NCBI GenBank assembly: GCA_038040175.1
Contig: JBBPIT010000008.1
Location: 2,184 to 66,183 of the forward strand
Reading direction: 5' to 3'
Length of the DNA: 64,000 bases
From: Pseudomonadota bacterium
GTDB lineage: Bacteria; Pseudomonadota; Gammaproteobacteria; Burkholderiales; JACQAP01
Part shown: positions 1-64,000 of the stretch, piece by piece
How positions within the stretch are numbered: position 1 is the first letter of the stretch
Layout of the letters: the number at the start of each line of letters is the position of its first letter
Made by a program: the position numbers and the translations under genes
Notes under the pieces: generated by a model
What the model saw: the letters and a program-made list of their open reading frames with translations, nothing else
Database searches by the model: none
What the model was told of the DNA's origin: nothing

Positions 1-727
1 TCGGCATGTTGGTGATCGTGTACAGGTGGTTGAAAGTGACGCCGTGGCGCCGCGACAACTCGCGACGGAACTGCGCCTCGGCGGCGTCCTGCTTCGCCGG
101 CAGAAAAGCGCCGACCGGGTTGTGCACCAGATTCAACGCAAGGCCACTGCCTTCCACGCCGTAACCCAGGCGGTTCAGCATCTGCATGGCCAGGATGGAT
201 TTCTCGAACACTCCTTCCCCGCGCTGGGCATCGGTTTGCGAAGACTGGAAATAGGGCAGAGAGGCCACGATTTCCACGCGATGACTCGCCAGGAATTCGG
301 CGAGGTCCGCCTGCGGCTTCAGCAGCAGGACGGTGAGGTTGCAGCGGTCGATGACGTGACGCCCCAAAGCGCGCGCCTGCTCGACCAGCCAGCGGAAGTT
401 GGGATTGAGCTCCGGCGCGCCACCGGTGATATCGACTGTGGGAATGTCGGTCCGAGACAGCACCTTTATGCACAATTCTGCCGTCTCGCGCGTCATCTGC
501 TCGGTGCGCTCGGGACCGGCATCGACGTGGCAATGCCGGCAACTTTGATTGCAGAACTTTCCGACGTTGATCTGAAAAACCGTGATTCCCGTGGCATGAA
601 GCGGATGGATTCCCGCGGTCGCCAGCTTTTCCTCGAACGGCGGACAGGCCTTCGCCGCCGCAAGCCGCCTCAACTGTTCCTGGCTCGAAGCCAGCGGGTC
701 CCCCCGGGAAACGAGTGTGAGCCCCAT
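1..727 (-). CDS. arsS: radical SAM protein, arsenosugar-biosynthesis ArsS-like; 3' end runs off the window
   Basis: Absent from the ORF track because it is open at the window edge. My manual minus-strand translation from the ATG at 727 reads MGLTLVSRGDPLASSQEQLRRLAAAKACPPFEEKL...FQINVGKFCNQSCRHCHVDAGPERTEQM...VDITGGAPELNPNF...SQTDAQRGEGVFEKSI. It has the CxxxCxxC radical-SAM motif and starts 10 nt downstream of its usual AhpD-like partner. Confidence 0.75.
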   Translation of the reverse strand, partial: MGLTLVSRGDPLASSQEQLRRLAAAKACPPFEEKLATAGIHPLHATGITVFQINVGKFCNQSCRHCHVDAGPERTEQMTRETAELCIKVLSRTDIPTVDITGGAPELNPNFRWLVEQARALGRHVIDRCNLTVLLLKPQADLAEFLASHRVEIVASLPYFQSSQTDAQRGEGVFEKSILAMQMLNRLGYGVEGSGLALNLVHNPVGAFLPAKQDAAEAQFRRELSRRHGVTFNHLYTITNMP

Positions 728-737
728 GTGTGCAGTC

Positions 738-1070
738 TCACATCGACAATTTATCGACCACGTTGCGCATCTGCACACCGTGCACCAGCGACGAGCCGCC
801 ACGAATGGCACACGCAACATGTACCGCTTCGGTCATCTCCTCTACGTTCGAACCCTTCTCGAGGCAGGTCTGCGTGTAGGCGTCAATGCAGTAGGGGCAT
901 TGCACCGCATGGGCCACGCCCAGCGCGATCAACGCCTTCTCCCGCTCCGACAGCGCGCCCTCGGCGAACACCGCACCGTAGTAGCCGATGAACTTGTCCC
1001 ACAACTCCTTGTTGCCCTTGCCCATCTCGGCGAATTTGGACAAATCGTGCGGGTGGTAATAGGTTTCCAT
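738..1070 (-). CDS. AhpD-like / carboxymuconolactone decarboxylase family protein (arsenosugar biosynthesis-associated peroxidase-like)
   Basis: 110-aa ORF METYYHPHDLSKFAEMGKGNKELW...VAHAVQCPYCIDAYTQ. It has a CxxC in an AhpD-type helix and is immediately upstream of and co-oriented with arsS. Confidence 0.75.
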   Translation of the reverse strand: METYYHPHDLSKFAEMGKGNKELWDKFIGYYGAVFAEGALSEREKALIALGVAHAVQCPYCIDAYTQTCLEKGSNVEEMTEAVHVACAIRGGSSLVHGVQMRNVVDKLSM

Positions 1071-1352
1071 GCAAATTCTCCTAATTGGGCTTGTACAGCG
1101 GAAATGATACGCAGCCGGTCGCGGCTTGGATGAGTCTCCGGGAAGCTTGCAGACAGGTCAAGCAACCCCTACCGGAGCGGAAAGTCACAAGACAAACGCG
1201 GGATTCAGAAAAACCGGAAAAACCTCGACGCAAGAAGCAATAGTAAATTTCCATACCTTACAGGGAAAGATTGGTATTTCTCTGCGCCCTCTCGCCCCTC
1301 CCTTGCGTACCCCTCAAGGGGGTATTAAAAAGAATACTCTGCGTCAACGCTT

Positions 1353-1871
1353 TTATTGCCGGCCGTCGTCCGGCTGGACGCGATCGCCGAGCCGGATCAT
1401 TCCACCATCGACGATGCGCACGATGATGCCGCCGTGCCCGCGCATGGCGTTGTAACCCCCCGCGCCCAACGCCTCTTCCATCCGCGAACACGGATCGCAG
1501 GTGCCGGTGCCTTCCAGCACCGTATCGCCAATGCGGAAACGGCGGTCTCGGAGTGCATAGAGGTTGATCCCCGAAACCAGAATGTTGCGCCGGACCCACT
1601 CGGGGCGTACCTCCGGCTTGCCGAGCAGCTTCGCCACGGCGTCCAGGTGTTCCGCCTGGATCAGCGTCACCTGGCGCTTGCCGTTGTTCTTCGATGCGTA
1701 GTGATCGCCTGCCAGACCGTAACCTGCGACCGCCTCCACCCGATCGAGTGGCGCCAGCGGCGCCCGCCGTTCGAGCCGGATGCCGATCCACTCCACTTTC
1801 CCCGAGCGGGGAAAGTTGGCCATCAACTTCGCCAAATCTCCACCTGGATTCAAACCCAGCCCTTTTCTCAA
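1353..1871 (-). CDS. MOSC domain-containing protein
   Basis: 172-aa ORF with ...GDHYASKNNGKRQVTLIQAEHLDAV...NILVSGINL...FRIGDTVLEGTGTCDPCSRME.., which is the MOSC beta-barrel pattern including the conserved Cys. Confidence 0.75.
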   Translation of the reverse strand: MRKGLGLNPGGDLAKLMANFPRSGKVEWIGIRLERRAPLAPLDRVEAVAGYGLAGDHYASKNNGKRQVTLIQAEHLDAVAKLLGKPEVRPEWVRRNILVSGINLYALRDRRFRIGDTVLEGTGTCDPCSRMEEALGAGGYNAMRGHGGIIVRIVDGGMIRLGDRVQPDDGRQ

Positions 1872-1877
1872 CGCGTT

Positions 1878-3272
1878 TCAGGTCTTGTTCTTACCGACCA
1901 TGTCCTCGGGCCGGACCCACTGGTCGAACTGTTCCGCGGTGACAAAGCCGAGCTTCACGGCAGCTTCCTTGAGCGTGGTGCCTTCCTGGTAGGCTTTCTT
2001 GGCGATCTGCGCGGCCTTGTCGTAGCCGATGTGCGGATTGAGCGCGGTGACCAGCATCAGCGATTCCCGCACCGACTTTTCGATGCGTTCGCGGTTCGGT
2101 TCGATGCCGACCGCGCAATTGTCGTTGAAGCTCACCGCGCCGTCGGCGAGCAGCCGGACGCTCTGGAGGAAGTTGTGGATGATAACCGGCTTGAACACGT
2201 TCAACTCGAAGTTGCCCATCGAGCCGCCGACGTTGATGACCACGTCATTGCCGAACACCTGGCAGCAAGCCATGGTCAGCGCTTCCGACTGCGTGGGGTT
2301 CACCTTGCCCGGCATGATCGAGCTGCCCGGTTCGTTCTCCGGAATTCTGAGCTCGCCGATACCGCAGCGCGGGCCGGAGGCCAGCCAGCGGATGTCGTTG
2401 GCGATCTTCATCAGCGATGCCGCCAGCGTTTTCAGCGCCCCGTGCGCGTGAACGAGCGCATCGTTGGCCGCCAGCGCCTCGAATTTGTTGCGCGCCGCGA
2501 CGAACGGCAGCCTGGTCGCCTTCCCCAGTTCCTTCGCCACCCGCGCGCCGAACTCCGGATGCGCGTTCAGCCCGGTGCCCACGGCGGTGCCGCCCAGCGC
2601 CATTTCGCACAAGTGCGTCAATGATGCCTGTACGTGGGCGATGCCGTGGTCGAGTTGGGAAACGTAGCCGGAGAATTCCTGCCCGAGGGTCAGCGGAGTG
2701 GCGTCCTGCAGGTGGGTACGGCCGATCTTGATGATGTCGTCGAATGCCTTGGATTTCTGCGCCAGCGTGTCGCGCAACGTCTTCAGAGACGGTACCAGCC
2801 GGTCATGCAACGCCCGCACCGCGGCAACATGCATCGCGGTCGGAAAAACATCGTTGGAGGATTGCCCCTTGTTGACATCGTCGTTCGGGTGCACGAGACG
2901 CTTCTCGCCGCGGCTGCCACCGAGAATTTCCGATGCCCGGTTGGCGAGCACCTCGTTCATGTTCATGTTGGTCTGGGTGCCCGAGCCGGTCTGCCAGACC
3001 ACCAGGGGAAACTCTTCGTCATGCGTCCCGGCGATGACCTCGTCCGCTGCCTGGATGATGGCGTTGCCCTTCTTTGCATCGAGCAGGCCGAGTTCGATGT
3101 TCACCGCAGCGGCGGCGCGCTTCACCAGCGCCAGTGCGCGGATCAGCTCCAATGGCATGCGCTCGCCGGAAATGCGGAAGTTCTGCAGGCTGCGCTGGGT
3201 CGTCGCGCCCCACAGGCGGTCGGCCGGGACTTCGATCTCCCCGAACGTGTCTTTCTCTATCCTGGTTTTCAT
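1878..3272 (-). CDS. fumC: class II fumarate hydratase
   Basis: 464 aa, [32 protein letters not shown]..., with the [16 protein letters not shown] signature loop and full length. Confidence 0.95.
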
Positions 3273-3284
3273 ATTCAGCCCCTA

Positions 3285-3497
3285 AACCAAGGGAAACTCA
3301 TTCAACACGAAGGGTCACGAAGGAAAGGCAAGAAAGGGGCACGAAGGAGAGACAAGGACTGAATATGAACCGAGAGAACGCCAAGGAATATCAGACAAGT
3401 TGGCCTCCGTGCTCCTCGACAATTTCGACTCGTTCCGCCCTGTTTTTCCTTCGTGTGCCTTCGTTTTTCCTTCGTGTCCTTCGTGTTCAACGCGTTT
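3285..3497. repeat. CACGAAGG-arm hairpin element (both arms)
   Basis: The left arm has CACGAAGG at 3306, 3316 and 3340. The right arm has CCTTCGTG at 3448, 3469 and 3478 and ends CCTTCGTGTTCAACGCGTTT. It fills the fumC/SDR intergenic gap. Confidence 0.85.
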
Positions 3498-3502
3498 CAT
3501 CT

Positions 3503-4216
3503 TTACCAGGGGATAGGTTTCTTGTCGCGGAAGAAACCGCCGGTGGGGCCGTCGTGCGGCAGCATCGCCAGCCAAACCGCGGTTTCGGCACCCTGCTCCA
3601 CGCTGCGTGAGGCTCCCGGCCCGCCCATGTCGGTGCGCACCCACCCCGGACACATCGAGTTCACCAGGATATTGTCCCCCTCTACCGCCTTCGCGACCAT
3701 GCGGGTAAGCGCATTGAGCGCCGTTTTCGATACCCGGTATGCCGGAGTGCCGTCGCCCATGTCATCGAGCTGGCCGAGGCCGCTGGACAGGTTCACCACC
3801 CGGCCATAGTGGTTCTTCTGCATCAGCGGCACCAGCGCCCGGCACATGCGCAGCGCGCCGTAAAAATTGGTTTCCAGCGTGGTACGGAAGGTTTCCTCCT
3901 TTTCCTTGAGCACGCTGGTCGAACGGCTATCGATCAGGATGCCGGCATTGTTCACCAGCACGTCCACCCGGCCGTACTCGCCCTCGATGTGCCTGGCGAT
4001 GGCAGCAACGCTGGCCTGATCGGTGACCTCGAGCTGTTGGTGCAAGACGTCGAGTCCTTCCTTCTCCAGTTTCTTCCGGGCCTCCCGGCCCTTCTCTGCG
4101 TCGCGGCTGGTCAGCACCACCCGCAACCCCTGGCGCGCAAGCTGACGGCAGATCTCGTAGCCGATTCCCTTGTTGCCGCCGGTCACCACCGCCAGCCGTT
4201 TGTCCATCGTTGCCAT
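3503..4216 (-). CDS. SDR family oxidoreductase (carbonyl-reductase-like)
   Basis: 237 aa with LAVVTGGNKGIGYE (TGxxxGIG) and the catalytic YRVSK (YxxxK). Confidence 0.85.
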   Translation of the reverse strand: MATMDKRLAVVTGGNKGIGYEICRQLARQGLRVVLTSRDAEKGREARKKLEKEGLDVLHQQLEVTDQASVAAIARHIEGEYGRVDVLVNNAGILIDSRSTSVLKEKEETFRTTLETNFYGALRMCRALVPLMQKNHYGRVVNLSSGLGQLDDMGDGTPAYRVSKTALNALTRMVAKAVEGDNILVNSMCPGWVRTDMGGPGASRSVEQGAETAVWLAMLPHDGPTGGFFRDKKPIPW

Positions 4217-4241
4217 TTTTGCTCCTGAGAACTAGAAAGCT

Positions 4242-4650
4242 AAACGCATTTAACACGAAGGTACACGAAGGAAAGGCAAAAAAGGATCACGAAGGAGAAC
4301 ATAGAGACTGGATATGAACCACCAAGACGTTGAGAATTCATTTCAATACCCCCTTGAGGGGTACGCCGGGAAACCTTCTATGATTGAGTTTTACATAACA
4401 GAGTGACAGCACTTGTGCGACTGCTGCCCTCACCCGCCGCTGCGCGGCGCCCTCTCCCGGAGGGCGAGGGTTTCAGTTGTCCCTCTCCCTCCGGGAGAGG
4501 GGTCGGGGTGAGGGAAGTGTCATGCAGTTACGTTATTCTCAAGAGTTAGAGCTATTTGGTCTACCGGATTTTCGCTGATACCGTCTGCTTCATTGGGTTT
4601 TTCCTTCGTGTGCCTTCTATTTTCCTGTGTACCTTCGTGTTGAATGTGTT
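4242..4650. repeat. CACGAAGG-arm hairpin element carrying a nested REP-like insertion
   Basis: The left terminus AAACGCATTTAACACGAAGG (4242-4261) is the exact reverse complement of the terminus at 48261-48280. The right arm is ...CCTTCGTGTGCCTTC...ACCTTCGTGTTGAATGTGTT. The core is interrupted by the element at 4383-4542. Confidence 0.8.
4383..4542 (+). repeat. REP-like double-hairpin element, copy A (CCCTCACCC...CTCTCCCGGAGGGCGAGGG...CCCTCTCCCTCCGGGAGAGGGG...GGGTGAGGG)
   Basis: By eye, 4419-4542 is identical to the reverse complement of 14501-14624, a 124-bp match. A flanking stretch of about 35 bp is diverged. Confidence 0.85.
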
Positions 4651-4679
4651 GATGGCCGTCCGTCAGGACGGCGTTGCTT

Positions 4680-5828
4680 TCAGGCGCCGAGGCCGGCAAG
4701 CGGATGCTCGTGCGTCTGCCAAGGACTGGCGAAGAAACCCTCGAGCCATTCCGGCGTCACTTCCGCCAACGTCGCCGGCCGCCAGCGCGGGCGCCTGTCC
4801 TTGTCGATCAGCAGCGCGCGGATGCCCTCGGCAAGATCCGGGCGGGCGGCGCAGGACAGCGACGCCACCAACTCGACGCGGAAAACGTCAGCCAGCGAGG
4901 CATGCAGCATGCGCCGATGCAGGGCATGCGACAACGCAGCCGAGCCGGGCGACCCCGCGGCAAGCGTCGCGGCGGCCTTTGACAGCCAAGCGTCCTGCGT
5001 TTTCACCCCGGTGATAGCCGCGGCGATCTCCGGCAGCGTTGCGTATCCGCACAACTCGCCGATCAGGTCGAGATGCTCGCGCAACGGGCCGGGCACCGGA
5101 CGCGCAACCGCGACGCCGCGGAGCACGTCCGTGAGCAGGCGATGACCGTCCGCAGCGTCCGCAGTCCACGGTTGCCGCATCAGGCTTTCCATGACCCGGG
5201 CCTTGTCGGCGTGTGCGATCTGGTAGTCCGCAAACCGCGCGAACAGCGCATCGGCAGCGTTCAACTGGGCACCGGTGAGCGCAAGGAAAAGGCCGCTGCG
5301 GCCCGGTGCGCGGTTGAGCAGCCAGGTACCGCCGATATCGGGATACAGGCCGATGGTGATCTCCGGCATGGCCACGCGCGAGTGCTCGGTGACCACGCGA
5401 TGGCTGGCACCCGCCATCAGCCCCAGGCCGCCTCCCATCACGATCCCGTGCCCCCAGCACAGCACCGGCTTCGGAAAAGTGTGAATCAGGTAATCGAGCC
5501 GGTACTCCCGGGAGAAGAAGGCGAGTGCGTAGGCGTTGCCGCGAATGTCGTCGCGTTGCGCCGACGCATGATGCTCCACCATGGTCCTGTAAAGGTTGTG
5601 AAGGTCGGCGCCTGCGCAAAACACCTTCTCGCCGGCCGCCTCCAGGACCACGAACGCGATGCCGGGATCGGTCGCCCACGCCGACAGGCGCTCGAAGAGC
5701 AGGTCGATCATTTCCAGCGACAGGGAATTCAGCGAATTCTCGACGTTCAGGCGGGCGACGCCCGCGCGTGCGCCGTTGTCCGCTCGACGCTCTTCGAACA
5801 TTACCGGCTGGGTCCTGAGTTCGGTCAT
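4680..5828 (-). CDS. enoyl-CoA hydratase/isomerase family protein (3-hydroxyisobutyryl-CoA hydrolase-like)
   Basis: 382 aa with ...VVLEAAGEKVFCAGADLHNLY...ITIGLYPDIGGTWLL.., showing the crotonase fold and the long C-terminal extension typical of the hydrolase subgroup. Confidence 0.8.
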   Translation of the reverse strand: MTELRTQPVMFEERRADNGARAGVARLNVENSLNSLSLEMIDLLFERLSAWATDPGIAFVVLEAAGEKVFCAGADLHNLYRTMVEHHASAQRDDIRGNAYALAFFSREYRLDYLIHTFPKPVLCWGHGIVMGGGLGLMAGASHRVVTEHSRVAMPEITIGLYPDIGGTWLLNRAPGRSGLFLALTGAQLNAADALFARFADYQIAHADKARVMESLMRQPWTADAADGHRLLTDVLRGVAVARPVPGPLREHLDLIGELCGYATLPEIAAAITGVKTQDAWLSKAAATLAAGSPGSAALSHALHRRMLHASLADVFRVELVASLSCAARPDLAEGIRALLIDKDRRPRWRPATLAEVTPEWLEGFFASPWQTHEHPLAGLGA

Positions 5829-5860
5829 GCAACATTCAAACCTGATACAGAAAAAGTCCG

Positions 5861-5912
5861 GTTAACACGAAGGATCACGAAGGAAAGACGAAGGAACACG
5901 AAGGAAAGCGAA
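5861..5912. repeat. solo CACGAAGG arm
   Basis: The sequence is GTTAACACGAAGGATCACGAAGGAAAGACGAAGGAACACGAAGGAAAG. I found no inverted partner arm before pip. Confidence 0.6.
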
Positions 5913-6041
5913 CTGAACAGGTTGCTGCGATTATACGGGAGCCACTCCGCAACCACCGCAGCCATTGCGGCCCGAGTACCGCGTTTGTGGGAGGGCGGGG
6001 TTTTTGTTATGGTTCGATGAAAGCCCACCAGGACCGATTGC

Positions 6042-7034
6042 ATGGACTACGCCGCCCCAGGAATCCGCACCGAACTTTATCCCGACATAGAGCCGCATCA
6101 GTCCGGCTATCTCAGGCTCGACCAGCGCCATGAGATGTACTGGGAAGTATCGGGAAACGACGACGGCGTGCCGGTGGTGTTCCTGCACGGCGGACCGGGC
6201 GCGGGCGCGAGCCCGATGCACCGGCGTTTCTTCGATCCGGCGCACTATCGCATCGTGATCTTCGACCAACGCGGCGCCGGCCGCTCGCGTCCACACGGCG
6301 AACTCGCCGGCAACACCACCCCGAACCTGATCGCCGATATGGAAAAGCTGCGTGCGCACCTCGGCATCGACAAGTGGATCGTATTCGGAGGGTCATGGGG
6401 CAGCACGCTGGCGCTGGCCTACGGCGAAGCGCATCCGCAACGCTGTATGGCGCTGGTGCTGCGCGGCATCTTTTTGTGCCGCAAGCTGGAGATCGACTGG
6501 TTTCTCTACGGCATGCGCTTGGTCTATCCGGAGGCGTGGAGCAAGTTCGCCGAGTTCGTTCCCGAGGCGGAGCGCAAGGACCTGCTCTCCGCTTACGCGA
6601 AGAGGCTGAACGACCCCGATCCGGAAGTGCACATGCCGGCCGCGCATCAGTGGAGCATCTACGAAGGCTCCTGTTCGACTCTGCTGCCCAGCCCTTCCAC
6701 GGTTGCACACTTTGCCGAAGACATCGTTGCGCTGGGGCTCGCCCGCATAGAGGCGCACTACTTTTCCAACGGCATCTTTCTGGCGGAGAACTCGCTGCTG
6801 GAGAACGCGGGCAGGTTGCGCTCCATTCCCGGAATCATCGTGCAGGGACGCTACGACATGGTGTGTCCGATCGTATCTGCAGACGACCTGCACCGCGCCT
6901 GGCCCGAAGCGCAGTACATCATCGTGCCCGACGCCGGCCACTCGGTCTGGGAACCGGGCATCAGCGCGCGACTGGTGGCGGCGATGGAAAGATTCAAGCG
7001 CGGGTTCGAGGGGCGAACCCCGGGGGCGTGGTGA
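6042..7034 (+). CDS. pip: prolyl aminopeptidase (proline iminopeptidase)
   Basis: 330 aa with ...VVFLHGGPGAG...IVIFDQRGAGRS...WIVFGGSWGSTLAL.., an alpha/beta hydrolase with the GxSxG nucleophile and the Pip N-terminal pattern. Confidence 0.9.
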   Translation: MDYAAPGIRTELYPDIEPHQSGYLRLDQRHEMYWEVSGNDDGVPVVFLHGGPGAGASPMHRRFFDPAHYRIVIFDQRGAGRSRPHGELAGNTTPNLIADMEKLRAHLGIDKWIVFGGSWGSTLALAYGEAHPQRCMALVLRGIFLCRKLEIDWFLYGMRLVYPEAWSKFAEFVPEAERKDLLSAYAKRLNDPDPEVHMPAAHQWSIYEGSCSTLLPSPSTVAHFAEDIVALGLARIEAHYFSNGIFLAENSLLENAGRLRSIPGIIVQGRYDMVCPIVSADDLHRAWPEAQYIIVPDAGHSVWEPGISARLVAAMERFKRGFEGRTPGAW

Positions 7035-7213
7035 TTCCGAACCGCAAGATGGTGGGTGATATCCTGCACAACTACGGCAAGATCCGGCAGCGGGACATCG
7101 TGGTGGGTGTGGCTTACGATACGGACATGAACACGGCGCTGGCCGCCATAAAAAAGCTGCAAGAGCAATATCTCAAGGGAAGGACCGGCACCACGCTTCC
7201 CGTCGTTCCATAA
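7031..7213 (+). pseudogene. internal fragment of an MscS-family mechanosensitive channel gene
   Basis: The tail of track ORF 6374..7213 reads VIPNRKMVGDILHNYGKIRQRDIVVGVAYDTDMNTALAAIKKLQEQ. This aligns to the MscS beta-domain motif (VIPN-K...N+S......IGVAYDSD). It has no TM region, no start and no C-terminal domain. Confidence 0.6.
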
Positions 7214-7267
7214 CGGGCTGCATCATGCGCAATGTGTATCGTCGGGCGGGAATTTCGAGGAGGATGA

Positions 7268-8890
7268 GTGATTCATAGCGATGCCGAGCGCCGCGCCGCG
7301 TTGATCGATCTGTGCGACCTGCGCTTCGACAACAGCTTTGTGCGCGAGCTGCCTGGCGATCTGGAGCTTCGCAACGTGCCCCGCGCGGTGCGCAACGCCT
7401 GCTATACGCGGGTCGATCCGACACCGGTGGCGTCGCCGCAGCTGCTTGCCTGGGCCGACCCGCTGGGAGAAATGCTGGGCATCGCGCGCCCGGGCTCGCC
7501 GGCGGGCCCGGCGGTGGATGTGCTCGGCGGCAACCGGGTGCTTCCCGGCATGCAGCCCTATGCGGCGCGTTACGGCGGGCACCAGTTCGGGACGTGGGCC
7601 GGACAACTCGGCGACGGCCGCGCCATCACGCTGGCCGAAGTGATGAGCCCGGACGGCAAGCGCCATGACCTGCAGTTGAAGGGCGCGGGCATGACGCCGT
7701 ATGCGCGCACCGCCGACGGCCGCGCTGTGCTGCGCTCCTCGGTGCGCGAGTTCATGTGCAGCGAGGCCATGCATTATCTCGGCGTGCCGACCACCCGGGC
7801 GCTGTCGCTGGTGGCGACCGGCGAATCCGTGGTGCGCGACATGTTCTACGACGGCAACCCGCAAGCCGAGCCGGGCGCGATCGTCTGCCGTGTCGCGCCG
7901 TCATTCGTGCGCTTCGGCAACTTCGAGATCCTCGCCGCCGGCACGGAGACGGATGCGCTCAAGCGCCTGGCCGATTACGTGATCGCCGAGCATTTCCCGG
8001 AGCTTGGAGCGCCGTCGCCTGAGACTTATGCGCGCTGGTTCGAGGAGGTCTGCCGGCGCACCGCCGTGCTGATCGTGGAATGGATGCGGGTCGGCTTCGT
8101 TCACGGCGTGATGAATACCGACAACATGTCGATACTGGGGCTGACGATCGACTACGGCCCATACGGCTGGCTCGAGGGCTACGACTTGCAGTGGACCCCC
8201 AACACCACCGATGCGCAGGGGCGGCGCTACTGCTACGGCAACCAGCCGAGCATCGCGCAATGGAACCTGGTCCGGCTCACCAATGCGATCTATCCACTGA
8301 TCAATGACAAGGCGCCGCTGGAGCAGGGGCTGGCGGTTTTCGCCGAAACGTTCGAGAGTGCCTCGGGCCGGATGCTGGCCGACAAGCTCGGGCTGGCCTC
8401 GCTCGACCGGGAAGGCGACGACCAGTTGCTCGGCGACCTGTTCGGGTTGCTGGAAGCGGTCGAGACCGACGTGACGTTGTTTTATCGCGGGCTCGCCGCG
8501 GTGCCCATGGACGGCAACGCCGGAGACAGCGCGATGATCGAGCCGCTGCGCCGGGCTTTCTATACCAGGGAAGCCGATGCACCGGAACACGTGGGCCGCC
8601 TCGCCGGCTGGCTGCGCCGCTACATCGCGCGAGCGCGGCAGGATGGCGTGCCCGCGTCAGAGCGCGTCGAGCGCATGAATCGCGCCAATCCCAAGTATGT
8701 CCTGCGCAATTACCTCGCGCAGCAGGGCATCGACGCGCTGGCGGGCGGCGATGCGTCGGTCATGGAGCGCCTGATGACGGTGTTGCAGCGCCCGTACGAC
8801 GAACAACCCGGGCACGACGAACTCGCCGCGCGCCGTCCCGAGTGGGCGCGGCACAAGCCGGGGTGCTCGGCGCTGTCGTGCAGCTCCTGA
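7268..8890 (+). CDS. selO: protein adenylyltransferase SelO (YdiU family)
   Basis: 540 aa with ...AARYGGHQFGTWAGQLGDGRAITLAEV...LQLKGAGMTPYAR..DGRAVLRSSVREF...HGVMNTDNMSILGLTIDYGPYGW. The start is GTG at 7268. Confidence 0.9.
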   Translation: MIHSDAERRAALIDLCDLRFDNSFVRELPGDLELRNVPRAVRNACYTRVDPTPVASPQLLAWADPLGEMLGIARPGSPAGPAVDVLGGNRVLPGMQPYAARYGGHQFGTWAGQLGDGRAITLAEVMSPDGKRHDLQLKGAGMTPYARTADGRAVLRSSVREFMCSEAMHYLGVPTTRALSLVATGESVVRDMFYDGNPQAEPGAIVCRVAPSFVRFGNFEILAAGTETDALKRLADYVIAEHFPELGAPSPETYARWFEEVCRRTAVLIVEWMRVGFVHGVMNTDNMSILGLTIDYGPYGWLEGYDLQWTPNTTDAQGRRYCYGNQPSIAQWNLVRLTNAIYPLINDKAPLEQGLAVFAETFESASGRMLADKLGLASLDREGDDQLLGDLFGLLEAVETDVTLFYRGLAAVPMDGNAGDSAMIEPLRRAFYTREADAPEHVGRLAGWLRRYIARARQDGVPASERVERMNRANPKYVLRNYLAQQGIDALAGGDASVMERLMTVLQRPYDEQPGHDELAARRPEWARHKPGCSALSCSS

Positions 8891-9034
8891 GCTGCGAGAG
8901 ACACTCGGTGATGCAGTGATGAAGTGACGCAGTGACGAGAACCGGGGCGAATCACGACTCACGATTCACGTCTTTCCGACCAGACGAGTGCTTAATCGAG
9001 CCTGGCCCCTTAATCCCCTTAATCCTCTTAATCT
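8891..9034. repeat. motif-array hairpin element (GTGAYG arm / CRTCAC arm) plus CTTAATCC x3
   Basis: GTGATGCAGTGATGAAGTGACGCAGTGACGAG faces ATCACGACTCACGATTCACGTC, followed by CCCCTTAATCCCCTTAATCCTCTTAATC. It lies between convergent selO and the LLM gene. Confidence 0.55.
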
Positions 9035-9874
9035 TCAGGCCTTCGCGAGCGGCACGTGCTTGTCGAGCACGCGCAGGACTTCGTCGCGGCTCAAGTCCGG
9101 CACCTCGAGCAGCACGCGGTGGATGCCAGCCTCACGATAGACTGCGAGCGCTGCCTGATCGGCCGGCGCGTTGAACACAGTGATCGACAGGGTCGCGGGA
9201 TCGCGTCGGGCCGCAACGGCCGCTTGGTGAAGGCGGGCCACCGCACTCTTCGGCTCCCAGCCGGCGCGCGGGCGCGGGAACCAGCCGTCGCAGAACTCGA
9301 CCACGCGCTTCAAGGTGTGGTCGGTTTCACCGCCCAGGAAGATCGGCGGATGCGGCTTCTGCTTCGGCTTGGGGTAGAGCCAGACCGGATCGAAGTTGAC
9401 GAACTCGCCGTGGAATTCGGCTTCCTCCTGGGTCCACAGCGCCTTCATGGCCAGCACGCGTTCGCGCAGCAGCTTGAAGCGGGTGTCGTAGCGCGTGCCG
9501 TGATTCTCCATCTCCTCGACGTTCCAACCACCGCCGATGGCGAATATGAAACGGCCGCCCGAGAGTTGATCCAGGCTCGCCACTGACTTGGCAGTGATGA
9601 TGGGGTCGCGCTGGGGCACCAGGGCGATGCCCGTGCCGATCTTCAGCGTACGCGTCGCCGCCGCAGCGAACGACAGGGCGACGAACGGATCGTGGGTGTG
9701 GGAGTAGCGCTTGGGCAATTCGCCACCGCCCGGGAACGGGCTGCGCCGGCTGGCGGGAATGTGGGTGTGCTCGCAGACGAACAGCGACTCGAAACCGCGC
9801 GCTTCGACAGCGCTCGCCAGCTCGCCGGGGTCGATGCCGTAGTCGGTCGAAAAATGGAAAACGCCAACGAGCAT
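9035..9874 (-). CDS. LLM-class (luciferase-like) oxidoreductase, actinobacterial F420-dependent type (Rv2161c-like)
   Basis: 279 aa, MLVGVFHFSTDYGIDPGELASAVEARGFESLFVCEHTHIP...FIFAIGGGWNVEEMENHG. The family assignment is from recalled sequence pattern only. Confidence 0.75.
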   Translation of the reverse strand: MLVGVFHFSTDYGIDPGELASAVEARGFESLFVCEHTHIPASRRSPFPGGGELPKRYSHTHDPFVALSFAAAATRTLKIGTGIALVPQRDPIITAKSVASLDQLSGGRFIFAIGGGWNVEEMENHGTRYDTRFKLLRERVLAMKALWTQEEAEFHGEFVNFDPVWLYPKPKQKPHPPIFLGGETDHTLKRVVEFCDGWFPRPRAGWEPKSAVARLHQAAVAARRDPATLSITVFNAPADQAALAVYREAGIHRVLLEVPDLSRDEVLRVLDKHVPLAKA

Positions 9875-10003
9875 GGTAATTCCTCCGTGGATTCAACGCG
9901 CCCGGCCGCAGCCGAAAGGACCGCCGAGCCCGTCATAGCTCTCGGCAAAGCGCATAGTATGCATGCATCCGCTCCGCCGACGGCAACCGGGCCCGCGATA
10001 GAA

Positions 10004-10441
10004 TTAGGCCAAGTCCGCCACGGACAGGTTCCCCCAACTCGTCGTCCGTTCGATGCGGACAGCGATTACCGGGTGCTGCGCGATCTGCATCGCGTTGAGC
10101 TGCCGGTACCGGGAACGGAGCAGCGCCTGCGCAGCATTGTGTTCCGTCCCGTCGGCCAAGATTTCGGCATGTCCACGGAGCATGACCCACCCGAGCAGGG
10201 ACCAATCTTCGTCGTAGCGATCGACGACGACGGCGACCACCGGGTTCTCGACGATATTCCTCAGGCGCTTCAGCGCGGTGCCGGGATGTCGTTTCGGCTT
10301 TTCGTCGATTGTGATGTAGAGCGTGCTTTCCGACACCACGAAGCACACCGGCACGACATGGGGAACTCCGCGACTATCGGCAGTGGCGAGATGAGCAATC
10401 CTCCGATGGGCCAAAAACCGCCGCTCGCCGTCCGACAGCAT
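10004..10441 (-). CDS. PPOX-class (pyridoxamine 5'-phosphate oxidase fold) probable F420-dependent enzyme, Rv0121-like
   Basis: I prefer the internal start MLSDGERRFLAHRRIAHLATADSRGVPHVVPVCF...DEKPKRHPGTALKRLRNIVENPVVAVVVDRYDEDWSLLGWVMLRG. The longer track ORF (to 10573) adds an unconvincing N-terminus. Confidence 0.7.
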   Translation of the reverse strand: MLSDGERRFLAHRRIAHLATADSRGVPHVVPVCFVVSESTLYITIDEKPKRHPGTALKRLRNIVENPVVAVVVDRYDEDWSLLGWVMLRGHAEILADGTEHNAAQALLRSRYRQLNAMQIAQHPVIAVRIERTTSWGNLSVADLA

Positions 10442-11579
10442 GCTCGCCTCAACTGCCACGTCCCCATGGCTCAATTTACGCAAACGATTGTGTACGAAGC
10501 AGAAATCGAGGTCAAACTTCCCCCAATCTCGTGGACTCGCTTCGGCTCCCGGATCGGTTCGAGCACCGCACACGAACTTCCGCTTTGGCTTACGGCTGGG
10601 TGGCGCCGATCTACGACTGGTTCACCGAAGAATATGACATCGCCGACCCGCAGGACGCCAAGGCGTTTCGCTGCGAGCCGGGGTGGCTTTATCTGGCAGA
10701 GCGTCGAATGTCATCGGGTCACTTGCCGAACTGTCTTGAACCGGCCAAGAGCAGACATTGCCAATCCGGCACGTCTTTGCCGAAACGGCAAACACAAAGG
10801 GCGCGACTCGCGTCACGCCCTTTGTGGTTTGCTTCGGCGCTCCGGTCGAGATAACCCTCAAACATCGGGTTTAAGGTGGTCGCCGCCCGTCCGCATCAGG
10901 CACACCAGAACGAAATGGCGCGCGCAACAGCGAATGTCTTGGGCAACAACCGGATCGTCATGCCTTGGGCTTGAGAATCTACCCCGGTCCAGCGCGCGGA
11001 AGCGAATCCAGTGAGCCCCCTTCGTCCGTCAAAGTCAAGGGACTTCTGCACCTTTTCCAGAATTGTAACCGCGCGCATTTCACCGAGTACACCCGGCGCA
11101 CGGCAGCTCGACTCCCGATTGTCGCGAACTGCCATCGCGTTGAGGTGACCGGCCCCGATGCTCGGTGACCGCTCAAGGAAGGCTACCGATTTTTCGGCAC
11201 CCTGGTTGCATACGGCCAAAAGAAGACGGTCGAGTATTTCCCCCATAGCAGTCACTCGATCACGTTATTGGTCGGCTGAGGTGCCGACGCCGGCAGACCG
11301 CATGAACCTGGCCCATCAGACGCGGCGACGGTGTTGCTTTGAGGGGTTGGCTAATCGGACCCCATAAGTGTCACTCCTTGTTGAGGGTTTAAGCCTCCAC
11401 AGGACTCTGGCATCATCGACCAGTACTATCATTACAAATGCGGACAGACATCCTCGGAGCACCCACAATTAATCAAGCAGTTTTTGCGCGTCGGCACGTT
11501 CTGCGAATTTCAACACTCCTGACCGGCCGGTCTGGTGAATAACTGTTAGACCGCACAGCTGCTGCGGTGGTAGGGGCTC

Positions 11580-12521
11580 ATGACCATTTTGCCGTTATCG
11601 GAAGCATGGCCCACCCTATCTCTGGAGGGTTGGAGAGATACGTACGCAACATTGCACATGTGGCTCCAGATCGTCGGCAAGATTCGCCTCGCGAAAAGCC
11701 CCTGGGTGAACCATTCCTGGCACGTCACGCTTTACGTGACGTCGAGGGGGCTGACGACGGGGCCGGTCCCGTATGGAAACCGAACATTTCACATCCACTT
11801 CGACTTCATGAACCATGAGTTGACTGTGCAGTCGAGTGACGGCCTCAGCGGTCGGGTCGTGCTCCAACCACAGTCAGTGGCGACGTTCTATGCGAGTCTC
11901 ATGGCGGAGATGGAAAAGCTCGATCTGCACGTGAACATCTACCGCATGCCGAATGAAGTCCCCGACCCGATCCCATTCGCCGAGGATGAGACTCACCGCG
12001 CGTACGACGGAGAATATGCCAACCGCTTCTGGCGCATCCTCGTACAGGCCGATCGAATCTTTAAAACATTTCGTGCGCCCTTTACCGGCAAATGCAGCCC
12101 CGTTCACTTTTTCTGGGGCGCGGCAGACTTGGCCGTTACGCGGTTTTCCGGACGACGCGCGCCGAAACACCCCGGCGGCATTCCAAACCTCCCGGATTGG
12201 GTAACCCGAGAGGCTTACTCGGAAGAAGTCAGTAGTTGCGGATTCTGGCCGGGTGGTGGTCCGATCCCGTATGCTGCCTTCTATTCATATGCTTATCCGG
12301 AGCCGCCCAACTTCGCGGCGGCATCCGTGCAGCCGGGCGGAGCGTTCTACAGTAACGATTTGCACGAATTCATTCTTCCCTACGACATCGTCCGGGAATC
12401 AGAATCGCCGGACGACACACTTCTCCAATTCTTGCAGACCACCTACGCCGCCGCGGCCAATCTGTCCAAATGGGATCGCGGCTCTCTGGAGCGCGGGCAC
12501 GACCCGAAGAATGCGGTCTAA
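11580..12521 (+). CDS. DUF5996 family protein (function unknown)
   Basis: 313 aa with ...WRDTYATLHMWLQIVGKIRLAKSPWVNHSWHVTLYVTSRGLTT...GKCSPVHFFWGAADLAVTRFSGRRAP...EAYSEEVSSCGFWPG.., matching my memory of this conserved family. It lies in the AT-richer stretch. Confidence 0.8.
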   Translation: MTILPLSEAWPTLSLEGWRDTYATLHMWLQIVGKIRLAKSPWVNHSWHVTLYVTSRGLTTGPVPYGNRTFHIHFDFMNHELTVQSSDGLSGRVVLQPQSVATFYASLMAEMEKLDLHVNIYRMPNEVPDPIPFAEDETHRAYDGEYANRFWRILVQADRIFKTFRAPFTGKCSPVHFFWGAADLAVTRFSGRRAPKHPGGIPNLPDWVTREAYSEEVSSCGFWPGGGPIPYAAFYSYAYPEPPNFAAASVQPGGAFYSNDLHEFILPYDIVRESESPDDTLLQFLQTTYAAAANLSKWDRGSLERGHDPKNAV

Positions 12522-12797
12522 CTACGCGTTCGAGAGCGGACGCGCCATAGAGCGGCGCGCCGCTCAACGCGAACGTTGAGGCTGCAGAAAAAGTCCGAAG
12601 TCGATCGACACAAGAATTAGACGCGATATGAGCCGCGATTCGATAAGATTGGACTTTCGACGATCGACTGCACTGCGAACTCCCCGCAGAACGCATCGTC
12701 GAGCGTGGCAGCGGCAATATTTTCAGGCACCAACAAAATCGAGGTTGTTTCGTTGGACCATCAATCATGGTTGTTTTAGGGCTTTTTCTACAGCCTC

Positions 12798-12809
12798 GTT
12801 AGACGTCGC
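12798..12809. repeat. left half of a 12-bp perfect inverted repeat bracketing the 12821..13924 gene
   Basis: GTTAGACGTCGC ends 11 nt before the ATG. Its exact reverse complement is at 13927-13938. Confidence 0.9.
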
Positions 12810-12820
12810 CCAATACAACC

Positions 12821-13924
12821 ATGTCGTACTTCATTGATCTGTTCTCACCAGAAACGTACGAGGCTTTTGGTCGGTCGTCACAGGACGTGTCGGGTTTCCG
12901 CATGCGTCACAAGGGGATGGCCGAGCGCATCAAACCTGGTGACAACTTTGTCTGCTACCTGACGCGCGTATCGCGCTGGTGCGGGCTGCTGGAGGTCATC
13001 GAAGGACCCTTCATCGACAGCAAGCCGATCTTTGTTCCGGACAACGACCCCTTCGTCGTCCGGTTTCGCGTCCGGCCCAAGGTATGGCTGACCATCGATA
13101 AAGCACTACCAATTCATGACGACAAGATCTGGCAAGGTCTGTCGTTCACGCGCACCCTCGAGAAGGGATCTATCGCTTGGACGGGAAAGGTCCGAGGGAG
13201 CCTTGTGCGTCTAGACGACAAAGACGGCAAGTTTTTGGCCGACGCCTTGTCCGCCCAGGTCAAAGCACCGAATGTCTATGCCCTGGACGAACTGGACTTG
13301 AAGAAACTCACGACGCATACGGTCAATCGTTCTGACAAGGTGGTCAGCGTCTCGGTGCCTGAAGATACTCCCGTTCCAGAGGAGACAACGCCTCCGCAGG
13401 AAGCGGAATCGCGTGAGTCAATTCAAGTTCAGTCCCTGATAGCTCAGATCGGCGCTCGCATGGGAATGTCTATTTGGATACCACGCGCCGACCGGAGCGG
13501 CGTACTCCGGGAGTGGAAGAATGACCAGCAGCCACTTCTTGATCGCCTTCCGCTCAACTACGACGATACAACGCTGCGCACAATCGAGCAGATCGATGTC
13601 ATATGGTTGCGGGGTCGCTCAATCGTGCGAGCGTTCGAAGTCGAGCACACCACCGCCGTCTACTCCGGCATCTTACGGATGGCGGACCTCCTTGCGCTTC
13701 AACCGAACATGGACATCAAGCTTCACATTGTTGCGCCGGTAGCGAAGCGAGAAAAGGTATTTCAGGAGATTCGTCGCCCCGTCTTTTCCTTGCTTGAAAA
13801 GGGCCCTCTTTCTGAAAGTTGTACTTATGTCTCATACGATAGTCTGCGAGAGTTGTCATCACAAAAGCACCTTTCGCACCTCTCTGATACGGTACTCGAT
13901 GAGTACGCAGAAGAGGCGGAATGA
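12821..13924 (+). CDS. two-domain protein: N-terminal EVE/PUA-like domain, acidic Pro/Thr linker, C-terminal PD-(D/E)xK-like nuclease domain (candidate modification-dependent endonuclease)
   Basis: 367-aa ORF. The N-terminus MSYFIDLFSPETYEAF...RIKPGDNFVCYLTRVSRWCGLLEVIEGPF...VVRFRVRP resembles EVE/PUA-like barrels. The linker is VPEDTPVPEETTPPQEAESRES. The C-terminus has IDVIWL (D259) and AFEVEHTT (E273/E275) followed by YSGILRMADL. The ORF is clear; the domain calls are my pattern recognition only. Confidence 0.6.
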   Translation: MSYFIDLFSPETYEAFGRSSQDVSGFRMRHKGMAERIKPGDNFVCYLTRVSRWCGLLEVIEGPFIDSKPIFVPDNDPFVVRFRVRPKVWLTIDKALPIHDDKIWQGLSFTRTLEKGSIAWTGKVRGSLVRLDDKDGKFLADALSAQVKAPNVYALDELDLKKLTTHTVNRSDKVVSVSVPEDTPVPEETTPPQEAESRESIQVQSLIAQIGARMGMSIWIPRADRSGVLREWKNDQQPLLDRLPLNYDDTTLRTIEQIDVIWLRGRSIVRAFEVEHTTAVYSGILRMADLLALQPNMDIKLHIVAPVAKREKVFQEIRRPVFSLLEKGPLSESCTYVSYDSLRELSSQKHLSHLSDTVLDEYAEEAE

Positions 13925-13926
13925 AC

Positions 13927-13938
13927 GCGACGTCTAAC
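13927..13938. repeat. right half of the 12-bp perfect inverted repeat
   Basis: GCGACGTCTAAC starts 3 nt after the stop codon at 13922-13924. Confidence 0.9.
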
Positions 13939-14160
13939 CCTTTGTTTCTGCGGACAGGCCGCACGCGCTGTGCCAATTCAACCGTCGTCGTGGCCCGCCG
14001 CAGTACAATACGCAGAACAATACGTTGAACGTCCGCTTTGGAGAAAATTGACCACCCGGTTTGGGTCGTTTCCAGCCCCTCATATATATACGATCTAGGG
14101 TCGAATTGGTCACGGCTTCCACAAAACCCGGGCCAGTGCAGATGCTCTAACGCACCGGCT

Positions 14161-14445
14161 TCAGCCGGATTTCCCGTCTACCTTCGGCTTCTTCGGCGGC
14201 GTTTTTCTTGCCGATTCCTGGATCGTCTGCAAAGCCGATTTCTGCATCTCCAGGGTCTTCATGGTCATCTGCACGAAGGTCAGATTCATCTTCAGCCAGT
14301 TCTCGACCGACTGCAGCTCCGCGATCTTTTTCTCCACTTCCTCGATGCTCATGGTCGGCTGGAACATGCCGGGAATGGGGAACGACAGCGGATTCCACAT
14401 CTTCTGGAAGAACTCGAACAGCTCCTTGGAAGAATCTTCGGCCAT
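14161..14445 (-). CDS. PhaM-like PHA-granule associated protein (short form, Lys-rich tail)
   Basis: 94 aa, ...FFQKMWNPLSFPIPGMFQPTMSIEEVEKKIAELQSVENWLKMNL...KTPPKKPKVDGKSG. It resembles the PhaM-family N-terminal region with a basic C-terminus. Confidence 0.55.
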   Translation of the reverse strand: MAEDSSKELFEFFQKMWNPLSFPIPGMFQPTMSIEEVEKKIAELQSVENWLKMNLTFVQMTMKTLEMQKSALQTIQESARKTPPKKPKVDGKSG

Positions 14446-14500
14446 TTGTCACCCCTGCAGAAATGGAAACGGCTACCGGTTTCAGAACCGGCAGCCGTTA

Positions 14501-14661
14501 TTGAGAATAACGTAACTGCATGACACTTCCCTCACCCCGACCCCTCTCCCGGAGGGAGAGGGACAACTGAAACCCTCGCCCTCCGGGAGAGGGCGCCGCG
14601 CAGCGGCGGGTGAGGGCAGCAGTCTCACAAGTGCCGTCACGCTGATATGTAAGACTCAATA
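14501..14661 (-). repeat. REP-like double-hairpin element, copy B (inverted relative to copy A)
   Basis: 14501-14624 is the reverse complement of 4419-4542, identical by eye. 14625-14661 matches the diverged flank of copy A. Confidence 0.85.
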
Positions 14662-14699
14662 GTCAAGCTTCAATCATTGTGAGGACATCCAGAAGAGCA

Positions 14700-14780
14700 G
14701 TTTTTTCTCTGTGTCCTCTGTGTCCTCTATGGCTAAAAGGATTCGTTCTTGATCTTCCTTCGTGCTCCTTCGTGGTGAGT
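14700..14780. repeat. TCTGTGTCC x2 tandem plus solo CCTTCGTG arm
   Basis: CTCTGTGTCCTCTGTGTCCTCT occurs at about 14707-14728. CCTTCGTGCTCCTTCGTGGTGAG occurs at 14757-14779, directly downstream of the uxaA-family stop. Confidence 0.6.
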
Positions 14781-14794
14781 GCGGGTTCTTTGAA

Positions 14795-16318
14795 TTACAT
14801 CGTCGGCCCGAGCACCCAGGGTGCGAATTCGTCTTCGCCGTAACCCATCGCCTCGCTCTTGCTCTGCTCGCCGGAAGCGGTCCTGAGGATCATCTGGAAG
14901 AACTGCTCGCCGACTTCCTGGATGCTGGCCTTGCCGTCCACGATCACGCCGCAGTTGATGTCCATGTCTTCTTCCTGCTTGTTGAACATCGCGCTGTTGG
15001 TGGCAAGCTTGAGCGAAGGCGACGGCTTGCAGCCGTAGGCCGAGCCGCGGCCGGTGGTGAAACAGATCATGTTGGCACCGCCGGCCACCTGGCCGGTTGC
15101 CGACACCGGATCGTAACCCGGGGTGTCCATGAACACGAAACCCTTGGCGGTAACGCGTACGGCGTACTCGTACACATCCATCAGCGCCTGCGTGCCGCCC
15201 TTGGCGACCGCGCCCAGCGATTTCTCCAGGATGGTGGTGAGGCCGCCGGCCTTGTTGCCCGGCGAAGGATTGTTGTTCATCTCGCCGCCCAGCCTGGTGG
15301 TGTAGTCCTCCCACCACTTGATGCGCTTCACCAGCTTCTCGCCGACTTCACGCGAGCGCGCACGGCGCGTCAGCAGGTGTTCGGCGCCGTAGATCTCGGG
15401 CGTCTCGGAAAGGATCGCGCTGCCGCCGTTGCGCACCAGGATGTCCACGGCAGCACCGAGCGCGGGATTTGCGGAAATCCCGGAGTAGCCGTCCGAGCCG
15501 CCACACTGCAGCCCCAGGGTAAGGTGCGAAGCAGGAACGGTCTCGCGCTTGACGTTGTTAGCGTCCGGCAGCAGTTCCTTGATGCGGGCGATGCCGTCGG
15601 CAACGGTCTTTTTGGTGCCGCCGGTTTCCTGGATGGTGAAAGCCTGCAATTGCCTCGAGCGCTTCAGGCCCTGCGAAGCCAAAAGATTATTGATCTGGTT
15701 GGCCTCGCAGCCCAAGCCGATCATCAGCGAGGAATGGAAGTTCGGGTGGACAGCGTAGCCCGCCAGCACGCGGCGCAGCAGTTCCACCGGCTCGCCTTCG
15801 GAACCCATGCCGCAGCCGGTCTTGTGATGGATCGGCACCACGCCGTCCACGTTCGGGTACTGCGCCATGAAATCTTCATCGAAGAACTTGGCGATGGTGC
15901 GGCAGACGTGCGCCGAGCAGTTCACGCTGGAGATGATGCCGAGATAATTGCGGGTCGCCACACGCCCGTCTTCGCGAACGATGCCCTGGAAAGTCGCCGG
16001 GTTGGCGACGTAATCGACCGGCTTGTAGTCGGCACAGAAGGCATAGTCGCGCTGGAAGTCCCCCATCGCCAGGTTGTGAACGTGTACGTGGTCTCCGGCC
16101 TTGATCGGCTTGACCGCGAAACCGATGATCTGGTTGTAGCGGCGCACCGGCGAGCCTTCGCCGATGTCGTGGGTGGCGATCTTGTGGCCAGCCGGGACGG
16201 TCACGGCAGCGCGGATTTTTTCCTTGATGATTTCGGTGCCGGCGGGCAGTTCCACCCGCGCAATCACCACGTCGTCGGCAGGATTCAGGCGGATGGTCAG
16301 ATCGGCTGCTTGCAACAT
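14795..16318 (-). CDS. UxaA-family (altronate/galactarate dehydratase-like) sugar-acid dehydratase
   Basis: 507 aa with an N-terminal SAF domain (IRLNPADDVVIARVELPAGTEI...AGHKIATHDI..G..V..YNQIIGFA) followed by the UxaA C-terminal domain. Confidence 0.85.
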   Translation of the reverse strand: MLQAADLTIRLNPADDVVIARVELPAGTEIIKEKIRAAVTVPAGHKIATHDIGEGSPVRRYNQIIGFAVKPIKAGDHVHVHNLAMGDFQRDYAFCADYKPVDYVANPATFQGIVREDGRVATRNYLGIISSVNCSAHVCRTIAKFFDEDFMAQYPNVDGVVPIHHKTGCGMGSEGEPVELLRRVLAGYAVHPNFHSSLMIGLGCEANQINNLLASQGLKRSRQLQAFTIQETGGTKKTVADGIARIKELLPDANNVKRETVPASHLTLGLQCGGSDGYSGISANPALGAAVDILVRNGGSAILSETPEIYGAEHLLTRRARSREVGEKLVKRIKWWEDYTTRLGGEMNNNPSPGNKAGGLTTILEKSLGAVAKGGTQALMDVYEYAVRVTAKGFVFMDTPGYDPVSATGQVAGGANMICFTTGRGSAYGCKPSPSLKLATNSAMFNKQEEDMDINCGVIVDGKASIQEVGEQFFQMILRTASGEQSKSEAMGYGEDEFAPWVLGPTM

Positions 16319-16443
16319 GTTGGCATCTCCTTCGGTAAACGCCGGGGCGCCGGGAAAGAACAGGGGCCGCGCCGGAGCGGATAGACTCGTATTCTAGTCC
16401 GGCGCAGCCCCTTTTTGGAGCCGGTATTGCAGCCCGGTTCCGT

Positions 16444-18171
16444 TTAGTGGGACTCGCGCAGGAGCGGCGTGCCGCTGCCGCCTACCAGGAAATCGAGGTC
16501 CACGCCTTGGTCCGCCTGATTGACGTGGTCGATGTAGATCTTCACGTAGCCCCGGTAGGCCATGGGTTTGGGCGCCTTCCATTTCTTGCGCCGCCTTTCC
16601 AGCTCGGCTTCCGACACGTCGAGGTGCAATTTTCTCTTCGGCACGTCGATCTCGATCATGTCGCCGTCCTGTACCAGCGCCAGCGTTCCGCCTGCCGCCG
16701 CTTCCGGGGCGCTGTGCAGCACCACGGTGCCGTACGCGGTGCCGCTCATGCGCGCATCGGAGATACGCACCATGTCGGTGATGCCCTTTTTCAGGACCTT
16801 GGCCGGCAGCGCAAAGTTTCCGACCTCAGGGAAACCCGGATAACCCTTCGGCCCGCAGTTCTTCAGCACCAGCACGCAAGTTTCGTCCACCTTCAGCTTC
16901 GGATCGTCGATGCGCTTCTTGTAGTCTTCGATGTTCTCGAACACCACGGCGCGGCCGCGATGCTTCATCAGCTTCGGCGTTGCGGCCGAGGGCTTGATCA
17001 CCGCACCGTTGGGCACGAGGTTGCCGCGCAGTACCGCTATGCCGCCCTGCTTCTTGAACGGCTTGTCCACCGGGAAGATCACTTTCGGGTTCCAGTTCCT
17101 GGCGTCCTTGACGTTGTCCCAGAGGCTCTGGCCGTTCACGGTGGGCGCCTTTCTGTGCAGCAGGCCGGCCCTGCCCAGCTCCCTGATCACCACCGGCAGG
17201 CCGCCGGCGTAGTAGAAGTCTTCCATGAGGTACTCGCCGGAGGGCATCAGGTTCACCAGGCAGGGCAGGTCGCGGCCGAGGCGATCCCAGTCATCCAGCG
17301 TGAGCTTGACGCCGATGCGGCCGGCCAGCGCCAGCAGGTGCACCACCGCGTTGGTCGAGCCGCCGATGGCGCCGTTGACACGGATCGCATTCTCGAAGGC
17401 CTGCTTGGTCAGGATCTTCGACATGCGCAGGTCTTCCTTCACCATCTGCACGATCCGCTGCCCCGTCATGTGCGCGAGCACGTAGCGACGCGAATCCACC
17501 GCGGGAATCGCAGCATTGGTGGGCAGCGCCATGCCCAAGGCCTCGGCCATCGACGCCATCGTCGAAGCGGTGCCCATGGTCATGCAATGGCCGGCGGAAC
17601 GCGACATGGCCTGCTCGGCATCGAGCAGGTCTTCGTCGGTCATCTCGCCACGCTTGAGCATTTCCTTGAATTTCCAAACGTGCGTGCCGGAACCGACGGT
17701 CTCGTCGCGCCAGCGGCCGTTGAGCATCGGGCCGCCGGACACCACGACGGTCGGCACATCGCAGGATGCCGCGCCCATCATCAGTGACGGCGTGGTCTTG
17801 TCGCAGCCGGTCAGCAGCACCACGCCGTCGAGCGGATTGGCGCGGATGGATTCCTCGACGTCCATCGACGCCAGGTTGCGGAACAGCATCGCGGTCGGGC
17901 GCATCACCGGCTCGCCCAGCGACATCACCGGGAATTCGAGCGGGAAGCCTCCAGCCTCGTAGACGCCGCGCTTGACGCGCTCGGCGATCACGCGGAAATG
18001 TGCATTACAGGGCGTGAGTTCGGACCAGGTATTGCAGATGCCGATCACCGGACGGTCTTCGAACAAGTGTCGCGGCAGGCCCTGGTTCTTCATCCAGGAC
18101 CGATGCACCATGCTGTCGATCCCCGGTCCGCCGAACCACTCGTAACTACGCAGCTTTTTCCTTGCAGCCAT
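16444..18171 (-). CDS. IlvD/Edd-family dehydratase (pentonate/hexonate dehydratase type)
   Basis: 575 aa with ...RPVIGICNTWSELTPCNAHF...LLTGCDKTTPSLMMGAAS...CMTMGTASTMA.., the IlvD/Edd signature motifs. Confidence 0.85.
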   Translation of the reverse strand: MAARKKLRSYEWFGGPGIDSMVHRSWMKNQGLPRHLFEDRPVIGICNTWSELTPCNAHFRVIAERVKRGVYEAGGFPLEFPVMSLGEPVMRPTAMLFRNLASMDVEESIRANPLDGVVLLTGCDKTTPSLMMGAASCDVPTVVVSGGPMLNGRWRDETVGSGTHVWKFKEMLKRGEMTDEDLLDAEQAMSRSAGHCMTMGTASTMASMAEALGMALPTNAAIPAVDSRRYVLAHMTGQRIVQMVKEDLRMSKILTKQAFENAIRVNGAIGGSTNAVVHLLALAGRIGVKLTLDDWDRLGRDLPCLVNLMPSGEYLMEDFYYAGGLPVVIRELGRAGLLHRKAPTVNGQSLWDNVKDARNWNPKVIFPVDKPFKKQGGIAVLRGNLVPNGAVIKPSAATPKLMKHRGRAVVFENIEDYKKRIDDPKLKVDETCVLVLKNCGPKGYPGFPEVGNFALPAKVLKKGITDMVRISDARMSGTAYGTVVLHSAPEAAAGGTLALVQDGDMIEIDVPKRKLHLDVSEAELERRRKKWKAPKPMAYRGYVKIYIDHVNQADQGVDLDFLVGGSGTPLLRESH

Positions 18172-18193
18172 TTTCCCCCCTAAAGAAAGTTCA

Positions 18194-18437
18194 AAACCTC
18201 ATTTACACGAAGGACACGAAGGAAAAACGAAGGGGCACGAGGGAAGGCAAGAAGCCACAAAAGCGATTCGTACGCGATAAAGTCAGGATAAGTTGCGGAC
18301 AGTCGCAAAGTCAGATCACCTTCGAAGCCTGGTAAGTTGGTCATTACCATTCGATCCATTCTCTCTCTGTTCCACTTAATAGTTTTCCTTCGTGTTCCTT
18401 CGTTTTTCCTTCGTGCCCCTTCGTGTTAAACGTCTTT
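18194..18437. repeat. CACGAAGG-arm hairpin element (both arms)
   Basis: ATTTACACGAAGGACACGAAGGAAAAACGAAGGGGCACGAGGG pairs with CCTTCGTGTTCCTTCGTTTTTCCTTCGTGCCCCTTCGTGTTAAACG. It is intercistronic, between a permease gene and the IlvD/Edd gene. Confidence 0.85.
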
Positions 18438-18446
18438 CGCCCTAGA

Positions 18447-19322
18447 TCACTCTTTGACGGCGCCGGTCATGCCGGCGACGTAATACTCGACAAAGAAGGA
18501 ATACATCACCGCCACCGGGAGCGAGCCGACCAGCGCGCCCGCCATCAGCGAGCCCCAGTGATACACGTCGCCCTCGACCAGTTCGGTGATCACCCCCACC
18601 GGGACCGTCTTGTTTTCGGAAGCCGAAATGAAAGTCAGCGCGTAGATGAACTCGTTCCAGGACAGCGTGAACGCAAAGATGCCTGCCGAGATCAGCCCCG
18701 GCACCGCCAGCGGCAGTACGATCCTGGTGAGGATTTGCCAGCGCGTGGCGCCGTCAATCAGCGCGCACTCCTCCAGCTCGAACGGGATCGAGCGGAAGTA
18801 GCCCATCAGCAGCCAGGTGCAGAACGGGATCAAGAACGTCGGATAAGTCAGGATCAACGCCCAGCGCGTGTCGAAAATCCCGAGCTGGAACACCATGGTT
18901 GCCAGCGGTATGAACAGGATGGAAGGCGGAATCAGGTAGGCGAGAAAAATCGCCAGCCCGGTCTGCCGCGATCCCTTGAAGCGCAAGCGCTCGATCGCGT
19001 AGGCGGCGAACACGCTGGCGACCAGCGACACGAAGGTGGACACCACCGATACCAGCACCGTGTTCCACATCCACTCCGGATAGGAGGTATCGAAGAAAAG
19101 TTTCCTGAAGTGCTCCAGCGTCGGGTTGATGACCCAGAAAGGGTTGCCGGTGCGGGACAGCAGTTCCGCGTTCGGCTTGAACGACGTGATCACCATCCAG
19201 TAGAACGGAAACAGCAGCACGACCAGGAAGACGAGCAACGGGATGTAAACCGTCACCCAGCGCCGCGGCAGCGACTCCAGGTATTGCATGCCTTCGCGGG
19301 GCTCAGTGCTCGCCATATGCAC
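18447..19322 (-). CDS. carbohydrate ABC transporter permease
   Basis: 291 aa, multi-TM, with the EAA-type loop ...ECALIDGATRWQILTRIVLPLAVPG. Confidence 0.9.
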   Translation of the reverse strand: MHMASTEPREGMQYLESLPRRWVTVYIPLLVFLVVLLFPFYWMVITSFKPNAELLSRTGNPFWVINPTLEHFRKLFFDTSYPEWMWNTVLVSVVSTFVSLVASVFAAYAIERLRFKGSRQTGLAIFLAYLIPPSILFIPLATMVFQLGIFDTRWALILTYPTFLIPFCTWLLMGYFRSIPFELEECALIDGATRWQILTRIVLPLAVPGLISAGIFAFTLSWNEFIYALTFISASENKTVPVGVITELVEGDVYHWGSLMAGALVGSLPVAVMYSFFVEYYVAGMTGAVKE

Positions 19323-19328
19323 TCGCTG

Positions 19329-19427
19329 AGGAAGGGGCGAGGGGCGAGGGGCGAGGATCGAGGGGGAACCAACGCCTTAGGAGCATTTGAGCATACTCGC
19401 CCCTCGTCCCTCGTCCCTCGCCCCTTA
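19329..19427. repeat. motif-array hairpin element (GCGAGGGG arm / CCCCTCG arm)
   Basis: GGGGCGAGGGGCGAGGGGCGAGGATCGAGGGGG faces CTCGCCCCTCGTCCCTCGTCCCTCGCCCC. It lies between the two permease genes. Confidence 0.75.
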
Positions 19428-20339
19428 TCATTTGTCCGTTCCCCCCTGCTGCCACCTTCTCCTCTGCAACCCGAAGTACGAGAACAAGATCGCCGCCAGC
19501 AGGAACGGGATCATTGCGGTTGCAATCGCCGCACCTTCACCCAATGCCCCGCCGGGGATGGCGCGCTGAAACGAAAGCGTGGCCATCAAATGGGTGGCAT
19601 TGATCGGTCCTCCGCGGGTCAGCACCCAGATCAACTGGAAATCGGTAAAGGTGAACAAAACCGAGAAGGTCATGACCACCGCGATGATCGGCGAGAGCAT
19701 GGGCAGCGTGACGTGCCAGAACTGCTGCCAGGGGCTCGCTCCGTCGATGCTCGCCGCTTCGTACATGGACGGCGGTATGGTCTGCAGTCCGGCGAGCAGA
19801 CAGATCGCCACGAAAGGCACGCCACGCCAGATGTTGGCAATGATCGTGGACATGCGCGCCAGGTTCGGCTCGCCGAGAAAATTGATGTACTGGTCGATGA
19901 TCCCGAGCTTCATCAGCAACCAGCTAACGATCGAGAACTGGGCATCGTAAATCCACCAGAACGCGATCGCGGAGAGCACCGTGGGCACGATGAACGGCAG
20001 CAACACGATGGCGCGGACGAACGATTTGAAAGGAATGTGCTTGTTGAGCAGCAAGGCCAGCCACAGTCCGAGCACGAACTTGATGACGCTCGCCACCACC
20101 GTGTACACGAAGGTATTGAACACCGACAGCGTGAACACGCTGTCGGTCACCAGGAACTCGTAGTTCTCGATGCCGATCCAGCCGCCGGCACGCCCGACCT
20201 TGGTGTCGGTGAAACCCAGCCACACGCCCAAGCCCAGCGGGTACGTCAGGAAAACGAGCAGCAGCAGCGCCGCGGGCAGCATGAACAACAGCCCGAGGAC
20301 ATTGCGGTTATCGAAGAAGCGCGATAGCGCGTTGTTCAT
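19428..20339 (-). CDS. sugar ABC transporter permease
   Basis: 303 aa, multi-TM, with the loop ...YEAASIDGASPWQQFWHVTLPMLSP. Confidence 0.9.
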   Translation of the reverse strand: MNNALSRFFDNRNVLGLLFMLPAALLLLVFLTYPLGLGVWLGFTDTKVGRAGGWIGIENYEFLVTDSVFTLSVFNTFVYTVVASVIKFVLGLWLALLLNKHIPFKSFVRAIVLLPFIVPTVLSAIAFWWIYDAQFSIVSWLLMKLGIIDQYINFLGEPNLARMSTIIANIWRGVPFVAICLLAGLQTIPPSMYEAASIDGASPWQQFWHVTLPMLSPIIAVVMTFSVLFTFTDFQLIWVLTRGGPINATHLMATLSFQRAIPGGALGEGAAIATAMIPFLLAAILFSYFGLQRRRWQQGGTDK

Positions 20340-20471
20340 GCGCCGGCTTCTCCTGGATTCTTCTCCTCACTTCTCTCGCCTCTCGCCTCACCCCGTTAGA
20401 AGTCGACGCAAAAAGCGTCATGTGTCGCGAGTTCGTCATGTCGACTTTTAACGGGGCTCACGCCTCACGTC
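20340..20471. repeat. motif-array element (CTCGCCTC / CTCACGCC repeats) around a central 17-bp-arm palindrome
   Basis: CCCCGTTAGAAGTCGAC (about 20390-20406) is complementary to GTCGACTTTTAACGGGG (about 20441-20457). It is flanked by CTCTCGCCTCTCGCCTCAC and CTCACGCCTCACGTCTCAC. It lies between the SBP and permease genes. Confidence 0.7.
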
Positions 20472-21788
20472 TCACCCCTTGTAATACCGCTCAGCGCGCT
20501 TCTCGGCCTGCTTGATGGCATCCTGGATCGAATCTGATCCCGTGCATGCCGAAGCAATCATATCCACCACGACGAAGTCCGCCATCACCGCCGCGGAAGC
20601 GCTGCCGAGTTTGCCAGGCCAGCCGTTGGGCAGCATGTATTTGACCGAGTCACGATAAGCAAAGCGCTTCGGATCCGACTTCCACACCGGGGCGGCCTCG
20701 TAGGCCCGGAGGGGCTGGGTCACAAACCCCAGAGCGGCCTCCATCCAGGCTTCGTATTGCTCCTTTTCCCACATGAAGCGCAGGTATTCCCGAGCAGCCT
20801 GGGGAAACTTGCTGTGCTTGAACAGCACGGCGATGAAGGCAAGCCCCATCTCGGTCGGCCTGCCAACCGGTCCGATCGGCATGTTGGCATGGTAAATATC
20901 GTCGGCCATCGCCCGAACCTTGGGGTCCGTGGAATTCTTGGCCGTGTAGTAAATCGAGACGCCGTTGGTGGTGAGGCTGATTGCTCCGGAGAGAAACGCC
21001 TTGTTGTTGTTGGGGTCGAGCCAGGACAGCGTGCCGGGGACGAAAGTCTGGTAGAGCTTTTTGGCGTACTCGAGCATGGCCACGGTCTCTCTGGAGTTGA
21101 TCGCCACGCGGCCGTTCTCGTCCACCAGCTTCGCCCCGTGCGACCAGAGCAGCCAATGGCACCAGATATTGGCGTCGCCAGTGGCGTGGCCCAACGCCAT
21201 CCCCGGTGGCGTCCCCTTGGCCTTCAGCGACTGGCACAGCTTGAGGAACCCCGTGGTGTCCTTCGGGATGCCGTCGAACCCGGCTGCCTTCACATGGCTG
21301 TCCCGGTACACGACAGCGCTTGCACCGGCGCCCATTGGGATTCCGATCCAGCGTCTGCCGTCGGTGCCGTACTGCCGCGCGAGGTCGTACCAGCCGCCGT
21401 ATTTTTTGCCCAGGTACTCCGCCAGCTCCGAGACGTCGGCGAGCTTGTCGGGATACTGGTGGCAGTCGTCGTTGGTGGTAATGATGATGTCGGGACCACC
21501 GCCGACGTTCGCGGCCACCGCGGCCTTCGGACGCAAATCCTCCCAGTTCTCGCTTTCCAACGTGACCGGCACACCGGTTCTCTCGGTGAACCTCTTGGTG
21601 TTGGCGAGCCATTGGTCTTCGTCTCCCTGGACGAAGCGCTTCCAGCGCAGCACGCGCAGCATCGCGTCTTTCTCGGGCTTGAAGGAAATATCCTGCGCGT
21701 GCGACTCTCGCGCCAGGAGCGGCGCGCCGAATGCGGCGCCCGCCGCGGCCGAAGCCTGCAGAAAACGACGTCGTGTGAATTGTTTCAT
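20472..21788 (-). CDS. ABC transporter substrate-binding protein (Tat signal)
   Basis: I take the start at MKQFTRRRFLQASAAAGAAFGAPLLARESHAQ, which has a twin-arginine signal; this ATG at 21788 was verified in the sequence. The track ORF extends to 22094 through an Arg-rich antisense stretch of the ATPase gene. Confidence 0.85.
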   Translation of the reverse strand: MKQFTRRRFLQASAAAGAAFGAPLLARESHAQDISFKPEKDAMLRVLRWKRFVQGDEDQWLANTKRFTERTGVPVTLESENWEDLRPKAAVAANVGGGPDIIITTNDDCHQYPDKLADVSELAEYLGKKYGGWYDLARQYGTDGRRWIGIPMGAGASAVVYRDSHVKAAGFDGIPKDTTGFLKLCQSLKAKGTPPGMALGHATGDANIWCHWLLWSHGAKLVDENGRVAINSRETVAMLEYAKKLYQTFVPGTLSWLDPNNNKAFLSGAISLTTNGVSIYYTAKNSTDPKVRAMADDIYHANMPIGPVGRPTEMGLAFIAVLFKHSKFPQAAREYLRFMWEKEQYEAWMEAALGFVTQPLRAYEAAPVWKSDPKRFAYRDSVKYMLPNGWPGKLGSASAAVMADFVVVDMIASACTGSDSIQDAIKQAEKRAERYYKG

Positions 21789-21808
21789 GCTCTTCTCCCG
21801 GGGAGTTT

Positions 21809-22873
21809 TCAGGCGATTCGCGCGCCTGAGGCCGGGTCGAAAAGATAGGTCTTGCCGTCGAAGGGCTTGAGACTGATCTTGTCTTCCGGCCGAAAAGTAT
21901 GCCGCTCGCGCGAAATCGCGCTGATTTCCTGGCCGGCCACCCGGCAGAATACCTGGGTGTCGGCGCCGGTCGGTTCGACCACCACCACCTCTACCCGCAC
22001 GCCCTCCTCGCCGATGGCGAAGTGTTCGGGACGCACGCCGAGGATGATGTCTCGGCCATCGGGTTCGGATGTCGACCGCACGGGAATCGCGCAATCTTCG
22101 GCGATCTCCACAGCGCGGCCGCCATTGCGGGTCACCAGCCTGCCGTTGATGAAATTCATCGCCGGCGAACCGATGAAGCCGGCAACGAAAAGATTCGCCG
22201 GTTCATCGTAAAGATCCAGCGGGGTGCCGATCTGTTCGACCCGGCCGCCGTTCATCACCACGATGGTGTCGGCCATGGTCATGGCTTCGATCTGATCGTG
22301 CGTGACGTAAATCGAGGTGGTCTTCAGTCGCTGGTGCAGTTCCTTGATCTCGGTGCGCATCTGCACCCGCAACTTGGCATCCAGGTTCGACAGCGGTTCG
22401 TCGAACAGAAATACCTGCGGGTCGCGCACGATGGCGCGGCCCATGGCTACGCGCTGGCGCTGGCCGCCCGAGAGCTGGCGCGGGTAACGGTCGAGGTAGT
22501 CCGTGAGCCCGAGGATCTGCGCCGCCTTGTCCACGCGCTGGCGCATCTCCTCCCTGCTTCTTCCGGCCAGCTTCATCGAGAAGGCCATGTTGTCGAAGAC
22601 CTTCATGTGCGGATACAGCGCGTAGTTCTGAAAAACCATGGCGATGTCGCGCTGTTTGGGCGGCACATTGTTGACGACGCGATCGCCGATCATGATCTCG
22701 CCTTCGGATATCTCCTCGAGGCCGGCAATCATGCGCAACAGCGTGGACTTGCCGCATCCGCTTGGGCCGACCAGCACCACGAACTCGCCGTCGGCGATGG
22801 AAATGTCCACGCCATGGACGACCCGAGTACTGCCGAAGGATTTGCGAACCTGCTTGAGCTCGACCGAGGCCAT
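21809..22873 (-). CDS. ABC transporter ATP-binding protein (MalK/UgpC type)
   Basis: 354 aa with Walker A GPSGCGKST, the signature LSGGQRQRV and Walker B FLFDEPLS, plus the C-terminal regulatory/TOBE-like region. Confidence 0.9.
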   Translation of the reverse strand: MASVELKQVRKSFGSTRVVHGVDISIADGEFVVLVGPSGCGKSTLLRMIAGLEEISEGEIMIGDRVVNNVPPKQRDIAMVFQNYALYPHMKVFDNMAFSMKLAGRSREEMRQRVDKAAQILGLTDYLDRYPRQLSGGQRQRVAMGRAIVRDPQVFLFDEPLSNLDAKLRVQMRTEIKELHQRLKTTSIYVTHDQIEAMTMADTIVVMNGGRVEQIGTPLDLYDEPANLFVAGFIGSPAMNFINGRLVTRNGGRAVEIAEDCAIPVRSTSEPDGRDIILGVRPEHFAIGEEGVRVEVVVVEPTGADTQVFCRVAGQEISAISRERHTFRPEDKISLKPFDGKTYLFDPASGARIA

Positions 22874-23074
22874 TTACGCGAACCTGGAGCTGCGCTGATT
22901 TGATGGTCGCGGCGCGCGGATCGCGCCGACAGGAAGGGCGGTGCCGCAGTCCATCCCCTCTCCCCTTGTAATGGTTTTGTCCGCTGCAGTCTAAAGTAAA
23001 CCGCAGCGCAGCAGCAAGGGCAGATCAGGCGGCCGGGCTGCCTGTGGCATACTTACGCCTCTCGATCGTTCTGA

Positions 23075-23836
<762 letters not shown>

Positions 23837-23925
23837 GGGCCGAGGTGCGAGGGCCGAGGGACGAGGGAAAAGCAATTTAGCCCTTACCCTTCACTCCTTC
23901 ACCCTTCACCCTTCACGCATTTGAA
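23837..23925. repeat. motif-array element (CGAGGG repeats / CCCTTCAC repeats)
   Basis: GAGGGCCGAGGTGCGAGGGCCGAGGGACGAGGG faces CCCTTACCCTTCACTCCTTCACCCTTCACCCTTCAC. The arms are only partly complementary. Confidence 0.5.
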
Positions 23926-23952
23926 GTTCATTTTCATCGCAGGAGATAACAA

Positions 23953-24798
23953 ATGAAGCTGGTACGTTACGGGGAAGCAGGAAAAGAAAAGCCGGGGATT
24001 CTGGATGCGCAGGGGGCGATACGCGACCTGTCCGGCGTGGTGAAGGACATCGACGCAGCCGTGGTGTCGCCCGAGGGCCTGGCCAAGCTGCGCGGCGTGA
24101 AGGTGGACAGCCTGCCGAAGGTGAGCGGCAACCCGCGCCTCGGCCCGCCGATAGCAAACGTGCCCAAGCTCATCTGCATCGGGCTGAACTATGCGGATCA
24201 CGCCAAGGAGTCCAATCTGCCGATCCCGGCCGAGCCGGTGGTATTCATGAAGGCGATCAGCGCCATCACCGGACCGAACGACGACGTGAAGGTGCCGAAG
24301 GGTTCGAAGAAGGGCGACTGGGAAGTCGAACTCGCCTTTGTGATCGGCAAGAAGGCACAGAGCGTAACCGAAGCCGATGCACTGAATTACGTGGCGGGCT
24401 ACATGATCTGCAACGATGTTTCCGAACGCGAGTGGCAGCTCGAGCACGGCAGCCAGTGGTCCAAGGGCAAGAGCTTCGACACCTTTGCCCCGCTTGGCCC
24501 CTGGTTCGTCACCGCCGACGAGATCAAGGACCCGCAGAACCTCTCCATGTGGCTGGACGTGAATGGCCAGCGCAAGCAGACCGGCAACACCAACACCATG
24601 GTCTTCGGCGTGAAGAAGCTGGTTTCCTACCTGTCCTACATGTGCACGCTGACACCCGGTGACGTGGTCAGTACCGGCACTCCGCCCGGCGTGGGCATGG
24701 GCATCAAGCCGGCGCCCCAGTTCCTCAAGTCAGGCGACGAGATGCGGCTGGGAATCGACGGCCTGGGTGAACAAAAGCAGAAAGTGTTTGGCGGCTGA
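23953..24798 (+). CDS. fumarylacetoacetate hydrolase (FAH) family protein
   Basis: 281 aa with ...KLICIGLNYADHAKE...WEVELAFVIGKKA...MICNDVSEREWQ...GDVVSTGTPPGVG, the FAH-fold metal and substrate motifs. Confidence 0.85.
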   Translation: MKLVRYGEAGKEKPGILDAQGAIRDLSGVVKDIDAAVVSPEGLAKLRGVKVDSLPKVSGNPRLGPPIANVPKLICIGLNYADHAKESNLPIPAEPVVFMKAISAITGPNDDVKVPKGSKKGDWEVELAFVIGKKAQSVTEADALNYVAGYMICNDVSEREWQLEHGSQWSKGKSFDTFAPLGPWFVTADEIKDPQNLSMWLDVNGQRKQTGNTNTMVFGVKKLVSYLSYMCTLTPGDVVSTGTPPGVGMGIKPAPQFLKSGDEMRLGIDGLGEQKQKVFGG

Positions 24799-24832
24799 CG
24801 CCGGTCGCTGGAAGCCAGGACCCAGGTTTCCA

Positions 24833-24868
24833 CCCCGTCACGTCGTCACGACCGTCACGACCGTCACG
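24833..24868. repeat. GTCACG x4 short motif array
   Basis: The sequence is CCGTCACGTCGTCACGACCGTCACGACCGTCACG. Confidence 0.6.
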
Positions 24869-24900
24869 CAAAAAAGGCGCACTCCGGTGCGCCTTTTTTG
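24869..24900. terminator. bidirectional rho-independent terminator
   Basis: AAAAAAGGCGCAC-TCCG-GTGCGCCTTTTTT forms a 7-bp GC stem flanked by an A-run and a T-run, downstream of the FAH gene. Confidence 0.75.
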
Positions 24901-24949
24901 TCGCCCGATTCGGGCTATGATGGTTAGATAGGATCCCAGAAAAACTCTC

Positions 24950-25414
24950 ATGACTCGCCTCGCTGCACTTCTGGTACTCGGCGCTTTTGCGGCCGGGAAC
25001 GCGTTGTCGGTCGAGCAGGAACTCGGCCCGGATGAGATTGGCGTTTCCGCACCCGCGCAGATCACGTATTCGCTGGACGCGAGGCCGAAGCCGGAGCGGC
25101 TGGATTTCGACTTTCGCGCGGGGGATTCGCACGCCTGGATCAACGACGACGGCGACTTTCAGGTGAGCGGCTGGATCAAGCACACCGGATTGCTGTGCGC
25201 CACCTACCGCATGGGCGTGCGATTCGGCGTGGGATCGCCGGGATGCCTGAACGTGGAATGGATCACCGAGCCGCCGTTCGTGACTACCGAATTGCAGTGC
25301 AACGACGCGCGCGTCGAGCACACCGGCGGCGACACCGATGCCGGGCTCGGCAAACGGCTCGCTACGATCACCTGTGGGGAGCGTGTTGTCCGCTGCACCG
25401 GCAACTGCAAGTAA
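24950..25414 (+). CDS. secreted Cys-containing hypothetical protein
   Basis: 154 aa with signal peptide MTRLAALLVLGAFAAGNALS and 6 Cys in the mature part. I recognise no family. Confidence 0.55.
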   Translation: MTRLAALLVLGAFAAGNALSVEQELGPDEIGVSAPAQITYSLDARPKPERLDFDFRAGDSHAWINDDGDFQVSGWIKHTGLLCATYRMGVRFGVGSPGCLNVEWITEPPFVTTELQCNDARVEHTGGDTDAGLGKRLATITCGERVVRCTGNCK

Positions 25415-25454
25415 TTCGTGCTCGATCGCCGGAACCCGGCAATTGCATCGCTCA

Positions 25455-26456
25455 ATGCCGCAATCAACACCGCATTCCCACCGCCTCTGCACCGCGCCGA
25501 TGATGGATTGGTCGGACCGGCATTGCCGGTTCTTTTTCCGCCAACTGTCGCCGCATGCGGTGGTTTACACCGAGATGATGACCACCGGCGCGTTGATCCA
25601 CGGCGACGTCGAGCGGCACCTGCGCTTCCACCCCGCCGAACATCCGGTGGCGCTGCAGCTCGGCGGCAGCGAGCCCGTGGATCTCGCCCGCTGCGCGACA
25701 CTCGGGCAGGCGTACGGCTACGACGAGGTCAATCTGAACTGCGGCTGCCCCTCGGAGCGCGTGCAGAAAGGCGCTTTCGGCGCCTGTCTGATGGCCGAAC
25801 CGCGACTGGTGGCCGATTGCGTGAAGGCGATGCAGGATGCCGTGGCCGTTCCGGTCACGGTGAAGCACCGCCTGGGTATCGACTCGATCGAGGACTACGA
25901 CTTCGTGCGCCGCTTCGTCGAAACCGTCGCGGTCGCGGGCTGCAGGACTTTTTTCGTCCACTCCCGGAATGCCATCCTGAAGGGCCTGTCGCCGAAGGAC
26001 AACCGCGCGGTCCCGCCGCTGAAATACGACTACGTCTATCGGCTGAGGCGGGAATTCCCTGAGCTTGGAATCGTCATCAACGGTGGCGTGGAAACGCTGC
26101 ATGCAATCGAGCAACACCTCCAGCACGTGGATGGCGTCATGCTCGGGCGCGCGGCTTATCACGATCCCTATGTGCTCGCCGCCGCGGAGGCGATGCTGTC
26201 CGGTGCCCCGCCGCCTTCGCGCGCGCAGATCGTACAGGCGATGTTCGAGTACGCCTCCGAAGAAGTTGCGCGCGGCACTTCGTTGCGTGCCATCGCCCGT
26301 CACATGCTCGGCCTCTATCACGGTCAACCCAATGCCAGGCTGTGGCGGCGCATGCTGTCGGATGCCGGCATGCTCGCCGCCAACCGCCCCGAACTGCTGC
26401 TGCAGGCAGTGCGCGCGACCGAGAGCGCACAGGCCGAGTTCGCCGCGGTGGCGTGA
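25455..26456 (+). CDS. dusA: tRNA dihydrouridine(20/20a) synthase DusA
   Basis: I chose the start at MPQSTPHSHRLCTAPMMDWSDRHCRFFFR... because it retains the conserved APMMDWTDRHCR block and avoids overlap with 24950..25414. Confidence 0.85.
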   Translation: MPQSTPHSHRLCTAPMMDWSDRHCRFFFRQLSPHAVVYTEMMTTGALIHGDVERHLRFHPAEHPVALQLGGSEPVDLARCATLGQAYGYDEVNLNCGCPSERVQKGAFGACLMAEPRLVADCVKAMQDAVAVPVTVKHRLGIDSIEDYDFVRRFVETVAVAGCRTFFVHSRNAILKGLSPKDNRAVPPLKYDYVYRLRREFPELGIVINGGVETLHAIEQHLQHVDGVMLGRAAYHDPYVLAAAEAMLSGAPPPSRAQIVQAMFEYASEEVARGTSLRAIARHMLGLYHGQPNARLWRRMLSDAGMLAANRPELLLQAVRATESAQAEFAAVA

Positions 26457-26468
26457 AGCGTCCGAGCA

Positions 26469-26600
26469 TCAGGGCACGACCACCTTCACGTATCGCGGGA
26501 GCAGGCTGAAGCGAATCGGCGTCGCGCCGATCAACTCGCCGTCGGCTTCGCTGTTCAGCGGCGCCGGTTGCGCGGCCAGATCGAAGCCAGTCGTGGCGCG
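26469..26600 (-). pseudogene. C-terminal remnant of a diacylglycerol/lipid kinase (YegS/BmrU-like) gene
   Basis: The tail of the minus ORF reads ...SEADGELIGATPIRFSLLPRYVKVVVP*, resembling the DGE..G.TP......P.AL.V.VP end of this family. There is no upstream catalytic domain. Confidence 0.35.
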
Positions 26601-26671
26601 GCTGCGGAACTGGAATAAACTTGCGGCAACGGATACCCCGGGCAACAGACCTCGACGGGAAGAGCACGCCA

Positions 26672-26740
26672 ATGGAATACGTCAATCTCGGCAAGACCGG
26701 CCTCAAAGTCTCGCGCATCTGCCTCGGCAACCTGCGCTGA
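26672..26740 (+). pseudogene. 22-codon N-terminal remnant of an aldo/keto reductase gene
   Basis: MEYVNLGKTGLKVSRICLGNLR* matches the canonical AKR N-terminus (MEYR.LGKTGLKVS.LCLGT) and is cut off exactly where a REP-like hairpin begins. Confidence 0.5.
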
Positions 26741-26795
26741 ACCACCTCACCCCCCGCCCTCTCCAGCAAGCTGGAGAGGGAGCCAAGAGCTAAGC
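26741..26795. repeat. REP-like single hairpin (CCTCACCCC..CCCTCTCCAGCAAGCTGGAGAGGG)
   Basis: The stem is CCCTCTCCAGC/GCTGGAGAGGG. It is related to the 4383-4542 family. Confidence 0.6.
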
Positions 26796-26826
26796 ACAAA
26801 CGGAGATTGCCGAGCCGCTTACCGAT

Positions 26827-28521
26827 ATGACCGCAATCCGCTTCGACACCTACTACCGCTACGACGACCTGGTGCGCTTCCTCACCGGTTGGGCCGAGGC
26901 GCATCCCGATCTGGTTCGGCTCGAGCCGGTCGGAAAGAGCTACGAGGGGCGCGAGATCTACGTGGTGCGCGTCACCAGCTACAAGACGGGGCTGGACGTG
27001 GACAAGCCCGCCTTCTGGGTGGACGGCAACATCCACGCCACCGAACTGGCGGGTTCCGCCGCGTGCCTGCATCTGATCCAGCGCCTGCTTACCGGCTACG
27101 GGCGCGATCCCGAGATCACCCGCTGCCTCGATACCCGCGCATTCTACGTCTGTCCGCGGGTCAATCCCGACGGCGCGGAATGGGCGCTCGCGGACGTGCC
27201 GAAGCTGATCCGTTCCAGCACCCGGCCCTATCCCTACGACGAGGAACCGGTCGGCGGATTGATCCGGGAGGACGCGGACGGCGACGGGCGCATCCTGTCG
27301 ATGCGCATTCCCGACCCCAACGGGCCGTGGAAACTTTGCTCGGAGGACCCGCGCATTCTGGTCCGCCGCAACCCGACCGAGACTGGCGGACAGTACTACC
27401 GCTTGCTGCCCGAGGGTCGGCTCGAAGACTACGACGGCGTCACCATCAGGCTGCAGACGCGCAAGGAGCGGCTGGATCTCAACCGCAACTTTCCGGCGTA
27501 CTGGCGCACCGAGAACGAACAGGTTGGCGCCGGCCCCTTCCCGACCTCCGAACCGGAGATCGCCGCGATCACCGGCTTCATTGCCCGGCACCCGAACATC
27601 ACCGGCGCGTGCGCGTTCCACACTTACAGCGGCGTGCTGCTGCGCCCGTACTCGCACCTGGCGGATGAACAGATGCCGCCGGAAGACCTGTGGACTTTCC
27701 AGAAGATCGGTGCGAAGGGCACCGAAATCACCGGCTATCCGCACGCCTCGGCGTATCACGAATTCCGCTATCACCCGAAGGAAGTCATCAGCGGCGATTT
27801 CGATTCCTGGATGTACGACCACCGCGGCGTTTACGCCTGGACCGTGGAAATCTGGAGCCCGCAGCGCCAGGCCGGCATCGGCAACTACAAATACATCGAG
27901 TGGTACCGTGAGCATCCGCTCGAAGACGATCTGAAGCTGATGAAATGGAATGACGCCGTCCTGAAGGGCAAGGGCTTCGTGGACTGGTATGCGTTCGACC
28001 ATCCGCAGCTCGGGCGCGTCGAGCTCGGCGGCTGGAACAGCCTCTACACCTGGAACAATCCACCGCATCATCTGCTGGAAAGGGAAATCGCGCCGTTTTC
28101 GCGCTGGCTGGTGTGGCACGCGCTCATCTCTCCGCGGCTGGAAATTCTCGAGGCCTCCGCCACGGCGCTCGGCAAGAATGCCTGGCGCATCAGGCTGGTG
28201 GTGCACAACAGCGGCTGGCTGCCGACTTACGTGACCAGGATGGCGAAACAGAAGAAACTTGCACGCGGTGTGGTGTGCGAAATTGAACTGCCGGAAGGCG
28301 CGGCGCTGGAAACCGGCAAGCTGCGCGAGGAACTCAACCAGCTCGAGGGCCGCGCCTACAAGCCCGCCGCCGCAAACACCTGGGCGGGGTCGAGCGCGGA
28401 CGAGACCGACGACAGGCTTAAAGTGGAGTGGGTGGTGCGTGCGCCCAAAGGCACGACGCTGAAACTCACTGCGCGGCACGAGCGCGCCGGCACGGCGCGC
28501 ACGGAACTGCGCCTGGGGTGA
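26827..28521 (+). CDS. M14-family zinc carboxypeptidase-like protein
   Basis: 564 aa with ...PAFWVDGNIHATELAGSAA (HxxE zinc motif)...YVCPRVNPDGAEW. Confidence 0.85.
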   Translation: MTAIRFDTYYRYDDLVRFLTGWAEAHPDLVRLEPVGKSYEGREIYVVRVTSYKTGLDVDKPAFWVDGNIHATELAGSAACLHLIQRLLTGYGRDPEITRCLDTRAFYVCPRVNPDGAEWALADVPKLIRSSTRPYPYDEEPVGGLIREDADGDGRILSMRIPDPNGPWKLCSEDPRILVRRNPTETGGQYYRLLPEGRLEDYDGVTIRLQTRKERLDLNRNFPAYWRTENEQVGAGPFPTSEPEIAAITGFIARHPNITGACAFHTYSGVLLRPYSHLADEQMPPEDLWTFQKIGAKGTEITGYPHASAYHEFRYHPKEVISGDFDSWMYDHRGVYAWTVEIWSPQRQAGIGNYKYIEWYREHPLEDDLKLMKWNDAVLKGKGFVDWYAFDHPQLGRVELGGWNSLYTWNNPPHHLLEREIAPFSRWLVWHALISPRLEILEASATALGKNAWRIRLVVHNSGWLPTYVTRMAKQKKLARGVVCEIELPEGAALETGKLREELNQLEGRAYKPAAANTWAGSSADETDDRLKVEWVVRAPKGTTLKLTARHERAGTARTELRLG

Positions 28522-28885
28522 ACCGCGATAAGACACTACTTCTTGTTCTCATGTGCTGCCTTGCGGTCGTTCCCGGGTGGCGAAAACCGCCAATAGAACC
28601 TCGGCAATTCCGGCCCGATTTCGTTTTTTCCTTGTCAATGAGGCGCTTGAGTAATACAATGGACTATCGTCGCCAATCCGCACCAACGGTGCAGACGCTG
28701 TCGGGCGACGAGCAAGTCCGCGGACTCCCGCCGAAATTCAGGGGCCACGCGCCCCTGATCATGCAACACCCAACTCAGCCGATTCCGATGTTCGACGTCC
28801 GGTATCCGGTTTGCCACAGGCCGGCAGTGTTTGCGCCCGTGACGAGTCCGCAATAGAGCAATTCGGGTTTCTATGGAGGCAAGAC

Positions 28886-29113
28886 ATGCAGAAGCAGACT
28901 GTTCCCACCGCGCGTTACGTTGAGTTGCTCAACGAGGAAATCAAACGGCACCCTTACTACCAGAAAGGGATGCAGTTTGTCGCGGCGCCCTCTCCCTATA
29001 CCGCCCCCCAGCTGCTGGATGTCACGTGGGACAAGGAAAAATGGAGTGAGTACAACTTCGTTTTCGCAGCCGCCCATCGTGTCGTGCGGGCGAGGTACCA
29101 CGCCAAGTCATAG
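28886..29113 (+). CDS. small hypothetical protein (75 aa)
   Basis: The ATG is preceded by a GGAGG RBS (TATGGAGGCAAGACATG). The protein begins MQKQTVPTARYVELLNEEIKRHPYYQKGMQF... and I recognise no family. Confidence 0.45.
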   Translation: MQKQTVPTARYVELLNEEIKRHPYYQKGMQFVAAPSPYTAPQLLDVTWDKEKWSEYNFVFAAAHRVVRARYHAKS

Positions 29114-29460
29114 CAGTTTGATGATCCGCGCGGACTCCTCCCGTCCGCGCGCACTCCTGCAAGCTCCGGCGCGCCAGTGCGCGCGTCAAGCCGGGACAGT
29201 TCCCCGACTCGATCCTGCTACATGTCGGCCTGACTCCGTTCCTCGATTACCCTGTGCCGTGTCCAGACCACTTTGGCACGCCGCTTTTCCAGCGCCGTCG
29301 GCAGGAACTTCAATCCCAGAACTGTTGAAGATTCGGCGGCGGCAAGCTGAATGTCGCACAGAAAAACGACGACCAGTTGGGTCAGCAGAAAACTTGATGT
29401 GTGGTAATTGAGATTTGATCGATCGAGCAACGTCAGATCGGATCGAACCAACTTCCTGCA

Positions 29461-29546
29461 TTTCCCTCATCCTCAGCCCTTCTCCCGGAGGGAGAAGGGA
29501 GCTATCTTCCCTCTCCTTCCGGGAGAGGGATCGAGGGTGAGGGAAA
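29461..29546. repeat. REP-like double hairpin (short relative of the 4383-4542 element)
   Basis: The sequence is TTTCCCTCATCCTCAGCCCTTCTCCCGGAGGGAGAAGGG...CCCTCTCCTTCCGGGAGAGGGATCGAGGGTGAGGGAAAA. Confidence 0.7.
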
Positions 29547-29596
29547 ACGGTGCAGCCCGAGACACAACAAAATACGCAACGGCGCAATTGCCGGCC

Positions 29597-30163
29597 TTAC
29601 TGATTCTTCTGATAAGTCCCCACCAACACCGCCTGCTCGATGACATGCCCCTTCATCGCTTTCTCAACATCGGCCTTGCGCGGTTTCTTCAAGTTCGGAA
29701 GAATGGTATCGAGCGCGTAAAGCTTGTGGAAGTAGCGGTGGCGCCCGACCGGCGGACACGGGCCGCCGTAGCCGGTGCGCTGGAAATCGCTCATGCCATC
29801 CAGCGTTCCTTCGGGCACTTCGTCCGGCGAGACACCTTGCGGCAGACCCGTCGCAGAGGGCGGGATGTTGTAGAGCACCCAATGGACCCAAGTCATCCGC
29901 GGCGCCGCCGGATCGGGTGCGTCGGGATCATCGACGATGAACACCAGGCTCTTTGCGTTTTCCGGAACACCGCTCCACGCCAGCGGCGGAGAGACGTCTT
30001 TTCCCTGGCAGGTGTGGAGCTTGGGGATGCCGCCTTCATGCCCGAAGGCGGACGATGTCAGCTTGAGCGTCATGGGTTGTTCCTCCTTTGCATGGACACA
30101 CTGGGTTGCCAATGCGGACAAAATGACCACGGCAAACGCTATCCACGGCAACTCCCGCCGCAT
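29597..30163 (-). CDS. YbhB/YbcL family Raf-kinase-inhibitor-like (PEBP) protein, secreted
   Basis: I take the start at MRRELPWIAFAVVILSALATQCVHA, a signal peptide. Motifs are ...FIVDDPDAP...WVHWVLYNIP...GYGGPCPPVGRHRYFHKLYALD. Confidence 0.85.
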   Translation of the reverse strand: MRRELPWIAFAVVILSALATQCVHAKEEQPMTLKLTSSAFGHEGGIPKLHTCQGKDVSPPLAWSGVPENAKSLVFIVDDPDAPDPAAPRMTWVHWVLYNIPPSATGLPQGVSPDEVPEGTLDGMSDFQRTGYGGPCPPVGRHRYFHKLYALDTILPNLKKPRKADVEKAMKGHVIEQAVLVGTYQKNQ

Positions 30164-30215
30164 CCGCGGCCCCGGCGAATCACTTGCCGCGTGCGGACCC
30201 GGAACCACCGTCACG

Positions 30216-30695
30216 TCACTTGATCCCGCCCAACCACACCAGAACGTCGCCCTTCTCTTTCGCCGTGCATTCGCGCTTGAACACCAGCGTGCAGTTCACC
30301 CGCAGGAAGTCTTCCACGGTCTGCGGATCGGTCAGGCGCTTCGCGTTCGCCGATGGCGCCAGCGGCGGAATCTTCCGCACTTTCGCCTTTTTTGGATTGG
30401 GGTGCTCTTCGTCATTGATGACGTGACAGGCGCGGCACAGGATCTTGCTCTCGTGCGCGATGATCATTTCACGAGGATCGGGAAGGTGGCAGGAGGCACA
30501 GGTGACGAAACCGAGGCCGCGGATGATTCCCTTTTCGTGGTAGAGCTTCTCCCCGCGTTCGGCCGAGAACCCGTCGAAACCCGGGTCTTCCTGCCTGGCC
30601 ACGTCCGCATAGTGATCGAGTATCTGTCGCGTCGGTCCGGCATGGAGAACCGCCGGCCAGAGAACAAGTCCCAGAACCGCCGCGAATCGCCTCAT
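30216..30695 (-). CDS. DUF1924-type c-type haem protein (two CxxCH)
   Basis: I take the start at MRRFAAVLGLVLWPAVLHA, a signal peptide. It has CASCH and CRACH, and the C-terminal block RLTDPQTVEDFLRVNCTLVFKRECTAKEKGDVLVWL is typical of DUF1924. Confidence 0.75.
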   Translation of the reverse strand: MRRFAAVLGLVLWPAVLHAGPTRQILDHYADVARQEDPGFDGFSAERGEKLYHEKGIIRGLGFVTCASCHLPDPREMIIAHESKILCRACHVINDEEHPNPKKAKVRKIPPLAPSANAKRLTDPQTVEDFLRVNCTLVFKRECTAKEKGDVLVWLGGIK

Positions 30696-30777
30696 TGCAC
30701 CCCTCCTCCGAGAGATTATTCGAAGCTTCTTTCTATCGGACATTTGCGGCCGGCATGCTTTCAAAGCCATGCTGCCG

Positions 30778-31083
30778 CTAGAACCGCATCCTGCCAGTGA
30801 GGATGTCTTTCCACATTACCCAGTCCCCGGCAAAACTGTAAAGCGGATACTTGAATGTCGCGGGATGATTCTTCTCGAACAGGTAATGCCCGCTGAAAGC
30901 AAAAGCATAGCCGGTGACAAACGCGGCCAGCAACCACCACCCGTTCAGCATGACGACGCCGGCGACGAACATCGCCAGCCCGATCGAGGTGCCGATGAAG
31001 TGAAGCCGCCGGCTGTTGCGATTGGCGTGCTCGCTCAGATAGAACGGGTAAAAGTCCTTGAACGTGCGGTAGCGGCTTCCCAT
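30778..31083 (-). CDS. DUF962 / Mpo1-like membrane protein
   Basis: 101 aa, MGSRYRTFKDFYPFYLSEHANRNSRRLHFIGTS...FSGHYLFEKNHPATFKYP. Confidence 0.75.
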   Translation of the reverse strand: MGSRYRTFKDFYPFYLSEHANRNSRRLHFIGTSIGLAMFVAGVVMLNGWWLLAAFVTGYAFAFSGHYLFEKNHPATFKYPLYSFAGDWVMWKDILTGRMRF

Positions 31084-31091
31084 GACAGAAC

Positions 31092-31181
31092 TCGTGGTTC
31101 GTGGCTCGTGGTTCGTGGTTCGTGGTTCGTGGTTCGTGGTTCGTGGTTCGTGGCTCGTGGTTCGTGGTTCGTGGTTCGTTG
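31092..31181. repeat. 7-bp tandem repeat TCGTGGY x12 (+ partial)
   Basis: Direct read: TCGTGGT TCGTGGC TCGTGGT x6 TCGTGGC TCGTGGT x3 TCGTTG. The ORFs across it (VRGSWF periodicity) are artefacts. Confidence 0.9.
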
Positions 31182-31338
31182 AAAAATCTAGCTTTGTTTT
31201 TTTGTGATTGCTCGTATGAAACGCTGTTGATCCTGTTTCGCCTTCGCGTCCTTTATTTTTCCCTTTGCGCCCTTCGCGTCAACGCCTTAACGCCGGTCAT
31301 CGGCCGGCTGCATTTCGCTGAGTCCCGAGCCCTGATTC

Positions 31339-31971
31339 TCAGGACGGGTACTTCCGGTGCAATTCCTCAACCTGTTCGGGAGAGAGAATCTTGAGCCGAT
31401 TGCCTCTCAACATCAAATACAGTTTCGCCGTCTCCTCCAGCTCCTCCGTGGCGTATACCGCGGCCTCGAGGTCCTTGCCGGCCACCACCGGGCCGTGGTT
31501 GGCGAGCAGGATCGCGTGATGCTTGCCGGCGACTTCGCGCACCGCGTTGGCGAGCGTCATGTCGCCCGGCGGGTAATAAGGCAACAGCACGAGGTTCCCG
31601 ATCTTCATCACGTAGTAGGCGGTAATCGGCGGAATCGGCTGTTTCGGGTCGGTATCGGAGAGGCAGGACACCGCCACCGAATGAGTGGAGTGCAGGTGCA
31701 CGATGGCACCGGCGGACGGCCGCTGCTCGTACACCGACAGATGCAGAAAGGCTTCCTTGGTCGGCTTACCGCCGGAAACCAGATTGCCCTTCGCGTCGAT
31801 TTTGGAAATGGTGGCCGGATCGAGCCGCCCCAGGCAGGAGTTGGTCGGCGTCATCAGCCAGCCGTCGTCCACCCGCGCACTGATGTTGCCCGAGCTTCCG
31901 GGTGTGAGTCCGCGATCGAACATGGACTTGCCAAGTATGCAGATCTCTTCCCTGAGTTTCGCTTCGTTCAT
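31339..31971 (-). CDS. otnC: class II aldolase/adducin-family protein, 3-oxo-tetronate 4-phosphate decarboxylase-like
   Basis: The start MNEAKLREEICILGKSMFDRGLTPGSSGNISARV... was verified as ATG at 31971. It is paired with a four-carbon acid-sugar kinase gene upstream. Confidence 0.65.
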   Translation of the reverse strand: MNEAKLREEICILGKSMFDRGLTPGSSGNISARVDDGWLMTPTNSCLGRLDPATISKIDAKGNLVSGGKPTKEAFLHLSVYEQRPSAGAIVHLHSTHSVAVSCLSDTDPKQPIPPITAYYVMKIGNLVLLPYYPPGDMTLANAVREVAGKHHAILLANHGPVVAGKDLEAAVYATEELEETAKLYLMLRGNRLKILSPEQVEELHRKYPS

Positions 31972-31996
31972 TTTTTGTTTTGACAAAAGTCTAATC

Positions 31997-32160
31997 TCAC
32001 CACGAAGGCACGAAGACACGAAGAAAACAGGAAGGTTGGCGAAAACCGGGACCTCCCAGCTTGTTCGCGCATTGCAGCAGCGCCTCTGGCGATCACCGGT
32101 ATCGCATCACAATTATGCTAAGAATTCGAGTTCCTTCGTGTCTTCGTGCCTTCGTGGTGA
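31997..32160. repeat. CACGAAGG-arm hairpin element (both arms), intercistronic
   Basis: TCACCACGAAGGCACGAAGACACGAAG pairs with CTTCGTGTCTTCGTGCCTTCGTGGTGA. It lies between otnK and otnC. Confidence 0.8.
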
Positions 32161-32168
32161 ACGAGTCC

Positions 32169-33434
32169 TCAAGGTTGAACCTTGAACGCCTTGGTGAAGA
32201 AATCCGCAGTGCCGAAGTTGCCGGACTTCAACGCAAGCGCCAACGCCGGCTCGCCGATCGAAAACGTCCAGGGAACCCCAGGGTCGATCTCCGGGCCGAT
32301 TTCGAGGCCCTCGACGCCGAGCGCGCCCACCACCGCGCCGGAAGTCTCGCCACCGGCAACCACCAGCCGCCGCACACCATCCGCCACCAGCCCCTTGGCG
32401 ATCTTGCCCAGGGTTTCTTCAACCAGCGCGCCGGCATGCTCGCGGCCGAGGCGTTCCTGCACCGCCTTCACCTGCCCGGGAGTGGCGGTCGAATAGATCA
32501 GGACCGGCTTTTCGGAAAGCCGGCTCGCGGCCCAGTTGAGCGCTTCCTGCGCGAGGTCGCGGCCGGAAGCAATTGCCGTCGGCTCGAGTTCGAAGAACTC
32601 GTGATCCTGTTTCATCAGTGCGACCTGCCCCTGGGTCGCGACCGAGCAGGATCCTGCCAGCACGGCGGTGGGGCCGGTGACTTTCGGCAACTGGGAGTGC
32701 TGGCCGCTTTTCATCAGGCCCTTGCGAACGAAGTTCGCGGGCAGGCCCATCGCCATTCCGGAGCCACCGGTGACGAGCTTCAGATCGGCGCAGGCTTCGC
32801 CCAACGTTACCAGATGTTCGTCGGTGATCGAGTCGAGGATCGCATGGCGGATGCCCTGCTTGCGGAGCTTTTCGAAGGCGTCGCGGATCGCCTCGACTCC
32901 CTCCACGATGGTCGCGTACGGCACCAATCCGACCTTGTGCCTGGTCTGACGCTGCAGCACCCGGACCAGCGAAGGATCGGTCATCGGGGTGAGCGGATGG
33001 TGACGCATCCCGGATTCGGATAGCAGTTCGTCGCCGACGAACAGATACCCCTTGTAGACGGTGCGCTTGTTGGTCGGAAACGCCGGGTTGAACACAGTGA
33101 AGTCCGCGCCGATCGCATCCAGCATCGCGTCGGCGACGGGGCCGATGTTGCCCTTGTCGGTGGAATCGAAGGTCGAACAGTATTTGAAGTAGAACTGCTT
33201 CGCGCCCTGTTGCCGCAACCAGTCGAGAGCAGCGAGCGACATGGTGACCGCCTCGTTGGCAGGATTGCTGCGCGACTTGAGCGCCACGATGATGCAGTCT
33301 GCGGCGGGCACTTTCAGCCCCGGACGCGGCACGCCCAACAATTGCACGGTGCGCATGTGGGCCCTGACCAGCGTGTTGGCGAGATCGGTCGCACCGGTGA
33401 AGTCGTCGGCGACGCAGCCAAGCAGGATGCTCAT
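32169..33434 (-). CDS. otnK: four-carbon acid-sugar kinase family protein, 3-oxo-tetronate kinase-like
   Basis: I take the start at MSILLGCVADDFTGATDLANTLV..., the family N-terminal motif (codon 49 of track ORF 32169..33578). Coordinates come from track frame arithmetic. Confidence 0.65.
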   Translation of the reverse strand: MSILLGCVADDFTGATDLANTLVRAHMRTVQLLGVPRPGLKVPAADCIIVALKSRSNPANEAVTMSLAALDWLRQQGAKQFYFKYCSTFDSTDKGNIGPVADAMLDAIGADFTVFNPAFPTNKRTVYKGYLFVGDELLSESGMRHHPLTPMTDPSLVRVLQRQTRHKVGLVPYATIVEGVEAIRDAFEKLRKQGIRHAILDSITDEHLVTLGEACADLKLVTGGSGMAMGLPANFVRKGLMKSGQHSQLPKVTGPTAVLAGSCSVATQGQVALMKQDHEFFELEPTAIASGRDLAQEALNWAASRLSEKPVLIYSTATPGQVKAVQERLGREHAGALVEETLGKIAKGLVADGVRRLVVAGGETSGAVVGALGVEGLEIGPEIDPGVPWTFSIGEPALALALKSGNFGTADFFTKAFKVQP

Positions 33435-33549
33435 GGCGCGGCTCCCGGGGAAATGCATTCGAACACGAGGACTTCCTCCCTGATATGTGGTTGTATTTGG
33501 GCATAATGGTACCGAAACCCGGGGTCGAAAGCCCGGAGTCTTCGCACCA

Positions 33550-33735
33550 ATGACCGAAGTCATTGGAATAGACCACATCTATATCGCAGTGAGCGACCTC
33601 GGTCGTTCCGAGGCGTTCTATGACAAGGCAATGGCCGCCCTCGGCTTCAGGAAAAACTCGTTCACCATCGGTGGCGACCCGCACGTTCAATACTTCAACC
33701 GGCATTTCGGCTTTGTGCTGCGGCCGGCCACTGGC
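33550..33735 (+). pseudogene. N-terminal 62-codon remnant of a VOC (glyoxalase/bleomycin-resistance fold) gene
   Basis: MTEVIGIDHIYIAVSDLGRSEAFYDKAMAALGFRKNSFTIGGDPHVQYFNRHFGFVLRPATG is a good VOC beta-alpha-beta-beta-beta start. The rest of track ORF 33487..33906 is antisense to the GST gene and looks non-coding. Confidence 0.55.
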
Positions 33736-33739
33736 CGCC

Positions 33740-34390
33740 TCACGTCTTGGCTTTCCAGTGCGGGGGATAGGTCTTGTCGAAGTACGGCAGCGCTTCGATG
33801 CGCTTCATCCATGCGCCGAGCTTCGGTCCGATCGCGCTGCGCACATCCAGATCCGGCTTCTTCTTTTCCATGCGCAGGCACAGCGCGATCATGGGATAAA
33901 GCGTGAGGTCCGCAGCGGAAAGTTCGCCGGCCAGATAATCGCCGGACAGGTAAGCCTCGAAAATTCCGAGTTCCCTGCCCAGGGCCCTGCGCGCGGAGGC
34001 GATCTCGCCGGCATCCCACTTGTCCTGCGGCGTGAACAGCACCTGGTCCACCAGCCGTTCCTGCGCGTGGGCGAAGTACTCGTCCGCTTCACGCACCAGC
34101 CGCCGGATCACCGCGCGCTGTTTGGTATTGCCGGGAATGAGCTTCTTTCCTGAAGCGTACTGCTCGTCCAGGTATTCCACGATTGCGGCCGATTCGTACA
34201 GGGCCAGGTCGCCGTCGGTGATCGCAGGCACTTTGTGGCGCGGGTTGATCTTCAGGAACTCGGGCTTCTTGAGGTCGCCCGCCGAGAACGAGATCGTCTT
34301 CAATTCGTAGGCAATCGCCTTGTGCTCGAGCGCAAGCCAGACCCGCCAGGCATAGGGCGAGCCGGAACCGTAAAAAAAGGTAAGAGCCAC
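33740..34390 (-). CDS. glutathione S-transferase family protein
   Basis: 216 aa, MALTFFYGSGSPYAWRVWLALEHKAI...NPRHKVPAITDGDLALYESAAIVEYL, with a GTG start. Confidence 0.85.
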   Translation of the reverse strand: MALTFFYGSGSPYAWRVWLALEHKAIAYELKTISFSAGDLKKPEFLKINPRHKVPAITDGDLALYESAAIVEYLDEQYASGKKLIPGNTKQRAVIRRLVREADEYFAHAQERLVDQVLFTPQDKWDAGEIASARRALGRELGIFEAYLSGDYLAGELSAADLTLYPMIALCLRMEKKKPDLDVRSAIGPKLGAWMKRIEALPYFDKTYPPHWKAKT

Positions 34391-34529
34391 TCGTTTTCTC
34401 CCAGTTTACGTAATTGGCCGGCCTTCCATTAGACATGCACTCGTGACGACGTGACGAGGTTAGGGCTGAAACCGGCAAACCAGCGCTGTAATATTGATGT
34501 GTTGTTTAACCACCTCATTGTGCAACGAG

Positions 34530-35129
34530 ATGGATGCAGCTGTCAGTCGCGCGATTGCTAAGTGGCCCAATGTACCGGCGGTCTACGGCTGGCTCCAACT
34601 CGATCGGCGTGGCAACTGGCTGATCAAGGGCGAGCGCATCGCCAACCCCGGCGTCGTCGCCTTTATCGGCCGCAATTACGCCGCCAACGAGCGGGGGCGC
34701 TGGTTCTTCCAGAACGGACCCCAGCGGGTGTTCGTGACGCTGGAATATGCGCCTTTCGTGATTGCCACCGCTGGCGCGGGTGCGGCGTCGCTGATCACGC
34801 ATACTGGGCAGGCGGTGGAGCGGGTCACCGGCGCGTGGCTGGACGAAACAGGCTCGCTGCTATTGCGCTGGAGCGGCGGGCCGGGACTGGTCAGCGATCG
34901 CGACCTGGCGGGGATCATGGCCTTGTTCACTGACGTTCACGGCAAGCCGATCGGCGACGCCACGCTGGCAAGGGCTTTCGATGCCGATTCCCGACGTCAC
35001 GCGACCGGGCTGTACTTCGACTACGCAGGCAACCGCGTGCCGGTAGGGCGCATTCAGGCCGGCGAGGTCGCACAGAAGTTCGGGTTCGAGCCGAACCCCC
35101 GCCCGAAGGAAGGAGAACCAGAGTGCTGA
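34530..35129 (+). CDS. conserved hypothetical protein (DUF-type, function unknown)
   Basis: MDAAVSRAIAKWPNVPAVYGWLQLDRRGNWLIKGERIANPGVVAFIGRNYAANERGRWFFQNGPQRVFVTLEYAPFV... is a block I recognise as conserved in proteobacteria but cannot name. The start is uncertain; the track ORF begins at 34494. Confidence 0.6.
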   Translation: MDAAVSRAIAKWPNVPAVYGWLQLDRRGNWLIKGERIANPGVVAFIGRNYAANERGRWFFQNGPQRVFVTLEYAPFVIATAGAGAASLITHTGQAVERVTGAWLDETGSLLLRWSGGPGLVSDRDLAGIMALFTDVHGKPIGDATLARAFDADSRRHATGLYFDYAGNRVPVGRIQAGEVAQKFGFEPNPRPKEGEPEC

Positions 35130-35230
35130 GTGCTGCGTACTGAGTGCTGCGAAGAAGCGGGATGCTTCGCACTGAAGGCGGGCAGGCGATTCCAGCCTCT
35201 TCTCAGCAGACAGCACCCGGTACTCAGCAC
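35123..35230. repeat. motif-array hairpin element (GTGCTGAG arm / CTCAGCAC arm)
   Basis: GTGCTGAGTGCTGCGTACTGAGTGCTGCG (35123-35151) faces CTCAGCAGACAGCACCCGGTACTCAGCAC (35202-35230). It lies between convergent genes, and the left arm overlaps the stop codon. Confidence 0.7.
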
Positions 35231-35235
35231 GGGTT

Positions 35236-35451
35236 TCAGCCCTTCATTCGCTTTGCGGCAAAGGACTCTTCGACGTTATCGCGGAAATAGCTGATGATCG
35301 ACGGCGCGCTCATCAGCCGCCGGTGCACTTCGGGCGAGACCCCGGTGTACTGATTGATGCGGCCGTCGTTGAACTCCACCTCCAGCACCCGGCTGCGCTC
35401 GTCGTACCCGACCGCCCGGATCGAGCTCGAGTTCACTTTCTTTCTTTCCAT
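35236..35451 (-). CDS. KTSC domain-containing protein
   Basis: MERKKVNSSSIRAVGYDERSRVLEVEFNDGRINQYTGVSPEVHRRLMSAPSIISYF... is the KTSC pattern (S..I..+GYD.....LE+.F..G..Y.Y..VP). Confidence 0.75.
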   Translation of the reverse strand: MERKKVNSSSIRAVGYDERSRVLEVEFNDGRINQYTGVSPEVHRRLMSAPSIISYFRDNVEESFAAKRMKG

Positions 35452-35928
35452 GGGTCCACAGGCCGTAACCAACCATCAGGATGTAAACGTCGATCTGGTT
35501 CCATATCTGCAGAACCGGGCCGGCGTAAGGTATGCCGCCCAGCGGCTGCAGCGGACTGAAATCAAAGAGGCAGCAGATTCGATCCGCTGCCTCGTCCCAT
35601 GAATTCCCCGACTGGTTTCGCTTCGTCCCGACGGATCCCAGGTGCCCGTTCCGGGCCAACTCCCGCCGGGACTTTTGCTTGATCTTTGAAGTGCTTCGCG
35701 TTTCACTTTCTATAGGAACAAAACCACCCTCTCGTCCCACATCGGGACAAGAAGATTTGCGTTAGGAACTTACCCCGCCTCCCGTCTCTTGATCGGCGGA
35801 GGTTTGCTTAAAGCTCCAACTCGACCGCGCCCTTGCAGGCCCGGCTATGTGTACTGCAAGTCCAAAGCTCGCGGCTCAGTGTCTGGTATCCATCGCGGAT
35901 GCAGACTGCCCGCGAGCATCTGGGAAGC

Positions 35929-36276
35929 TTAGTTAGGCCGGTTACCCGCTACCGGAAACGGCCAGGCCGCCGGTGCAGAAACTGGCTTCGGCGCGGCCGG
36001 AGCTGCCATGGCAGCCGGCTTCGCCGCAGGCTTCTTTCTGCCCGCTTTCTTTTTCGCCTTCTTCTTCGCAGGCTTTCTTGCCTTCTTCGCCTTCTTTTTG
36101 GCCGGCTTCTTGGCCTTTTTCTTCGCCGCTTTCTTTTTCTTGCCGGGACGGCGCTTCGCCTTTTTGGCGGACTTTTTCGCCATCTTCCTGGCTGCCGGAC
36201 GCTTCTTGGCGGCCTTCTTCTTACCCGTGGACTTCTTCTTGGCGGACTTCTTCGCTGCTTTTCTCTTCGCTGCCAT
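35929..36276 (-). CDS. histone H1-like Lys/Ala-rich DNA-binding protein
   Basis: 115 aa, MAAKRKAAKKSAKKKSTGKKKAAKKRPAARK...KKAKKKAGRKKPAAKPAA. This low-complexity basic protein is common in betaproteobacteria. Confidence 0.65.
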   Translation of the reverse strand: MAAKRKAAKKSAKKKSTGKKKAAKKRPAARKMAKKSAKKAKRRPGKKKKAAKKKAKKPAKKKAKKARKPAKKKAKKKAGRKKPAAKPAAMAAPAAPKPVSAPAAWPFPVAGNRPN

Positions 36277-36705
36277 TTCTATTCTCCTAATGAAAGTTAA
36301 TCAAAGGGCACTACCAGCACTTCGAAGAATGGATCTTCTCGGTGCCAACCGCCAATGCCCGGCCGCGCGCCAAATTGGCCGCTTGACCGGTCATCGGGCA
36401 GTTCTGTTGGCCGCGGACGAAGACCTGCCGTGTCCGCAGCGCGATTCGTGAGAGAAGTAGTGGCCGGAAAGGGGATAGCTCCAACATCGGCCAATCGCGA
36501 GAAACGAAGAGGAAAGGAAACCTTGGACTGGGGGCTCATTGCGCCCAGCCTGGCGGTTTGCTCTTTGGAGAGGCACCGCGCGTTTCGTAATTGAATAGTG
36601 AACTGCTTGTCCGGTTTACCCATTCAGCCCTAACAAGTGCACTGCCAGGCCGTTGAATCGGCCGGCGGCAGCGCGGGTCTCACAGAAAACTTTCCGGCCC
36701 ATGCA

Positions 36706-37854
36706 TCAATCCCAGTTCAGGGCCCCGCCCGTCTGATACTCGATCACACGGGTCTCGAAGAAATTTTTCTCCTTCTTGAGATCGACCATCTCCGACATCC
36801 ACGGGAACGGGTTGGTCGCGCCCGGGAACAGCGGATCGAGGCCGATCTGTCGCGCGCGGCGGTTGGCCACGAAGCGCAGGTATTCCTTGAACATCGGCGC
36901 GTTCAGCCCCAGAACACCGCGCGGCATGGTGTCCTCGGCGTAGCGGTACTCGAGTTCCACGCCCTTCTGCATCAGGCCGCGGATTTCCTCGCGGAACTCC
37001 GGGGTCCACAGGTGGGGGTTTTCCATCTTGATCTGGTTGATCAGATCGATGCCGAAATTGCAGTGCATTGACTCATCGCGCAGGATGTACTGGTATTGTT
37101 CGGCGGCGCCCGTCATCTTGTTCTGGCGGCCCAGCGCCAGGATCTGGGCAAAGCCGACGTAAAAGAACAGCCCCTCCATGATGCAGGCGAACACGATCAG
37201 GCCCTTCAGGAGCTGCTGGTCGGCCTCCGGGGTGCCGGTCTTGAATTCGGGGTCGGTCAGGGTTTCAATGAACGGGATCAGAAACTCGTCCTTGTCCCGG
37301 ATGCTGGAGACTTCGTGGTAGGCGTTGAAGATCTCGCCTTCGTCCAGCCCCAGGCTCTCGACGATGTACTGATAAGCGTGGGTGTGGATCGCTTCTTCGA
37401 AAGCCTGGCGCAGCAGATACTGCCGGCACTCCGGGGCGGTGATGTGCCGGTAGGTACCGAGCACGATGTTGTTGGCCGCCAGGCTGTCGGCGGTCACAAA
37501 GAAACCGAGGTTACGCTTGACCACCAGGCGCTCGTCCTCGGTCAGACCGTTCGGATCCTTCCAAGTGGCGATGTCCCGGCTCATGTTGATTTCCTGGGGC
37601 ATCCAGTGGTTGGCGCAGCCGGACAGATACTTGTCCCAGGCCCACTTGTACTTGAACGGGACGAGTTGGTTGACGTCGGCCTTGCCGTTGATGACGCGCT
37701 TGTCTTCAACGCGCACGCGACGGAACGCAACGTCCGCGGACGGACCGGATTCGGCAACGCGTGCCGGCGGAATATTGCTCGCCGGAATGTTGCCAACGAC
37801 GGGCTGCAAACCAGCGCCGCCGGTGCTCGGGATGTGATTCTCAAATTGCAGCAT
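36706..37854 (-). CDS. nrdB: class Ia ribonucleotide reductase beta subunit
   Basis: 382 aa with ...[15 protein letters not shown]...[17 protein letters not shown]...[14 protein letters not shown]...[15 protein letters not shown], the diiron and tyrosyl-radical motifs. Confidence 0.95.
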
Positions 37855-38221
37855 GCCTGGTTCCTTTATAAATGTTATCGGTGGAATGTCAAATACTTCT
37901 TTGATATTCGGTCGCGATGCGACCCCTTTTTATCCTTCGATCGCGATGAAAATGATATCGATCGGGTCATCGCTCAAAAAATCCCAGCCTCTGAATTGCG
38001 GCTTCGCCGTCACCGCGAATCGCGCGATTTCGTTGCGGCTGCGCAGCAACCAGAACGTCAGGCGGCGCGCGGCGAACCGAAGTCGGTAGGCCGGCCTCAT
38101 TGGCAGGCCTCGCCCTGATTGTGGCTCCGGCTCACGCACACTCCGGGTTGTGGCTCCCGCCGGTCCTTCGGGCTTAACTTGCCAAGGCAAGTTAGCGTCC
38201 GCCGTAACCAGGAGCGTGAGG

Positions 38222-41095
38222 CTATTGGCATGCCTCACACTCCGGGTAATCAATCGAACAAAACTTGGCTTCCTCGTCCGCGGTCGCGGCGGCGGCCGAA
38301 CCCGCGCCCATGACGCCGCCATCCGCGGGTACGGCGTTCAACTGGCCACCGCGGACGGTGGATTTTTCCGCCGAGGTCGCACCCAGCGTGCGCAGGTAAT
38401 AAGTGGTCTTAAGTCCCCGCTTCCAGGCCAGCTTGTAGGTGTCGTCCAGCTTTTTGCCGGAAGCGCCCGCCATATAGATATTGAGCGACTGCGCCTGGTC
38501 GATCCACTTCTGGCGGCGCGCGCCCGCCTCGACGATCCATGCCGAGTCCACCTCGAACGCGGTGGCGTAGAGGTTGCGGATCTCCTGCGGGACGCGGTCG
38601 ATCTTGGCCAGGCTGCCGTCGAAATACTTGAGGTCGGCGATCATGACCTCGTCCCACGCGTTGAGCTTCTTCAAGTCCCGGACCAGGTACTCGTTGGTGA
38701 CCGTAAACTCGCCGGACAGGTTCGACTTCACGTACAGGTTCTGGTAGGTCGGCTCGATCGAGGCCGATACGCCGACGATATTGGCGATGGTTGCGGTCGG
38801 CGCGATCGCCAGGCAGTTGGAATTGCGCATGCCGAACTGCTTGATGCGCGCGCGCAACGGCTCCCAGTTCATGCTCGAAGAGGCGTCCACCTCGACGTAG
38901 CCGCCGCGCTCCTCGGCCAGCAGCTTGAGCGAGTCCTGCGGCAGGATACCCCTGGACCACAGCGACCCTTCATAAGTGGAGTAGCGGCCGCGCTCCTCGG
39001 CCAGCTCGGTCGAGGCCCAGTACGCGTAGTAGGCCACCGCCTCCATGGAACGGTCGGCGAAGTCCAGCGCCTCCCTGGAAGCGTAAGGCACGCGCATCTC
39101 GAGCAGGCAGTCCTGAAAACCCATGATGCCCAGGCCGACCGGGCGATGCTTGAAGTTGGCGTTACGCGCCTTGTTGACCGCGTAGTAGTTGACGTCGATC
39201 ACGTTGTCGAGCATGCGCATGGCGGTGGACACCGTCTGCTTGAGCTTGTCGTGATCGAGCTTGCCGGCCTTCATGTGCGCAACCAGGTTGATCGAACCCA
39301 GGTTGCAGACCGCGATCTCGCTGTTCGAAGTGTTGAGCGTGATCTCGGTGCAGAGGTTGGAGCTGTGCACCACGCCGACGTGGCTTTGCGGGCTGCGGAT
39401 GTTGCAGGGGTCCTTGAAGGTGATCCAGGGATGCCCGGTCTCGAACAGCATGGTCAGCATCTTGCGCCACAGCATCAAAGCCGGGATGCGCTTGAAGAAC
39501 TTGAGTTCGCCGGTCTGGGTCTTGCGCTCGTATTCGGTATAGGCCTTCTCGAATTCCCTGCCGACCTTGTCGTGCAGGTCGGGCACATCGGCGGGTGAGA
39601 ACAGCGTCCACTCGCCGGCTTCCATGACCCGCTTCATGAACAGGTCCGGAATCCAGTTGGCGGTGTTCATGTCGTGGGTGCGGCGGCGGTCATCCCCGGT
39701 GTTCTTGCGCAGCTCGAGGAACTCCTCGATGTCCAGGTGCCAGCTCTCCAGGTAGGAGCACACCGCCCCTTTGCGCTTGCCGCCCTGATTTACCGCGACT
39801 GCGGTGTCGTTTACCACCTTGAGGAAGGGCACCACCCCCTGCGACTTGCCGTTGGTTCCCTTGATATGGGAGCCCAGCGCCCGAACCGGAGTCCAGTCGT
39901 TGCCCAGGCCGCCGGCAAACTTCGAAAGCAGCGCGTTTTCCTTGATGGCGTCGTAAATGCCTTCCAGGTCGTCCGATACCGTGGTCAGGTAGCAGCTGGA
40001 AAGCTGCGAGCGCTGCGTGCCGGAGTTGAACAGCGTAGGCGTCGAGGACATGAAGTCGAAGCTCGACAGAACGTTGTAGAACTCGATGGCGCGGGCCTCG
40101 CGCTCGACTTCGTTGATGGCAAGGCCCATCGCCACGCGCATAAAAAAGGCCTGGGGAAGCTCAATGCGTTGACCGTGCACGTGCAGGAAGTAGCGGTCAT
40201 AGAGCGTTTGCAGGCCCAAGTAACCGAATTTCAAATCGCGGTTGGCGTCCAGCGCCGCGCCCAGCGAGCGCAGGTCGAAACGGCCGAGCCGCTCGTCCAG
40301 CAATCCGGCGTCGATCCCCCGCTTGATCAACCCGGGGAAGTATTCGGCGTAGCGGGAATGCATTTGCGCCTGGGTGACTTCCTCGCCCAGGACCTCGTAG
40401 CGGACACTATTAAGTAAGAGGCGCGCGGTGACGTAGCCGTATGCCGGGTCCTTCTCGATCAGCGACCGGGCGGCAAGGATGGCGCATTTGCGCACCTCGT
40501 CCATCGGCACGCCGTCGTACAGGTCCTTGAGCGTCATCTGTAGGATCACGGCGGGATCCACGGCGCGGCCGAGGCCTTCGCAGGAATCCTTGATCAGGCC
40601 GGTCAGCCGCTCCATGTCCAGCGGATGGGTCTGGCCGTGCTCGATGACGCTGATCGCGTGCGCCGTGGCCGCCGCCTGCGTCTCGCGGTTCCTGGCGCGC
40701 TCGCGCGCCCGCTCCTCGCGATACAGCACATAGGCGCGGGCCACTTCGTGCTCGCCCGAGCGCATCAGGGAGAGTTCGACCTGGTCCTGGATGTCTTCGA
40801 TGTGGAAGGTGCCGCCGTTGGGCTGGCGGCGGATCAGCGCATTCATCACGGTCTCGGTAAGCTTCTCGACCAGCTCGCGAACGCGAGCCGAAGCAGCGCC
40901 CTGGCCGCCGTTGACGGCCAGGAAAGCCTTGGTCACGGCAACCGAGATTTTGCCGGGTTCGAAGCCGACGACGGCGCCGTTGCGGCGGATGACTTTGTAC
41001 TGGGCGTAACGCTGCGGATCCCGGTCGGCCGCGCCATCTTCCGTGGAGTAATTGCTTACCGGAGTGGCCGCGGTCAGGTTGGTGGCAAGTTGCAT
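38222..41095 (-). CDS. nrdA: class Ia ribonucleotide reductase alpha subunit
   Basis: 957 aa with an ATP-cone N-terminus (VIRRNGAVVGFEPGKISVAVTKAF), the catalytic core (...SSCYL...NLCTEITL...) and a C-terminal Cys pair (CSIDYPECEACQ). Confidence 0.95.
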   Translation of the reverse strand: MQLATNLTAATPVSNYSTEDGAADRDPQRYAQYKVIRRNGAVVGFEPGKISVAVTKAFLAVNGGQGAASARVRELVEKLTETVMNALIRRQPNGGTFHIEDIQDQVELSLMRSGEHEVARAYVLYREERARERARNRETQAAATAHAISVIEHGQTHPLDMERLTGLIKDSCEGLGRAVDPAVILQMTLKDLYDGVPMDEVRKCAILAARSLIEKDPAYGYVTARLLLNSVRYEVLGEEVTQAQMHSRYAEYFPGLIKRGIDAGLLDERLGRFDLRSLGAALDANRDLKFGYLGLQTLYDRYFLHVHGQRIELPQAFFMRVAMGLAINEVEREARAIEFYNVLSSFDFMSSTPTLFNSGTQRSQLSSCYLTTVSDDLEGIYDAIKENALLSKFAGGLGNDWTPVRALGSHIKGTNGKSQGVVPFLKVVNDTAVAVNQGGKRKGAVCSYLESWHLDIEEFLELRKNTGDDRRRTHDMNTANWIPDLFMKRVMEAGEWTLFSPADVPDLHDKVGREFEKAYTEYERKTQTGELKFFKRIPALMLWRKMLTMLFETGHPWITFKDPCNIRSPQSHVGVVHSSNLCTEITLNTSNSEIAVCNLGSINLVAHMKAGKLDHDKLKQTVSTAMRMLDNVIDVNYYAVNKARNANFKHRPVGLGIMGFQDCLLEMRVPYASREALDFADRSMEAVAYYAYWASTELAEERGRYSTYEGSLWSRGILPQDSLKLLAEERGGYVEVDASSSMNWEPLRARIKQFGMRNSNCLAIAPTATIANIVGVSASIEPTYQNLYVKSNLSGEFTVTNEYLVRDLKKLNAWDEVMIADLKYFDGSLAKIDRVPQEIRNLYATAFEVDSAWIVEAGARRQKWIDQAQSLNIYMAGASGKKLDDTYKLAWKRGLKTTYYLRTLGATSAEKSTVRGGQLNAVPADGGVMGAGSAAAATADEEAKFCSIDYPECEACQ

Positions 41096-41174
41096 TTTTT
41101 CTCCCTCGAATATTCTTGTCGCCTGGAAGCAACAACCGGATGTACGCTTGTCTGAAACCGCCGTTCGTCAGATA

Positions 41175-41190
41175 CCACTATATGTTGTGC
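41175..41190 (-). promoter_or_regulatory. candidate NrdR box 1 upstream of nrdA
   Basis: CCACTATATGTTGTGC matches about 13/16 positions of the NrdR-box palindrome as I recall it (acaCwAtATaTwGtGt). It lies about 80 nt upstream of the nrdA ATG. Confidence 0.5.
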
Positions 41191-41206
41191 CTCGGCTATG
41201 CCGACA

Positions 41207-41222
41207 TGACTAATTCTAGTAG
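41207..41222 (-). promoter_or_regulatory. candidate NrdR box 2 (weaker)
   Basis: TGACTAATTCTAGTAG matches about 10/16 positions. Its centre is 32 bp from box 1, which is the usual tandem-box spacing. Confidence 0.3.
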
Positions 41223-41343
41223 CACCACACCCCCTGTCAAGAATTTTTTACATTTGAAAAACAAAATGCTCGGTTGCGCAGTTGAAGTGCGCGCGAAGTG
41301 ACGAAACGCGGCAGCGACGCAGCGCTGCGACGCTGCCTCGGCA

Positions 41344-42291
41344 TCAGATCTGCCGCGCTGCGGGGAAAGAATTCGGACGTTGCGCCGCGCGCCAGAAATT
41401 GGCGGCGGTTTCGACGGTGGAGAAGTGGATTTCCACGGTGTCCGCGATGTCGCTGGAATAGCCGCCGGCCATTGCCACGGCCACCGGCACCGAAGCCGCC
41501 CGGCACAACTCGAATACCTTGCGGTCGCGCGCCTGCAGACCCACTTTGGTCAACGAAAGCCGCCCGAGCCGGTCGCCGGCGTACGGATCGGCGCCGGCAA
41601 GATAGATCGCCAGGTCCGGCTGCGCCGCGGAAAGCGCGTTGCAGATGCCCTGTTCCAGTGCATCGAGGTAGTCGGCATCGGCGGTGCCGTCCGGCAGTTC
41701 GATGTCGAGGTCGCTCGTCTCTTTACGGAACGGGAAATTTTTCGCAGCGTGGATCGAGAAGGTGAACACGGTCGGGGCGTCGGCCAGGATCGAGGCCGTG
41801 CCGTTGCCCTGGTGCACGTCGCAATCGAGGATCGCTATCCGCCGGGCGCAGCCTTCGGCCTGCATCGCCAATGCCGCGATGGCGGAATCGTTGAATACGC
41901 AATAGCCCTCGCCGTGGTCGCGGAAGGCATGGTGAGTGCCGCCGGCAAGGTTCACGCCGACACCCTCGGCCAGCGCGGCGCGGCAGGCCTCGATGGTGGC
42001 GCCCGCGGAACGGCGCGAGCGCTCCACCATTTGCGGGGTCCAGGGAAAGCCGATCCGGCGCAACTCCTGCGCGGACAGCTGGCCGTTCACAACCCGCTCC
42101 AGGTAGCCGCGATCATGTGCGCGCAGGATTTCCTCGTCGGTCGCTGCCTGCGGCTCGCGCAGCCCCTGCCCGCTGGCCAATCCTGCTTCCTCAACGCGCT
42201 TACGCAGAAGCGAGTACTTCGCCATCGGGAACCGGTGTCCCGCCGGCAGCGGCAGCACGTAGTGGTCGGTGTAGAAAATCTTCAACGTCAA
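41344..42291 (-). CDS. histone deacetylase-family (acetylpolyamine/protein deacetylase) protein
   Basis: 315 aa with ...NLAGGTHHAFRDHGEGYCVFND...ILDCDVHQGNGT.., the HDAC zinc-site motifs. Confidence 0.85.
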   Translation of the reverse strand: MTLKIFYTDHYVLPLPAGHRFPMAKYSLLRKRVEEAGLASGQGLREPQAATDEEILRAHDRGYLERVVNGQLSAQELRRIGFPWTPQMVERSRRSAGATIEACRAALAEGVGVNLAGGTHHAFRDHGEGYCVFNDSAIAALAMQAEGCARRIAILDCDVHQGNGTASILADAPTVFTFSIHAAKNFPFRKETSDLDIELPDGTADADYLDALEQGICNALSAAQPDLAIYLAGADPYAGDRLGRLSLTKVGLQARDRKVFELCRAASVPVAVAMAGGYSSDIADTVEIHFSTVETAANFWRAAQRPNSFPAARQI

Positions 42292-42321
42292 ACCCGGTTA
42301 ACCGCAGTGAAGGTTTGGAAC

Positions 42322-42906
42322 TTACTCGCCGATCAGGCGCCGAAAATGCGCCCAGTCGAAATGCGGTCCGGGATCGGTCTTGCGACCGGGCGGGGTGGCG
42401 ATGTCGGAATGGCCGACGCAGTCCTGGATCGGGTAGGCGCGCTCGAGCGCCCGGGTCAGGTCCGCCAGCACCGCGTACTGGGAATCGGCGAAAGGCTGGT
42501 CGTCGGCCCCTTCGAGTTCGACGCCGACCGAGAAGTCGTTGCAGCGGCTGCGGCCGCGCCACTGGGACTGCCCCGCATGCCAGGCGCGCCGGGCACACGG
42601 GACGAACTGGATCAGTTCGCCATCGCGGCGTATCAGGAAGTGGCTGGAAACCTTGTGGCCCTGGATCTCGCGATAGTATGGGTGGGCACGCGGGTCGAGG
42701 CGGTTGGTGAACAGTTCGACGATACCGGGGCCGCCGAACTCGCCCGGCGGCAGGCTGATATTGTGAACGACCAGGAGCTCGATGTTCGCGCCTCCCGGCC
42801 TGTCATCGCAGTTCGGTGAAGGCACGTAAGCCGCCGCGGAAAGCAGGCCGGAAGCGTCGAGCTTCCATGAAACTTCCCGCTTCCCGCGTCCCGCCCCTCG
42901 CCTCAC
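42322..42906 (-). CDS. ampD: 1,6-anhydro-N-acetylmuramyl-L-alanine amidase AmpD (start uncertain)
   Basis: ...YVPSPNCDDRPGGANIELLVVHNISLPPGEFGGPGIVELFTNRLDP...SSHFLIRRDGELIQFVPCARRAWHAGQSQWRGRSRCNDFSVGVELEG..GHSDIATPPGRKTDPGPHFDW closely parallels E. coli AmpD. There is no in-frame ATG near the expected start, so I used the in-frame GTG at 42906, which overlaps the pilR stop. Confidence 0.8.
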   Translation of the reverse strand: MRRGAGRGKREVSWKLDASGLLSAAAYVPSPNCDDRPGGANIELLVVHNISLPPGEFGGPGIVELFTNRLDPRAHPYYREIQGHKVSSHFLIRRDGELIQFVPCARRAWHAGQSQWRGRSRCNDFSVGVELEGADDQPFADSQYAVLADLTRALERAYPIQDCVGHSDIATPPGRKTDPGPHFDWAHFRRLIGE

Positions 42907-44276
42907 TAGTTCAGACCAAGCCGTTCCATTCTGTAGCGCATGGAGCGGAAGGTGATGCCGAGGAGCTTGGCCGCGGCGGTGCGGTTGTAGCGGGTTTTCT
43001 CCAGCGCCTCGAGGATGGCTTCCTTTTCGACCCGGTCGAGATAGTCCTGCAGCGGCGCCTTGCTGTCCCCGCCGGTGGCAACGGCCTGCTCGGGCAGGTC
43101 GTGCGGGGTGAGCTGCAGGTCGTCGGCGGTGATCTTGGCGTCGCTGCACAAAGCCATCGCGCGTTCCAGCACGTTTTCCAGTTCGCGCACGTTGCCGGGG
43201 AAGTCGTAGCGCTTGAGTTCCTCCAGCGCTTCGCTGCTTACGTCCGGCTTTTTCGTCCCGGCATTGCGGGCCAGCTTGTCGAGAAGCGCGCTGACGAACA
43301 GCGGGATGTCCTCGCGCATTTCCCGCAGCGCCGGCATGCGCAATTCGATGACGTTGAGCCGGTAATAGAGGTCGTGGCGGAACTTGCCCGCCTCGACGCA
43401 TTCGCCGAGTTTCTGGTGCGTGGCACTGATGATGCGCACGTCCACCGGCTCTTCCTGGGTGGAACCCACCTTGCGCACCTTTTTCTCCTGTATCGCGCGC
43501 AGGAGTTTCACCTGCATCGCCAGCGGCAGGTCCGCCACCTCGTCAAGAAACAGGGTGCCGCCATTGGCGGCCTGGAAAAAACCGTCGCGGTCGGCGTCCG
43601 CGCCGGTGAACGCTCCCTTGCGGTAGCCGAAGAATTCCGACTCCATCAGGTTCTCGGGGATTGCGCCGCAATTGACGGGCATGAAGGGCTGGCTGCGGCG
43701 CGCGCTTTTCTCGTGGATGAGCCGCGCTGCAAGCTCCTTGCCGCTGCCGGATTCGCCGCTGATGTGCACCGGCGCCTCGCTGCGCGCCAGCTTCTCGATC
43801 AACTCGCGCACCTGCCGGATCGCGCCCGACTCGCCGAGCAGCACATGCCCGGTCGCGGCCTTGGCGGCGGAGGCCTGCGGCAGCGACAGCGCGGATTTCA
43901 CCAGCGTGCGCAATTGCTCGAGCGACACCGGCTTGGCCAGGTAATCGAAGGCGCCGGCCTTGAGCGCCGCGACTGCGTTCTCGGTATTGCCGTGGGCGGT
44001 AATCACCGCGACCGGCAGGTCCGAAAGATTGTCCGAGATGAACTGGACCAGTTCCAGGCCCTCGCCGTCCGGAAGCCGCATGTCGGTGAGGCAAAGGTCG
44101 TAATTGCCGGACTGGACCTTCTCGATCGCCGACTTTACGGTGGTGGCGCGGTCGACGTCCAGGCCCATGCGCAGCAGGGTAAGCTCGATGAGCTCAAGGA
44201 TGTCTTCCTCGTCGTCGACGATGAGCACTGAGCGCGAGTTGGCGCCCGCCGTCTGCTCCTTGCGTTTCACGCTCAT
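42906..44276 (-). CDS. pilR: sigma-54-dependent response regulator, PilR-like (NtrC family)
   Basis: 456 aa with a receiver domain (LIVDDEEDILELIE...DLCLTDMRLPDGEGLELV), an AAA+ sigma-54 interaction domain (GESGSGKE...ESEFFGY..GAFTGA) and a C-terminal Fis-type HTH. Confidence 0.75.
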   Translation of the reverse strand: MSVKRKEQTAGANSRSVLIVDDEEDILELIELTLLRMGLDVDRATTVKSAIEKVQSGNYDLCLTDMRLPDGEGLELVQFISDNLSDLPVAVITAHGNTENAVAALKAGAFDYLAKPVSLEQLRTLVKSALSLPQASAAKAATGHVLLGESGAIRQVRELIEKLARSEAPVHISGESGSGKELAARLIHEKSARRSQPFMPVNCGAIPENLMESEFFGYRKGAFTGADADRDGFFQAANGGTLFLDEVADLPLAMQVKLLRAIQEKKVRKVGSTQEEPVDVRIISATHQKLGECVEAGKFRHDLYYRLNVIELRMPALREMREDIPLFVSALLDKLARNAGTKKPDVSSEALEELKRYDFPGNVRELENVLERAMALCSDAKITADDLQLTPHDLPEQAVATGGDSKAPLQDYLDRVEKEAILEALEKTRYNRTAAAKLLGITFRSMRYRMERLGLN

Positions 44277-45898
44277 GCTCCTCTACAGATAAGGGTGAAC
44301 TCCGCGCCGACCGGACGATCCACGTATTCGAGCGTGGCGCCATTGGCTTCACATATCTCCCGGGCAATGTAGAGCCCGAGACCGGTGCCGCTGGAGGCCG
44401 TGGTGAAAAATGGCTCGAACAGATGCCCGCGCAACGCCTCAGCCACGCCGGTTCCGTCATCTATGACACTCAACTCTATCGTACCCTGTCGCGAACTCGG
44501 CCGCACGCGCAACAGAATGCTGCCGGGTTGTTTCCTGCAGTATCGCAGGGCATTCCTGCACAGGTTCCACATCACCTGATTGAGGTGGCTGCGATCGAAG
44601 GCCACGGTCGGGTCTGCTTCGATGTCGATGAGAATGATATCGCCGGGAATCTTCTCGATCCCGGAGAACTCGGAAACGAACGTGCGCAGGTACTCGCCCA
44701 GCCTGAAATGCTCGCGCGTGGCCTGATCACGCCGGTTCAGCTTGAGAACGTCCTGCACCATCCGGTCCAGCCGCTGCGTGTTGTCGTGAATGATCTGCAG
44801 CATCCGCACATGCGATTGGCCGCGCAATCCCGACTCCTCGAGCAGCAACTCGGTGGCGTGGTTGATCGCCGACAGGGGATTCCTGATCTCGTGGGCGATA
44901 TTGGCGGTCAGCCGGCCCAGCGACGCCAGCTTCAACTGCTGCGCCTGCTGCTGGATGCGCGAGAGGTCTTCGAGGAAGATCACCACGCCCACGTTGCGGC
45001 TGATGCCCACCGGCACGAATCGGGCAGCGGTCGGCTTGTGGGTAAGCACGGTGCGCAGCGGCTCGAAGTCTGTCTTCGGATCGCGGCGCCACTGCTCCAG
45101 CCGCGCAGCCAGTGTCGGCGCATAGTCGCTCAGCAGCACCTCGCGCGGGCTGCGCCGCAACGGTCCCAGTATGGCTTCGGCGCGGCCGTTGATCTGGCGA
45201 ATGGCGCCATGCTCGTCCACCACCAGCACCCCGTCCTGCATGTCCTGGATCACCAGCTGGTTCACCTGCGCCATGTTGGCAACATCGACTTCGCGCTGTG
45301 CCGCAATCGCCTCGATCACCACGGCGCGCTTGGCAAGCGAGTGCGCGAGCCAGCCGGTGGCGAAGAATCCGATGCACAACAGGCCGGCCTGCGCGAACTG
45401 GGACGTCGATCCGTACTGGAACACCACTTGATAGGTGTGCTCGGCAAGCACGGCAATTGTGGCCAGAGCCGCGAAAAACAGCGTCAGACGCCCGCGGCTG
45501 ATCAGGCCGACCGCGGCCAGCGATGCGAGCAACAGCAGGCCCAGGCCGCTGCCGATCCCGCCGCTCGCATCCATTAGCAGGACGATGAAGAAAATGTCCG
45601 CGCAGATCTGCATCGCGAGCTGCACGGTGAAATACGGCTTGCGCGGAATAACCGCGGCAAACAACAGCAGGCTAAAGACGATGTATCCGATGTTCGCGTA
45701 CAGGAAGGTCTTGCGGCTGTAGGAGCCGAAGGGAATGCTGTCGCCGAACGTCATCACCGCCGCCATCAGCGTGATCGCGACGGCAAGGCGATAGACGTTG
45801 AAATAGAACAGCGAGCGCCAGAACGCGTCGCCATACTGGCGGCGCTCGACCGACGGAAGCTCGGGAAGGGAGAGGACGCTGCTCATCGGCGCGGGCAC
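44273..45898 (-). CDS. pilS: sensor histidine kinase, PilS-like (multi-TM N-terminus)
   Basis: 541 aa with about 6 N-terminal TM helices, the H-box LTANIAHEIRNPL, and an HATPase_c domain (DDGTGV...GTGLGL). It overlaps pilR by 4 nt. Confidence 0.7.
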   Translation of the reverse strand: MPAPMSSVLSLPELPSVERRQYGDAFWRSLFYFNVYRLAVAITLMAAVMTFGDSIPFGSYSRKTFLYANIGYIVFSLLLFAAVIPRKPYFTVQLAMQICADIFFIVLLMDASGGIGSGLGLLLLASLAAVGLISRGRLTLFFAALATIAVLAEHTYQVVFQYGSTSQFAQAGLLCIGFFATGWLAHSLAKRAVVIEAIAAQREVDVANMAQVNQLVIQDMQDGVLVVDEHGAIRQINGRAEAILGPLRRSPREVLLSDYAPTLAARLEQWRRDPKTDFEPLRTVLTHKPTAARFVPVGISRNVGVVIFLEDLSRIQQQAQQLKLASLGRLTANIAHEIRNPLSAINHATELLLEESGLRGQSHVRMLQIIHDNTQRLDRMVQDVLKLNRRDQATREHFRLGEYLRTFVSEFSGIEKIPGDIILIDIEADPTVAFDRSHLNQVMWNLCRNALRYCRKQPGSILLRVRPSSRQGTIELSVIDDGTGVAEALRGHLFEPFFTTASSGTGLGLYIAREICEANGATLEYVDRPVGAEFTLICRGA

Positions 45899-45905
45899 GC
45901 GCAGG

Positions 45906-46145
45906 TCAGCGGCCGCGTTCCCGGTCGGCCAGCTGGAGATGTTCCTTGCTGCAATAGATCTCGCCGCGGGAGGTGACGGCTTCGCTCTTCGGCAGGTGCA
46001 CGCCGCAGATCCGGCAGCGCACCATGTCCTCTCCGTGCTTTGCCGCGGCCGCCGGCGGCGGAGCCGCCTCGACTCGCCTGCGATAGCTGCGCAGGAACAG
46101 ATACACCACGATGAAGACGGCGATCACTAGGAGGAACTTGGCCAC
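45906..46145 (-). CDS. PP0621 family small membrane/zinc-ribbon protein
   Basis: 79 aa, MAKFLLVIAVFIVVYLFLRSYRR...MVRCRICGVHLPKSEAVTSRGEIYCSKEH. It sits in the typical position upstream of a PilS/PilR-type pair. Confidence 0.7.
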   Translation of the reverse strand: MAKFLLVIAVFIVVYLFLRSYRRRVEAAPPPAAAAKHGEDMVRCRICGVHLPKSEAVTSRGEIYCSKEHLQLADRERGR

Positions 46146-46172
46146 GCGGGCTCCGAAGTGGAGTGATGTGGA

Positions 46173-46250
<78 letters not shown>

Positions 46251-46271
46251 ACGGTGAGTCTCGTTAACGCT

Positions 46272-47240
46272 TCAGTGATTGCGGGTCACCGCAAAGGCCG
46301 CCAATTCCAGCAAACAATCATTGTATTTAGAATGCGGCAGGCCGGCAATGGCTTCGCGCGCCCGCCGCGCCGAGTCTTCCGCCTGCCGGCGCGTGTACTC
46401 GAGCGCACCCGTTTCCTGCATCGCCTGCATCACCGGCCCGAAATCGCTCAGCCCGCCCTCGACGATGGCCTTGCGGATGAGCGCGCTCTGCGCGGCGCCG
46501 CCGTTGCGCATGGCGCGAATGAGCGGCAGCGTAGCCTTGCCCTCGGACAGGTCGTCGCCCAGATTCTTCCCGGTATGCGCAAGATCGCCCGAATAATCGA
46601 GGATGTCGTCCACCAGCTGGAATGCGGTGCCCAGGTGCATGCCATACTCCGCCAGGGCATCCTCCTGCGCGCGCGGCACGCCGGCGAGGATGCCGCCCAG
46701 ACGTCCGGCGGCCTCGAACAGCTTGGCCGTCTTCGAGCGGATCACGCGCAGATAATCCGTCTCGGTGACGTCGGCGTTGTGAACGTGCAGCAACTGCATC
46801 ACCTCGCCCTCGGCGATGGTATTGGTGGCATCGGCGAGCACCTCCATCACGCGCATGCTCTGCACCTGCACCATCATCTGAAAGGCGCGCGAGTAAAGAA
46901 AATCGCCGACCAGCACGGCGGCAGCGTCGCCGAACGCGAAATTGGCGGTGGCGCGTCCGCGGCGGATCTGCGAGTCGTCGACGACGTCGTCGTGTAGCAG
47001 CGTGGCGGTATGGATGAACTCGACCACCGCGGCCAACTGAAGGTGGTGACCGCCGGTATATCCGCAGGCACCCGCCGCGAGGATGACCAGAGCGGGACGC
47101 AGTCGCTTGCCCCCGCCGCCGATGATGTAGTCCGCGACCTGGCGCACCAGCACGACTTCGGAATCGAGCCGGTTGCGGATGACCTCGTCCACCGCCCGCA
47201 GGTCTGCGGCGATGAGATCGTTGATGAGGTGGGGCGTCAC
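46272..47240 (-). CDS. ispB: octaprenyl diphosphate synthase
   Basis: 322 aa with the two Asp-rich motifs LLHDDVVDDS and FQLVDDILD. It is divergent from rplU, as in many proteobacteria. Confidence 0.9.
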   Translation of the reverse strand: MTPHLINDLIAADLRAVDEVIRNRLDSEVVLVRQVADYIIGGGGKRLRPALVILAAGACGYTGGHHLQLAAVVEFIHTATLLHDDVVDDSQIRRGRATANFAFGDAAAVLVGDFLYSRAFQMMVQVQSMRVMEVLADATNTIAEGEVMQLLHVHNADVTETDYLRVIRSKTAKLFEAAGRLGGILAGVPRAQEDALAEYGMHLGTAFQLVDDILDYSGDLAHTGKNLGDDLSEGKATLPLIRAMRNGGAAQSALIRKAIVEGGLSDFGPVMQAMQETGALEYTRRQAEDSARRAREAIAGLPHSKYNDCLLELAAFAVTRNH

Positions 47241-47442
47241 GTGGCCGGCCTGGGAAATGCAAAATCAAAAGTGCGCGATGGTAGGAAGCGCAAAGCTCCG
47301 GTGTCAAGGATTCAATCACCCCTTTCACAGAGTGCGACCGGACTGATGATTCGCGTCCGTCGATTCTTCCATTGGCTTTACTAAGCCTTTCTTTTTATGT
47401 AGTATGCGCGGCTTTCCTCAAAAGCGTATCGAGGGCTCCATC

Positions 47443-47754
47443 ATGTATGCGGTCATAAAAACCGGGGGCAAGCAGTACCGTGTCTCTTCCGGCGAAAAAA
47501 TCAAGGTAGAACAGATACCTGCAGACGTGGGCAGCCAGATTACCCTGGATCAGGTGTTGCTGGTCGCCGATGGCGACAAAGTCTCGATCGGGGCGCCTCT
47601 GGTGGCCGGCGCAACAGTGCAGGCGACGGTCGTTGCGCACGGCCGCGCCGACAAGGTGCACATCTTCAAGATGCGCCGCCGCAAGCACTATCGTAAGCAT
47701 GGCGGTCATCGGCAGAACTACACCGAGATCCAGATCGACAAGATCTCGGGCTAA
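47443..47754 (+). CDS. rplU: 50S ribosomal protein L21
   Basis: [25 protein letters not shown]...; the ATG at 47443 was verified. The track ORF starts 13 codons earlier. Confidence 0.95.
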
Positions 47755-47766
47755 GGAGCAGAGCAA

Positions 47767-48024
47767 ATGGCACACAAAAAAGCAGGCGGCAGTTCGCGCA
47801 ACGGTCGCGACTCCCAATCCAAGCGCCTGGGCGTGAAGCGCTATGGCGGCGAGGTCATCCCGGCAGGCAGCATCATCGTGCGTCAGCGCGGAACCCAGGT
47901 TCACGCCGGAGAAAATGTCGGCATGGGCAAGGATCACACCCTGTTCGCCAAGATCGACGGCAAAGTGACCTTCGCGGTGAAGGGCCCAGACAATAGGAAA
48001 GTCGTCAGCGTCGTGCCGGCGTAA
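47767..48024 (+). CDS. rpmA: 50S ribosomal protein L27
   Basis: [29 protein letters not shown]...[13 protein letters not shown]. Confidence 0.95.
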
Positions 48025-48046
48025 GGTATCCCGCTTTCAGCAAGAA

Positions 48047-48074
48047 GCCCTATCGGATCCGGTAGGGCTTTTTT
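48047..48074 (+). terminator. rho-independent terminator/attenuator after rpmA
   Basis: GCCCTATC-GGATCC-GGTAGGGC forms an 8-bp stem including one G-U, followed by TTTTTT. Confidence 0.6.
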
Positions 48075-48094
48075 GTTTCCCCACCCAGCAAGCA

Positions 48095-48280
48095 AACCCA
48101 GGGAAACTCTTTCAACACGAAGGGCACGAAGGAAGGGCAAGAAAGGATCACGAAGGAAATTCGAAACGATGCACGCACTTTGATCGCGATGCCCACGAGG
48201 CACTTCGAATCTACTCGACCTTTCGCCTTCCTTCGTGCGACTTTGTTTTTTCCTTCGTGTCCTTCGTGTTAAATGCGTTT
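48095..48280. repeat. CACGAAGG-arm hairpin element (both arms) between rpmA and obgE
   Basis: The left end AAACCCAGGGAAACTCTTTCAACACGAAGGGCACGAAGGAAGGGCAAGAAAGGATCACGAAGG is near-identical to the left end at 3285. The right end is CCTTCGTGTCCTTCGTGTTAAATGCGTTT. Confidence 0.85.
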
Positions 48281-48295
48281 TGGATTGGTTCTCAA

Positions 48296-49357
48296 ATGAA
48301 ATTCGTTGACGAAGCCACCATCGAAGTCCACGCCGGCAAGGGTGGGGATGGCATCGCCTCGTTCAGGCGCGAGAAATTCATTCCGCGCGGCGGGCCGGAC
48401 GGTGGCGACGGCGGCCGCGGCGGCAGCATTCATGCGGTGGCCGATCGCAACATCAACACGCTGGTGGAATACCGCTACGCGCGCATCCACCGTGCCCGCA
48501 ACGGCGAGAAAGGCCAGGGTTCGGATTGCTACGGCAAGGCGGCCGACGACATCACGCTGCCGGTGCCGGTCGGCACCGTCATCAGCGACCTCGCCAGCGG
48601 CGAAGTGCTCGCCGATCTGTCCGCCGACGGACAGACTGCCCTGCTCGCCAAGGGCGGCCAGCGAGGGCTCGGCAACATCCATTTCAAATCGAGCACCAAC
48701 CGCGCGCCGCGCCAATGCACGCCGGGAGAGCCGGGCGAGAGCCGAACCCTGAAGCTCGAACTCAAGGTGCTCGCCGACGTCGGGCTGCTGGGTCTGCCGA
48801 ACGCCGGCAAGTCCACCTTCATCCGCTCGGTTTCGGCCGCACGTCCCAAGGTCGCCGACTATCCGTTTACGACCCTGCACCCGAACCTGGGCGTGGTGCG
48901 CGTGGACGAGAATCGCAGTTTCGTGGTCGCCGACATACCCGGATTGATCGAGGGCGCGGCCGAAGGCGCCGGGCTCGGCCATCAATTCCTGCGCCACCTG
49001 CAGCGCACGCGCCTGTTACTGCACCTGGTGGACCTGGCGCCGCTCGACGATGGCGCCGATCCGGTGCACGACGCGCGCGCGATCGTCGAGGAACTGCGCA
49101 AGTACGACGAGTCGCTCTATCGCAAGCCGCGCTGGCTGGTGCTCAACAAGGCGGACCTGATCGCGCCTGAAGAGCGCGAGGAAAAAGTCCGGGATTTCCT
49201 GTCCGAATATACGCGCGCCGTCGCCGCGCCCGAAAAAAGCTTTATCATCTCGGCGCTCACCGGAGAAGGTTGCCGCGCGCTGACCTACGCAATCATGGAA
49301 CATCTCCAGCGCCATGCCCGCGTCGAGCCGGCCGAAGCCGCAGAAGACGCCGAATAA
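48296..49357 (+). CDS. obgE: GTPase ObgE/CgtA
   Basis: [44 protein letters not shown]... with G motifs [18 protein letters not shown] and NKAD. Confidence 0.95.
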
Positions 49358-49384
49358 CATCGCCGGGACCGCCGCGGTCATCTT

Positions 49385-50503
49385 ATGAAATCCGTCGCCG
49401 CCGAAGCAAAACGCCTGGTCGTCAAGGTCGGCAGCAGCCTGGTCACCAATGAAGGCCAGGGGCTGGACCACGCCGCGCTCGCGCGCTGGGCAAAGCAGAT
49501 TGCGGAGCTCAGGCGTCGCAAGAAGCAGGTCGTGCTGGTCTCCAGCGGCGCGATCGCCGAAGGCATGAAGCGCCTGGGATGGAAGCGCCGCCCGCATGCG
49601 CTGCACGAACAGCAGGCCGCCGCCGCGGTAGGACAGATGGGGCTGGTCGAAGCCTACGAGTCGTGCTTCCGCAAGCACGGCATGCACACCGCACAGGTCC
49701 TGCTGACCCACGAGGACCTGTCCCACCGCAAGCGCTATCTGAACGCGCGCTCAACACTGCGCACGCTGCTCGAGCTCAACGTCATTCCGATCATCAACGA
49801 GAACGACACCGTCGCGACCGACGAGATCCGCTTCGGCGACAACGACACCCTGGCGGCGCTGGTGACCAATCTCATCGAGGCCGATGCCCTGGTGATCCTT
49901 ACCGACCAGTCCGGCCTGTACACCAAGGATCCGCGCCTGCACAAGGACGCGGAATTGATCAGCGAAGCCAGGGCCGACGATCCCGGCCTGGAAAAAATGG
50001 CGGGCGGCGTGGGCAGCCATCTCGGCAGCGGCGGCATGCTCACCAAGGTGCTTGCCGCCCGGCGCGCGGCCCGCAGCGGCGCCTCCACCATCATCGCTTC
50101 GGGACGGGAGCCGGATGTTCTGGTGCGACTCGCCGGGGGCGAAGCCATCGGCACCCAGTTGATCGCCGATACCATGACGCTCGCCGCCCGCAAGCAATGG
50201 CTGGCCGATCATCTGCAGGTGCGCGGCAAGCTCAAGCTCGACGACGGCGCGGTGCGGGCACTGAAGGTGGACGGCAAGAGCCTGCTGCCGATCGGCGTAT
50301 ACGAACTCACTGGGGAATTCGAGCGCGGGGAAGTGGTGAGCTGCCTCGATCCGCAAGGCAACGAAATCGCCCGCGGGCTGGTGAACTACGGCTCGGCGGA
50401 AACCCGCCGCATCCTCAAGGCTCCCAGCCACGAAATCGAAGCGCGGCTGGGCTACGTCGACGAACCGGAGTTGATCCATCGAGATAACTTAGTCCTGCTC
50501 TGA
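49385..50503 (+). CDS. proB: glutamate 5-kinase
   Basis: 372 aa with ...[12 protein letters not shown]...VLVSSGAIA...[24 protein letters not shown].. and a C-terminal PUA domain. Confidence 0.95.
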
Positions 50504-50770
50504 ATTTCTCAGAGTAGGAATCAGTTACGGCGGACACTCATGCGGCAAGGCCGCGTGATGTGGGAGCCACAATCTTCCTTCAAACAGGCAACACGAGGTT
50601 GCGGCGCAGACAACACGCTGCAAAGCGGCTTGTTGCGGTGAAGGCTAATGCGCACAGGGGGTTACGCCGCAACCACTAATGTCTGCGCAGCCGACGTTAA
50701 GCGCCGAAGGCGCGGCCGGAGTCACAATTTGGTGTTGCTGTAACAACAGCAACGTGCACTCGCAGGCCGC

Positions 50771-51364
50771 CTACCGCTCCTTCATATCGAAGTTGTTCAG
50801 CGGATCGCCCTTGAGCCTGGCAATCAGATCTTTCGCGTTTCGTCCTCCGACGGCCTCGCTGTCGCACAGATAGTCAACCCGTAACGAGTAGCGGAAACTG
50901 GCTGCAGTGCTGCCAACGTCCTGCCACTTGGGTTCGCGAGCATTCGTCCATGTTCCGTTGCGGGTGCCGTACGCGTACACCTTGTACTCCGACGTCTTGC
51001 AGCGCAGGCCTTCGTAGCTGACATTGGCGACAGCCGAGGGTGACTTGATGACCGCTGTGTAGCGCACCACCCAGTCCGCTCCCAGCGATACGGAATTGCG
51101 ATCAACATAGAACCGGTTCTTCGAATACCCCCTCGGCCGGAATTCGATCAGGGCGGCATCATCCGGATAGGCGGGAAGGTTCAGCGCGTCTTCCTTGAAT
51201 TTCTTCTCCTCGGGCACGCCGCCGATGTCCTCGGGCATGCCGCGCTGCGCGGCTGCAGCCTTTCCGCCGTCGTCGTACAACGCAAGCCCGAGCAACAGGA
51301 CCGCCGCGGCCGCGGCCGCGGCCAGCCGGGATGAACCACTACGATGTGATTGCCGCAGCGTCAT
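50771..51364 (-). CDS. CNP1-like family periplasmic protein
   Basis: 197 aa with a signal/lipobox-like N-terminus, then ...FYVDRNSVSLGADWVVRYTAVIKSPSAVANVSYEGLRCKTSEYKVYAYG.., which matches CNP1-like proteins as I remember them. Confidence 0.65.
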   Translation of the reverse strand: MTLRQSHRSGSSRLAAAAAAAVLLLGLALYDDGGKAAAAQRGMPEDIGGVPEEKKFKEDALNLPAYPDDAALIEFRPRGYSKNRFYVDRNSVSLGADWVVRYTAVIKSPSAVANVSYEGLRCKTSEYKVYAYGTRNGTWTNAREPKWQDVGSTAASFRYSLRVDYLCDSEAVGGRNAKDLIARLKGDPLNNFDMKER

Positions 51365-51370
51365 GCGCCT

Positions 51371-52576
51371 TCATCTGTATACGTGCTCGCGGGTGAGCGG
51401 ATAAAGAACCGAGCCGTCGGCAAGAGGCTTGGCCCCGAGAATCTGGAAGATCGAAATCCAGCCGCGGTCGAACGCATGCGCCGACCCCGCCATGTAGATG
51501 CGCCAGGTGCGGAAGCGTTTTTCACCCACGATCCTGCGCGCCTCTTCCTGGCGCGCTTCCAGCCTGCTCACCCAGTGCCACAGCGTCTTCGCATAATGCG
51601 ACCGCAGGCACTCCGCGTCCCAGGCCTCCAGCCCCTGCTGCGACATTTCGCCCAGGACCCGCGAGATATGCACCAGCTCGCCGCCGGGAAATACGTATTC
51701 GTCGACGAAATCGCCGATGCCGCTGCCCAGCGCGCCGTCGTCGAGCGAATTGGTGGTGATGCCGTGGTTCATGACCATCCCACCCGGTTTGAGCAGCCGG
51801 TAAATCTTGCCGAAATACGCCGGCAGATTGCGTTTGCCCACGTGCTCGAACATGCCGACGCTCGCGATCTTGTCGTAAGGCTCGTCTTCCGGCACGTCGC
51901 GATAGTCCATCAGCCGCACTTCGCAGCGGCCTTCGAGTCCCAGCGCGCCGATGCGCTCGGTCGCATACGCCTGCTGCTCTTGCGAGAGCGTGATGCCGAG
52001 CGCCTTCACGCCATGATGCCGGGTCGCCCACAGGACCAGTCCGCCCCAGCCGCAGCCGATGTCGAGAAAGCGTTCGCCGGGCTTCAGATCGAGCTTGCGG
52101 CAGATGTGTTCGAGTTTCTGCTCCTGCGCGAGATCGAGCGAATCATCGGGTTTCCTGAAATAGGCGCAGGAGTAGACCCGATTCCTGTCGAGCCAGAGAC
52201 CGTAGAACTCGTTGCCCACGTCGTAGTGGTGCTGGATCGCCTTGCGGTCGGCGGGACGGGTGTGCCGCCACCATTTCCAGATGTCGGAGCGCCGGCGGTA
52301 GGCCCCGGCGTCGCCGGCCACCAGTTGCTCGCCGATACGCACCGACTTGCGAATGTCGCCGTCGAGATCGAGATCGCCCTCCACGTAACTCCTGGCGAGC
52401 TTGCCCAGACTGGGTTTGAGCAGCGACACCAGCGCCTGCGGCGAGCGCACGGTCAGGCGCAGTTCCGGGCTGTCACCGGACTGGATGGTCCTGCCGTTCC
52501 AGAGCGTAAGGCTCAGCGGCAGGCGGAGTCGCCTCAGGCGATCCTCAAGCATGCCGATCATGGGCGCTACCAGCAT
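51371..52576 (-). CDS. cfa: cyclopropane-fatty-acyl-phospholipid synthase family methyltransferase
   Basis: 401 aa with ...HYDVGNEFYGLWLD..RVYSCAYF...LDIGCGWGGL (SAM motif)...GMFEHVG... Confidence 0.85.
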   Translation of the reverse strand: MLVAPMIGMLEDRLRRLRLPLSLTLWNGRTIQSGDSPELRLTVRSPQALVSLLKPSLGKLARSYVEGDLDLDGDIRKSVRIGEQLVAGDAGAYRRRSDIWKWWRHTRPADRKAIQHHYDVGNEFYGLWLDRNRVYSCAYFRKPDDSLDLAQEQKLEHICRKLDLKPGERFLDIGCGWGGLVLWATRHHGVKALGITLSQEQQAYATERIGALGLEGRCEVRLMDYRDVPEDEPYDKIASVGMFEHVGKRNLPAYFGKIYRLLKPGGMVMNHGITTNSLDDGALGSGIGDFVDEYVFPGGELVHISRVLGEMSQQGLEAWDAECLRSHYAKTLWHWVSRLEARQEEARRIVGEKRFRTWRIYMAGSAHAFDRGWISIFQILGAKPLADGSVLYPLTREHVYR

Positions 52577-52649
52577 GGCATTCCTCGAAGCAGTCGGTTC
52601 AAAAAAAAGCGGCAGCCGGAAAGGTTGCCGTTATTGTACTTGCTGGCTA

Positions 52650-53152
52650 GTGTCCTGTTCCGCTGATTCGCGGCTGAAAACCCAGCGAGAATCGGCGCCA
52701 TGCTGTGTTACGAGTCCTCGCCGTGCGTGTCGGAGCGCGGAAGAGGGGCCCCTCTGGGGATCTGACCGCGGAGACACGCGTAAGGCCGGTGTCGACACGC
52801 TATTGGCCGGTTACACGGTCGCATCCCCGCAAGCGGGGCGGCTGTCGAGGCGGAGCAGGGGCCCCAACTTTATTTGGGGATGCGACCTGAGATCAGACGC
52901 ACAAGGGATCGCCCGCCGCCCTCGATCGCCTCCGAGGTCAGATCCCCAAACGGAAAACGTTCGGGGCCCCTCTTCCGCTCTCCGGCGATCCCTTCTCCAC
53001 GTTCCACCGGCCCCCGCCACTGTCAAGGACTCGCGCCTTGCCTGACGCCGATTTCGCGGGTTTTCCGATCGATGATGGATTGTTGCCGAATGGATATGAG
53101 GACTGCCTTCCGACGTTCGCCGGTCGTCCCACGAATCAGCGGAACAGGACAC
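52650..53152 (-). other. about 500-nt nested long hairpin (candidate structured RNA or foldback element)
   Basis: The 21-nt sequence GTGTCCTGTTCCGCTGATTCG (52650-52670) is perfectly complementary to 53132-53152. Five further collinear nested helices follow (details in findings). There is no credible ORF. The minus strand is suggested by the C-A (= G-U) mismatch bias. Confidence 0.6.
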
Positions 53153-53161
53153 TTGCCGAAC

Positions 53162-53749
53162 TTAAAAAACAAGGTCGTTGAGCAGCGAACTCCGCACCCC
53201 GGCGGCAACCGCGTCAACCGATGCCTTGTAGTTGGGATGGTCCACACCGGCGGAAAGGCCGGCCCCGTTCTTCAACGCCTGTTTCATCGGCGGCGTGAGT
53301 TCGAAACGCAGGAAATGCACTGACGAAGTCTTTTCCTCGTTCTCGCGATCCAGGTCTTCGTCGGCAATCGCGTACACCCGCGGATGACCCGCGATCCCGA
53401 TCGAGACGCGGTCCTCGATTCCGATCAATGTCGCCAGCGCGAGCGTGCGCTCCTCGACGTTGGGGTATTCGATCAGCATGGTGGCCTTCCAGTTGCTGCC
53501 GTCGGGAACCAGCGGGTTGTAGGTATCGAGCTCGTCGCGAATGCCCTCCTCCTCGAATATGCGCTCGACCCGCAACATCTCCTGGATCTGGTAGCGCATG
53601 GTGAGTTCGTCCTCGAACACCAGCGTGATGTGCTCGCCCAGTTGAACCGTCCGGTTTTTCTTGTGGGCCAGCACTTTGGCGCGGAAATCCTTGCGCGCCT
53701 TCGCGTACTGTTCGAGTGACATCAGGCTTTCGGCGGTAATGACAGCCAT
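53162..53749 (-). CDS. DUF3501 family protein
   Basis: 195 aa, ...SLEQYAKARKDFRAKVLAHKKNRTVQLGEHITLVFEDELTMRYQIQEMLRVERIF.., last gene of the rubrerythrin/Fe-S trio. Confidence 0.8.
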   Translation of the reverse strand: MAVITAESLMSLEQYAKARKDFRAKVLAHKKNRTVQLGEHITLVFEDELTMRYQIQEMLRVERIFEEEGIRDELDTYNPLVPDGSNWKATMLIEYPNVEERTLALATLIGIEDRVSIGIAGHPRVYAIADEDLDRENEEKTSSVHFLRFELTPPMKQALKNGAGLSAGVDHPNYKASVDAVAAGVRSSLLNDLVF

Positions 53750-53789
53750 CTCTGACCTCTTGCTGTTTCTGGCGGCAACATCCCGGCCT

Positions 53790-55133
53790 TCACAGCCCGT
53801 AGGCCATGCGGATCAAAGTCAGGGGATGGCTTTTCTCCGCGTTGCCCTTTTCCAATCCGCTATCGGCGATGCCTTGCTTGATATGGCGACCGGCGATGGC
53901 GCAATCCGAGCTGACGTAATCCGGCTCGGTGGCCGCCATCTGGCGGAACACCGGTTTGCCGATCTTCATCGATTCGTCGAAGTACTCCTTCTTCACGCCC
54001 CAGGTGCCGTCGTGCCCGGCGCAGCGTTCGACGGTGTTGACCTGGGTCTGCGGCACAAGCTCGAACATCTTGCGAGTCTTCTGCCCCATGTTCTGCACCC
54101 GCAGGTGACACGGAACGTGATACGACACCTTGCCCAGCGGATTCTTGAAGTCGGTTTTCAGCAGACCATCCTTGTGTCGAAGCACCAGGTATTCGAAGGG
54201 ATCGAACATCGCCTCCTGCACCGCCTTCACGTCGGCATCGTCCGGAAACATGAGCGGCAGTTCCTGCTTGAACATCAGGGTGCAGGACGGTACCGCGGTG
54301 AGGATGGCGTAGCCCTCTTTGGCAAGCCTGGCGAGTACCGGAATGTTCGTTTCCTTCAACTTCTGCACGGTGTCGAGATCACCCAGCTCGAGCTTGGGCA
54401 TGCCGCAACAGGATTCCTTCTCCACGACGATCGCGGGCACTTCGTTGTGCGCCAGGATCCTGAGCAGATCGTGGCCGATGCCGGGCTCGTTGTAGTTCAC
54501 GTAACAGGTCGAGAACATCGCCACCTTGCCGGGGGTGTTCTTGCCGTCCCTGACCGGGAACGAGGAATCCGGTCTTGCATGGTTGCGGAATCGGGCACTG
54601 CTGTACTCAGGCAGCACCCGATCCTTGTGCACCCCCAGCACCGACTCCATGACCTTGCGCGCGGCCTTGGACTTGTTCACCGCGTTGACGACCTGTACCA
54701 CCACCGGGATCGAGGCGAGCTTGCCGACGGCGTCGGTGCTGGTGAGCAGTTTGTCGCGAAACCGGGCTTCGCCCTTTTTGAACTTCACCGCCTTGGCGCG
54801 CAGCATCAGGTGCGGGAAATCCAGGTTCCAGGGGTGCGGCGGCACGTACGGGCACTTGGTCATGTAGCACATGTCGCACAGATAGCACTTGTCCACGACC
54901 TTCCAGAGATCCGGCTTCGCCACCCCGTCCAACTCGCCGTTCTTGCCCTCGTCGATAAGGTCGAACAGCGTCGGAAACGTGGTGCACAGGTTCACGCAAC
55001 GGCGGCAGCCGTGGCAGATGTCGAAGACGCGGTGCATTTCCTCGAACACCTTGTCTTCGTTGTAGAAGTCCGGCGACTTCCAGTCGATGGGATGTCTGGT
55101 GGGCGCTTCCAGGCTGCCTTCGCGAAAGGTCAT
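53790..55133 (-). CDS. heterodisulfide-reductase-related (Fe-S)-binding protein with CCG domains
   Basis: The start MTFREGSLEAPTRHPIDW was verified as ATG at 55133. It has two ferredoxin-type clusters (CHGCRRCVNLC and CYLCDMCYMTKCP) and a CCG motif (ESCCGMP). Confidence 0.8.
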   Translation of the reverse strand: MTFREGSLEAPTRHPIDWKSPDFYNEDKVFEEMHRVFDICHGCRRCVNLCTTFPTLFDLIDEGKNGELDGVAKPDLWKVVDKCYLCDMCYMTKCPYVPPHPWNLDFPHLMLRAKAVKFKKGEARFRDKLLTSTDAVGKLASIPVVVQVVNAVNKSKAARKVMESVLGVHKDRVLPEYSSARFRNHARPDSSFPVRDGKNTPGKVAMFSTCYVNYNEPGIGHDLLRILAHNEVPAIVVEKESCCGMPKLELGDLDTVQKLKETNIPVLARLAKEGYAILTAVPSCTLMFKQELPLMFPDDADVKAVQEAMFDPFEYLVLRHKDGLLKTDFKNPLGKVSYHVPCHLRVQNMGQKTRKMFELVPQTQVNTVERCAGHDGTWGVKKEYFDESMKIGKPVFRQMAATEPDYVSSDCAIAGRHIKQGIADSGLEKGNAEKSHPLTLIRMAYGL

Positions 55134-55134
55134 G

Positions 55135-55262
55135 AGGGCGGTGAATGGGTGAAGAGTGAATGAGTAAAGGGGGAAGGCTCTATCAAGGCGCAAGGTTCGA
55201 GGCGTGTCGGCTTACTCGCCTCTCGCCTCACGCCTCTCGCCTCACGCCTTGCCTTACCAAAA
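55135..55262. repeat. motif-array element (GTGAAT/GTGAAG arm versus CTCGCCTCAC arm)
   Basis: GGTGAATGGGTGAAGAGTGAATGAG faces CTCGCCTCTCGCCTCACGCCTCTCGCCTCACGCC. It is intercistronic in the rubrerythrin trio. Confidence 0.6.
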
Positions 55263-55264
55263 GC

Positions 55265-55687
55265 TCAGTCTGCCAGCGCGTCCAGGGCCTTCTGGAAACG
55301 GTTGGCGTGCGAGCGCTCCGCCTTGGCAAGGGTTTCGAACCAGTCGGCGATCTCGTCGAAGCCTTCATCGCGGGCGCCCTTGGCCATGCCGGGGTACATG
55401 TCGGTGTACTCGTGGGTCTCGCCGGCAATCGCGGCTTTCAGGTTTTCGCGCGACTTGCCGATCGGCAGCCCGGTCGCCGGGTCGCCCACGGCTTCGAGGT
55501 ACTCGAGATGTCCGTGCGCGTGACCCGTTTCACCCTCGGCGGTGGAACGGAAAACCGCCGCGACGTCGTTCTGGCCTTCCACGTCGGCTTTCGCTGCGAA
55601 ATAGAGATAACGGCGGTTTGCCTGGGATTCGCCGGCAAACGCGTCCTTCAAATTCTTCTCGGTCTTGGAACCCTTCAGTGCTTGCAT
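55265..55687 (-). CDS. rubrerythrin-family diiron protein (no rubredoxin domain)
   Basis: I take the start at [27 protein letters not shown]. Four-helix-bundle ligand motifs are E..ExxH ([10 protein letters not shown]) and E...ExxH (GETHEY...[10 protein letters not shown]). Confidence 0.85.
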
Positions 55688-55873
55688 CTTGGCCTCCGTA
55701 CAGTGATTCAAATCGATTGCGGTTGGAGAACCGGCGCCAGGAATCCCGGCTCCGGCACAGGAATTAGACTAAATCTAATCTGTAAACCGAGTGTAGGGAC
55801 TGAACTTCGACAAGTCAACCCGGACGGGCTCGTGGCCCGAGGGTACTCAGTTAACCCATTCACAAATCGCGAT

Positions 55874-57052
55874 TTAGTTTTTCGTTCCCGCCTGTAGTGC
55901 CGCGCCTACCCGGGTGATGAACCCGTCCAGCTTCGGGATGTCCAGCCATCGCGTGACCACCACCAGATCGTACTCCGGCGCAATCCAGATCATGTTGCCG
56001 CCCGAGCCCAGGGCGAAGAAACTCGACTCCGGCGCACCGGGAAAAATCCCGCGGCGGTTCCGGGACAACCACCACAGGTAGCCGTAGTGCGGGGCGATAT
56101 CGGTGGGCTGAGTCGCCATGTCCACCCAGCGTTCGGACAGGATGCGCCTGCCATTCCACTCGCCGCGTCGCAGCAGCAAGTAACCGAAGCGGGCGTGGTC
56201 GCGGGTACTGGCCCAAAATCCCCCGCCCCAGTGACTGCCTCCGCTCACCGACTGCACGCGCCTGCCGCCGATTTCGACATAGGAATTGCGGTAGCCGTGC
56301 CAGACCCAGGTATCCGACGCACCAATCGGGTCCATCACTTTTTCCTTGAGCACTTCCGGCAGCGGCCGCTGGTATACCCGCAGCAATGCCAGCGCCAGCC
56401 GGTTCACGCGCACGTCGTTGTACTCCCAGAACGTGCCGGGCGCCTGCAACTTGCGGTCATAGCCCCTGCGGCGGTCCGCCACGTCGGGCTTGTCCCAGAG
56501 CGTGCCCTCCCATTCGCTGGTCTGGTTGAGCAGCATGTGCCAGGTAACCTTGCGGTTGTGGCTGTCGTCGAAGCCGCCGTCCTGCACGTAGTCGGCCACG
56601 CGATCGTTCACATCGGCGATGAGCCCGGCATCGACTGCCAGTCCGGCGACCGTTGACAGGTAGCTCTTCGCCATGCTGAAGCTCATGTCCACGCGGTCGA
56701 CATCGCCCCACTGCGCCACCAAGTAACCATGGCGCACGACCATTCCGGCGGGGCCGCCGCGCTCCTTGGTCTCGCCAAGGATCGCCGGGTAGGGCTCGTT
56801 GGCCACGTCTTTCTGAATCTGCTTGAAGACGTCGCGCTCCCACGGCGCCTCGTTTTGCTGCGCGTAACGGATCGCCTCTTCCAGGGCCGCCGGATCGAAT
56901 CCCGCCGCTGCAGGCGCACGGCGCTCCCAGTGGTCACCCGGGAAATAGACCGGATCGGCGATGGCGGGCAGTGCCATCGCAGCGAACGCCGCCGCGATCG
57001 CAACCCGCAGAAGCGCGCTCAGGACCGGGCCTCCGGCAACTGATCGCATCAT
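55874..57052 (-). CDS. serine hydrolase (beta-lactamase/transpeptidase-like), secreted
   Basis: 392 aa with a signal peptide and SxxK (FSMAKS). It is of family-level interest only. Confidence 0.8.
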   Translation of the reverse strand: MMRSVAGGPVLSALLRVAIAAAFAAMALPAIADPVYFPGDHWERRAPAAAGFDPAALEEAIRYAQQNEAPWERDVFKQIQKDVANEPYPAILGETKERGGPAGMVVRHGYLVAQWGDVDRVDMSFSMAKSYLSTVAGLAVDAGLIADVNDRVADYVQDGGFDDSHNRKVTWHMLLNQTSEWEGTLWDKPDVADRRRGYDRKLQAPGTFWEYNDVRVNRLALALLRVYQRPLPEVLKEKVMDPIGASDTWVWHGYRNSYVEIGGRRVQSVSGGSHWGGGFWASTRDHARFGYLLLRRGEWNGRRILSERWVDMATQPTDIAPHYGYLWWLSRNRRGIFPGAPESSFFALGSGGNMIWIAPEYDLVVVTRWLDIPKLDGFITRVGAALQAGTKN

Positions 57053-57194
57053 TTTTTATACCTCCCTTTTGAACAATCTGCGCGGACGGCCCACCAGAGA
57101 TCGCGCGCCAACTATGGAACTCGCCGCCGAAACCGTTTAGTCTTACCGCAGTTTTCCGGCCCCTGCGGCCGTCCATAAACCTCGACCCGGCCTC

Positions 57195-58262
57195 ATGCTA
57201 ACAAGAACCAACATCGGTCTCACCATCGAACAGGACGAGCTCAAAGGCTTTTCGCGGACGATAGCCGAAATCGAATGGCTGCTGCTCGCGCTGGTCCTGG
57301 TGTACCTGCTCGCCGACGCACTGCCGGACGAGGGCGGCATCGCGCTGAACATGGCGCTGTTTTTCTTTGCCGCGTTCATCCTCGGGCTGCATTACATCCA
57401 GTTCTACAAGGAGGAGTCGCGGCCCAAGCTGCTGTTCGAGACCTGGGTGATGATCGTGTTCATCACCTGGGTGGTCCTGTACACGGGCAATTTCCACAGC
57501 CCGCTGCTCAATCTCTACCTGTTGCCGATCATTGCCAGCGCGCTGATTTTCGGCAAGCTGGTGACCGCCATAGAAGTCGCCGCGATCATCGGCTGCTTCA
57601 TGTTCTTTGGCTACGATCCCGGGTCCAAGACGCTGCTCTCGCTGCGCTACTGGGGCGAGATCCTGGCGATGTCAACGCCGGTGATCCTGGTGGCCTACAT
57701 CACCACCATGCTTGCCGCCGACATCCGGTACGCGGTGGACAAGATCAAGGAGGTGTCGGATACCGACGAACTCACCGGCCTGTACAACATGCGCGCCTTC
57801 TCGGCGATGCTGCAGCGATCCTTCAAGCAGGCGGTGCGTTATGGGCACGCCTTAGCGGTGGTGATGATCGACTCGGACAATCTCAAGCAGGTCAACGACG
57901 CGCATGGCCACGATGCCGGCAACCGGCTGCTGCAGCACCTGGTGCGCTGCATTCGCGAACAGTTGCGCGGGTCGGACGTCATGGCGCGCTTCGGCGGCGA
58001 CGAATTCATTCTGTTGCTGCCGGAGACCAATAACAAGGGCGCGCTGGAAATGGCCGAGCGCATACGCAAGGCGGTCGAGCTGTCGCGTTTCAGCGTGCGC
58101 GACGGCGACACCAACGTAACGGTCAGCTTGGGCGTGGCGAGCTACCCCGACGACGGCGGCAATCTCGACGTGATCCTCGACAAGGCCGACAAGGCCATGT
58201 ACCGCGCCAAGCAGAAAGGCCGCAACCGCGTGGTGTCCTATCTGGAAGATACGATAGGCTGA
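57195..58262 (+). CDS. membrane-anchored diguanylate cyclase (GGDEF)
   Basis: 355 aa with about 5-6 TM helices, then DELTGLYNMRAF...RFGGDEFILLLPET... Confidence 0.85.
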   Translation: MLTRTNIGLTIEQDELKGFSRTIAEIEWLLLALVLVYLLADALPDEGGIALNMALFFFAAFILGLHYIQFYKEESRPKLLFETWVMIVFITWVVLYTGNFHSPLLNLYLLPIIASALIFGKLVTAIEVAAIIGCFMFFGYDPGSKTLLSLRYWGEILAMSTPVILVAYITTMLAADIRYAVDKIKEVSDTDELTGLYNMRAFSAMLQRSFKQAVRYGHALAVVMIDSDNLKQVNDAHGHDAGNRLLQHLVRCIREQLRGSDVMARFGGDEFILLLPETNNKGALEMAERIRKAVELSRFSVRDGDTNVTVSLGVASYPDDGGNLDVILDKADKAMYRAKQKGRNRVVSYLEDTIG

Positions 58263-59068
58263 CGGCGCCCCGGACGGAAGTACGCGGTATCGTCGTAGAA
58301 CCCCTCCCGCTCATTCCCGCTCCACCAGCCCGGAACACCCAGCACCGGCAACGGAGATAACTCCCTGCCGTGGCAAAACCGTTCGCGGCTCCAGATGTGC
58401 ATCGCCAGCAGGCGATCCAGCTCCGCCAGTTGCGCCGCCTGAGGCAGTTCAAGGAATGCGCCGGGCACCTGCAGCAGCACGGCTTTTCCGGTCAGGCCGA
58501 CGAAGGGTTGCAGCGACTTGGAGAAGAGCGCGTGGCCGAACACACCGAAGCGCATTCGCGCCTTCACTGCGTCGCGCCGGTGCCAGAACAATTCCTTCCA
58601 GCGAAAGCCACGCACCAGTTCGAGCAATTCCGCGTCGCTGGACACGACCGCCACACCGTCCTCGTCGAACAGGGTCAGCGCATCGCGCTGCGGCGGACGG
58701 TTGCCCCTGCCTGCCGCAAGCATGGACTCGTAGTGGCGGGCATTGATCACGGCCTTGGTGGTCGGAAACGTCAGCCACACCAGCGCATTAAACAAGTCAT
58801 GCCAGTCGAAAGCCTGCACCTGGACCTCGCCCCTGAGATAGGTGCGCGTCTCGAACGCGGCTTCGAATGATTTCGACTTCGGCGCCTGAGGAATGAAGCG
58901 CACACGCATGCCCTGCGCGTTGACGATGCGGCGGCCGCGGTCTTCCGCAAGCGCGTTGAGCAGATCGAGATCCGGCCAGCCGATCGCCGGCAGGCCGGCG
59001 GCCACCGGGCGCAGCGGCGCGAACATCTCACTGCGGGTCAGCCAGTCGGTATTCCAGAAGTCGGCCAT
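58238..59068 (-). CDS. DUF3025 domain-containing protein
   Basis: The start MADFWNTDWLTRSEMFAPL was verified as ATG at 59068. Motifs are ...FDWHDLFNALVWLTFPTTKAVINARH...GVFGHALF. The 3' end overlaps the GGDEF gene 3' end by 25 nt. Confidence 0.75.
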   Translation of the reverse strand: MADFWNTDWLTRSEMFAPLRPVAAGLPAIGWPDLDLLNALAEDRGRRIVNAQGMRVRFIPQAPKSKSFEAAFETRTYLRGEVQVQAFDWHDLFNALVWLTFPTTKAVINARHYESMLAAGRGNRPPQRDALTLFDEDGVAVVSSDAELLELVRGFRWKELFWHRRDAVKARMRFGVFGHALFSKSLQPFVGLTGKAVLLQVPGAFLELPQAAQLAELDRLLAMHIWSRERFCHGRELSPLPVLGVPGWWSGNEREGFYDDTAYFRPGRRQPIVSSR

Positions 59069-59133
59069 GCGGTTGAAAAGGGGCGATCGGTTAAGATTAC
59101 GATCGTTCCAGTATATCCACGCCTGTTGCAAAC

Positions 59134-60240
59134 ATGACTGAACGCGTTGATTGCGCGGTGATCGGCGCCGGGATCGTCGGGCTTGCCGTTGCACGCGAAC
59201 TCGCGCTCCACGGGCGCGAAGTAATCGTGATCGAAGCGGCCGACGCAATCGGCACTCACACCAGCTCGCGCAACTCCGAGGTGATCCACGCCGGGTTGTA
59301 CTACGGCAAAGGCTCTTTCAAGGCGCGTTTCTGCACCGCCGGGAAACAGCTGCTTTACGCCTATTGCAGCGAGCGCGGCGTGCCGCACAGGAACATCGGC
59401 AAGATCGTGGTCGCGGCGGGCGACGACGAGATCGAGGCACTCAAGGGTTACGTAGCCAAAGCCGAAGCCAATGGCGTGACCGACCTGCGCTGGCTGTCGC
59501 GCGCACAGTTGCGGGAACTGGAGCCGGACGTCGAATGCGTTGCCGGATTTCTTTCACCGTCCACGGGAATCGTGGACAGCCATGCGCTGATGCTGGCCTA
59601 CCAGGGCGACGCCCAGAATCACGGCGCGGCCGTGGTGTTCAAGAGCCCGGTCCGGTCCGGTGAAATCGGCGGTGACGGCATCGTGCTCAATGTCGGCGGC
59701 GACGAGCCGATGACCATCGCCTGCAACGCGGTGGTGAACTCGGCCGGCCTGTTTGCCCAGGACGTCGCGCGCTCGATCCGCGGCATTGCCGCGCAAAGCA
59801 TTCCGCCGCAGTATTTTGCCAAGGCCCACTACTACACGCTGTCGGGCAAGCCGCCGTTCAGACGCCTGGTGTATCCGGTCGCGACCAGCGCCCACCTGGG
59901 CGTGCATGTCACCGTGGATCTCGCCGGGCAGGTGCGCTTCGGACCGGACGTCAGCTGGGTCGATAAAGTAGACTACAGCTTCGACCACTCGCGCGAACCG
60001 CTGTTCTACCGCGCCATCCGCAAGTATTACCCGGGGTTGAAGGACGGCCAGCTGCAACCCGGTTACACCGGCATCCGCCCCAAGGTTTCGGGGGAAGGGG
60101 CGCCCGCTGCCGATTTCGTGATCCAGGGGCCGAAAGACCACGGCGTTCCCGGACTGGTGAATCTGTACGGCATCGAATCGCCTGGGCTCACCGCCTCGAT
60201 GGCGATCGCGCAGCACGTCCGCGAACTTCTCGCGACCTGA
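59134..60240 (+). CDS. FAD-dependent oxidoreductase (L-2-hydroxyglutarate oxidase/dehydrogenase-like)
   Basis: 368 aa, MTERVDCAVIGAGIVGLAVAREL (GxGxxG)...SSRNSEVIHAGLYY...NLYGIESPGLTAS. Confidence 0.8.
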   Translation: MTERVDCAVIGAGIVGLAVARELALHGREVIVIEAADAIGTHTSSRNSEVIHAGLYYGKGSFKARFCTAGKQLLYAYCSERGVPHRNIGKIVVAAGDDEIEALKGYVAKAEANGVTDLRWLSRAQLRELEPDVECVAGFLSPSTGIVDSHALMLAYQGDAQNHGAAVVFKSPVRSGEIGGDGIVLNVGGDEPMTIACNAVVNSAGLFAQDVARSIRGIAAQSIPPQYFAKAHYYTLSGKPPFRRLVYPVATSAHLGVHVTVDLAGQVRFGPDVSWVDKVDYSFDHSREPLFYRAIRKYYPGLKDGQLQPGYTGIRPKVSGEGAPAADFVIQGPKDHGVPGLVNLYGIESPGLTASMAIAQHVRELLAT

Positions 60241-60257
60241 ACTCGAAGACGAACCTT

Positions 60258-60283
60258 GACGCAAAGACGCAAAGGCGCAAAGT
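60258..60283. repeat. solo CGCAAAG arm
   Basis: The sequence is GACGCAAAGACGCAAAGGCGCAAAG. It is a variant of the 63222-63371 element arm. Confidence 0.55.
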
Positions 60284-60367
60284 AGGCGGGAAGAGATCAA
60301 GAATGGCGAGAAAGTCGATGCCTGATGGCGCGGCTGCGTCGCCTGATTTAACAAAGGGGGGAGGAGA

Positions 60368-61675
60368 ATGGGGGCAAAAGATCAAATCGAACCCATCGAA
60401 AAAGCCGGCGTCGATGAACTGCGCGCGCTGCAGTTGAAGCGGCTGCGCTGGAGCCTGCAGCACGCGTATGAGAAGGTGCCGCACTACCGCAATGCCTTCG
60501 ACGCCGCCGGCATTCACCCCGGCGATCTGAAGGATCTGGCGGACCTGGCAAAGATTCCGTTCACCACCAAGGCCGACTTGCGCGCCAACTACCCTTTCGG
60601 GATGTTCGCCGTGCCGATGGACGATATCGTGCGCGTCCATGCCTCCAGCGGCACCACCGGTAAGCCCACCGTGGTCGGTTACACCCGGGAAGACATCGAC
60701 ACCTGGGCGACGGTGATGGCGCGCTCGCTGCGGGCTGCAGGCGGCAAATCCAGCGACATCGTCCACGTCGCCTACGGCTACGGCCTGTTCACCGGCGGGC
60801 TGGGCGCGCATTACGGCGCCGAGGCGCTGGGCGCCACCGTGATCCCGGTGAGCGGTGGCATGACCGAGCGGCAAGTGCAGCTGATCTGCGACTTCAAGCC
60901 CGACATCATCATGTGCACGCCATCCTACCTGCTGGTGATCGCGGATGAATTCGTGCGCCAGGGTCTCGACCCGGCGCTGTGCTCCCTGCGAGTGGGGATG
61001 TTCGGTGCCGAGCCGTGGACCGAGAGCATGCGTGCCGAGCTCGAAAAGCGCTTCGGGCTGGTGGCACTCGACATCTACGGGCTTTCGGAAGTCATCGGCC
61101 CGGGGGTGGCGCAGGAATGCATCGACTCGCGCGACGGGCTCACCGTCTGGGAGGACCATTTCTACCCCGAGATCGTCGATCCGCAGAGCGGAGCAGTGCT
61201 GTCCGATGGCCAGAGCGGCGAACTGGTCCTGACCTCGCTCACCAAGGTCGGGATGCCGGTGATCCGCTACCGCACGCGCGACCTCACGCGGCTGCTGCCC
61301 GGCACCGCGCGCAGCATGCGCCGGATGGCGCGCGTCACCGGGCGCAGCGACGACATGCTGATCATCCGCGGCGTCAATGTTTTTCCCTCGCAAATCGAAG
61401 AACTGCTGTTGAAACAAACGGAGCTCGCGCCCCACTATGTGCTGGAAGTGCGTCGCGATGGGCACCTCGACGATCTGGACGTTTTGGTCGAACGCCGGGC
61501 CGGGACCGCCGCACCATTGTCGGTTGCGACAATCACCGCCATCGAGCAGGATATGGAGCGGCAGATCAAGGGCTACATCGGGGTGACCACCCGGGTCCGT
61601 GTGGTCGAACCGGGCACGGTCCAGCGCTCGCAGGGCAAGGCGGTGCGCGTCATCGACAAGCGGCCCAGGAATTGA
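60368..61675 (+). CDS. phenylacetate-CoA ligase family protein (PaaK-like)
   Basis: 435 aa with ...YRNAFDAAGIHPGDLKDLADLAKIPFTTKADLRANYPFGMFAVP...VHASSGTTGKPTVVGYT...MLIIRGVNVFPSQIE. Confidence 0.85.
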   Translation: MGAKDQIEPIEKAGVDELRALQLKRLRWSLQHAYEKVPHYRNAFDAAGIHPGDLKDLADLAKIPFTTKADLRANYPFGMFAVPMDDIVRVHASSGTTGKPTVVGYTREDIDTWATVMARSLRAAGGKSSDIVHVAYGYGLFTGGLGAHYGAEALGATVIPVSGGMTERQVQLICDFKPDIIMCTPSYLLVIADEFVRQGLDPALCSLRVGMFGAEPWTESMRAELEKRFGLVALDIYGLSEVIGPGVAQECIDSRDGLTVWEDHFYPEIVDPQSGAVLSDGQSGELVLTSLTKVGMPVIRYRTRDLTRLLPGTARSMRRMARVTGRSDDMLIIRGVNVFPSQIEELLLKQTELAPHYVLEVRRDGHLDDLDVLVERRAGTAAPLSVATITAIEQDMERQIKGYIGVTTRVRVVEPGTVQRSQGKAVRVIDKRPRN

Positions 61676-61721
61676 GAGTCGAGAGATATTGAAAGCCGCA
61701 GGGGATCGAAAGGAGCAGGAT

Positions 61722-63137
61722 TTGGCGGCACCAGTCACTAAAGCACCCGTTCAGGAATCCGAGAGCCTGCAGCGCGCCGGCATAGGCAACGATGCAGTCG
61801 CAGCTTGGCACGCCGCGGCACCGCGCGACACCGGCGATTTCGCCGGCGACTGCGCCCGCTACTCACGATTCTGGGAGTCGAGTGCCGCTTTGCTTGCGCG
61901 CCTTCCTGCAAAGCCGGCGCGCGACGCGCAGCAGGCGGAGGCAGCCGAGCGGATCAAACAGGTGGCGCGCGAGGCGCGCACCCTATTCCTTCGCGCCCAC
62001 GTCGAGGCGGTCTACGACCGGCTCACACACAACCGGTCGCGCTTCATCCGCGTCGAGCAACTCATTTATGACGCCGCGGCGCTGGTGCCGGGGCTGACGC
62101 CCACGCGCGCGCAGGTCGCGGCCGAATCCGCGTGCCTTCAGCGCGACAAGGAGGGGCTGGAGATCGACCACGGCATCTTCGTCTCCGCCACGCTGGCAAA
62201 TCCGGGCACAGGACGCCACCTCTGCCACGCGATGCTGCTTCCCCACGCCGGGACGGCCGAGCGGCTAGCGGAGCTGGAAAGGAAAGGGCGCGTGGATCTC
62301 GGTGCGGCCGAAGTCTTCCGCAAGGGCCGGGCCTCACACGTGATCGAGAAGAATCCCCGCCACCTGAATGCCGAGGACGCGACCACGCTCGACGCCGCCG
62401 AGATCGCCGTCGATCTGGCGATCCTCGATCCGCACACGCAGATCGGCGTGCTGCGCGGCGATTATGTGCAGGGCGGCAAGTACCAGGGAAAGCGCGTGCT
62501 CGGCAGCGGCATCAACCTGACCCACCTTTACTACGGCAAGGTGCCGTTCATCTGGTATCTGCAGCGCGATCTGGGGATCGTGAACAAGCTCTATCGCGGA
62601 CTGGCCCACCCCGAGATGATGCCGGACGACGTCAACGGTCAGACCATCGAGATGCCCTGGATCGCGGTGGTCGAGGGATTCGCCATCGGCGGGCATTGCC
62701 AGTACCTGCTGACCATGGACTACGTGCTGGCCGCGCAGGACGCGTTCATGAGCCTGCCGGCACGCAAGGAGGGCATCATCCCCGGCGCGGCGAACCTGCG
62801 GCTGCCGCGCTTCACCGGCGACCGCATCGCGCGGCAGGCGATCATGTACCAGCGCCGGCTCGACTGCGACAGCCCCGAGGGCCGGCTGATCTGCGACGAA
62901 GTGGTTGCGCCGGCGGACATGGACGGCGCGATCGAGCGCGTGGTCGAAAATCTCAACGGTACCGGCGTGGTGAGCGCCGCGTCGAACCGGCGCGCCTTCC
63001 GCGTCGCCCAGGAACCGCTCGACCTGTTTCGCAACTATTTCGCCGTGTACGCACTCGAGCAGGCCTATTGCCACTTCAGCCCCGCGTTGATTTCCAACCT
63101 CGAGCAGCACTGGAACGCCAAGAACCGCAAGCTCTGA
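61722..63137 (+). CDS. DpgC-like crotonase-fold acyl-CoA dioxygenase ((3,5-dihydroxyphenyl)acetyl-CoA 1,2-dioxygenase family)
   Basis: ...LNAEDATTLDAAEIAVDLAILDP...PWIAVVEGFAIGGHCQYLLTMDYVLAAQDAFMSLPARKEGIIPGAANLRLPRFTGDRIARQAIMYQRRL...DEVVAPADMDGAIERVV closely parallels DpgC as I recall it. I chose the TTG start at 61722 because it follows AAGGAG and avoids overlap with the ligase gene. The track ORF starts at 61599. Confidence 0.7.
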   Translation: MAAPVTKAPVQESESLQRAGIGNDAVAAWHAAAPRDTGDFAGDCARYSRFWESSAALLARLPAKPARDAQQAEAAERIKQVAREARTLFLRAHVEAVYDRLTHNRSRFIRVEQLIYDAAALVPGLTPTRAQVAAESACLQRDKEGLEIDHGIFVSATLANPGTGRHLCHAMLLPHAGTAERLAELERKGRVDLGAAEVFRKGRASHVIEKNPRHLNAEDATTLDAAEIAVDLAILDPHTQIGVLRGDYVQGGKYQGKRVLGSGINLTHLYYGKVPFIWYLQRDLGIVNKLYRGLAHPEMMPDDVNGQTIEMPWIAVVEGFAIGGHCQYLLTMDYVLAAQDAFMSLPARKEGIIPGAANLRLPRFTGDRIARQAIMYQRRLDCDSPEGRLICDEVVAPADMDGAIERVVENLNGTGVVSAASNRRAFRVAQEPLDLFRNYFAVYALEQAYCHFSPALISNLEQHWNAKNRKL

Positions 63138-63175
63138 GCGGGCCGCCAGACCTGGCAACAGATTCCCACCGAAAC

Positions 63176-63206
63176 GCCCCGGCACTGCCGGGGCTCTATA
63201 TTTTCG
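63176..63206 (+). terminator. possible rho-independent terminator
   Basis: GCCCCGGC-ACT-GCCGGGGC is followed by TCTATATTTTCG. The T-tract is imperfect. Confidence 0.45.
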
Positions 63207-63221
63207 TCTTCAATCTCCACC

Positions 63222-63371
63222 CAACGCAAAGGCGCAAAGAACGTAAAGAAAGGCAAGAAAGTTACGGTCAAAATACTGGTCGATAGTTATTCCGAATGCC
63301 GGCCTATCCTTGTGCGCATCTAATTTTCGATTCCTTTGCGGCCTTTGCGCTCTTTGCGCCTTTGCGTTGAG
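63222..63371. repeat. hairpin element, CGCAAAGG-arm variant (both arms)
   Basis: CAACGCAAAGGCGCAAAGAACGTAAAGAAAGGCAAGAAAG faces CCTTTGCGGCCTTTGCGCTCTTTGCGCCTTTGCGTTGAG. It has the same architecture as the CACGAAGG elements and the same internal GGCAAGAAAG. Confidence 0.8.
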
Positions 63372-63382
63372 ACTTATCGTCG

Positions 63383-64000
63383 CTAGGCCGCCTTGGCGTG
63401 GCGGATCGCCTGCCATACCTTTTCGGAGGTGGCCGGCATTTCGATGTGTTTCACGCCCAGCGGGCGCAGCGCGTCGATTAACGCATTCATCACCGTGGGC
63501 GTACCGCCGACGGTGCCGAGCTCACCGACACCCTTTGCGCCGAGCGGGTTGATCTTGCACGGGGTAGTTTCGTCGGTGTGAGTATCGAAATTCGGCAGGT
63601 CGTCGGCCCGCGGCAGGCAGTAGTCGAGCAGCGAGCCGGTCAGCAATTGTCCGGTCCGCGGATCGTAGTGGGTGTTTTCCATCAGCGCCTGGCCGACCGC
63701 CTGGGCGATTCCGCCGTGCACCTGGCCGGCGACGATCAGCGGATTGATCACCCGCCCCACGTCGTCCACGGTGGTATAGCGCACGATCTCGGTCACGCCG
63801 GTTTCCGGATCGACTTCGACTTCGCAGACGTGGCAACTGTTCGGCCACGACGGGCCGCCCACTTTCTGCAGCGTCTTGATGGCAATGCGCCTCTCGGGCT
63901 GCTTCGCGGCCAGTTCGAACAGGCCGATGCCGACGTCGGTGCCGGCCACCTTGAAGCGGCCGTCGTCATAGGTGATATCCGATGCCGCCGCCTCGAGCGC
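63383..64000 (-). CDS. xanthine dehydrogenase/aldehyde oxidase-family molybdopterin-binding subunit, C-terminal part (5' end beyond window)
   Basis: ...CHVCEVEVDPETGVTEIVRYTTVDDVGRVINPLIVAGQVHGGIAQAVGQALME...INPLGAKGVGELGTVGGTPTVMNAL.. matches this family. The reading frame stays open to the window edge. Confidence 0.85.
   Translation of the reverse strand, partial: ALEAAASDITYDDGRFKVAGTDVGIGLFELAAKQPERRIAIKTLQKVGGPSWPNSCHVCEVEVDPETGVTEIVRYTTVDDVGRVINPLIVAGQVHGGIAQAVGQALMENTHYDPRTGQLLTGSLLDYCLPRADDLPNFDTHTDETTPCKINPLGAKGVGELGTVGGTPTVMNALIDALRPLGVKHIEMPATSEKVWQAIRHAKAA

What the first reader, a model, noticed from the sequence alone, without database searches (positions are those of the whole stretch)
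3285..4650. Family of hairpin elements whose ~45-50-bp arms are arrays of the octamer CACGAAGG around non-conserved cores
Two-armed copies lie at 3285-3497, 4242-4650, 18194-18437, 31997-32160 and 48095-48280, with a CGCAAAGG variant at 63222-63371. Solo arms lie at 5861-5912, 14757-14779 and 60258-60283. Each arm has 3-4 CACGAAGG units spaced by 2-16 nt, often with an internal GGCAAGAAAGG. The opposite arm is the reverse complement (CCTTCGTG units). Termini are highly conserved between copies: 4242-4261 AAACGCATTTAACACGAAGG is the exact reverse complement of 48261-48280, and the left ends at 3285 and 48095 share AAACC.AGGGAAACTC.TTCAACACGAAGG. The 60-140-bp cores between the arms share little or no similarity. 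That is atypical for MITEs, where whole-element conservation is usual, and also for simple REPs. All copies are intergenic. They create spurious low-complexity ORFs in the track (HEGHEGK.., FVSFVFNAF..). I cannot name this family.
Basis: seen in the sequence. Interest (0 to 1): 0.6.

Follow-up and report, generated by a model that had tools for sequence, protein, structure and literature searches.

The report
Gene-less copies of nuclease mini-cassettes
The CACGAAGG hairpins are real, and they are most likely empty copies of a tiny, barely described selfish DNA cassette whose complete form carries one small nuclease gene between the same repeat-built arms; they matter because they fill gaps between genes in many bacterial phyla and drive local deletions and inversions.

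Summary
CACGAAGG occurs 33 times in the window against 2.6 expected. The genome holds 20 two-armed elements and 21 solo arms. All examined copies are intergenic, their cores are unique, and their tips are conserved.

The arms are not specific to this lineage. The same word arrays form hairpins across many phyla.

In relatives, arms with the same words and the same two tip types (GAAACGCGnnAAC and AACCTCTCTTAAC) bracket a 129-aa GxxExxY gene (Pfam PDDEXK_3). Its E/D/ExK residues are invariant. This genome has three such cassettes with sister words. One has arms identical to window 31997-32160.

I therefore read the finding as gene-less derivatives of a repeat-armed nuclease mini-cassette. The general word is C-R-C-R-R-A-G-G, and the purine-rich arm comes first in 52 of 53 pairs.

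Comparison with relatives shows:
- empty spacers in one relative;
- other word families at 14 of 14 of the same spacers in another;
- core inversion and core replacement;
- a gene deletion between two elements.

Mobilisation by the nuclease is inferred, not shown. No target duplication, orientation bias or gene remnant was found in the cores. The literature records such paired repeats only as putative regulator sites.

The parts
3285..3497 (.). Two-armed CACGAAGG element between fumC (1878-3272, -) and an SDR gene (3503-4216, -). Left arm about 3285-3350 (T-type tip AAACTCATTCAAC), unique core, right arm about 3446-3497 (G-type tip, rc AAACGCGTTGAAC).
   Evidence: As RNA it folds to -87.7 kcal/mol, z -6.2. 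It is absent from the 37-nt orthologous spacer of G001 and replaced by a CGCAGAG element in G002.
4242..4650 (.). Two-armed CACGAAGG element between the SDR gene and an enoyl-CoA hydratase gene (4680-5828, -). Its core carries two nested foreign repeats, at 4326-4366 and 4383-4542.
   Evidence: It is absent in G001. G002 has a CACAGAGG element at the same place. In G013 it has fused with the 3285 element, with loss of the SDR gene.
5861..5912 (+). Solo left arm with 4 units. It is the remnant of a two-armed element.
   Evidence: G013 has both arms at this site. G000 lacks about 2.4 kb that G001, G002 and G013 all have to the right of the arm.
14700..14779 (-). Two stacked right arms. An inner CACAGAGG-type arm lies at 14700-14735 (tip CTATG|GCTAA). 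An outer TCAC-type CACGAAGG arm lies at 14755-14779 (tip CGTG|GTGAG).
   Evidence: The stacking indicates a nested insertion.
18194..18437 (.). Two-armed CACGAAGG element between an ilvD-like dehydratase gene (16444-18171, -) and an ABC permease gene (18447-19322, -).
   Evidence: RNA fold -92.7 kcal/mol, z -6.0. At the same spacer G001 is empty (28 nt), G002 has a CACAGAGG element and G013 has a CGCGGAGG element. The cores are unrelated although the flanks are 96% identical.
31997..32160 (.). Two-armed element of the sister subfamily TCAC|CACGAAGG CACGAAGA CACGAAGAAA.
   Evidence: Arms are 97% complementary. They are identical over 31 and 26 nt to the arms that bracket the GxxExxY gene at G000 C43:10029-10379.
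48095..48280 (.). Two-armed CACGAAGG element downstream of the rpmA terminator and upstream of the obg-like gene start.
   Evidence: RNA fold -70.3 kcal/mol, z -5.8. G013 has orthologous tips and arms but an unrelated core.
60258..60283 (+). Solo left arm of the CGCAAAG type (CGCAAAGA CGCAAAGG CGCAAAG).
63222..63371 (.). Two-armed CGCAAAGG element, with tips CCCAA|CGCAAAGG and CTTTGCG|TTGAG.
   Evidence: (I16, 93% complementary). The same word and tip type bracket GxxExxY genes in G019, G021 and G016.
19332..19426 (.). Short hairpin of another word family (GGGGCGAGG x3 / CCCTCGxCC x3) between two ABC permease genes.
   Evidence: (I12).
31078..31189 (-). Tandem array (TCGTGGT)n, about 14 copies, equal to (ACCACGA)n on the other strand. 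It resembles the CACGARC arms around a 23S_rRNA_IVP gene at G000 C18:10695-11009.
   Evidence: (D1).
23843..23916 (.). Adjacent arrays GAGGGCCGAGGGACGAGGG and (CCTTCAC)n, belonging to other word families.

Best explanation
The CACGAAGG hairpins are gene-less copies of a family of repeat-armed mini-cassettes.

Anatomy of the complete cassette (about 500 bp):
- a left array of 3-4 purine-rich words of the form C-R-C-R-R-A-G-G at a 9-11-nt period;
- a short leader, in which the last word plus AA supplies a Shine-Dalgarno-like GAAGGA or GGAGGA;
- one 125-130-aa gene for a GxxExxY protein, a minimal PD-(D/E)XK nuclease (Pfam PDDEXK_3);
- the reverse-complement array.

Shown:
- The window's elements share words, spacing and both tip types with such cassettes in relatives.
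- They are multi-copy at unrelated intergenic sites.
- They are present or absent between related species.
- They act as substrates for deletion and inversion.

Inferred:
- The nuclease binds the word arrays. At one word per helical turn, the words lie on one face of the DNA, in inverted sets.
- The nuclease cuts at or near the tips, or on the extruded hairpin. This maintains or moves its own cassette and, in trans, the gene-less copies.
- New copies land preferentially in resident hairpins. That would explain why different word families occupy the same spacers in different species.
- In this genome and its sister the cognate gene has been lost, and the roughly 20 copies are decaying.
- When transcribed inside operons the elements form stems of about 50 bp, which probably act as RNase III or processing sites, like the intervening sequences of 23S rRNA.
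For: Real family:
- 33 octamers against 2.6 expected.
- 20 paired elements plus 21 solo arms in the genome.
- The conserved arm reaches 21 nt beyond the words, with two tip types.

Same arms around a nuclease gene:
- G004:C46, G027:C31, G009:C166, G018:C232, G006:C148 and G019:C2 (= L034) have AACACGAAGGnnCACGAAGG arms flanking a 129-aa GxxExxY ORF. The 5' tip is GAAACGCGnnAAC and the 3' tip is GTTAAGAGAGGTT. These are the two tip types of the gene-less copies.
- Trichlorobacter L037 has (AACACGAAGG)x8 directly before a GxxExxY gene.
- G000's own three GxxExxY genes and four 23S_rRNA_IVP genes are all bracketed by inverted word arrays. The C43 cassette has the arms of window 31997-32160.
- Most of the 63 metagenome relatives inspected (48-76% identity) show the same architecture in diverse contexts.

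An active enzyme is likely:
- PF13366 matches at E 2.8e-39.
- E29, D69, E79 and K81 are invariant in 44 sequences.
- The structure model has pLDDT 95, and its nearest solved folds are Cas4 SSO0001 and lambda exonuclease.

Co-occurrence in 41 relatives:
- Both arms and gene in 12 genomes, arms only in 3, gene only in 8, neither in 18.
- Outside the genus, only G027 has either, and it has both.
- The dominant gene-less family of a genome matches the arms of its cassette at the ACAD|QOR locus. G002 has CACAGAGG; G004, G009, G018, G019 and G027 have CACGAAGG.

Dynamics:
- 8 of 13 orthologous spacers are empty in G001, which has no GxxExxY gene.
- There is whole-element turnover at two G013 sites and at all 14 G002 sites.
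- Nested or stacked arms occur.
- The core is inverted at C3:34106 and replaced at window 48095.
- The SDR gene is deleted between two elements in G013.

Polarity: the purine-rich arm comes first in 52 of 53 paired arrays.
Against: - There is no direct evidence that the nuclease moves anything.
- The six CACGAAGG cassettes found in relatives sit at one orthologous locus, so they represent one old insertion, not six.
- The protein tree follows locus, not word. Words drift by A/G transitions within a locus clade. The word-to-protein match therefore need not reflect binding specificity.
- G000 and G013 keep about 20 copies without a cognate gene.
- Cores contain no detectable remnant of the gene, so derivation by internal deletion is not shown.
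- No target-site duplication and no conserved target were seen.
- Elements with one G-type and one T-type tip (about 12 of 18) are not significantly more common than chance.
- Arms are only slightly better conserved than cores between G000 and G013: 78-86% against 75%, with coding flanks at 90-96%.
- Cassettes with unrelated cargo (23S_rRNA_IVP four-helix-bundle proteins) have the same arm design. The mobility function could therefore lie elsewhere.
Confidence: 0.58

Rival explanations
1. The arms are a generic cassette holder or landing pad, moved or rebuilt by an unidentified trans-acting host or mobile function. GxxExxY, 23S_rRNA_IVP and DUF559 genes would then be interchangeable selfish cargo that settled in the exchangeable core. 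The gene-less hairpins would be the primary element.
For: - Three unrelated cargo types share the arm design (earlier notes).
- Cores are hypervariable. They can be replaced with the arms kept, and they host other repeats.
- Cores contain no gene remnants.
- Gene-less copies outnumber gene-bearing ones by roughly 50 to 3 in G000.
Against: - No candidate trans-acting enzyme emerged.
- Within the order sample, arms and the GxxExxY gene co-occur, and only G027 outside the genus has either.
- The catalytic residues of the nuclease are invariant.
- The dominant gene-less family of a genome matches its resident cassette.
Confidence: 0.17
2. These are host-selected structural or regulatory elements. 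They could be long RNA hairpins that terminate, insulate or process operon transcripts. Alternatively they could be paired arrays that bind a global regulator, as proposed for Geobacter metallireducens.
For: - The position is always intergenic, often inside operons.
- Folds are very stable, z about -6.
- The purine-first polarity is strict, 52 of 53.
- The same spacers are occupied in three species.
- Aklujkar et al. 2009 annotated such pairs as putative regulator sites (PMC2700814).
- Solo arrays sit directly before ORF starts in viral contigs.
Against: - G001 has short empty spacers at 8 of 13 sites with the same flanking genes.
- The flanking genes have no common function.
- There is no orientation bias relative to transcription.
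- Sequence constraint is weak.
- Word families are swapped wholesale between close relatives.
- Distribution within one genus is patchy, 0 to 65 arms per genome.
Confidence: 0.13
3. These are REPIN-like elements mobilised by one of the genome's REP-associated tyrosine transposase-like (Y1_Tnp) proteins.
For: - G000 has 10 PF01797 loci.
- REPINs also have two conserved inverted arms and a less conserved spacer.
- Those genes are themselves flanked by short tandem unit arrays.
Against: - The Y1_Tnp genes are flanked by a different inverted repeat (GGGGTCAGGTCTTG...) and by different units, not by CACGAAGG.
- The arms are direct word arrays. They are not short palindromes with a conserved 5' tetranucleotide.
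- Only 1 of 114 foreign loci with the arm has such a gene nearby, no more than chance would give.
Confidence: 0.06
4. This is an ordinary MITE mobilised by a DDE transposase whose insertion sequence shares the terminal inverted repeats.
For: Inverted ends of about 55 nt with sub-terminal repeated motifs resemble multi-site transposase ends such as those of IS21, Tn7 and Mu. The element is also multi-copy and intergenic.
Against: - There is no target-site duplication.
- Cores are unique.
- No long element with these ends exists in the genome. The one 2.2-kb pair examined is two separate elements flanking a host gene.
- The only genes found between such arms are GxxExxY or IVP genes.
Confidence: 0.04

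Closest known systems
Paired tandem-repeat 'putative global regulator binding sites' of Geobacter metallireducens (Aklujkar et al. 2009, PMC2700814)
   Same: - Intergenic pairs of sites lie on opposite strands.
- Each site has 3-5 tandem hepta- to nonanucleotide repeats.
- The distance between partners is variable.
- Several classes occur per genome.
- Class 2 has the consensus TCTCCGTS, the complement of CACGGAGA. This is a word of the C-R-C-R-R-A-G-G series seen here.
   Different: - They were interpreted as regulator sites.
- No link was made to a nuclease gene, to gene-less versus gene-bearing copies, or to presence/absence between species.
- The CACGAAGG family and its tips are not described.
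REPIN-RAYT systems (REP doublets and REP-associated tyrosine transposases)
   Same: - Many short non-autonomous hairpin copies accompany one or a few protein-coding partners per genome.
- Two conserved inverted arms flank a less conserved spacer.
- The elements are intergenic.
- Inheritance is largely vertical, with a patchy distribution.
   Different: - The partner here is a PD-(D/E)XK nuclease gene sitting inside the arms, not an HUH Y1 transposase.
- The arms are direct arrays of 8-nt words, not short palindromes.
- The spacers are completely unique.
ORF-bearing intervening sequences (IVS) of bacterial 23S rRNA (Leptospira, Coxiella), with 23S_rRNA_IVP proteins
   Same: - A small ORF or nothing lies between long inverted ends that pair in the transcript.
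- The same genome has four 23S_rRNA_IVP genes bracketed by inverted word arrays.
- Processing of the stem by RNase III is the likely fate.
   Different: - The elements here lie between protein genes, not in rRNA.
- The cargo of this family is GxxExxY.
- RNase III cleavage was not tested.
Heptamer SSR arrays (GGGAATC)n of Xanthomonas and Nostoc (Rehm et al. 2015, PMC4692102)
   Same: - Short-unit arrays are strongly enriched in intergenic regions.
- They lie close to the neighbouring ORF ends.
- They occur mostly between co-oriented genes.
   Different: - They were studied as G-quadruplex formers.
- The units are 7 nt and G-rich.
- No cassette gene or tip conservation was reported.
- Those loci were reported as more conserved than controls, whereas here the loci turn over.
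MITEs and eukaryotic foldback elements
   Same: - Non-autonomous copies are defined by inverted ends.
- Foldback elements also have ends built from short tandem repeats around variable centres.
   Different: There is no target-site duplication, no DDE transposase partner and no shared internal sequence.

Membership tests
Repeat-armed GxxExxY mini-cassette class (gene-less derivative) | Two inverted arrays of 3-4 short words at about a 10-nt period, with the purine-rich array on the 5' side | tested here: met
   All 20 CACGAAGG pairs are purine-first, as are 52 of 53 paired arrays in the unbiased census.
Repeat-armed GxxExxY mini-cassette class (gene-less derivative) | The same words and the same tips occur around a GxxExxY (TIGR04256 / PF13366) gene somewhere | tested here: met
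   - The gene-bearing copies are at G004:C46, G027:C31, G009:C166, G018:C232, G006:C148 and L034.
- The nhmmer profile of those cassettes matches the arms of all 20 G000 elements.
- The arms of window 31997-32160 equal those of the G000 C43 cassette.
Repeat-armed GxxExxY mini-cassette class (gene-less derivative) | Cores derive from the cassette gene by internal deletion | tested here: not met
   The nhmmer matches stop at the arms. A six-frame hmmsearch of the cores scores no better than shuffled cores.
Repeat-armed GxxExxY mini-cassette class (gene-less derivative) | The nuclease binds or cuts its own arrays and mobilises copies | not testable with these tools
   Only indirect evidence is available: invariant catalytic residues and co-occurrence.
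MITE (DDE-transposase dependent) | Target-site duplication flanking the inverted ends | tested here: not met
   No duplication appears in the 20 copies or at 8 filled-versus-empty comparisons.
MITE (DDE-transposase dependent) | Conserved internal sequence and a full-length IS with the same ends | tested here: not met
   Cores are unique. No transposase lies between arms.
REP/REPIN with RAYT | Each arm is a short imperfect palindrome, and the RAYT gene is flanked by the same repeat | tested here: not met
   The arms are direct word arrays. The 10 Y1_Tnp loci are flanked by other repeats. There is no enrichment near arms.
Integron attC sites | RYYYAAC / GTTRRRY core sites, arranged in cassette arrays next to an integrase | tested here: not met
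   Some tips fit GTTRRRY by chance (GTTGAAC, GTTAAAC), but sister families end in GTGGCTA or GCGGTGA. The flanking genes are syntenic core-metabolism genes, not cassettes.
Rfam RNA families | A match to a curated covariance model | tested here: not met
   No relevant match at E <= 1 in window 3000-6200.
Intrastrand triplex repeats (BoxC / TMECO, Holder et al. 2015) | Homopurine/homopyrimidine mirror repeats able to form an intramolecular triplex | not tested
   Only the outline of the paper was read. The words here are interrupted by C at positions 1 and 3, so a triplex seems unlikely. This is inference.

The most novel reading that the evidence does not exclude
GxxExxY proteins may be the enzymes of an undescribed, cross-phylum class of minimal mobile elements of about 0.5 kb.

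On this reading:
- A PD-(D/E)XK nuclease recognises inverted arrays of its own 8-nt word.
- It propagates itself and gene-less hairpins without a transposase, integrase or target duplication.
- New copies home into resident hairpins, so word families replace one another at fixed intergenic sites.
- The hairpin centres behave as exchangeable slots.

This would account for much of the unexplained paired tandem-repeat DNA between genes in soil and sediment bacteria.
Probability: 0.35. Interest if true: 0.85.

Novelty: new variant of a known kind. Interest (0 to 1): 0.62.

Why it matters
Paired short-tandem-repeat hairpins occupy many intergenic gaps in environmental bacteria. In the literature I could search they have been read as regulator sites, quadruplex formers or simple repeats.

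Tying one abundant family to a single conserved nuclease gene turns an unexplained sequence class into a testable enzyme-substrate pair. The same words and tips occur in gene-bearing and gene-less copies, and the gene co-occurs with the arms across genomes.

The comparisons also show concrete consequences for the host:
- loss of a dehydrogenase gene by recombination between two elements;
- a 2.4-kb deletion ending in an arm;
- inversion and replacement of hairpin centres;
- wholesale replacement of one word family by another at the same 14 spacers between species about 90% identical in their genes.

For annotation, these elements create spurious low-complexity ORFs and probably break draft assemblies.

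Tried and rejected
**Databases and literature**
- Rfam search of 3000-6200 at E <= 1 gave nothing relevant.
- Full-text searches for the octamer and for 16-18-nt arm strings returned only primer hits in unrelated papers.
- 'GxxExxY' occurs in 3 papers, none about these elements.

**Candidate partner enzymes and origins**
- A 2.2-kb pair of arms in L062, taken as a candidate transposon, proved to be two elements flanking an acyl-CoA dehydrogenase gene.
- RAYT link: 10 Y1_Tnp loci have other flanking repeats. Only 1 of 114 foreign arm loci has such a gene nearby.
- Cores as filler copied from elsewhere: no BLAST hits.
- Cores as decayed nuclease genes: no signal above shuffles.
- Cores as self-complementary stems: mean z about -0.6, with only a few near -3.
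- Integron attC reading: rejected on tips and context.

**Insertion features**
- No target-site duplication or target motif was found.
- Orientation relative to host transcription: about 5-6 copies are co-oriented and 4-5 are opposite.
- An excess of elements with one tip of each type was not significant.

**Evolution at orthologous sites**
- In-situ descent of G000 and G002 elements: orthologous cores score no higher than non-orthologous ones.
- The source of the replaced G013 core was not found in G000.

**Tools and structure**
- The sequence search of the PDB was empty.
- The fold search gave only weak PD-(D/E)XK neighbours.
Full report
**1. The observation**

Window 3100-4800 shows two hairpin elements exactly as described.

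- CACGAAGG and its complement occur 33 times in the window against 2.63 expected, and no shuffle reached 33.
- The window's genome is 3.78 Mb in 129 contigs at 62% G+C. It holds 378 octamers, 61 arms with two or more units, 20 two-armed elements of 150-390 bp and 21 solo arms.
- In every pair the CACGAAGG arm comes first.
- Conservation runs about 21 nt beyond the first octamer. The ends come in two types: AAAC(C)TCTTTCAAC and AAACGCGTTCAAC.
- Cores match neither each other nor anything else in the genome. The exceptions are two unrelated repeats nested in the 4242-4650 core.
- Cores have 48% G+C. Their purine content grades from 0.8 in the left arm to 0.2 in the right arm.
- The neighbouring genes are ordinary: fumarase, an SDR, an enoyl-CoA hydratase, dehydratases and ABC permeases.
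- As RNA the elements fold at -70 to -93 kcal/mol, z about -6.

**2. Distribution**

An exact 20-nt arm pattern hit more than 114 loci in one-genome-per-species contigs. The hits span Acidobacteriota, Chloroflexota, Planctomycetota, Gemmatimonadota, several proteobacterial classes, Streptomyces and others. Almost all are hairpins with arms of CACGAAG-type words around variable centres, and some are nested.

Within the window's genus the pattern is patchy. It occurs in 15 of 41 relatives, at 0 to 65 arms per genome. Rfam and full-text sequence searches found nothing.

**3. Orthologous loci**

I compared the sites of 14-16 elements in three relatives.

- **G001** (flanks about 87% identical). 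It has short empty spacers of 15-40 nt at 8 of 13 sites. Arms and core are therefore gained or lost together.
- **G013** (92-96% identical).
  - It shares most elements with alignable cores.
  - One core is inverted (C3:34106).
  - One core is replaced although tips and arms are orthologous (window 48095-48280).
  - Two sites carry elements of another word, CGCAGAGG and CGCGGAGG, with unrelated cores.
  - G013 also lacks the SDR gene. The two elements that flank it in the window have fused there.
- **G000 solo arm.** The arm at 5861-5912 is what remains after a 2.4-kb deletion in this genome.
- **G002** (about 90% identical).
  - It has none of the strict CACGAAGG arms.
  - At all 14 sites it has an element of the same build but another word, mostly TAGC|CACAGAGG.
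  - Its cores score no better against the orthologous G000 cores than against non-orthologous ones.

All the words seen differ only by A/G at positions 2, 4 and 5. The general unit is therefore C-R-C-R-R-A-G-G.

**4. The partner gene**

I first tested REP-associated transposases.

- The genome has ten Y1_Tnp loci, but these are flanked by other repeats.
- They are not enriched near arms elsewhere.

Notes from earlier agents of this scan pointed to small cassettes with a GxxExxY nuclease or a 23S_rRNA_IVP gene between repeat arms. I tested this directly.

- The genome has three GxxExxY genes and four IVP genes. Every one is bracketed by inverted word arrays.
- The cassette at C43:10029-10379 has arms identical to those of window 31997-32160.
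- Crossing the arm positions with the gene positions shows GxxExxY genes flanked by the strict CACGAAGG arms in G004, G027, G009, G018, G006 and G019 (sequences).
- Their 5' tip is GAAACGCGnnAAC and their 3' tip is GTTAAGAGAGGTT. These are the two tip types of the gene-less copies.
- A DNA profile of these cassettes matches the arms of all 20 G000 elements, but nothing in the cores.
- Trichlorobacter has eight tandem AACACGAAGG units directly before such a gene.
- Sixty-three metagenomic relatives at 48-76% identity mostly show the same design, in many contexts.

The protein:

- It matches PF13366 at E 2.8e-39.
- E29, D69, E79 and K81 are invariant in 44 sequences.
- It models at pLDDT 95. Cas4 SSO0001 and lambda exonuclease are the nearest solved folds, with weak matches.

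**5. Limits of the link**

- The six CACGAAGG cassettes all sit at one orthologous locus, between an acyl-CoA dehydrogenase and a quinone oxidoreductase. They count as one old insertion.
- G000 has a gene-less CACGAAG element at that locus.
- The protein tree follows locus. Within a locus clade the words drift (CGCAAAG, CGCAGAG, CGCGGAG, CACAGAG). The word-to-protein match may therefore be simple linkage.
- Cores hold no gene remnants.
- No target duplication was found.
- There is no orientation bias relative to transcription.
- Arms are barely more conserved than cores between G000 and G013.

Points in favour:

- Co-occurrence in 41 relatives is 12 genomes with both, 3 with arms only, 8 with the gene only and 18 with neither. 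The only genome outside the genus with either has both.
- G001 has no GxxExxY gene and mostly empty or decayed sites.
- The dominant gene-less family of a genome matches the arms of its resident cassette at the dehydrogenase/oxidoreductase locus.

**6. Mechanism**

Shown:

- These are multi-copy, gained-or-lost hairpin inserts.
- They share words and tips with nuclease cassettes.
- They recombine, producing a deletion, an inversion and fused elements.
- They nest in one another (G000 C53:13027; window 14700-14780; the G002 locus orthologous to G000 C34:18212-18370; L088, L095, L114).

Inferred:

- The nuclease binds the phased words and acts at the tips or on the extruded hairpin.
- It thereby maintains or moves its cassette and the gene-less copies.
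- New copies land in resident hairpins, giving family replacement at fixed spacers.
- The purine-first rule holds in 52 of 53 pairs. It probably reflects the last word plus AA serving as the ribosome-binding site of the cassette gene. In viral contigs, solo arrays sit directly before ORF starts.
- In this genome and G013 the cognate gene is gone and the family is decaying.
- In operon transcripts the 50-bp stems are likely processing sites, like rRNA intervening sequences.

**7. What is known**

- Aklujkar et al. 2009 annotated paired tandem octa- and heptanucleotide sites in Geobacter metallireducens as putative global-regulator binding sites. One class, TCTCCGTS, is the complement of a word of this series (PMC2700814).
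- Rehm et al. 2015 studied heptamer arrays in Xanthomonas as quadruplex formers (PMC4692102).
- Neither paper links the repeats to a gene.
- 'GxxExxY' appears in three papers only in passing.
- REPIN-RAYT systems and ORF-bearing 23S rRNA intervening sequences are the closest functional analogues. They differ in enzyme, arm design or location.

**8. Verdict**

It is best filed as a gene-less family of the repeat-armed GxxExxY mini-cassette class.

- Membership by architecture and shared tips is well supported.
- The mobility mechanism is open.
- Other agents of this scan reached the same class from other windows.
- This report adds three things for the CACGAAGG family:
  - the cognate cassette;
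  - the two tip types;
  - the orthologous-site evidence for family turnover, core exchange and host gene loss.

Noticed in passing
G000 contigs C33:11893-12807, C2:33539-34417, C16:15311-16228, C12:59048-59977, C44:24480-25415, C24:47172-47927 (outside the window): Ten Y1_Tnp (IS200-like, about 300 aa, MARPLRIEYPGAxYHV) loci. Each gene is bracketed by an inverted GGGGTCAG(G/T)(T/C)CTT... sequence. Outside that lie tandem arrays of short units containing GGGGTCA / TGACCCC (for example TGACCCCATTGTT and AAACGAAGGGGTCA). This may be a second system that builds short arrays at its ends.
   Followed up: partly
window 1305-1345 and 4326-4366; also G000 C10:63001-63032, G013 locus L169, G002 loci L144, L149, L150: A small palindromic repeat (GAATTC)TTTCAATACCCCCTTGAGGGGTAC has many copies in the genome. 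It repeatedly sits inside or at the tip of word arrays, between two words, as if it targets them.
   Followed up: partly
window 4383-4542 and 14501-14660: A 160-nt repeat, 97% identical, in inverted orientation. It contains CCCTCTCCCGGAGGG(C/A)GAGGG hairpins. One copy is nested in the core of the 4242-4650 element. Further copies occur on C32 and other contigs.
   Followed up: no
window 3503-4216 versus G013:C210: The SDR gene is missing in the sister species G013. The two hairpin elements that flank it in the window have fused into one there, showing that the elements mediate gene loss.
   Followed up: yes
window 5912-6040 versus G001, G002, G013: This genome lacks about 2.4 kb that all three relatives carry between the hydratase gene and the alpha/beta hydrolase gene. 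The deletion ends in the hairpin and leaves the solo arm.
   Followed up: partly
window 48095-48280 versus G013:C128:990-1330: Tips and arms are orthologous and the flanks are 93-95% identical, yet the cores are completely unrelated. The G013 core has no match in G000.
   Followed up: partly
viral contigs L302-L308: Solo arrays such as CCACGAAGAACACGAAGGAACACGAAGGAAAAAGA lie directly before the ATG of phage ORFs, with no partner arm in the next 300 nt. They may serve as ribosome-binding regions. This also shows that phages carry the words.
   Followed up: no
G000 C18:10400-11300, C103:6100-6767, C3:6200-6900, C102:450-1200: Four 23S_rRNA_IVP (four-helix-bundle) genes are bracketed by inverted arrays of 7-nt words (CACGARC, GTGAAGG, GTGAGGC, GGATGAAGG). 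[quoted passage not shown]
   Followed up: partly
window 31078-31189: About 14 tandem TCGTGGT heptamers abut the start of a minus-strand gene. No clear partner arm was seen within 300 nt.
   Followed up: no

Follow-up and report, generated by a model that had tools for sequence, protein, structure and literature searches.

What kind of protein is encoded by a lone gene that is bracketed by a perfect inverted repeat in an AT-richer islet, and what is the bracketed unit itself? The gene in question (12821..13924, + strand) lies in the 64-kb stretch of DNA analysed here (the window), and the original prediction, made from the sequence, was that it encodes a stand-alone, modification-dependent nuclease in three parts. 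Its translation is a clean ORF of 367 aa with an ATG start—M1 is common to all homologues in our alignment—and AlphaFold2 predicts with confidence one domain at residues 1-164 and another at 195-367, joined by a linker (165-194), so the tripartite layout holds: an EVE-like reader, a connector and linker, and an NmeDI_C nuclease. Foldseek searches with the whole model matched the N-terminal domain alone, and the C-terminal domain was consequently modelled by itself; searches against viral structures returned only uncharacterised proteins, at E values of at least 0.008.

We assign the N-terminal domain (aa 1-164; 12821..13312, + strand) to the EVE/YTH-like PUA domains on the basis of profile, structure and homologue matches. 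Sequence searches of the PDB recovered two EVE/UPF0310 structures, PH1033 (E=5.6e-13 with a family profile, E=4.7e-4 with the single sequence) and MJECL36 (E=9.5e-13 with the family profile), and the modelled domain (pLDDT about 80-97) adopts a PUA-like pseudobarrel fold for which Foldseek returned 1wmm (E=1.3e-7, TM 0.76) and also 2p5d, with TM of 0.72-0.76 for PH1033/MJECL36. An EVE/PUA-like N-terminus, as first proposed, is therefore borne out by both profile (E about 1e-12 to 1e-13) and structure. Among library models, Pfam EVE (PF01878) scored aa 1-175 at 15.0 bits, below its cutoff of 23 (E=0.025), and NCBIfam PRK00809 matched the domain at E=4e-7, also below that model's cutoff; precomputed annotation places PF01878 on homologues at 56-65% identity. 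Conserved positions include a PGD-x-hhh-Y motif (D41, Y46) and the aromatic residues F26, W53, F82, W104, and W120, and by their conservation T12, D41, Y46, and these aromatics are compatible with a putative pocket for a flipped modified base.

The order of the structural matches bears on which nucleic acid might be read. After PH1033 and MJECL36, Foldseek ranked YTH domains, followed by VcaM4I (rank 30) and THYN1. PH1033/UPF0310 and YTH proteins are mostly regarded as RNA binders and are the closest relatives of the N-terminal domain, which makes an RNA target conceivable. The protein could accordingly be an RNA-directed or abortive-infection nuclease, in which the reader senses a modified base in tRNA, rRNA or a phage transcript and the nuclease, set loose on RNA or on nucleic acid of any kind, kills or arrests the infected cell—a reading favoured by the rank of m6A-RNA-binding YTH domains above the DNA readers VcaM4I and THYN1, by source annotations that call homologues "predicted RNA-binding protein," and by the frequency of TA modules among neighbouring genes. 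We nonetheless consider it unlikely, given that the homology of the nuclease domain is to a restriction enzyme acting on dsDNA, that the reader is swapped in relatives with Mrr_N, the DNA-modification sensor of type IV enzymes, and that the only solved fusion of EVE to a nuclease binds modified DNA (PMC7897488).

The C-terminal domain (aa 195-367; 13403..13921, + strand) had been left without a named family in the original prediction, which does not hold: PF27126 (NmeDI_C) is carried by an identical protein (P0001) in precomputed annotation, and the PADLOC model PDLC03534 REase_II matches the domain at E about 1e-14 over profile positions 176-324 of 351. NCBIfam and a Pfam release older than PF27126 returned nothing for it, and PDB sequence searches with the single sequence and with the family profile were without match. 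Conservation points to a putative active site formed by D259 (codon 13595-13597), E273 (13637-13639), and E275 (13643-13645), all on the + strand. Across 32 homologues at 32-58% identity, D259 is invariant and both glutamates are at least 90% conserved, while all three residues are invariant in 53 closer homologues; R286 and D289 are likewise invariant in the nuclease domain. In the model of the isolated domain (pLDDT 82, pTM 0.79), the predicted topology is alpha-beta-beta-beta-alpha-beta, with D259 opening beta2 and E273-x-E275 on beta3, which together with the conservation agrees with the beta2/beta3 spacing first suggested for these residues. The putative motif is D...ExE and not the canonical D...ExK, and Glu in place of Lys at the third position of the PD-(D/E)xK motif is a BamHI-like variant. 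The top Foldseek matches—EcoO109I, the BspD6I small subunit, Can2, PaqCI, SgrAI, McrC, and Mus81—were all weak (best E=0.042, probability 0.93-0.96, TM about 0.4). Of the PD-(D/E)xK-like C-terminus originally proposed, homology to NmeDI and the core topology stand, and matches to restriction-fold structures are weak (E at least 0.04).

This same homology raises another reading, namely that the protein is an orphan sequence-specific (type II-like) or selfish nuclease whose N-terminal domain reads sequence, as the N-terminal half of NmeDI does. NmeDI, the sole characterised relative of the C-terminal domain, is indeed sequence-specific, and PADLOC labels the matching model "type II." However, a cognate methyltransferase is found neither in the window nor consistently elsewhere, a situation lethal for a type II enzyme, and the N-terminal domain has an EVE fold unrelated to the N-terminal half of NmeDI, with the PADLOC match confined to positions 176-324. 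We give this reading a slim chance.

The two domains are joined by a connector and linker (aa 165-194; 13313..13402, + strand), where model confidence is low (pLDDT < 50) and the connector is conserved. Residues 166-177 correspond to a conserved beta-hairpin (THxVxRxDKxVxVxVPED), and within the low-confidence segment lies the acidic Pro/Thr stretch that the original prediction had singled out, which is predicted to be disordered. The connector is retained in relatives with other N-terminal domains: together with the NmeDI_C nuclease it is also fused to Mrr_N (E=2e-32; in L070 and P0157) and to at least three further N-terminal domains (for example in P0152, P0178/P0207, and P0197/P0210), and among these alternative partners Pfam and NCBIfam searches identified Mrr_N only. 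Sharing of the connector and nuclease among Mrr_N and other N-terminal domains suggests the modularity typical of modification-dependent enzymes. NmeDI_C and its beta-hairpin connector may, more broadly, be a general plug-in cleavage module, in which case the partners other than EVE and Mrr_N may include new classes of modified-base sensor, and the modification read by the EVE version may be one that is common in phage DNA but so far not tied to EVE (such as a 6mA-type or hypermodified base).

The surroundings of the gene set it apart from the rest of the window. GC content is 0.53-0.58 over about 11.2-14.8 kb versus 0.62-0.68 in the flanks, the AT-richer islet of the original prediction, and GC3 is 0.65 in the gene versus 0.82-0.86 in resident genes. 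Upstream lies a DUF5996 gene and downstream, on the opposite strand, a PhaM-family gene; as had been stated, neither of these neighbours in the window is a methyltransferase, ATPase, or helicase. The leader (CGCCCAATACAACC-ATG) contains no purine-rich stretch and hence no visible Shine-Dalgarno, again as described before, and a search upstream of the gene found no sigma-70-like promoter. With neither signal visible, the gene may be poorly expressed in its present position.

Across homologues, the protein itself is highly constrained. We obtained a dN/dS of 0.07 against L006, and dN of 0.10-0.19 where synonymous sites were saturated; judged from these substitution patterns, the gene is functional and under strong purifying selection. 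The EVE-NmeDI_C protein is kept at about 80% identity and at fixed length across many phyla, with synonymous sites saturated, and this saturation rules out recent horizontal transfer as the source of the cross-phylum identity. A gene engaged in an arms race would not usually be conserved so strongly across phyla. Soil and freshwater bacteria carry thousands of members of the family; its distribution is patchy, and the cassette is found in environmental Nitrospirota, Acidobacteriota, Pseudomonadota, and others. Homologue contexts vary from locus to locus and include defence islands, TA pairs, and integrative elements, with some homologues sitting between housekeeping genes; in the neighbourhoods examined, there was no conserved housekeeping operon, no consistent methyltransferase, and no conserved repair partner. 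ORFs flanking homologues matched 356 PADLOC families (from 120 ORFs), versus 39 from 100 ORFs lying 5.5-8 kb away, such that the defence-island check proposed with the original prediction came out in its favour: these are variable islands with many genes for defence and from mobile elements.

The same constraint might be expected of a DNA-damage or repair nuclease, whose reader would recognise a damaged or non-canonical base and whose nuclease would incise nearby, serving maintenance and not defence. Unusually strong purifying selection, fixed length across many phyla, and the copies between housekeeping genes are all in keeping with this idea. Set against it are the patchy distribution, the foreign codon composition (GC3 0.65 vs 0.82-0.86), the cassette and defence-island contexts lacking any conserved repair partner, and the swapping of sensor domains as is typical of restriction enzymes, and we regard a repair role as very unlikely.

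We then return to the question of the bracketed unit. The inverted repeat—GTTAGACGTCGC (12798-12809) and GCGACGTCTAAC (13927-13938)—is 12 nt long and, as first reported, perfect (100% complementary); the original prediction offered no explanation for it. Two flanks of 40 nt would share such a 12-nt match by chance with a probability of about 5e-5. Both arms have the form of integron boxes. The left arm (12798..12809, + strand), 23 nt before the ATG, is a 5' cassette boundary composed of GTTAGAC (GTTRRRY, an R' remnant, with the boundary between G and TTAGAC) and GTCGC; the right arm (13927..13938, + strand) is GCGAC followed by the R'' inverse core site GTCTAAC (RYYYAAC), which begins at 13932, 8 nt past the stop codon, and marks the attC start. 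Nucleotide homology to at least eight loci begins at 12797-12801 and ends at 13937-13940. GTTAG precedes the ATG at 9/24 loci of the clade that shares at least 70% identity (background 0.011, p=2e-12), and CTAAC lies within 25 nt past the stop at 10/29 loci (background 0.007, p=3e-15). GTTAGAC and GTCTAAC each occur twice in the 64 kb, alternating around two genes, and the arms of the repeat covary among loci, the covariation reaching 5 nt beyond the R box.

The second of these genes belongs to a preceding, co-oriented cassette (11545..12581, + strand) delineated by motifs and homology, with GTTAGAC at 11545-11551, the DUF5996 gene at 11580-12521, and GTCTAAC at 12516-12522, overlapping the stop codon. 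It ends in a 66-nt attC-like hairpin closing with GTTGAGG (12575-12581; z=-2.81, 1/200 shuffles folding as well), and its homology to L021 begins at 11544. Following the EVE-nuclease gene is an attC-like site (GTCTAAC-CCTTT-GTT[T]CTGC...GCAGAAC-AATAC-GTTGAAC; 13932..14030, + strand) that fits the R''/L''-bulge/L'/R' box grammar with zero stem mismatches, contains a 12-nt tandem duplication (13999-14022), and has a folding energy that does not stand out from shuffles (z=-0.84); it is probably decayed. Elsewhere in the family, the gene is followed in L010, L014, and L070 by canonical attC hairpins whose R''/L'' arm has a bulged base, co-oriented attC arrays are present in L073 and L018, and the L070 relative is the first cassette beside a truncated IntI (TIGR02249 E=1e-67; 228.6 bits, cutoff 265). 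In the 64-kb window itself, tblastn with an approximate query sequence found no IntI, which leaves at most an attC cluster lacking an integrase.

Evidence for attC sites was limited to zero-mismatch matches and positional enrichment. A box-grammar scan allowing one stem mismatch was non-specific (70 matches in 1.16 Mb, and about 47 after shuffling), and a generic search for AAC...GTT hairpins by constrained folding gave 3 hits in 7 kb vs 1-6 in shuffles and missed the candidate; MAFFT did not align the variable attC sites in structural register, and hence no attC covariance model was built.

Read from these motifs and boundaries, the two arms of the inverted repeat are the R' and R'' boxes of a promoterless integron cassette, which sits with one other cassette, and no integrase, between resident genes. 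Such an interpretation would explain at once why the repeat is there, why no promoter is seen, and why the islet is AT-richer. A perfect 12-nt repeat exactly at the ends of a conserved unit could also belong to a transposon-like element (a MITE/MIC-type passenger cassette) or an invertible segment, and the lack of an integrase in the window and the poor folding of its attC would suit such an origin. We see very little room for it, however: both arms agree with GTTRRRY/RYYYAAC, relatives are accompanied by canonical attC hairpins (L010, L014, and L070) or attC arrays (L073 and L018), an integron integrase adjoins L070, and the unit lacks a target-site duplication, its flanks reading ...AGCCTC on the left and CCTTTG... 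on the right. Transposon-type terminal repeats were rejected on the latter ground together with the fit of the arms to attC boxes. Returning to the integron cassette, the 5 nt of covariation past the R box may reflect selection on the excised circular form. That this holds jointly with the plug-in nuclease module and the new EVE-read phage modification suggested above is possible but doubtful.

Taking these lines together, we think it fairly probable that the gene encodes a single-chain, NTP-independent, modification-dependent (type IV) restriction endonuclease on a promoterless integron cassette. The arrangement found here, with modification sensor and nuclease in one chain and no adjacent methyltransferase, is that of type IV enzymes. 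The N-terminal EVE/YTH-like domain would bind DNA and flip a modified base, by precedent of 5mC/5hmC type or 6mA type, into its conserved pocket. The NmeDI_C domain would act as a restriction-fold nuclease with a D...ExE metal site and, carried on the flexible acidic linker and probably as a dimer, would cut DNA away from the bound base. The target destroyed would most likely be modified phage DNA; host DNA without the modification would be spared, so that no methyltransferase would be needed. The original reading of a stand-alone modification-dependent nuclease is thus supported as a prediction; that the protein is active as a nuclease, that it depends on modification, how it places its cuts, and that it acts against phage are what we infer. 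The searchable literature yielded no experimental test of the EVE-NmeDI_C family, and papers on END nucleases and winged-helix fusions, considered as prior characterisation, were set aside as concerning different families. Confirmation would make this the first EVE-NmeDI_C enzyme to be characterised and could give modification-dependent restriction a new reader/cutter pairing, with possible use in mapping modified bases, and the uncharacterised N-terminal partners of NmeDI_C are candidate new modified-base sensors.

How does this protein compare with known systems? The MspJI family joins an SRA-like reader to PD-(D/E)xK, and Mrr joins Mrr_N to Mrr_cat. Like these, the protein described here is a one-chain fusion of a reader and a putative restriction-fold nuclease, for which cutting away from the modified base is predicted; it differs from the MspJI family, with its SRA-like reader and other nuclease family, in combining an EVE reader with NmeDI_C. 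Closer in design are the EVE-PD(D/E)XK type IV enzymes, a broadly defined class predicted computationally (Bell, Wolf & Koonin 2020, PMC7641849), with which it shares the EVE reader, a nuclease of putative restriction fold, and a predicted methyltransferase-free, modification-dependent logic. As far as its text shows, that study holds no NmeDI_C/connector/D...ExE nuclease, integron carriage, or extreme conservation. Both EVE-PD(D/E)XK enzymes and integron defence cassettes are already published, and the EVE-NmeDI_C gene is a further member.

The EVE-HNH modification-dependent endonucleases VcaM4I and TspA15I (PMC7897488, PMC6765204) are similarly single NTP-independent chains made up of an N-terminal EVE domain, a linker, and a C-terminal nuclease, and their EVE domain flips 5mC/5hmC into a hydrophobic pocket. 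Their nuclease is HNH, whereas that of the present protein is NmeDI_C; their linker is an autoinhibitory helix, whereas the linker here is acidic and predicted to be disordered; and the N-terminal domain here is nearer to PH1033/UPF0310 and YTH than to the VcaM4I EVE domain. R.NmeDI of Neisseria meningitidis, a verified endonuclease that recognises RCCGGY and cuts to either side of this sequence at 12/7 nt (PMC2095814), has a homologous C-terminal nuclease domain (REase_II, NmeDI_C) but an unrelated N-terminal half and a cognate methyltransferase, in place of which we find an EVE reader and no methyltransferase. Cleavage by NmeDI at a fixed distance suggests that the NmeDI_C domain is a distance-cutting module, and confirmation of the present prediction would show the C-terminal half of NmeDI to be a portable one.

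With respect to carriage, the closest parallel is provided by the phage-defence integron cassettes (BRiCs) of mobile integrons and Vibrio chromosomal integrons (bioRxiv 10.1101/2024.07.02.601719; PMC12614218), the texts of which make no mention of an EVE-nuclease cassette. Like BRiCs, the unit described here is a compact, promoterless, single-gene cassette between GTTRRRY and attC, with a defence role that is predicted in the present case, and in both instances homologues are also found outside integrons, without attC sites. BRiCs come from mobile and Vibrio integrons, whereas this cassette is found in environmental phyla; if our reading is true, the role of integrons as banks of defence genes extends from clinical and Vibrio integrons to those environmental phyla.

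The EVE-nuclease gene was recovered as originally described, as a 367-aa ORF with an ATG start (12821..13924, + strand), and its architecture of an EVE reader joined to an NmeDI_C nuclease can be regarded as nearly certain. For the N-terminal domain, the single window sequence scored 15 bits against Pfam EVE (below the cutoff of 23), matched NCBIfam PRK00809 under that model's own cutoff, and returned PH1033/UPF0310 from the PDB at E=4.7e-4. A family profile built from 32 diverse full-length homologues matched PH1033 (E=5.6e-13) and MJECL36 (9.5e-13), PF01878 (EVE) appears in the precomputed annotation of family members at 56-65% identity, and the AlphaFold2 model (mean pLDDT 81.9) superimposes on PH1033 with a TM of 0.76, followed among structural matches by YTH m6A readers, the EVE-HNH enzyme VcaM4I, and THYN1 with 5mC-DNA. 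On the strength of the profile matches, annotated relatives, and model superposition, the proposed EVE/PUA-like domain is upheld as a predicted EVE/YTH-like PUA-fold reader, with a base specificity that is not readable from sequence.

The C-terminal domain, which at first could not be matched to a named family, does have one: P0001, a protein identical to this one, carries Pfam PF27126 (NmeDI_C), and the PADLOC REase_II model, which with 351 positions is as long as NmeDI, aligns its positions 176-324 to aa 198-328 (E=1e-14). In homologues down to 32% identity, D259, R286, and D289 never vary, and conservation of E273 and E275 is 90% or higher. Modeled separately, aa 192-367 (pLDDT 82, pTM 0.79) show alpha-beta-beta-beta-alpha-beta order, with beta2 starting at D259 and beta3 bearing E273-x-E275—in the model, a putative D...ExE variant of the PD-(D/E)xK motif. 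The best PDB matches of this model were all restriction-fold nucleases (EcoO109I, BspD6I small subunit, Can2, PaqCI, SgrAI, McrC, and Mus81), yet weak (best E=0.04, TM about 0.4), and the PD-(D/E)xK-like assignment therefore leans mainly on topology, motif placement, and NmeDI homology. NmeDI itself, 351 aa long, has been verified by experiment as an endonuclease whose cuts fall 12/7 nt away on either side of RCCGGY (PMC2095814); given this cutting pattern and the homology, the common domain is plausibly a cleave-at-a-distance module.

With E allowed up to 1e-3, an exhaustive homologue search yielded 2442 representative clusters; many of them match aa about 165-367 only and differ in their N-termini. 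At locus L070 and in homologue P0157, the same connector (THxVxRxDKxVxVxVPED), acidic linker, and nuclease follow Mrr_N (E=1.7e-32), which in the type IV enzyme Mrr is the winged-helix sensor. For at least three more N-terminal families on this nuclease, neither Pfam nor NCBIfam gave a match; such N-domains, 130-290 aa long and followed by connector and NmeDI_C in P0152, P0178/P0207, P0197/P0210, and P0150, are candidates for new DNA-modification or DNA-sequence sensors. Keeping one nuclease while exchanging the sensor is characteristic of modification-dependent restriction enzymes (PMC6765204; PMC12191111). One 328-aa homologue, P0133, joins a tyrosine-recombinase-like C-terminal fragment to connector and nuclease, and may be a genuine fusion or else an artefact of gene calling or assembly where recombination occurred.

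The gene lies in an AT-richer islet (GC 0.53-0.58 across about 11.2-14.8 kb, versus 0.62-0.68 on both flanks) and is bracketed by a perfect 12-nt inverted repeat (GTTAGACGTCGC, 12798-12809; GCGACGTCTAAC, 13927-13938), a match with a chance probability of about 5e-5 between two 40-nt flanks. No sigma-70-like promoter was found for it, its leader (CGCCCAATACAACC-ATG) lacks a Shine-Dalgarno, and no methyltransferase, ATPase, or helicase adjoins it in the window. The EVE-nuclease gene is preceded by a DUF5996 gene (Pfam E=6.5e-142) and followed by a gene for a 94-aa PhaM-family polyhydroxyalkanoate granule regulator (14161-14445, - strand; NCBIfam E=1.4e-22, above cutoff), which has a host-like GC3 of 0.82 and marks the resident-genome side of the islet; a weak Pfam match of this ORF to Cap4_nuclease (E=0.005) was dismissed as spurious. 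Islet, repeat, absent Shine-Dalgarno, and lack of such partner genes all agree with the original observation. The leader (12810-12820) and its equivalents in relatives of the cassette-borne clade (L007-L015) are A/C-rich, nearly G-free, and without a Shine-Dalgarno (CCCAATACAACC, CAAAACACGCTC, CAGAACACAACG, CAAACGAAC, AAAAAGAAC), which hints at Shine-Dalgarno-independent initiation that might function across many hosts.

An integron-cassette origin of the gene is very probable. The left arm of the repeat opens with GTTAGAC (GTTRRRY) and the right closes with GTCTAAC (RYYYAAC), and nucleotide homology to at least eight independent loci starts at 12797-12801 and stops at 13937-13940, the outer arm edges. 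Within the clade of at least 70% identity, GTTAG precedes the ATG by 9-35 nt in 9/24 loci (background 0.011, p=2e-12) and CTAAC falls within 25 nt past the stop in 10/29 (background 0.007, p=3e-15); members further removed have neither motif. Among loci selected for carrying the motif, the arms covary: 85% of arm cells are paired versus 75% in shuffles (0/500), and 7/12 arm pairs change on both sides. Canonical attC hairpins (R''/R' paired, spacer unpaired, a bulged base on the R''/L'' arm) lie 3' of the gene in L010, L014, and L070, L073 and L018 hold co-oriented arrays of attC sites, and the Mrr_N relative of L070 is the first cassette beside an integron integrase that is truncated and shares 48% identity with IntI1 (TIGR02249 E=1e-67). 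The attC scan also picked up a cluster of tandem palindromic repeats of roughly 74 nt (…GGGAACAATGCCCGGACGG…CCGGGCATTGTTCC…) at 11209-11434 of L016, about 2 kb downstream of the family gene on an Acidobacteriota chromosome, which we rejected as canonical attC and consider a repeat element of another kind.

Each of the two heptamers is found just twice in the 64-kb window (GTTAGAC at 11545 and 12798, GTCTAAC at 12516 and 13932), and they alternate around the DUF5996 and EVE-nuclease genes. The DUF5996 gene (11580-12521) is likewise bounded like an integron cassette (11545-12581): GTTAGAC, 35 nt upstream of its ATG, is where homology to L021 starts, and GTCTAAC overlaps its stop codon, after which comes a 66-nt attC-like hairpin that folds well (z=-2.81). 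In L021, a DUF5996 gene of 81% identity lies some 7 kb from that locus's own EVE-nuclease gene and lacks an upstream GTTAGAC. The attC-like site 3' of the EVE-nuclease gene satisfies the box grammar and folds on par with shuffles (z=-0.84), which may be partly because of a tandem 12-nt duplication in its L' arm (13999-14022; CGCAGTACAATA / CGCAGAACAATA). Between the two cassettes lies a 223-nt segment without an ORF (12576-12798), its ends complementary over 22 nt (12578-12599 / 12776-12797, 86%) and its layout unlike canonical attC; candidate readings are a very long attC, a hybrid attC, and an empty cassette that recombination left behind. A tblastn search with an approximate IntI query found no integron integrase in the 64-kb window. 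Read most simply, these features make up an attC cluster of two cassettes without an integrase, possibly decaying, and this cluster accounts for the bracketing repeat, the AT-richer islet, and the absence of a promoter.

Judged by GC3 (0.65, versus 0.82-0.86 in resident genes), the EVE-nuclease gene is foreign to its host genome. The best 120 relatives, nearly all of 367 aa, share 77-86% identity, for which recent transfer is ruled out by saturated synonymous sites (pS 0.75-0.86, with dN 0.10-0.19); dN/dS is 0.07 versus the closest relative, and the gene is under strong purifying selection. The family exceeds 5700 clusters at 90% identity, spread patchily over Nitrospirota, Acidobacteriota, Pseudomonadota (Gallionella, Rudaea, Snodgrassella, Gilliamella, Paraburkholderia, Bradyrhizobium), Chloroflexota, Planctomycetota, Bacillota, and one Hadesarchaea MAG; the full-length homologue in the last (L032, 8000-9100; 66% identity) reflects either inter-domain transfer or binning contamination. 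No conserved partner gene was found among the homologous loci compared. Their contexts include a KAP NTPase, HNH, MmeI-type R-M enzyme, and PLD-SNF2 helicase (L001); nSTAND and a Gp49/HTH pair (L002); Rep, MazE-PIN, and integrase (L003-L005); AbiEii, an Eco57I-type methyltransferase, and helicases (L089 and L090); RadC and a PIN-type TA pair (L091); and small-ORF islets amid housekeeping genes (L087). The 120 ORFs directly flanking 30 members matched 356 PADLOC models versus 39 for 100 ORFs 5.5-8 kb off at the same loci, a comparison that is semi-quantitative because redundant models raise both counts. In the bee-gut Snodgrassella and Schmidhempelia (L034, L041), the family gene adjoins large type I R-M genes (PADLOC MTase_I, REase_I, and Specificity_I in the flanking set), recalling the EVE-type I R-M association of Bell et al. 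2020 (PMC7641849).

Computationally, these results support the predicted architecture and modification-dependent nuclease, to which they add a name for the nuclease family, its modular partners, and an integron cassette as the explanation for the repeat; as to function, we infer that modification-dependent restriction is somewhat favored. No experimental work on the EVE-NmeDI_C family turned up in the literature searched. Bell et al. 2020 (PMC7641849) count EVE-PD(D/E)XK fusions among predicted type IV enzymes, EVE-HNH enzymes have been characterized in biochemistry and structure (PMC6765204; PMC7897488), and phage-defense integron cassettes are already published (bioRxiv 10.1101/2024.07.02.601719; PMC12614218).

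What the first reader, a model, noticed from the sequence alone, without database searches (positions are those of the whole stretch)
52650..53152. About 500-nt nested long hairpin with 21-bp perfect closing arms; mismatches become G-U on the minus strand
The 585-bp gap between cfa (start 52576) and the DUF3501 gene (stop 53162) has no credible ORF. It folds on paper into one long imperfect hairpin made of these helices: 52650-52670 / 53132-53152 (21 bp, perfect); 52676-52697 / 53046-53065 (two 1-nt bulges); 52711-52720 / 53024-53033; 52733-52752 / 52963-52980; 52753-52767 / 52936-52950; 52817-52828 / 52876-52887 (apex about 52829-52875). All helices are collinear and nested, with asymmetric loops (for example, 53066-53131 is unpaired). 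The three non-Watson-Crick positions I found inside or extending helices (52671/53131, 52719/53025, 52754/52949) are all C opposite A on the + strand. They would be G-U wobbles in a minus-strand transcript, and both neighbouring genes are on the minus strand. That asymmetry is expected for selection on RNA structure, not on DNA. I recognise no known RNA family in it (not RNase P, tmRNA, SRP, 6S or a group II intron). Alternatives are a foldback MITE or a decayed IS with 21-bp terminal inverted repeats.
Basis: partly seen in the sequence, partly recalled or inferred. Interest (0 to 1): 0.65.

Follow-up and report, generated by a model that had tools for sequence, protein, structure and literature searches.

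The report
IS630-derived fold-back MITE, not RNA gene
The 503-nt "long hairpin" between the DUF3501 gene and cfa is one copy of a multicopy, non-coding mobile element (a MITE) carrying the terminal repeats of an IS630-family insertion sequence; it is an ordinary kind of genomic parasite, not a new structured RNA gene.

Summary
The hairpin is real: 21-bp perfect terminal arms, nested helices, and folding z-scores of -11.9 (minus strand) and -8.4 (plus). It is not a locus-specific RNA. The 21-mer occurs in 97 stretches of Burkholderiales genomes. In cultured isolates it is the right end of an IS630-family insertion sequence, and the transposase gene reads through it. In 16 uncultured-genome assemblies it bounds non-coding elements of about 219, 354 and 504 nt (up to 16 retrieved copies per assembly). 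These are flanked by TA duplications (35/42 left, 29/42 right).

A close relative (L098) has the same DUF3501-cfa junction empty, with a 79-nt spacer instead of 585. Five others carry long, short or remnant forms at the same site.

A full tally gives 6 C·A, 4 G·T and 21 mismatches that pair on neither strand. Copies show no orientation bias relative to genes (11:8). Stem substitutions are strand-symmetric (32 vs 36).

A modest excess of strand-neutral compensatory changes suggests the palindrome itself is maintained.

Verdict: a new member of a known kind (IS630-derived MITE). Interest is low.

The parts
52650..53152 (.). Long-form (503 nt) copy of a non-autonomous IS630-derived MITE; a fold-back element with nested, collinear helices.
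   Evidence: structure. (multicopy family; long copies L001, L012, L095 are 91.5-93.5 % identical over the full length). (empty orthologous site in L098).
52650..52670 (+). Left terminal inverted repeat, GTGTCCTGTTCCGCTGATTCG. It is identical to the IRR of the parent IS630-family IS.
53132..53152 (-). Right terminal inverted repeat, a perfect reverse complement of the left one. Both ends are IRR-type; the parent's IRL is GTGTCTTGTTCCGTTGTTAAC.
52648..52649 (.). TA, the left copy of the target-site duplication. The reconstructed target is GGC-TA-GCC, which contains CTAG.
   Evidence: IS630 target preference from PMC2170065.
53153..53154 (.). TT, a degenerate right copy of the TA duplication. 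It is TG in the orthologous copies L008, L047 and L069.
   Evidence: Imperfect duplications are documented for ISY100.
52726..53008 (.). Inner module (283 nt), absent from the ~219-nt short form. It contains its own inverted repeats (I2, I3, I7) and the hairpin apex. Identity between copies is over 90 %.
52840..52989 (.). Segment absent from the ~354-nt medium form (el 196-345).
53066..53131 (.). Asymmetric arm with no long-range partner. It is the most variable part of the family and diverges at about the third-codon-position rate between orthologous copies (12-18 %).
   Evidence: (helices 2-3 only 71-75 % paired).
52633..52638 (-). Context, not part of the element: a TACAAT box (TAnAAT conserved in orthologs) 9 nt downstream of the insertion TA. 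It is a putative -10 of a cfa promoter.
   Evidence: Conservation is shown; the promoter function is inferred.
52601..52631 (-). Context: a GC-rich hairpin (52609-52631) followed by T8 (52601-52608) on the minus strand. It is conserved, with covarying stems, in MITE-free orthologs. It is either the terminator of the DUF3501 operon or a leader hairpin of cfa.

Best explanation
[quoted passage not shown] It encodes nothing. It carries at both ends the 21-nt right terminal repeat of an IS630-family insertion sequence found in Burkholderia, Cupriavidus and Ralstonia.

Inferred mechanism: the IS630-type DDE transposase, supplied in trans, binds the two terminal repeats, excises the element and inserts it at a TA dinucleotide (preferably CTAG), duplicating the TA.

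This copy landed in GGC-TA-GCC, 8 nt downstream of the DUF3501 stop codon. That is 9 nt upstream of a conserved TACAAT box and hairpin that precede cfa. The insertion happened in an ancestor shared with several uncultured Burkholderiales.

The long hairpin is a consequence of the element's palindromic (fold-back, IRR-IRR) architecture. It is not evidence of a dedicated RNA gene. Because the element lies inside the DUF3501-cfa transcription unit on the minus strand, it is probably transcribed passively and would then form the hairpin in RNA (inferred, not shown).
For: 1. Multicopy. The 21-mer hits 97 stretches of Burkholderiales genomes. Seventy loci from 16 MAG assemblies contain MITE interior sequence, with 16 loci in SMAG_U4605 and 12 in H1-B1 bin.59. 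These are lower bounds, because an exact 21-mer was required.
2. Parent IS.
- In isolates the 21-mer is the IRR of a ~1.16-kb IS (L062 3712-4868), flanked by TA in CTAG.
- Its ORF has DDE_3 plus HTH_23/28/29/32 domains and passes NCBIfam NF033545 'IS630 family transposase' (200 bits, cutoff 100).
- An intact 363-aa ORF in B. multivorans reads through the IRR, ending ...RISGTGH, with its TAG stop supplied by the target.
3. TA duplication. 35/42 complete copies have TA on the left and 29/42 on the right.
4. Filled and empty sites.
- L098 (Cfa 94 %, DUF3501 88 % aa identity) has a 79-nt spacer with no element, against 585 nt in the window.
- Removing the element and one TA from the window leaves ~80 nt.
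5. Not coding. One-nt indels separate copies, and three size classes delete most of the interior.
6. No RNA-strand signature. Orientation relative to genes is 11:8. Stem substitutions give 32 plus-wobble vs 36 minus-wobble states. There is no Rfam match.
7. The literature shows that IS630-family elements insert at and duplicate TA, preferring CTAG. It also shows that IS630-derived MITEs such as RUP exist and that bacterial MITE transcripts fold into long stem-loops.
Against: - This copy's duplication is imperfect (TA / TT).
- No transposase gene was found in the window or in the MITE-rich MAG loci fetched, apart from L093. A cognate autonomous partner in the same genome is therefore not shown.
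- Mobility is inferred from comparative data, not observed.
- At 503 nt the element is larger than the bacterial MITEs reviewed in PMC2229807 (<200 bp).
- Paired regions evolve 2-4 times more slowly than third codon positions between orthologous copies.
- Compensatory WC-to-WC double changes are in modest excess: 17 vs 10.8 ± 1.7, with 0 of 1000 shuffles reaching 17. Something beyond neutral decay acts on the fold-back.
Confidence: 0.93

Rival explanations
1. Exapted MITE. It is a MITE by origin, but this copy (or the family) now acts in cis on the DUF3501-cfa unit. One route is as an RNA hairpin in the read-through transcript: an RNase III target, stabiliser or insulator, as proposed for Correia/NEMIS elements. 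The other is at DNA level, by separating the old -35 region from the conserved TACAAT box and supplying a substitute (GGAACA-17-TACAAT).
For: - The insertion lies 9 nt upstream of a TAnAAT box conserved in distant orthologs and inside a co-oriented gene pair.
- It has been retained in WIN, L099, L008 and L069, and as a remnant in L047, with cfa intact.
- Stems evolve more slowly than third codon positions, while the unpaired arm is neutral-like.
- There is an excess of compensatory doubles.
- There is a precedent for RNase III processing of MITE hairpins.
Against: - No promoter-like site passes even a lenient scan. The MITE-borne -35 matches only 3/6 (my own reading of the sequence).
- At this very site the element is tolerated as 503, 219 or ~61 nt, which argues against a requirement for the long hairpin.
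- Slow stem evolution is equally explained by exchange between copies, which the size-class switching demonstrates.
- There are no expression data.
Confidence: 0.12
2. A bona fide structured non-coding RNA gene or cis-regulatory leader on the minus strand, selected for RNA folding.
For: - The minus strand folds 18 kcal/mol better than the plus strand.
- It has 20 vs 9 G·U pairs in the respective MFE structures.
- The same element strand folds better in 32/42 copies.
Against: - The element is multicopy and mobile, with TA duplications and IS630 ends.
- It is absent from the orthologous site in L098.
- There is no Rfam match.
- There is no orientation bias relative to transcription (11:8).
- The full mismatch tally is 6-7 vs 4, with 21 mismatches unpairable on either strand.
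- Substitutions in stems are strand-symmetric.
- Pairing in the alignment is no better than column shuffles (92.5 vs 92.4 %).
- The strand asymmetry is inherited from the family founder, so it counts as about one observation.
Confidence: 0.03
3. A decayed full-length insertion sequence, that is, an internally deleted IS630 copy that still holds remnants of the transposase gene.
For: Both termini are identical to the IS IRR, which itself encodes the transposase C-terminus.
Against: - Only ~23 terminal nt are shared with the IS. No interior similarity of 40 nt or more to any IS-bearing locus was found.
- Both ends are IRR-type, not IRL + IRR.
- The same interior is shared by dozens of dispersed copies in three discrete size classes. 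It is therefore a propagating non-autonomous family and not a one-off deletion.
Confidence: 0.02

Closest known systems
RUP (repeat unit of pneumococcus), the MITE proposed to be mobilised by IS630-Spn1 (Oggioni & Claverys 1999, as reviewed in PMC2229807)
   Same: Both are non-coding, multicopy and intergenic. Their terminal repeats match those of an IS630-family IS. Both insert at TA with a TA duplication and fold into a long stem-loop.
   Different: RUP is 107 bp with short TIRs (9 contiguous bp) and lives in a Gram-positive. This family is 219-505 nt with 21-nt perfect TIRs, occurs in Burkholderiales, has three nested size classes, and has both ends of IRR type.
Correia / NEMIS elements of Neisseria
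   Same: Both occur in Betaproteobacteria and have TA at the termini and long TIRs (24-26 bp). Both have discrete length variants that differ by an internal segment (107 vs 155 bp). Both are often co-transcribed with neighbouring genes, giving a hairpin RNA, which in Neisseria is an RNase III substrate.
   Different: The review read here names no parent IS for Correia elements. Here the parent is identified. The present element is 2-5 times longer. RNase III processing and promoter effects are untested here.
IS630-family insertion sequences (IS630, ISY100); Tc1/mariner superfamily
   Same: The terminal repeat is identical to the IRR of Burkholderiales IS630-family elements. The TA/CTAG target and 2-bp duplication also match.
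   Different: The window element has no transposase and shares no interior sequence with the IS. It is a non-autonomous derivative, not a member.
Stowaway MITEs of plants (Tc1/mariner-derived)
   Same: The logic is the same: short non-autonomous elements with mariner-type TIRs, a TA duplication and hairpin potential, cross-mobilised by a related transposase (reference; otherwise my own knowledge).
   Different: Stowaway elements are eukaryotic and unrelated in sequence.

Membership tests
MITE (non-autonomous derivative of an IS630-family IS) | Terminal inverted repeats matching those of an autonomous IS | tested here: met
   The 21/21-nt arms are identical to the IRR of IS630-family elements in Burkholderia, Cupriavidus and Ralstonia.
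MITE (non-autonomous derivative of an IS630-family IS) | Multiple dispersed copies at unrelated loci | tested here: met
   70 loci in 16 assemblies hold interior sequence; 42 complete copies were extracted. There is only one copy in the 64-kb window.
MITE (non-autonomous derivative of an IS630-family IS) | Target-site duplication of the parent's type (TA) | tested here: met
   In the family, TA is on the left in 35/42 copies and on the right in 29/42. This copy has TA / TT, one base degenerate.
MITE (non-autonomous derivative of an IS630-family IS) | Filled versus empty site at an orthologous locus | tested here: met
   L098 is empty (79-nt spacer). L099, L008, L069 and L047 are filled at the same TA.
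MITE (non-autonomous derivative of an IS630-family IS) | Small size and no coding capacity | tested here: met
   The element is 503 nt. Copies differ by frame-breaking 1-nt indels and large internal deletions. There is no nucleotide similarity of 40 nt or more to any IS-bearing locus beyond the termini. A direct translated search of the transposase against the element itself was not run.
MITE (non-autonomous derivative of an IS630-family IS) | Mobilisation in trans by the cognate transposase | not testable with these tools
   This needs a transposition assay. Only one MAG locus (L093) among those fetched carries the transposase.
IS630 family (autonomous IS) | Encodes a DDE transposase with N-terminal HTH domains | tested here: not met
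   The window element has none. The parent elements do: Pfam DDE_3 + HTH, NCBIfam NF033545, and an intact 363-aa ORF.
Structured non-coding RNA (Rfam family or novel RNA gene) | Match to a curated covariance model | tested here: not met
   Only sub-threshold plant miRNA-hairpin hits were found (24 bits against gathering scores of 137-168).
Structured non-coding RNA (Rfam family or novel RNA gene) | Strand-specific signature: G·U-preserving substitutions and a consistent orientation relative to transcription | tested here: not met
   Orientation is 11:8. Single-side stem changes give 32 plus-wobble vs 36 minus-wobble states. The mismatch tally is 6 vs 4, with 21 others.
Structured non-coding RNA (Rfam family or novel RNA gene) | Covariation supporting the helices | tested here: inconclusive
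   - RNAalifold found 0 compensatory pairs.
- Pairing is 92.5 vs 92.4 % in shuffles, and pairs with a change on both sides number 10 vs 6.6 (7/500).
- In the 51-copy alignment there are 17 vs 10.8 ± 1.7 compensatory states (0/1000).
- This is a modest, strand-neutral excess. It is compatible with maintenance of a DNA palindrome.
Correia/NEMIS-like RNase III-processed MITE hairpin | Co-transcription with flanking genes and RNase III cleavage of the stem | not testable with these tools
   The position inside a co-oriented gene pair makes co-transcription plausible. There are no expression data.

The most novel reading that the evidence does not exclude
The fold-back of this MITE family is actively maintained, not just inherited. 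Three observations point that way:
- an excess of strand-neutral compensatory double substitutions;
- stems that evolve 2-4 times more slowly than third codon positions, while the unpaired arm drifts neutrally;
- templated switching between size classes at a fixed site.

In addition, the copy in the window may have been co-opted into the regulatory region of cfa. It sits between the old -35 region and a conserved -10 box, so cfa expression would now depend on the element, through a hybrid promoter or a processed read-through hairpin.
Probability: 0.12. Interest if true: 0.45.

Novelty: new member of a known kind. Interest (0 to 1): 0.18.

Why it matters
Mainly as a correction. A striking 500-nt hairpin in an intergenic region is a mobile-element copy, so it should be masked and not pursued as a novel RNA.

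Secondary value:
- It defines an undescribed IS630-derived MITE family in uncultured soil and groundwater Burkholderiales. I found no mention of the terminal sequence in the searchable literature.
- The family is unusually long, has three nested size classes, and often sits exactly on stop codons.
- There is evidence that copies exchange sequence with one another.
- The family breaks MAG assemblies: many hits lie at contig ends.
- It could serve as a strain marker or as a small model for palindrome maintenance.

Tried and rejected
- An exact-protein look-up of the window's DUF3501 protein in public assemblies found nothing.
- The Rfam scan at E<=10 gave only spurious miRNA-hairpin and sRNA hits.
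- The promoter scan found no sigma-70-like site in 52300-53400.
- RNAalifold on an alignment with partial copies fragmented the long-range helices and was uninformative for them. I replaced it with pair counting on the window copy's own MFE structure.
- I considered that the inner 283-nt module might be an independent second element nested in the short form. No copy of it was seen outside the MITE context in the fetched loci, and its boundaries do not coincide with its inverted repeats. The question is left open. I ran no further search on it, because hits would be swamped by MITE copies.
- Attempts to get a curated name for the parent IS failed. The PLSDB record of the GMI1000 megaplasmid is unannotated at the match, and 'ISRso5' does not occur in the paper library.
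- 'Decayed IS' was rejected for lack of any interior similarity.
- I considered re-insertion into the same TA as the cause of the size differences at the orthologous site. I judged it unlikely, because all occupied alleles share the same degenerate right-hand duplication.

Full report
**Observation**

The sequence is as described.
- The repeat finder recovers the terminal arms 52645-52673 / 53129-53157 (29 nt, 93 %), with a perfect 21-mer core. It also recovers the nested inner repeats I2, I3, I6 and I7.
- The 21-mer occurs only at these two places in the window; none is expected by chance.
- The 523-nt region folds to -296.1 kcal/mol on the minus strand (z = -11.9) and -277.5 on the plus strand (z = -8.4).
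- The neighbours are a CMAS-type cyclopropane-fatty-acid synthase (51371-52576, minus) and a DUF3501 protein (53162-53749, minus).
- Rfam gives nothing above noise.

**What it is**

A scan of one genome per bacterial species with the 21-mer returned 97 stretches, all but one labelled Burkholderiales, Betaproteobacteria or 'Gammaproteobacteria'. Many lie at contig ends. They fall into two groups.

Group 1: cultured Burkholderia, Cupriavidus and Ralstonia.
- The 21-mer is one end of a ~1.16-kb insertion sequence (for example L062 3712-4868), flanked by TA within CTAG.
- Its protein has DDE_3 and HTH_23/28/29/32 domains. It passes the curated NCBIfam model for IS630-family transposases (200 bits, cutoff 100).
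- In B. multivorans an intact 363-aa ORF reads through the repeat (...RISGTGH) and takes its TAG stop from the duplicated TA plus the next target base. This explains why the 21-mer is so conserved across genera.
- The other IS end differs (GTGTCTTGTTCCGTTGTTAAC), so the window element carries the IRR type at both ends.

Group 2: 16 metagenome-assembled genomes.
- The 21-mer bounds non-coding elements that share the window element's interior. There are 70 such loci, with up to 16 per assembly.
- They form three discrete size classes: ~504 nt (as in the window), ~354 nt (lacking window-equivalent 52840-52989) and ~219 nt (lacking 52726-53008).
- Of 42 complete copies, 35 have TA immediately to the left and 29 to the right. 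The window copy has TA / TT.
- IS630-family elements insert at TA, duplicate it and prefer CTAG. ISY100 gives occasional imperfect duplications in vitro (PMC2170065).

**History of this copy**

Three genome loci (L008, L069, L047) and two metagenome contigs (L098, L099) are orthologous to the window's cfa-DUF3501 region, with 90-96 % nucleotide identity in the genes.
- L098, the most divergent, has no element. Its spacer is 79 nt. The window minus the element and one TA gives ~80 nt and a GGC-TA-GCC target.
- L099 has the long form at the same site.
- L008 and L069 have the 219-nt form.
- L047 has a ~61-nt remnant whose junction lies in a 9-nt direct repeat, GAATCAGCG.
- All occupied alleles share the degenerate right-hand duplication (TG/TT). 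This indicates one old insertion, not repeated insertions.
- On the gene distances, WIN (long) is closest to L008 (short), then L069 (short), L047 (remnant) and L099 (long). The size class therefore changed at least twice at a fixed site, each time with exactly the junctions seen in dispersed copies. The simplest explanation is templated exchange (gene conversion) between copies. This is inferred.

**Testing the RNA hypothesis**

1. Mismatch tally. The full tally for the window copy is 157 Watson-Crick, 6 C·A, 4 G·T and 21 pairable on neither strand. MFE-based counts are 7 vs 3 G·U in long-range helices and 20 vs 9 overall.
2. Strand asymmetry. The energy asymmetry is a family trait: 32/42 copies, mean 7.4 kcal/mol. 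It is inherited from the founder.
3. Orientation. Using GC3-filtered ORFs as a crude gene call (validated on the window), copies lying between co-oriented genes have the window-plus strand transcribed in 11 cases and the window-minus strand in 8.
4. Covariation.
- RNAalifold found none, and its covariation term was a penalty of +3.48.
- With the window copy's MFE structure imposed on 15 long copies, 92.5 % of cells pair against 92.4 % in shuffles. The covariation score is 0.032 against 0.031.
5. Stem substitutions. Over 51 copies, single-sided stem changes are strand-symmetric: 32 plus-wobble, 36 minus-wobble and 59 non-pairing states.

So nothing indicates selection on the RNA of one strand.

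**What remains unexplained**

- Compensatory WC-to-WC doubles are modestly over-represented. There are 17 distinct states against 10.8 ± 1.7 in shuffles (0/1000) and 5-10 in slid registers. In the smaller set there are 10 pairs against 6.6 (7/500).
- Between orthologous copies the unpaired arm 53066-53131 diverges by 12-18 %. That is similar to or above third-codon-position divergence (7-15 %). The paired outer parts diverge by ~5 %, and the inner module (WIN vs L099) by 3.5 %.
- Both patterns are strand-neutral. They fit maintenance of a DNA palindrome by arm-to-arm template switching, or homogenisation between copies. Structural selection cannot be excluded.

**Local consequences (inferred)**

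- In MITE-free orthologs the spacer contains a conserved TAnAAT box, then a GC-rich hairpin with covarying stems, a T-run, a Shine-Dalgarno sequence and the cfa ATG.
- The element sits 9 nt upstream of that box and 8 nt downstream of the DUF3501 stop codon.
- If TACAAT is the cfa -10, the insertion split it from its -35 region. The element end offers only a 3/6 substitute (GGAACA-17-TACAAT), and no site passes the promoter scan.
- The element is tolerated there as 503, 219 or 61 nt. This argues against a strict functional requirement for the long hairpin.

**Comparison with known systems**

- The closest known system is RUP of S. pneumoniae, the IS630-Spn1-derived MITE.
- Correia/NEMIS elements share the TA ends, long TIRs, internal-segment length variants and hairpin transcripts (PMC2229807).
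- This family differs in its host clade, its length (219-505 nt, against <200 bp for the reviewed elements), its IRR-IRR ends and its three nested size classes.
- I found no prior description. The terminal 12-mer occurs in the library only as unrelated mammalian primers.

**Verdict**

It is a new member of a known kind of element, and interest is low.

Noticed in passing
window 52601-52638 (minus strand); L098 540-680, L100-L115 spacers: Upstream of cfa there is a TAnAAT box (TACAAT in 8 of 11 loci). It is followed by a GC-rich hairpin whose stems covary between orthologs, then a T-run, a Shine-Dalgarno sequence and the ATG. The arrangement is conserved down to ~70 % protein identity. It looks like a promoter -10 followed by a leader hairpin or attenuator, which may double as the DUF3501 operon terminator.
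   Followed up: partly
13 of 42 MITE copies, e.g. L012 562, L040 6406, L064 5791, L068 5141, L034 1220: In 14 of 84 flanks a long, high-GC3 open frame ends in a TAG stop built from the duplicated TA plus the element's terminal G. Insertion into the TA of a stop codon regenerates a stop. This probably explains why so many copies sit exactly at gene ends in these GC-rich genomes.
   Followed up: partly
L060 152-1243 (B. multivorans); also L057, L062: The parent IS630-family transposase ORF runs through its own right terminal repeat (...RISGTGH). Its stop codon lies outside the element, supplied by the target TA + G. The 21-nt repeat is therefore under protein-coding constraint.
   Followed up: yes
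L020 4714-4933 vs L076 2353-2704; window vs L008/L069/L099: Loci with identical flanks in different MAGs hold different size classes of the element (220 vs 352 nt; 503 vs 219 nt). The junctions are the same as in dispersed copies. This suggests gene conversion between copies, not independent deletions.
   Followed up: partly
L047 3726-3786: The orthologous copy is reduced to a ~61-nt remnant that keeps both termini. The deletion junction lies in a 9-nt direct repeat, GAATCAGCG, consistent with slippage across the hairpin.
   Followed up: yes
window 52731-52752 and 52963-52984: The inner inverted repeat contains CCTCTTCCGCT. This matches the terminal-repeat core CCTGTTCCGCT at 10/11 positions (D9 and I11), in the opposite orientation to the nearer terminus. 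It could be a relic of a composite or nested origin, or a second transposase-binding site.
   Followed up: no
window 53110-53127: The window copy has a cluster of private substitutions in the variable arm. They turn CAAC...GTTG (L008, orthologous copy) into CGAC...GTCG, a local compensatory change of the kind expected from quasi-palindrome template switching.
   Followed up: no
L069 (DASXQN010000065.1): This 3-kb contig is binned in an 'Anaerolineales' MAG. It is nevertheless 93-94 % identical to the window's cfa-DUF3501 locus and carries the Burkholderiales MITE, so it is almost certainly a mis-binned contig.
   Followed up: no
L062 3784-4868, L049, L028, L033 (Ralstonia, Cupriavidus): In these copies the transposase reading frame is interrupted: a ~279-292-aa ORF, with the C-terminus in other frames. 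The Burkholderia multivorans copy is intact (363 aa). These are either pseudogenes or frameshift-dependent expression.
   Followed up: no
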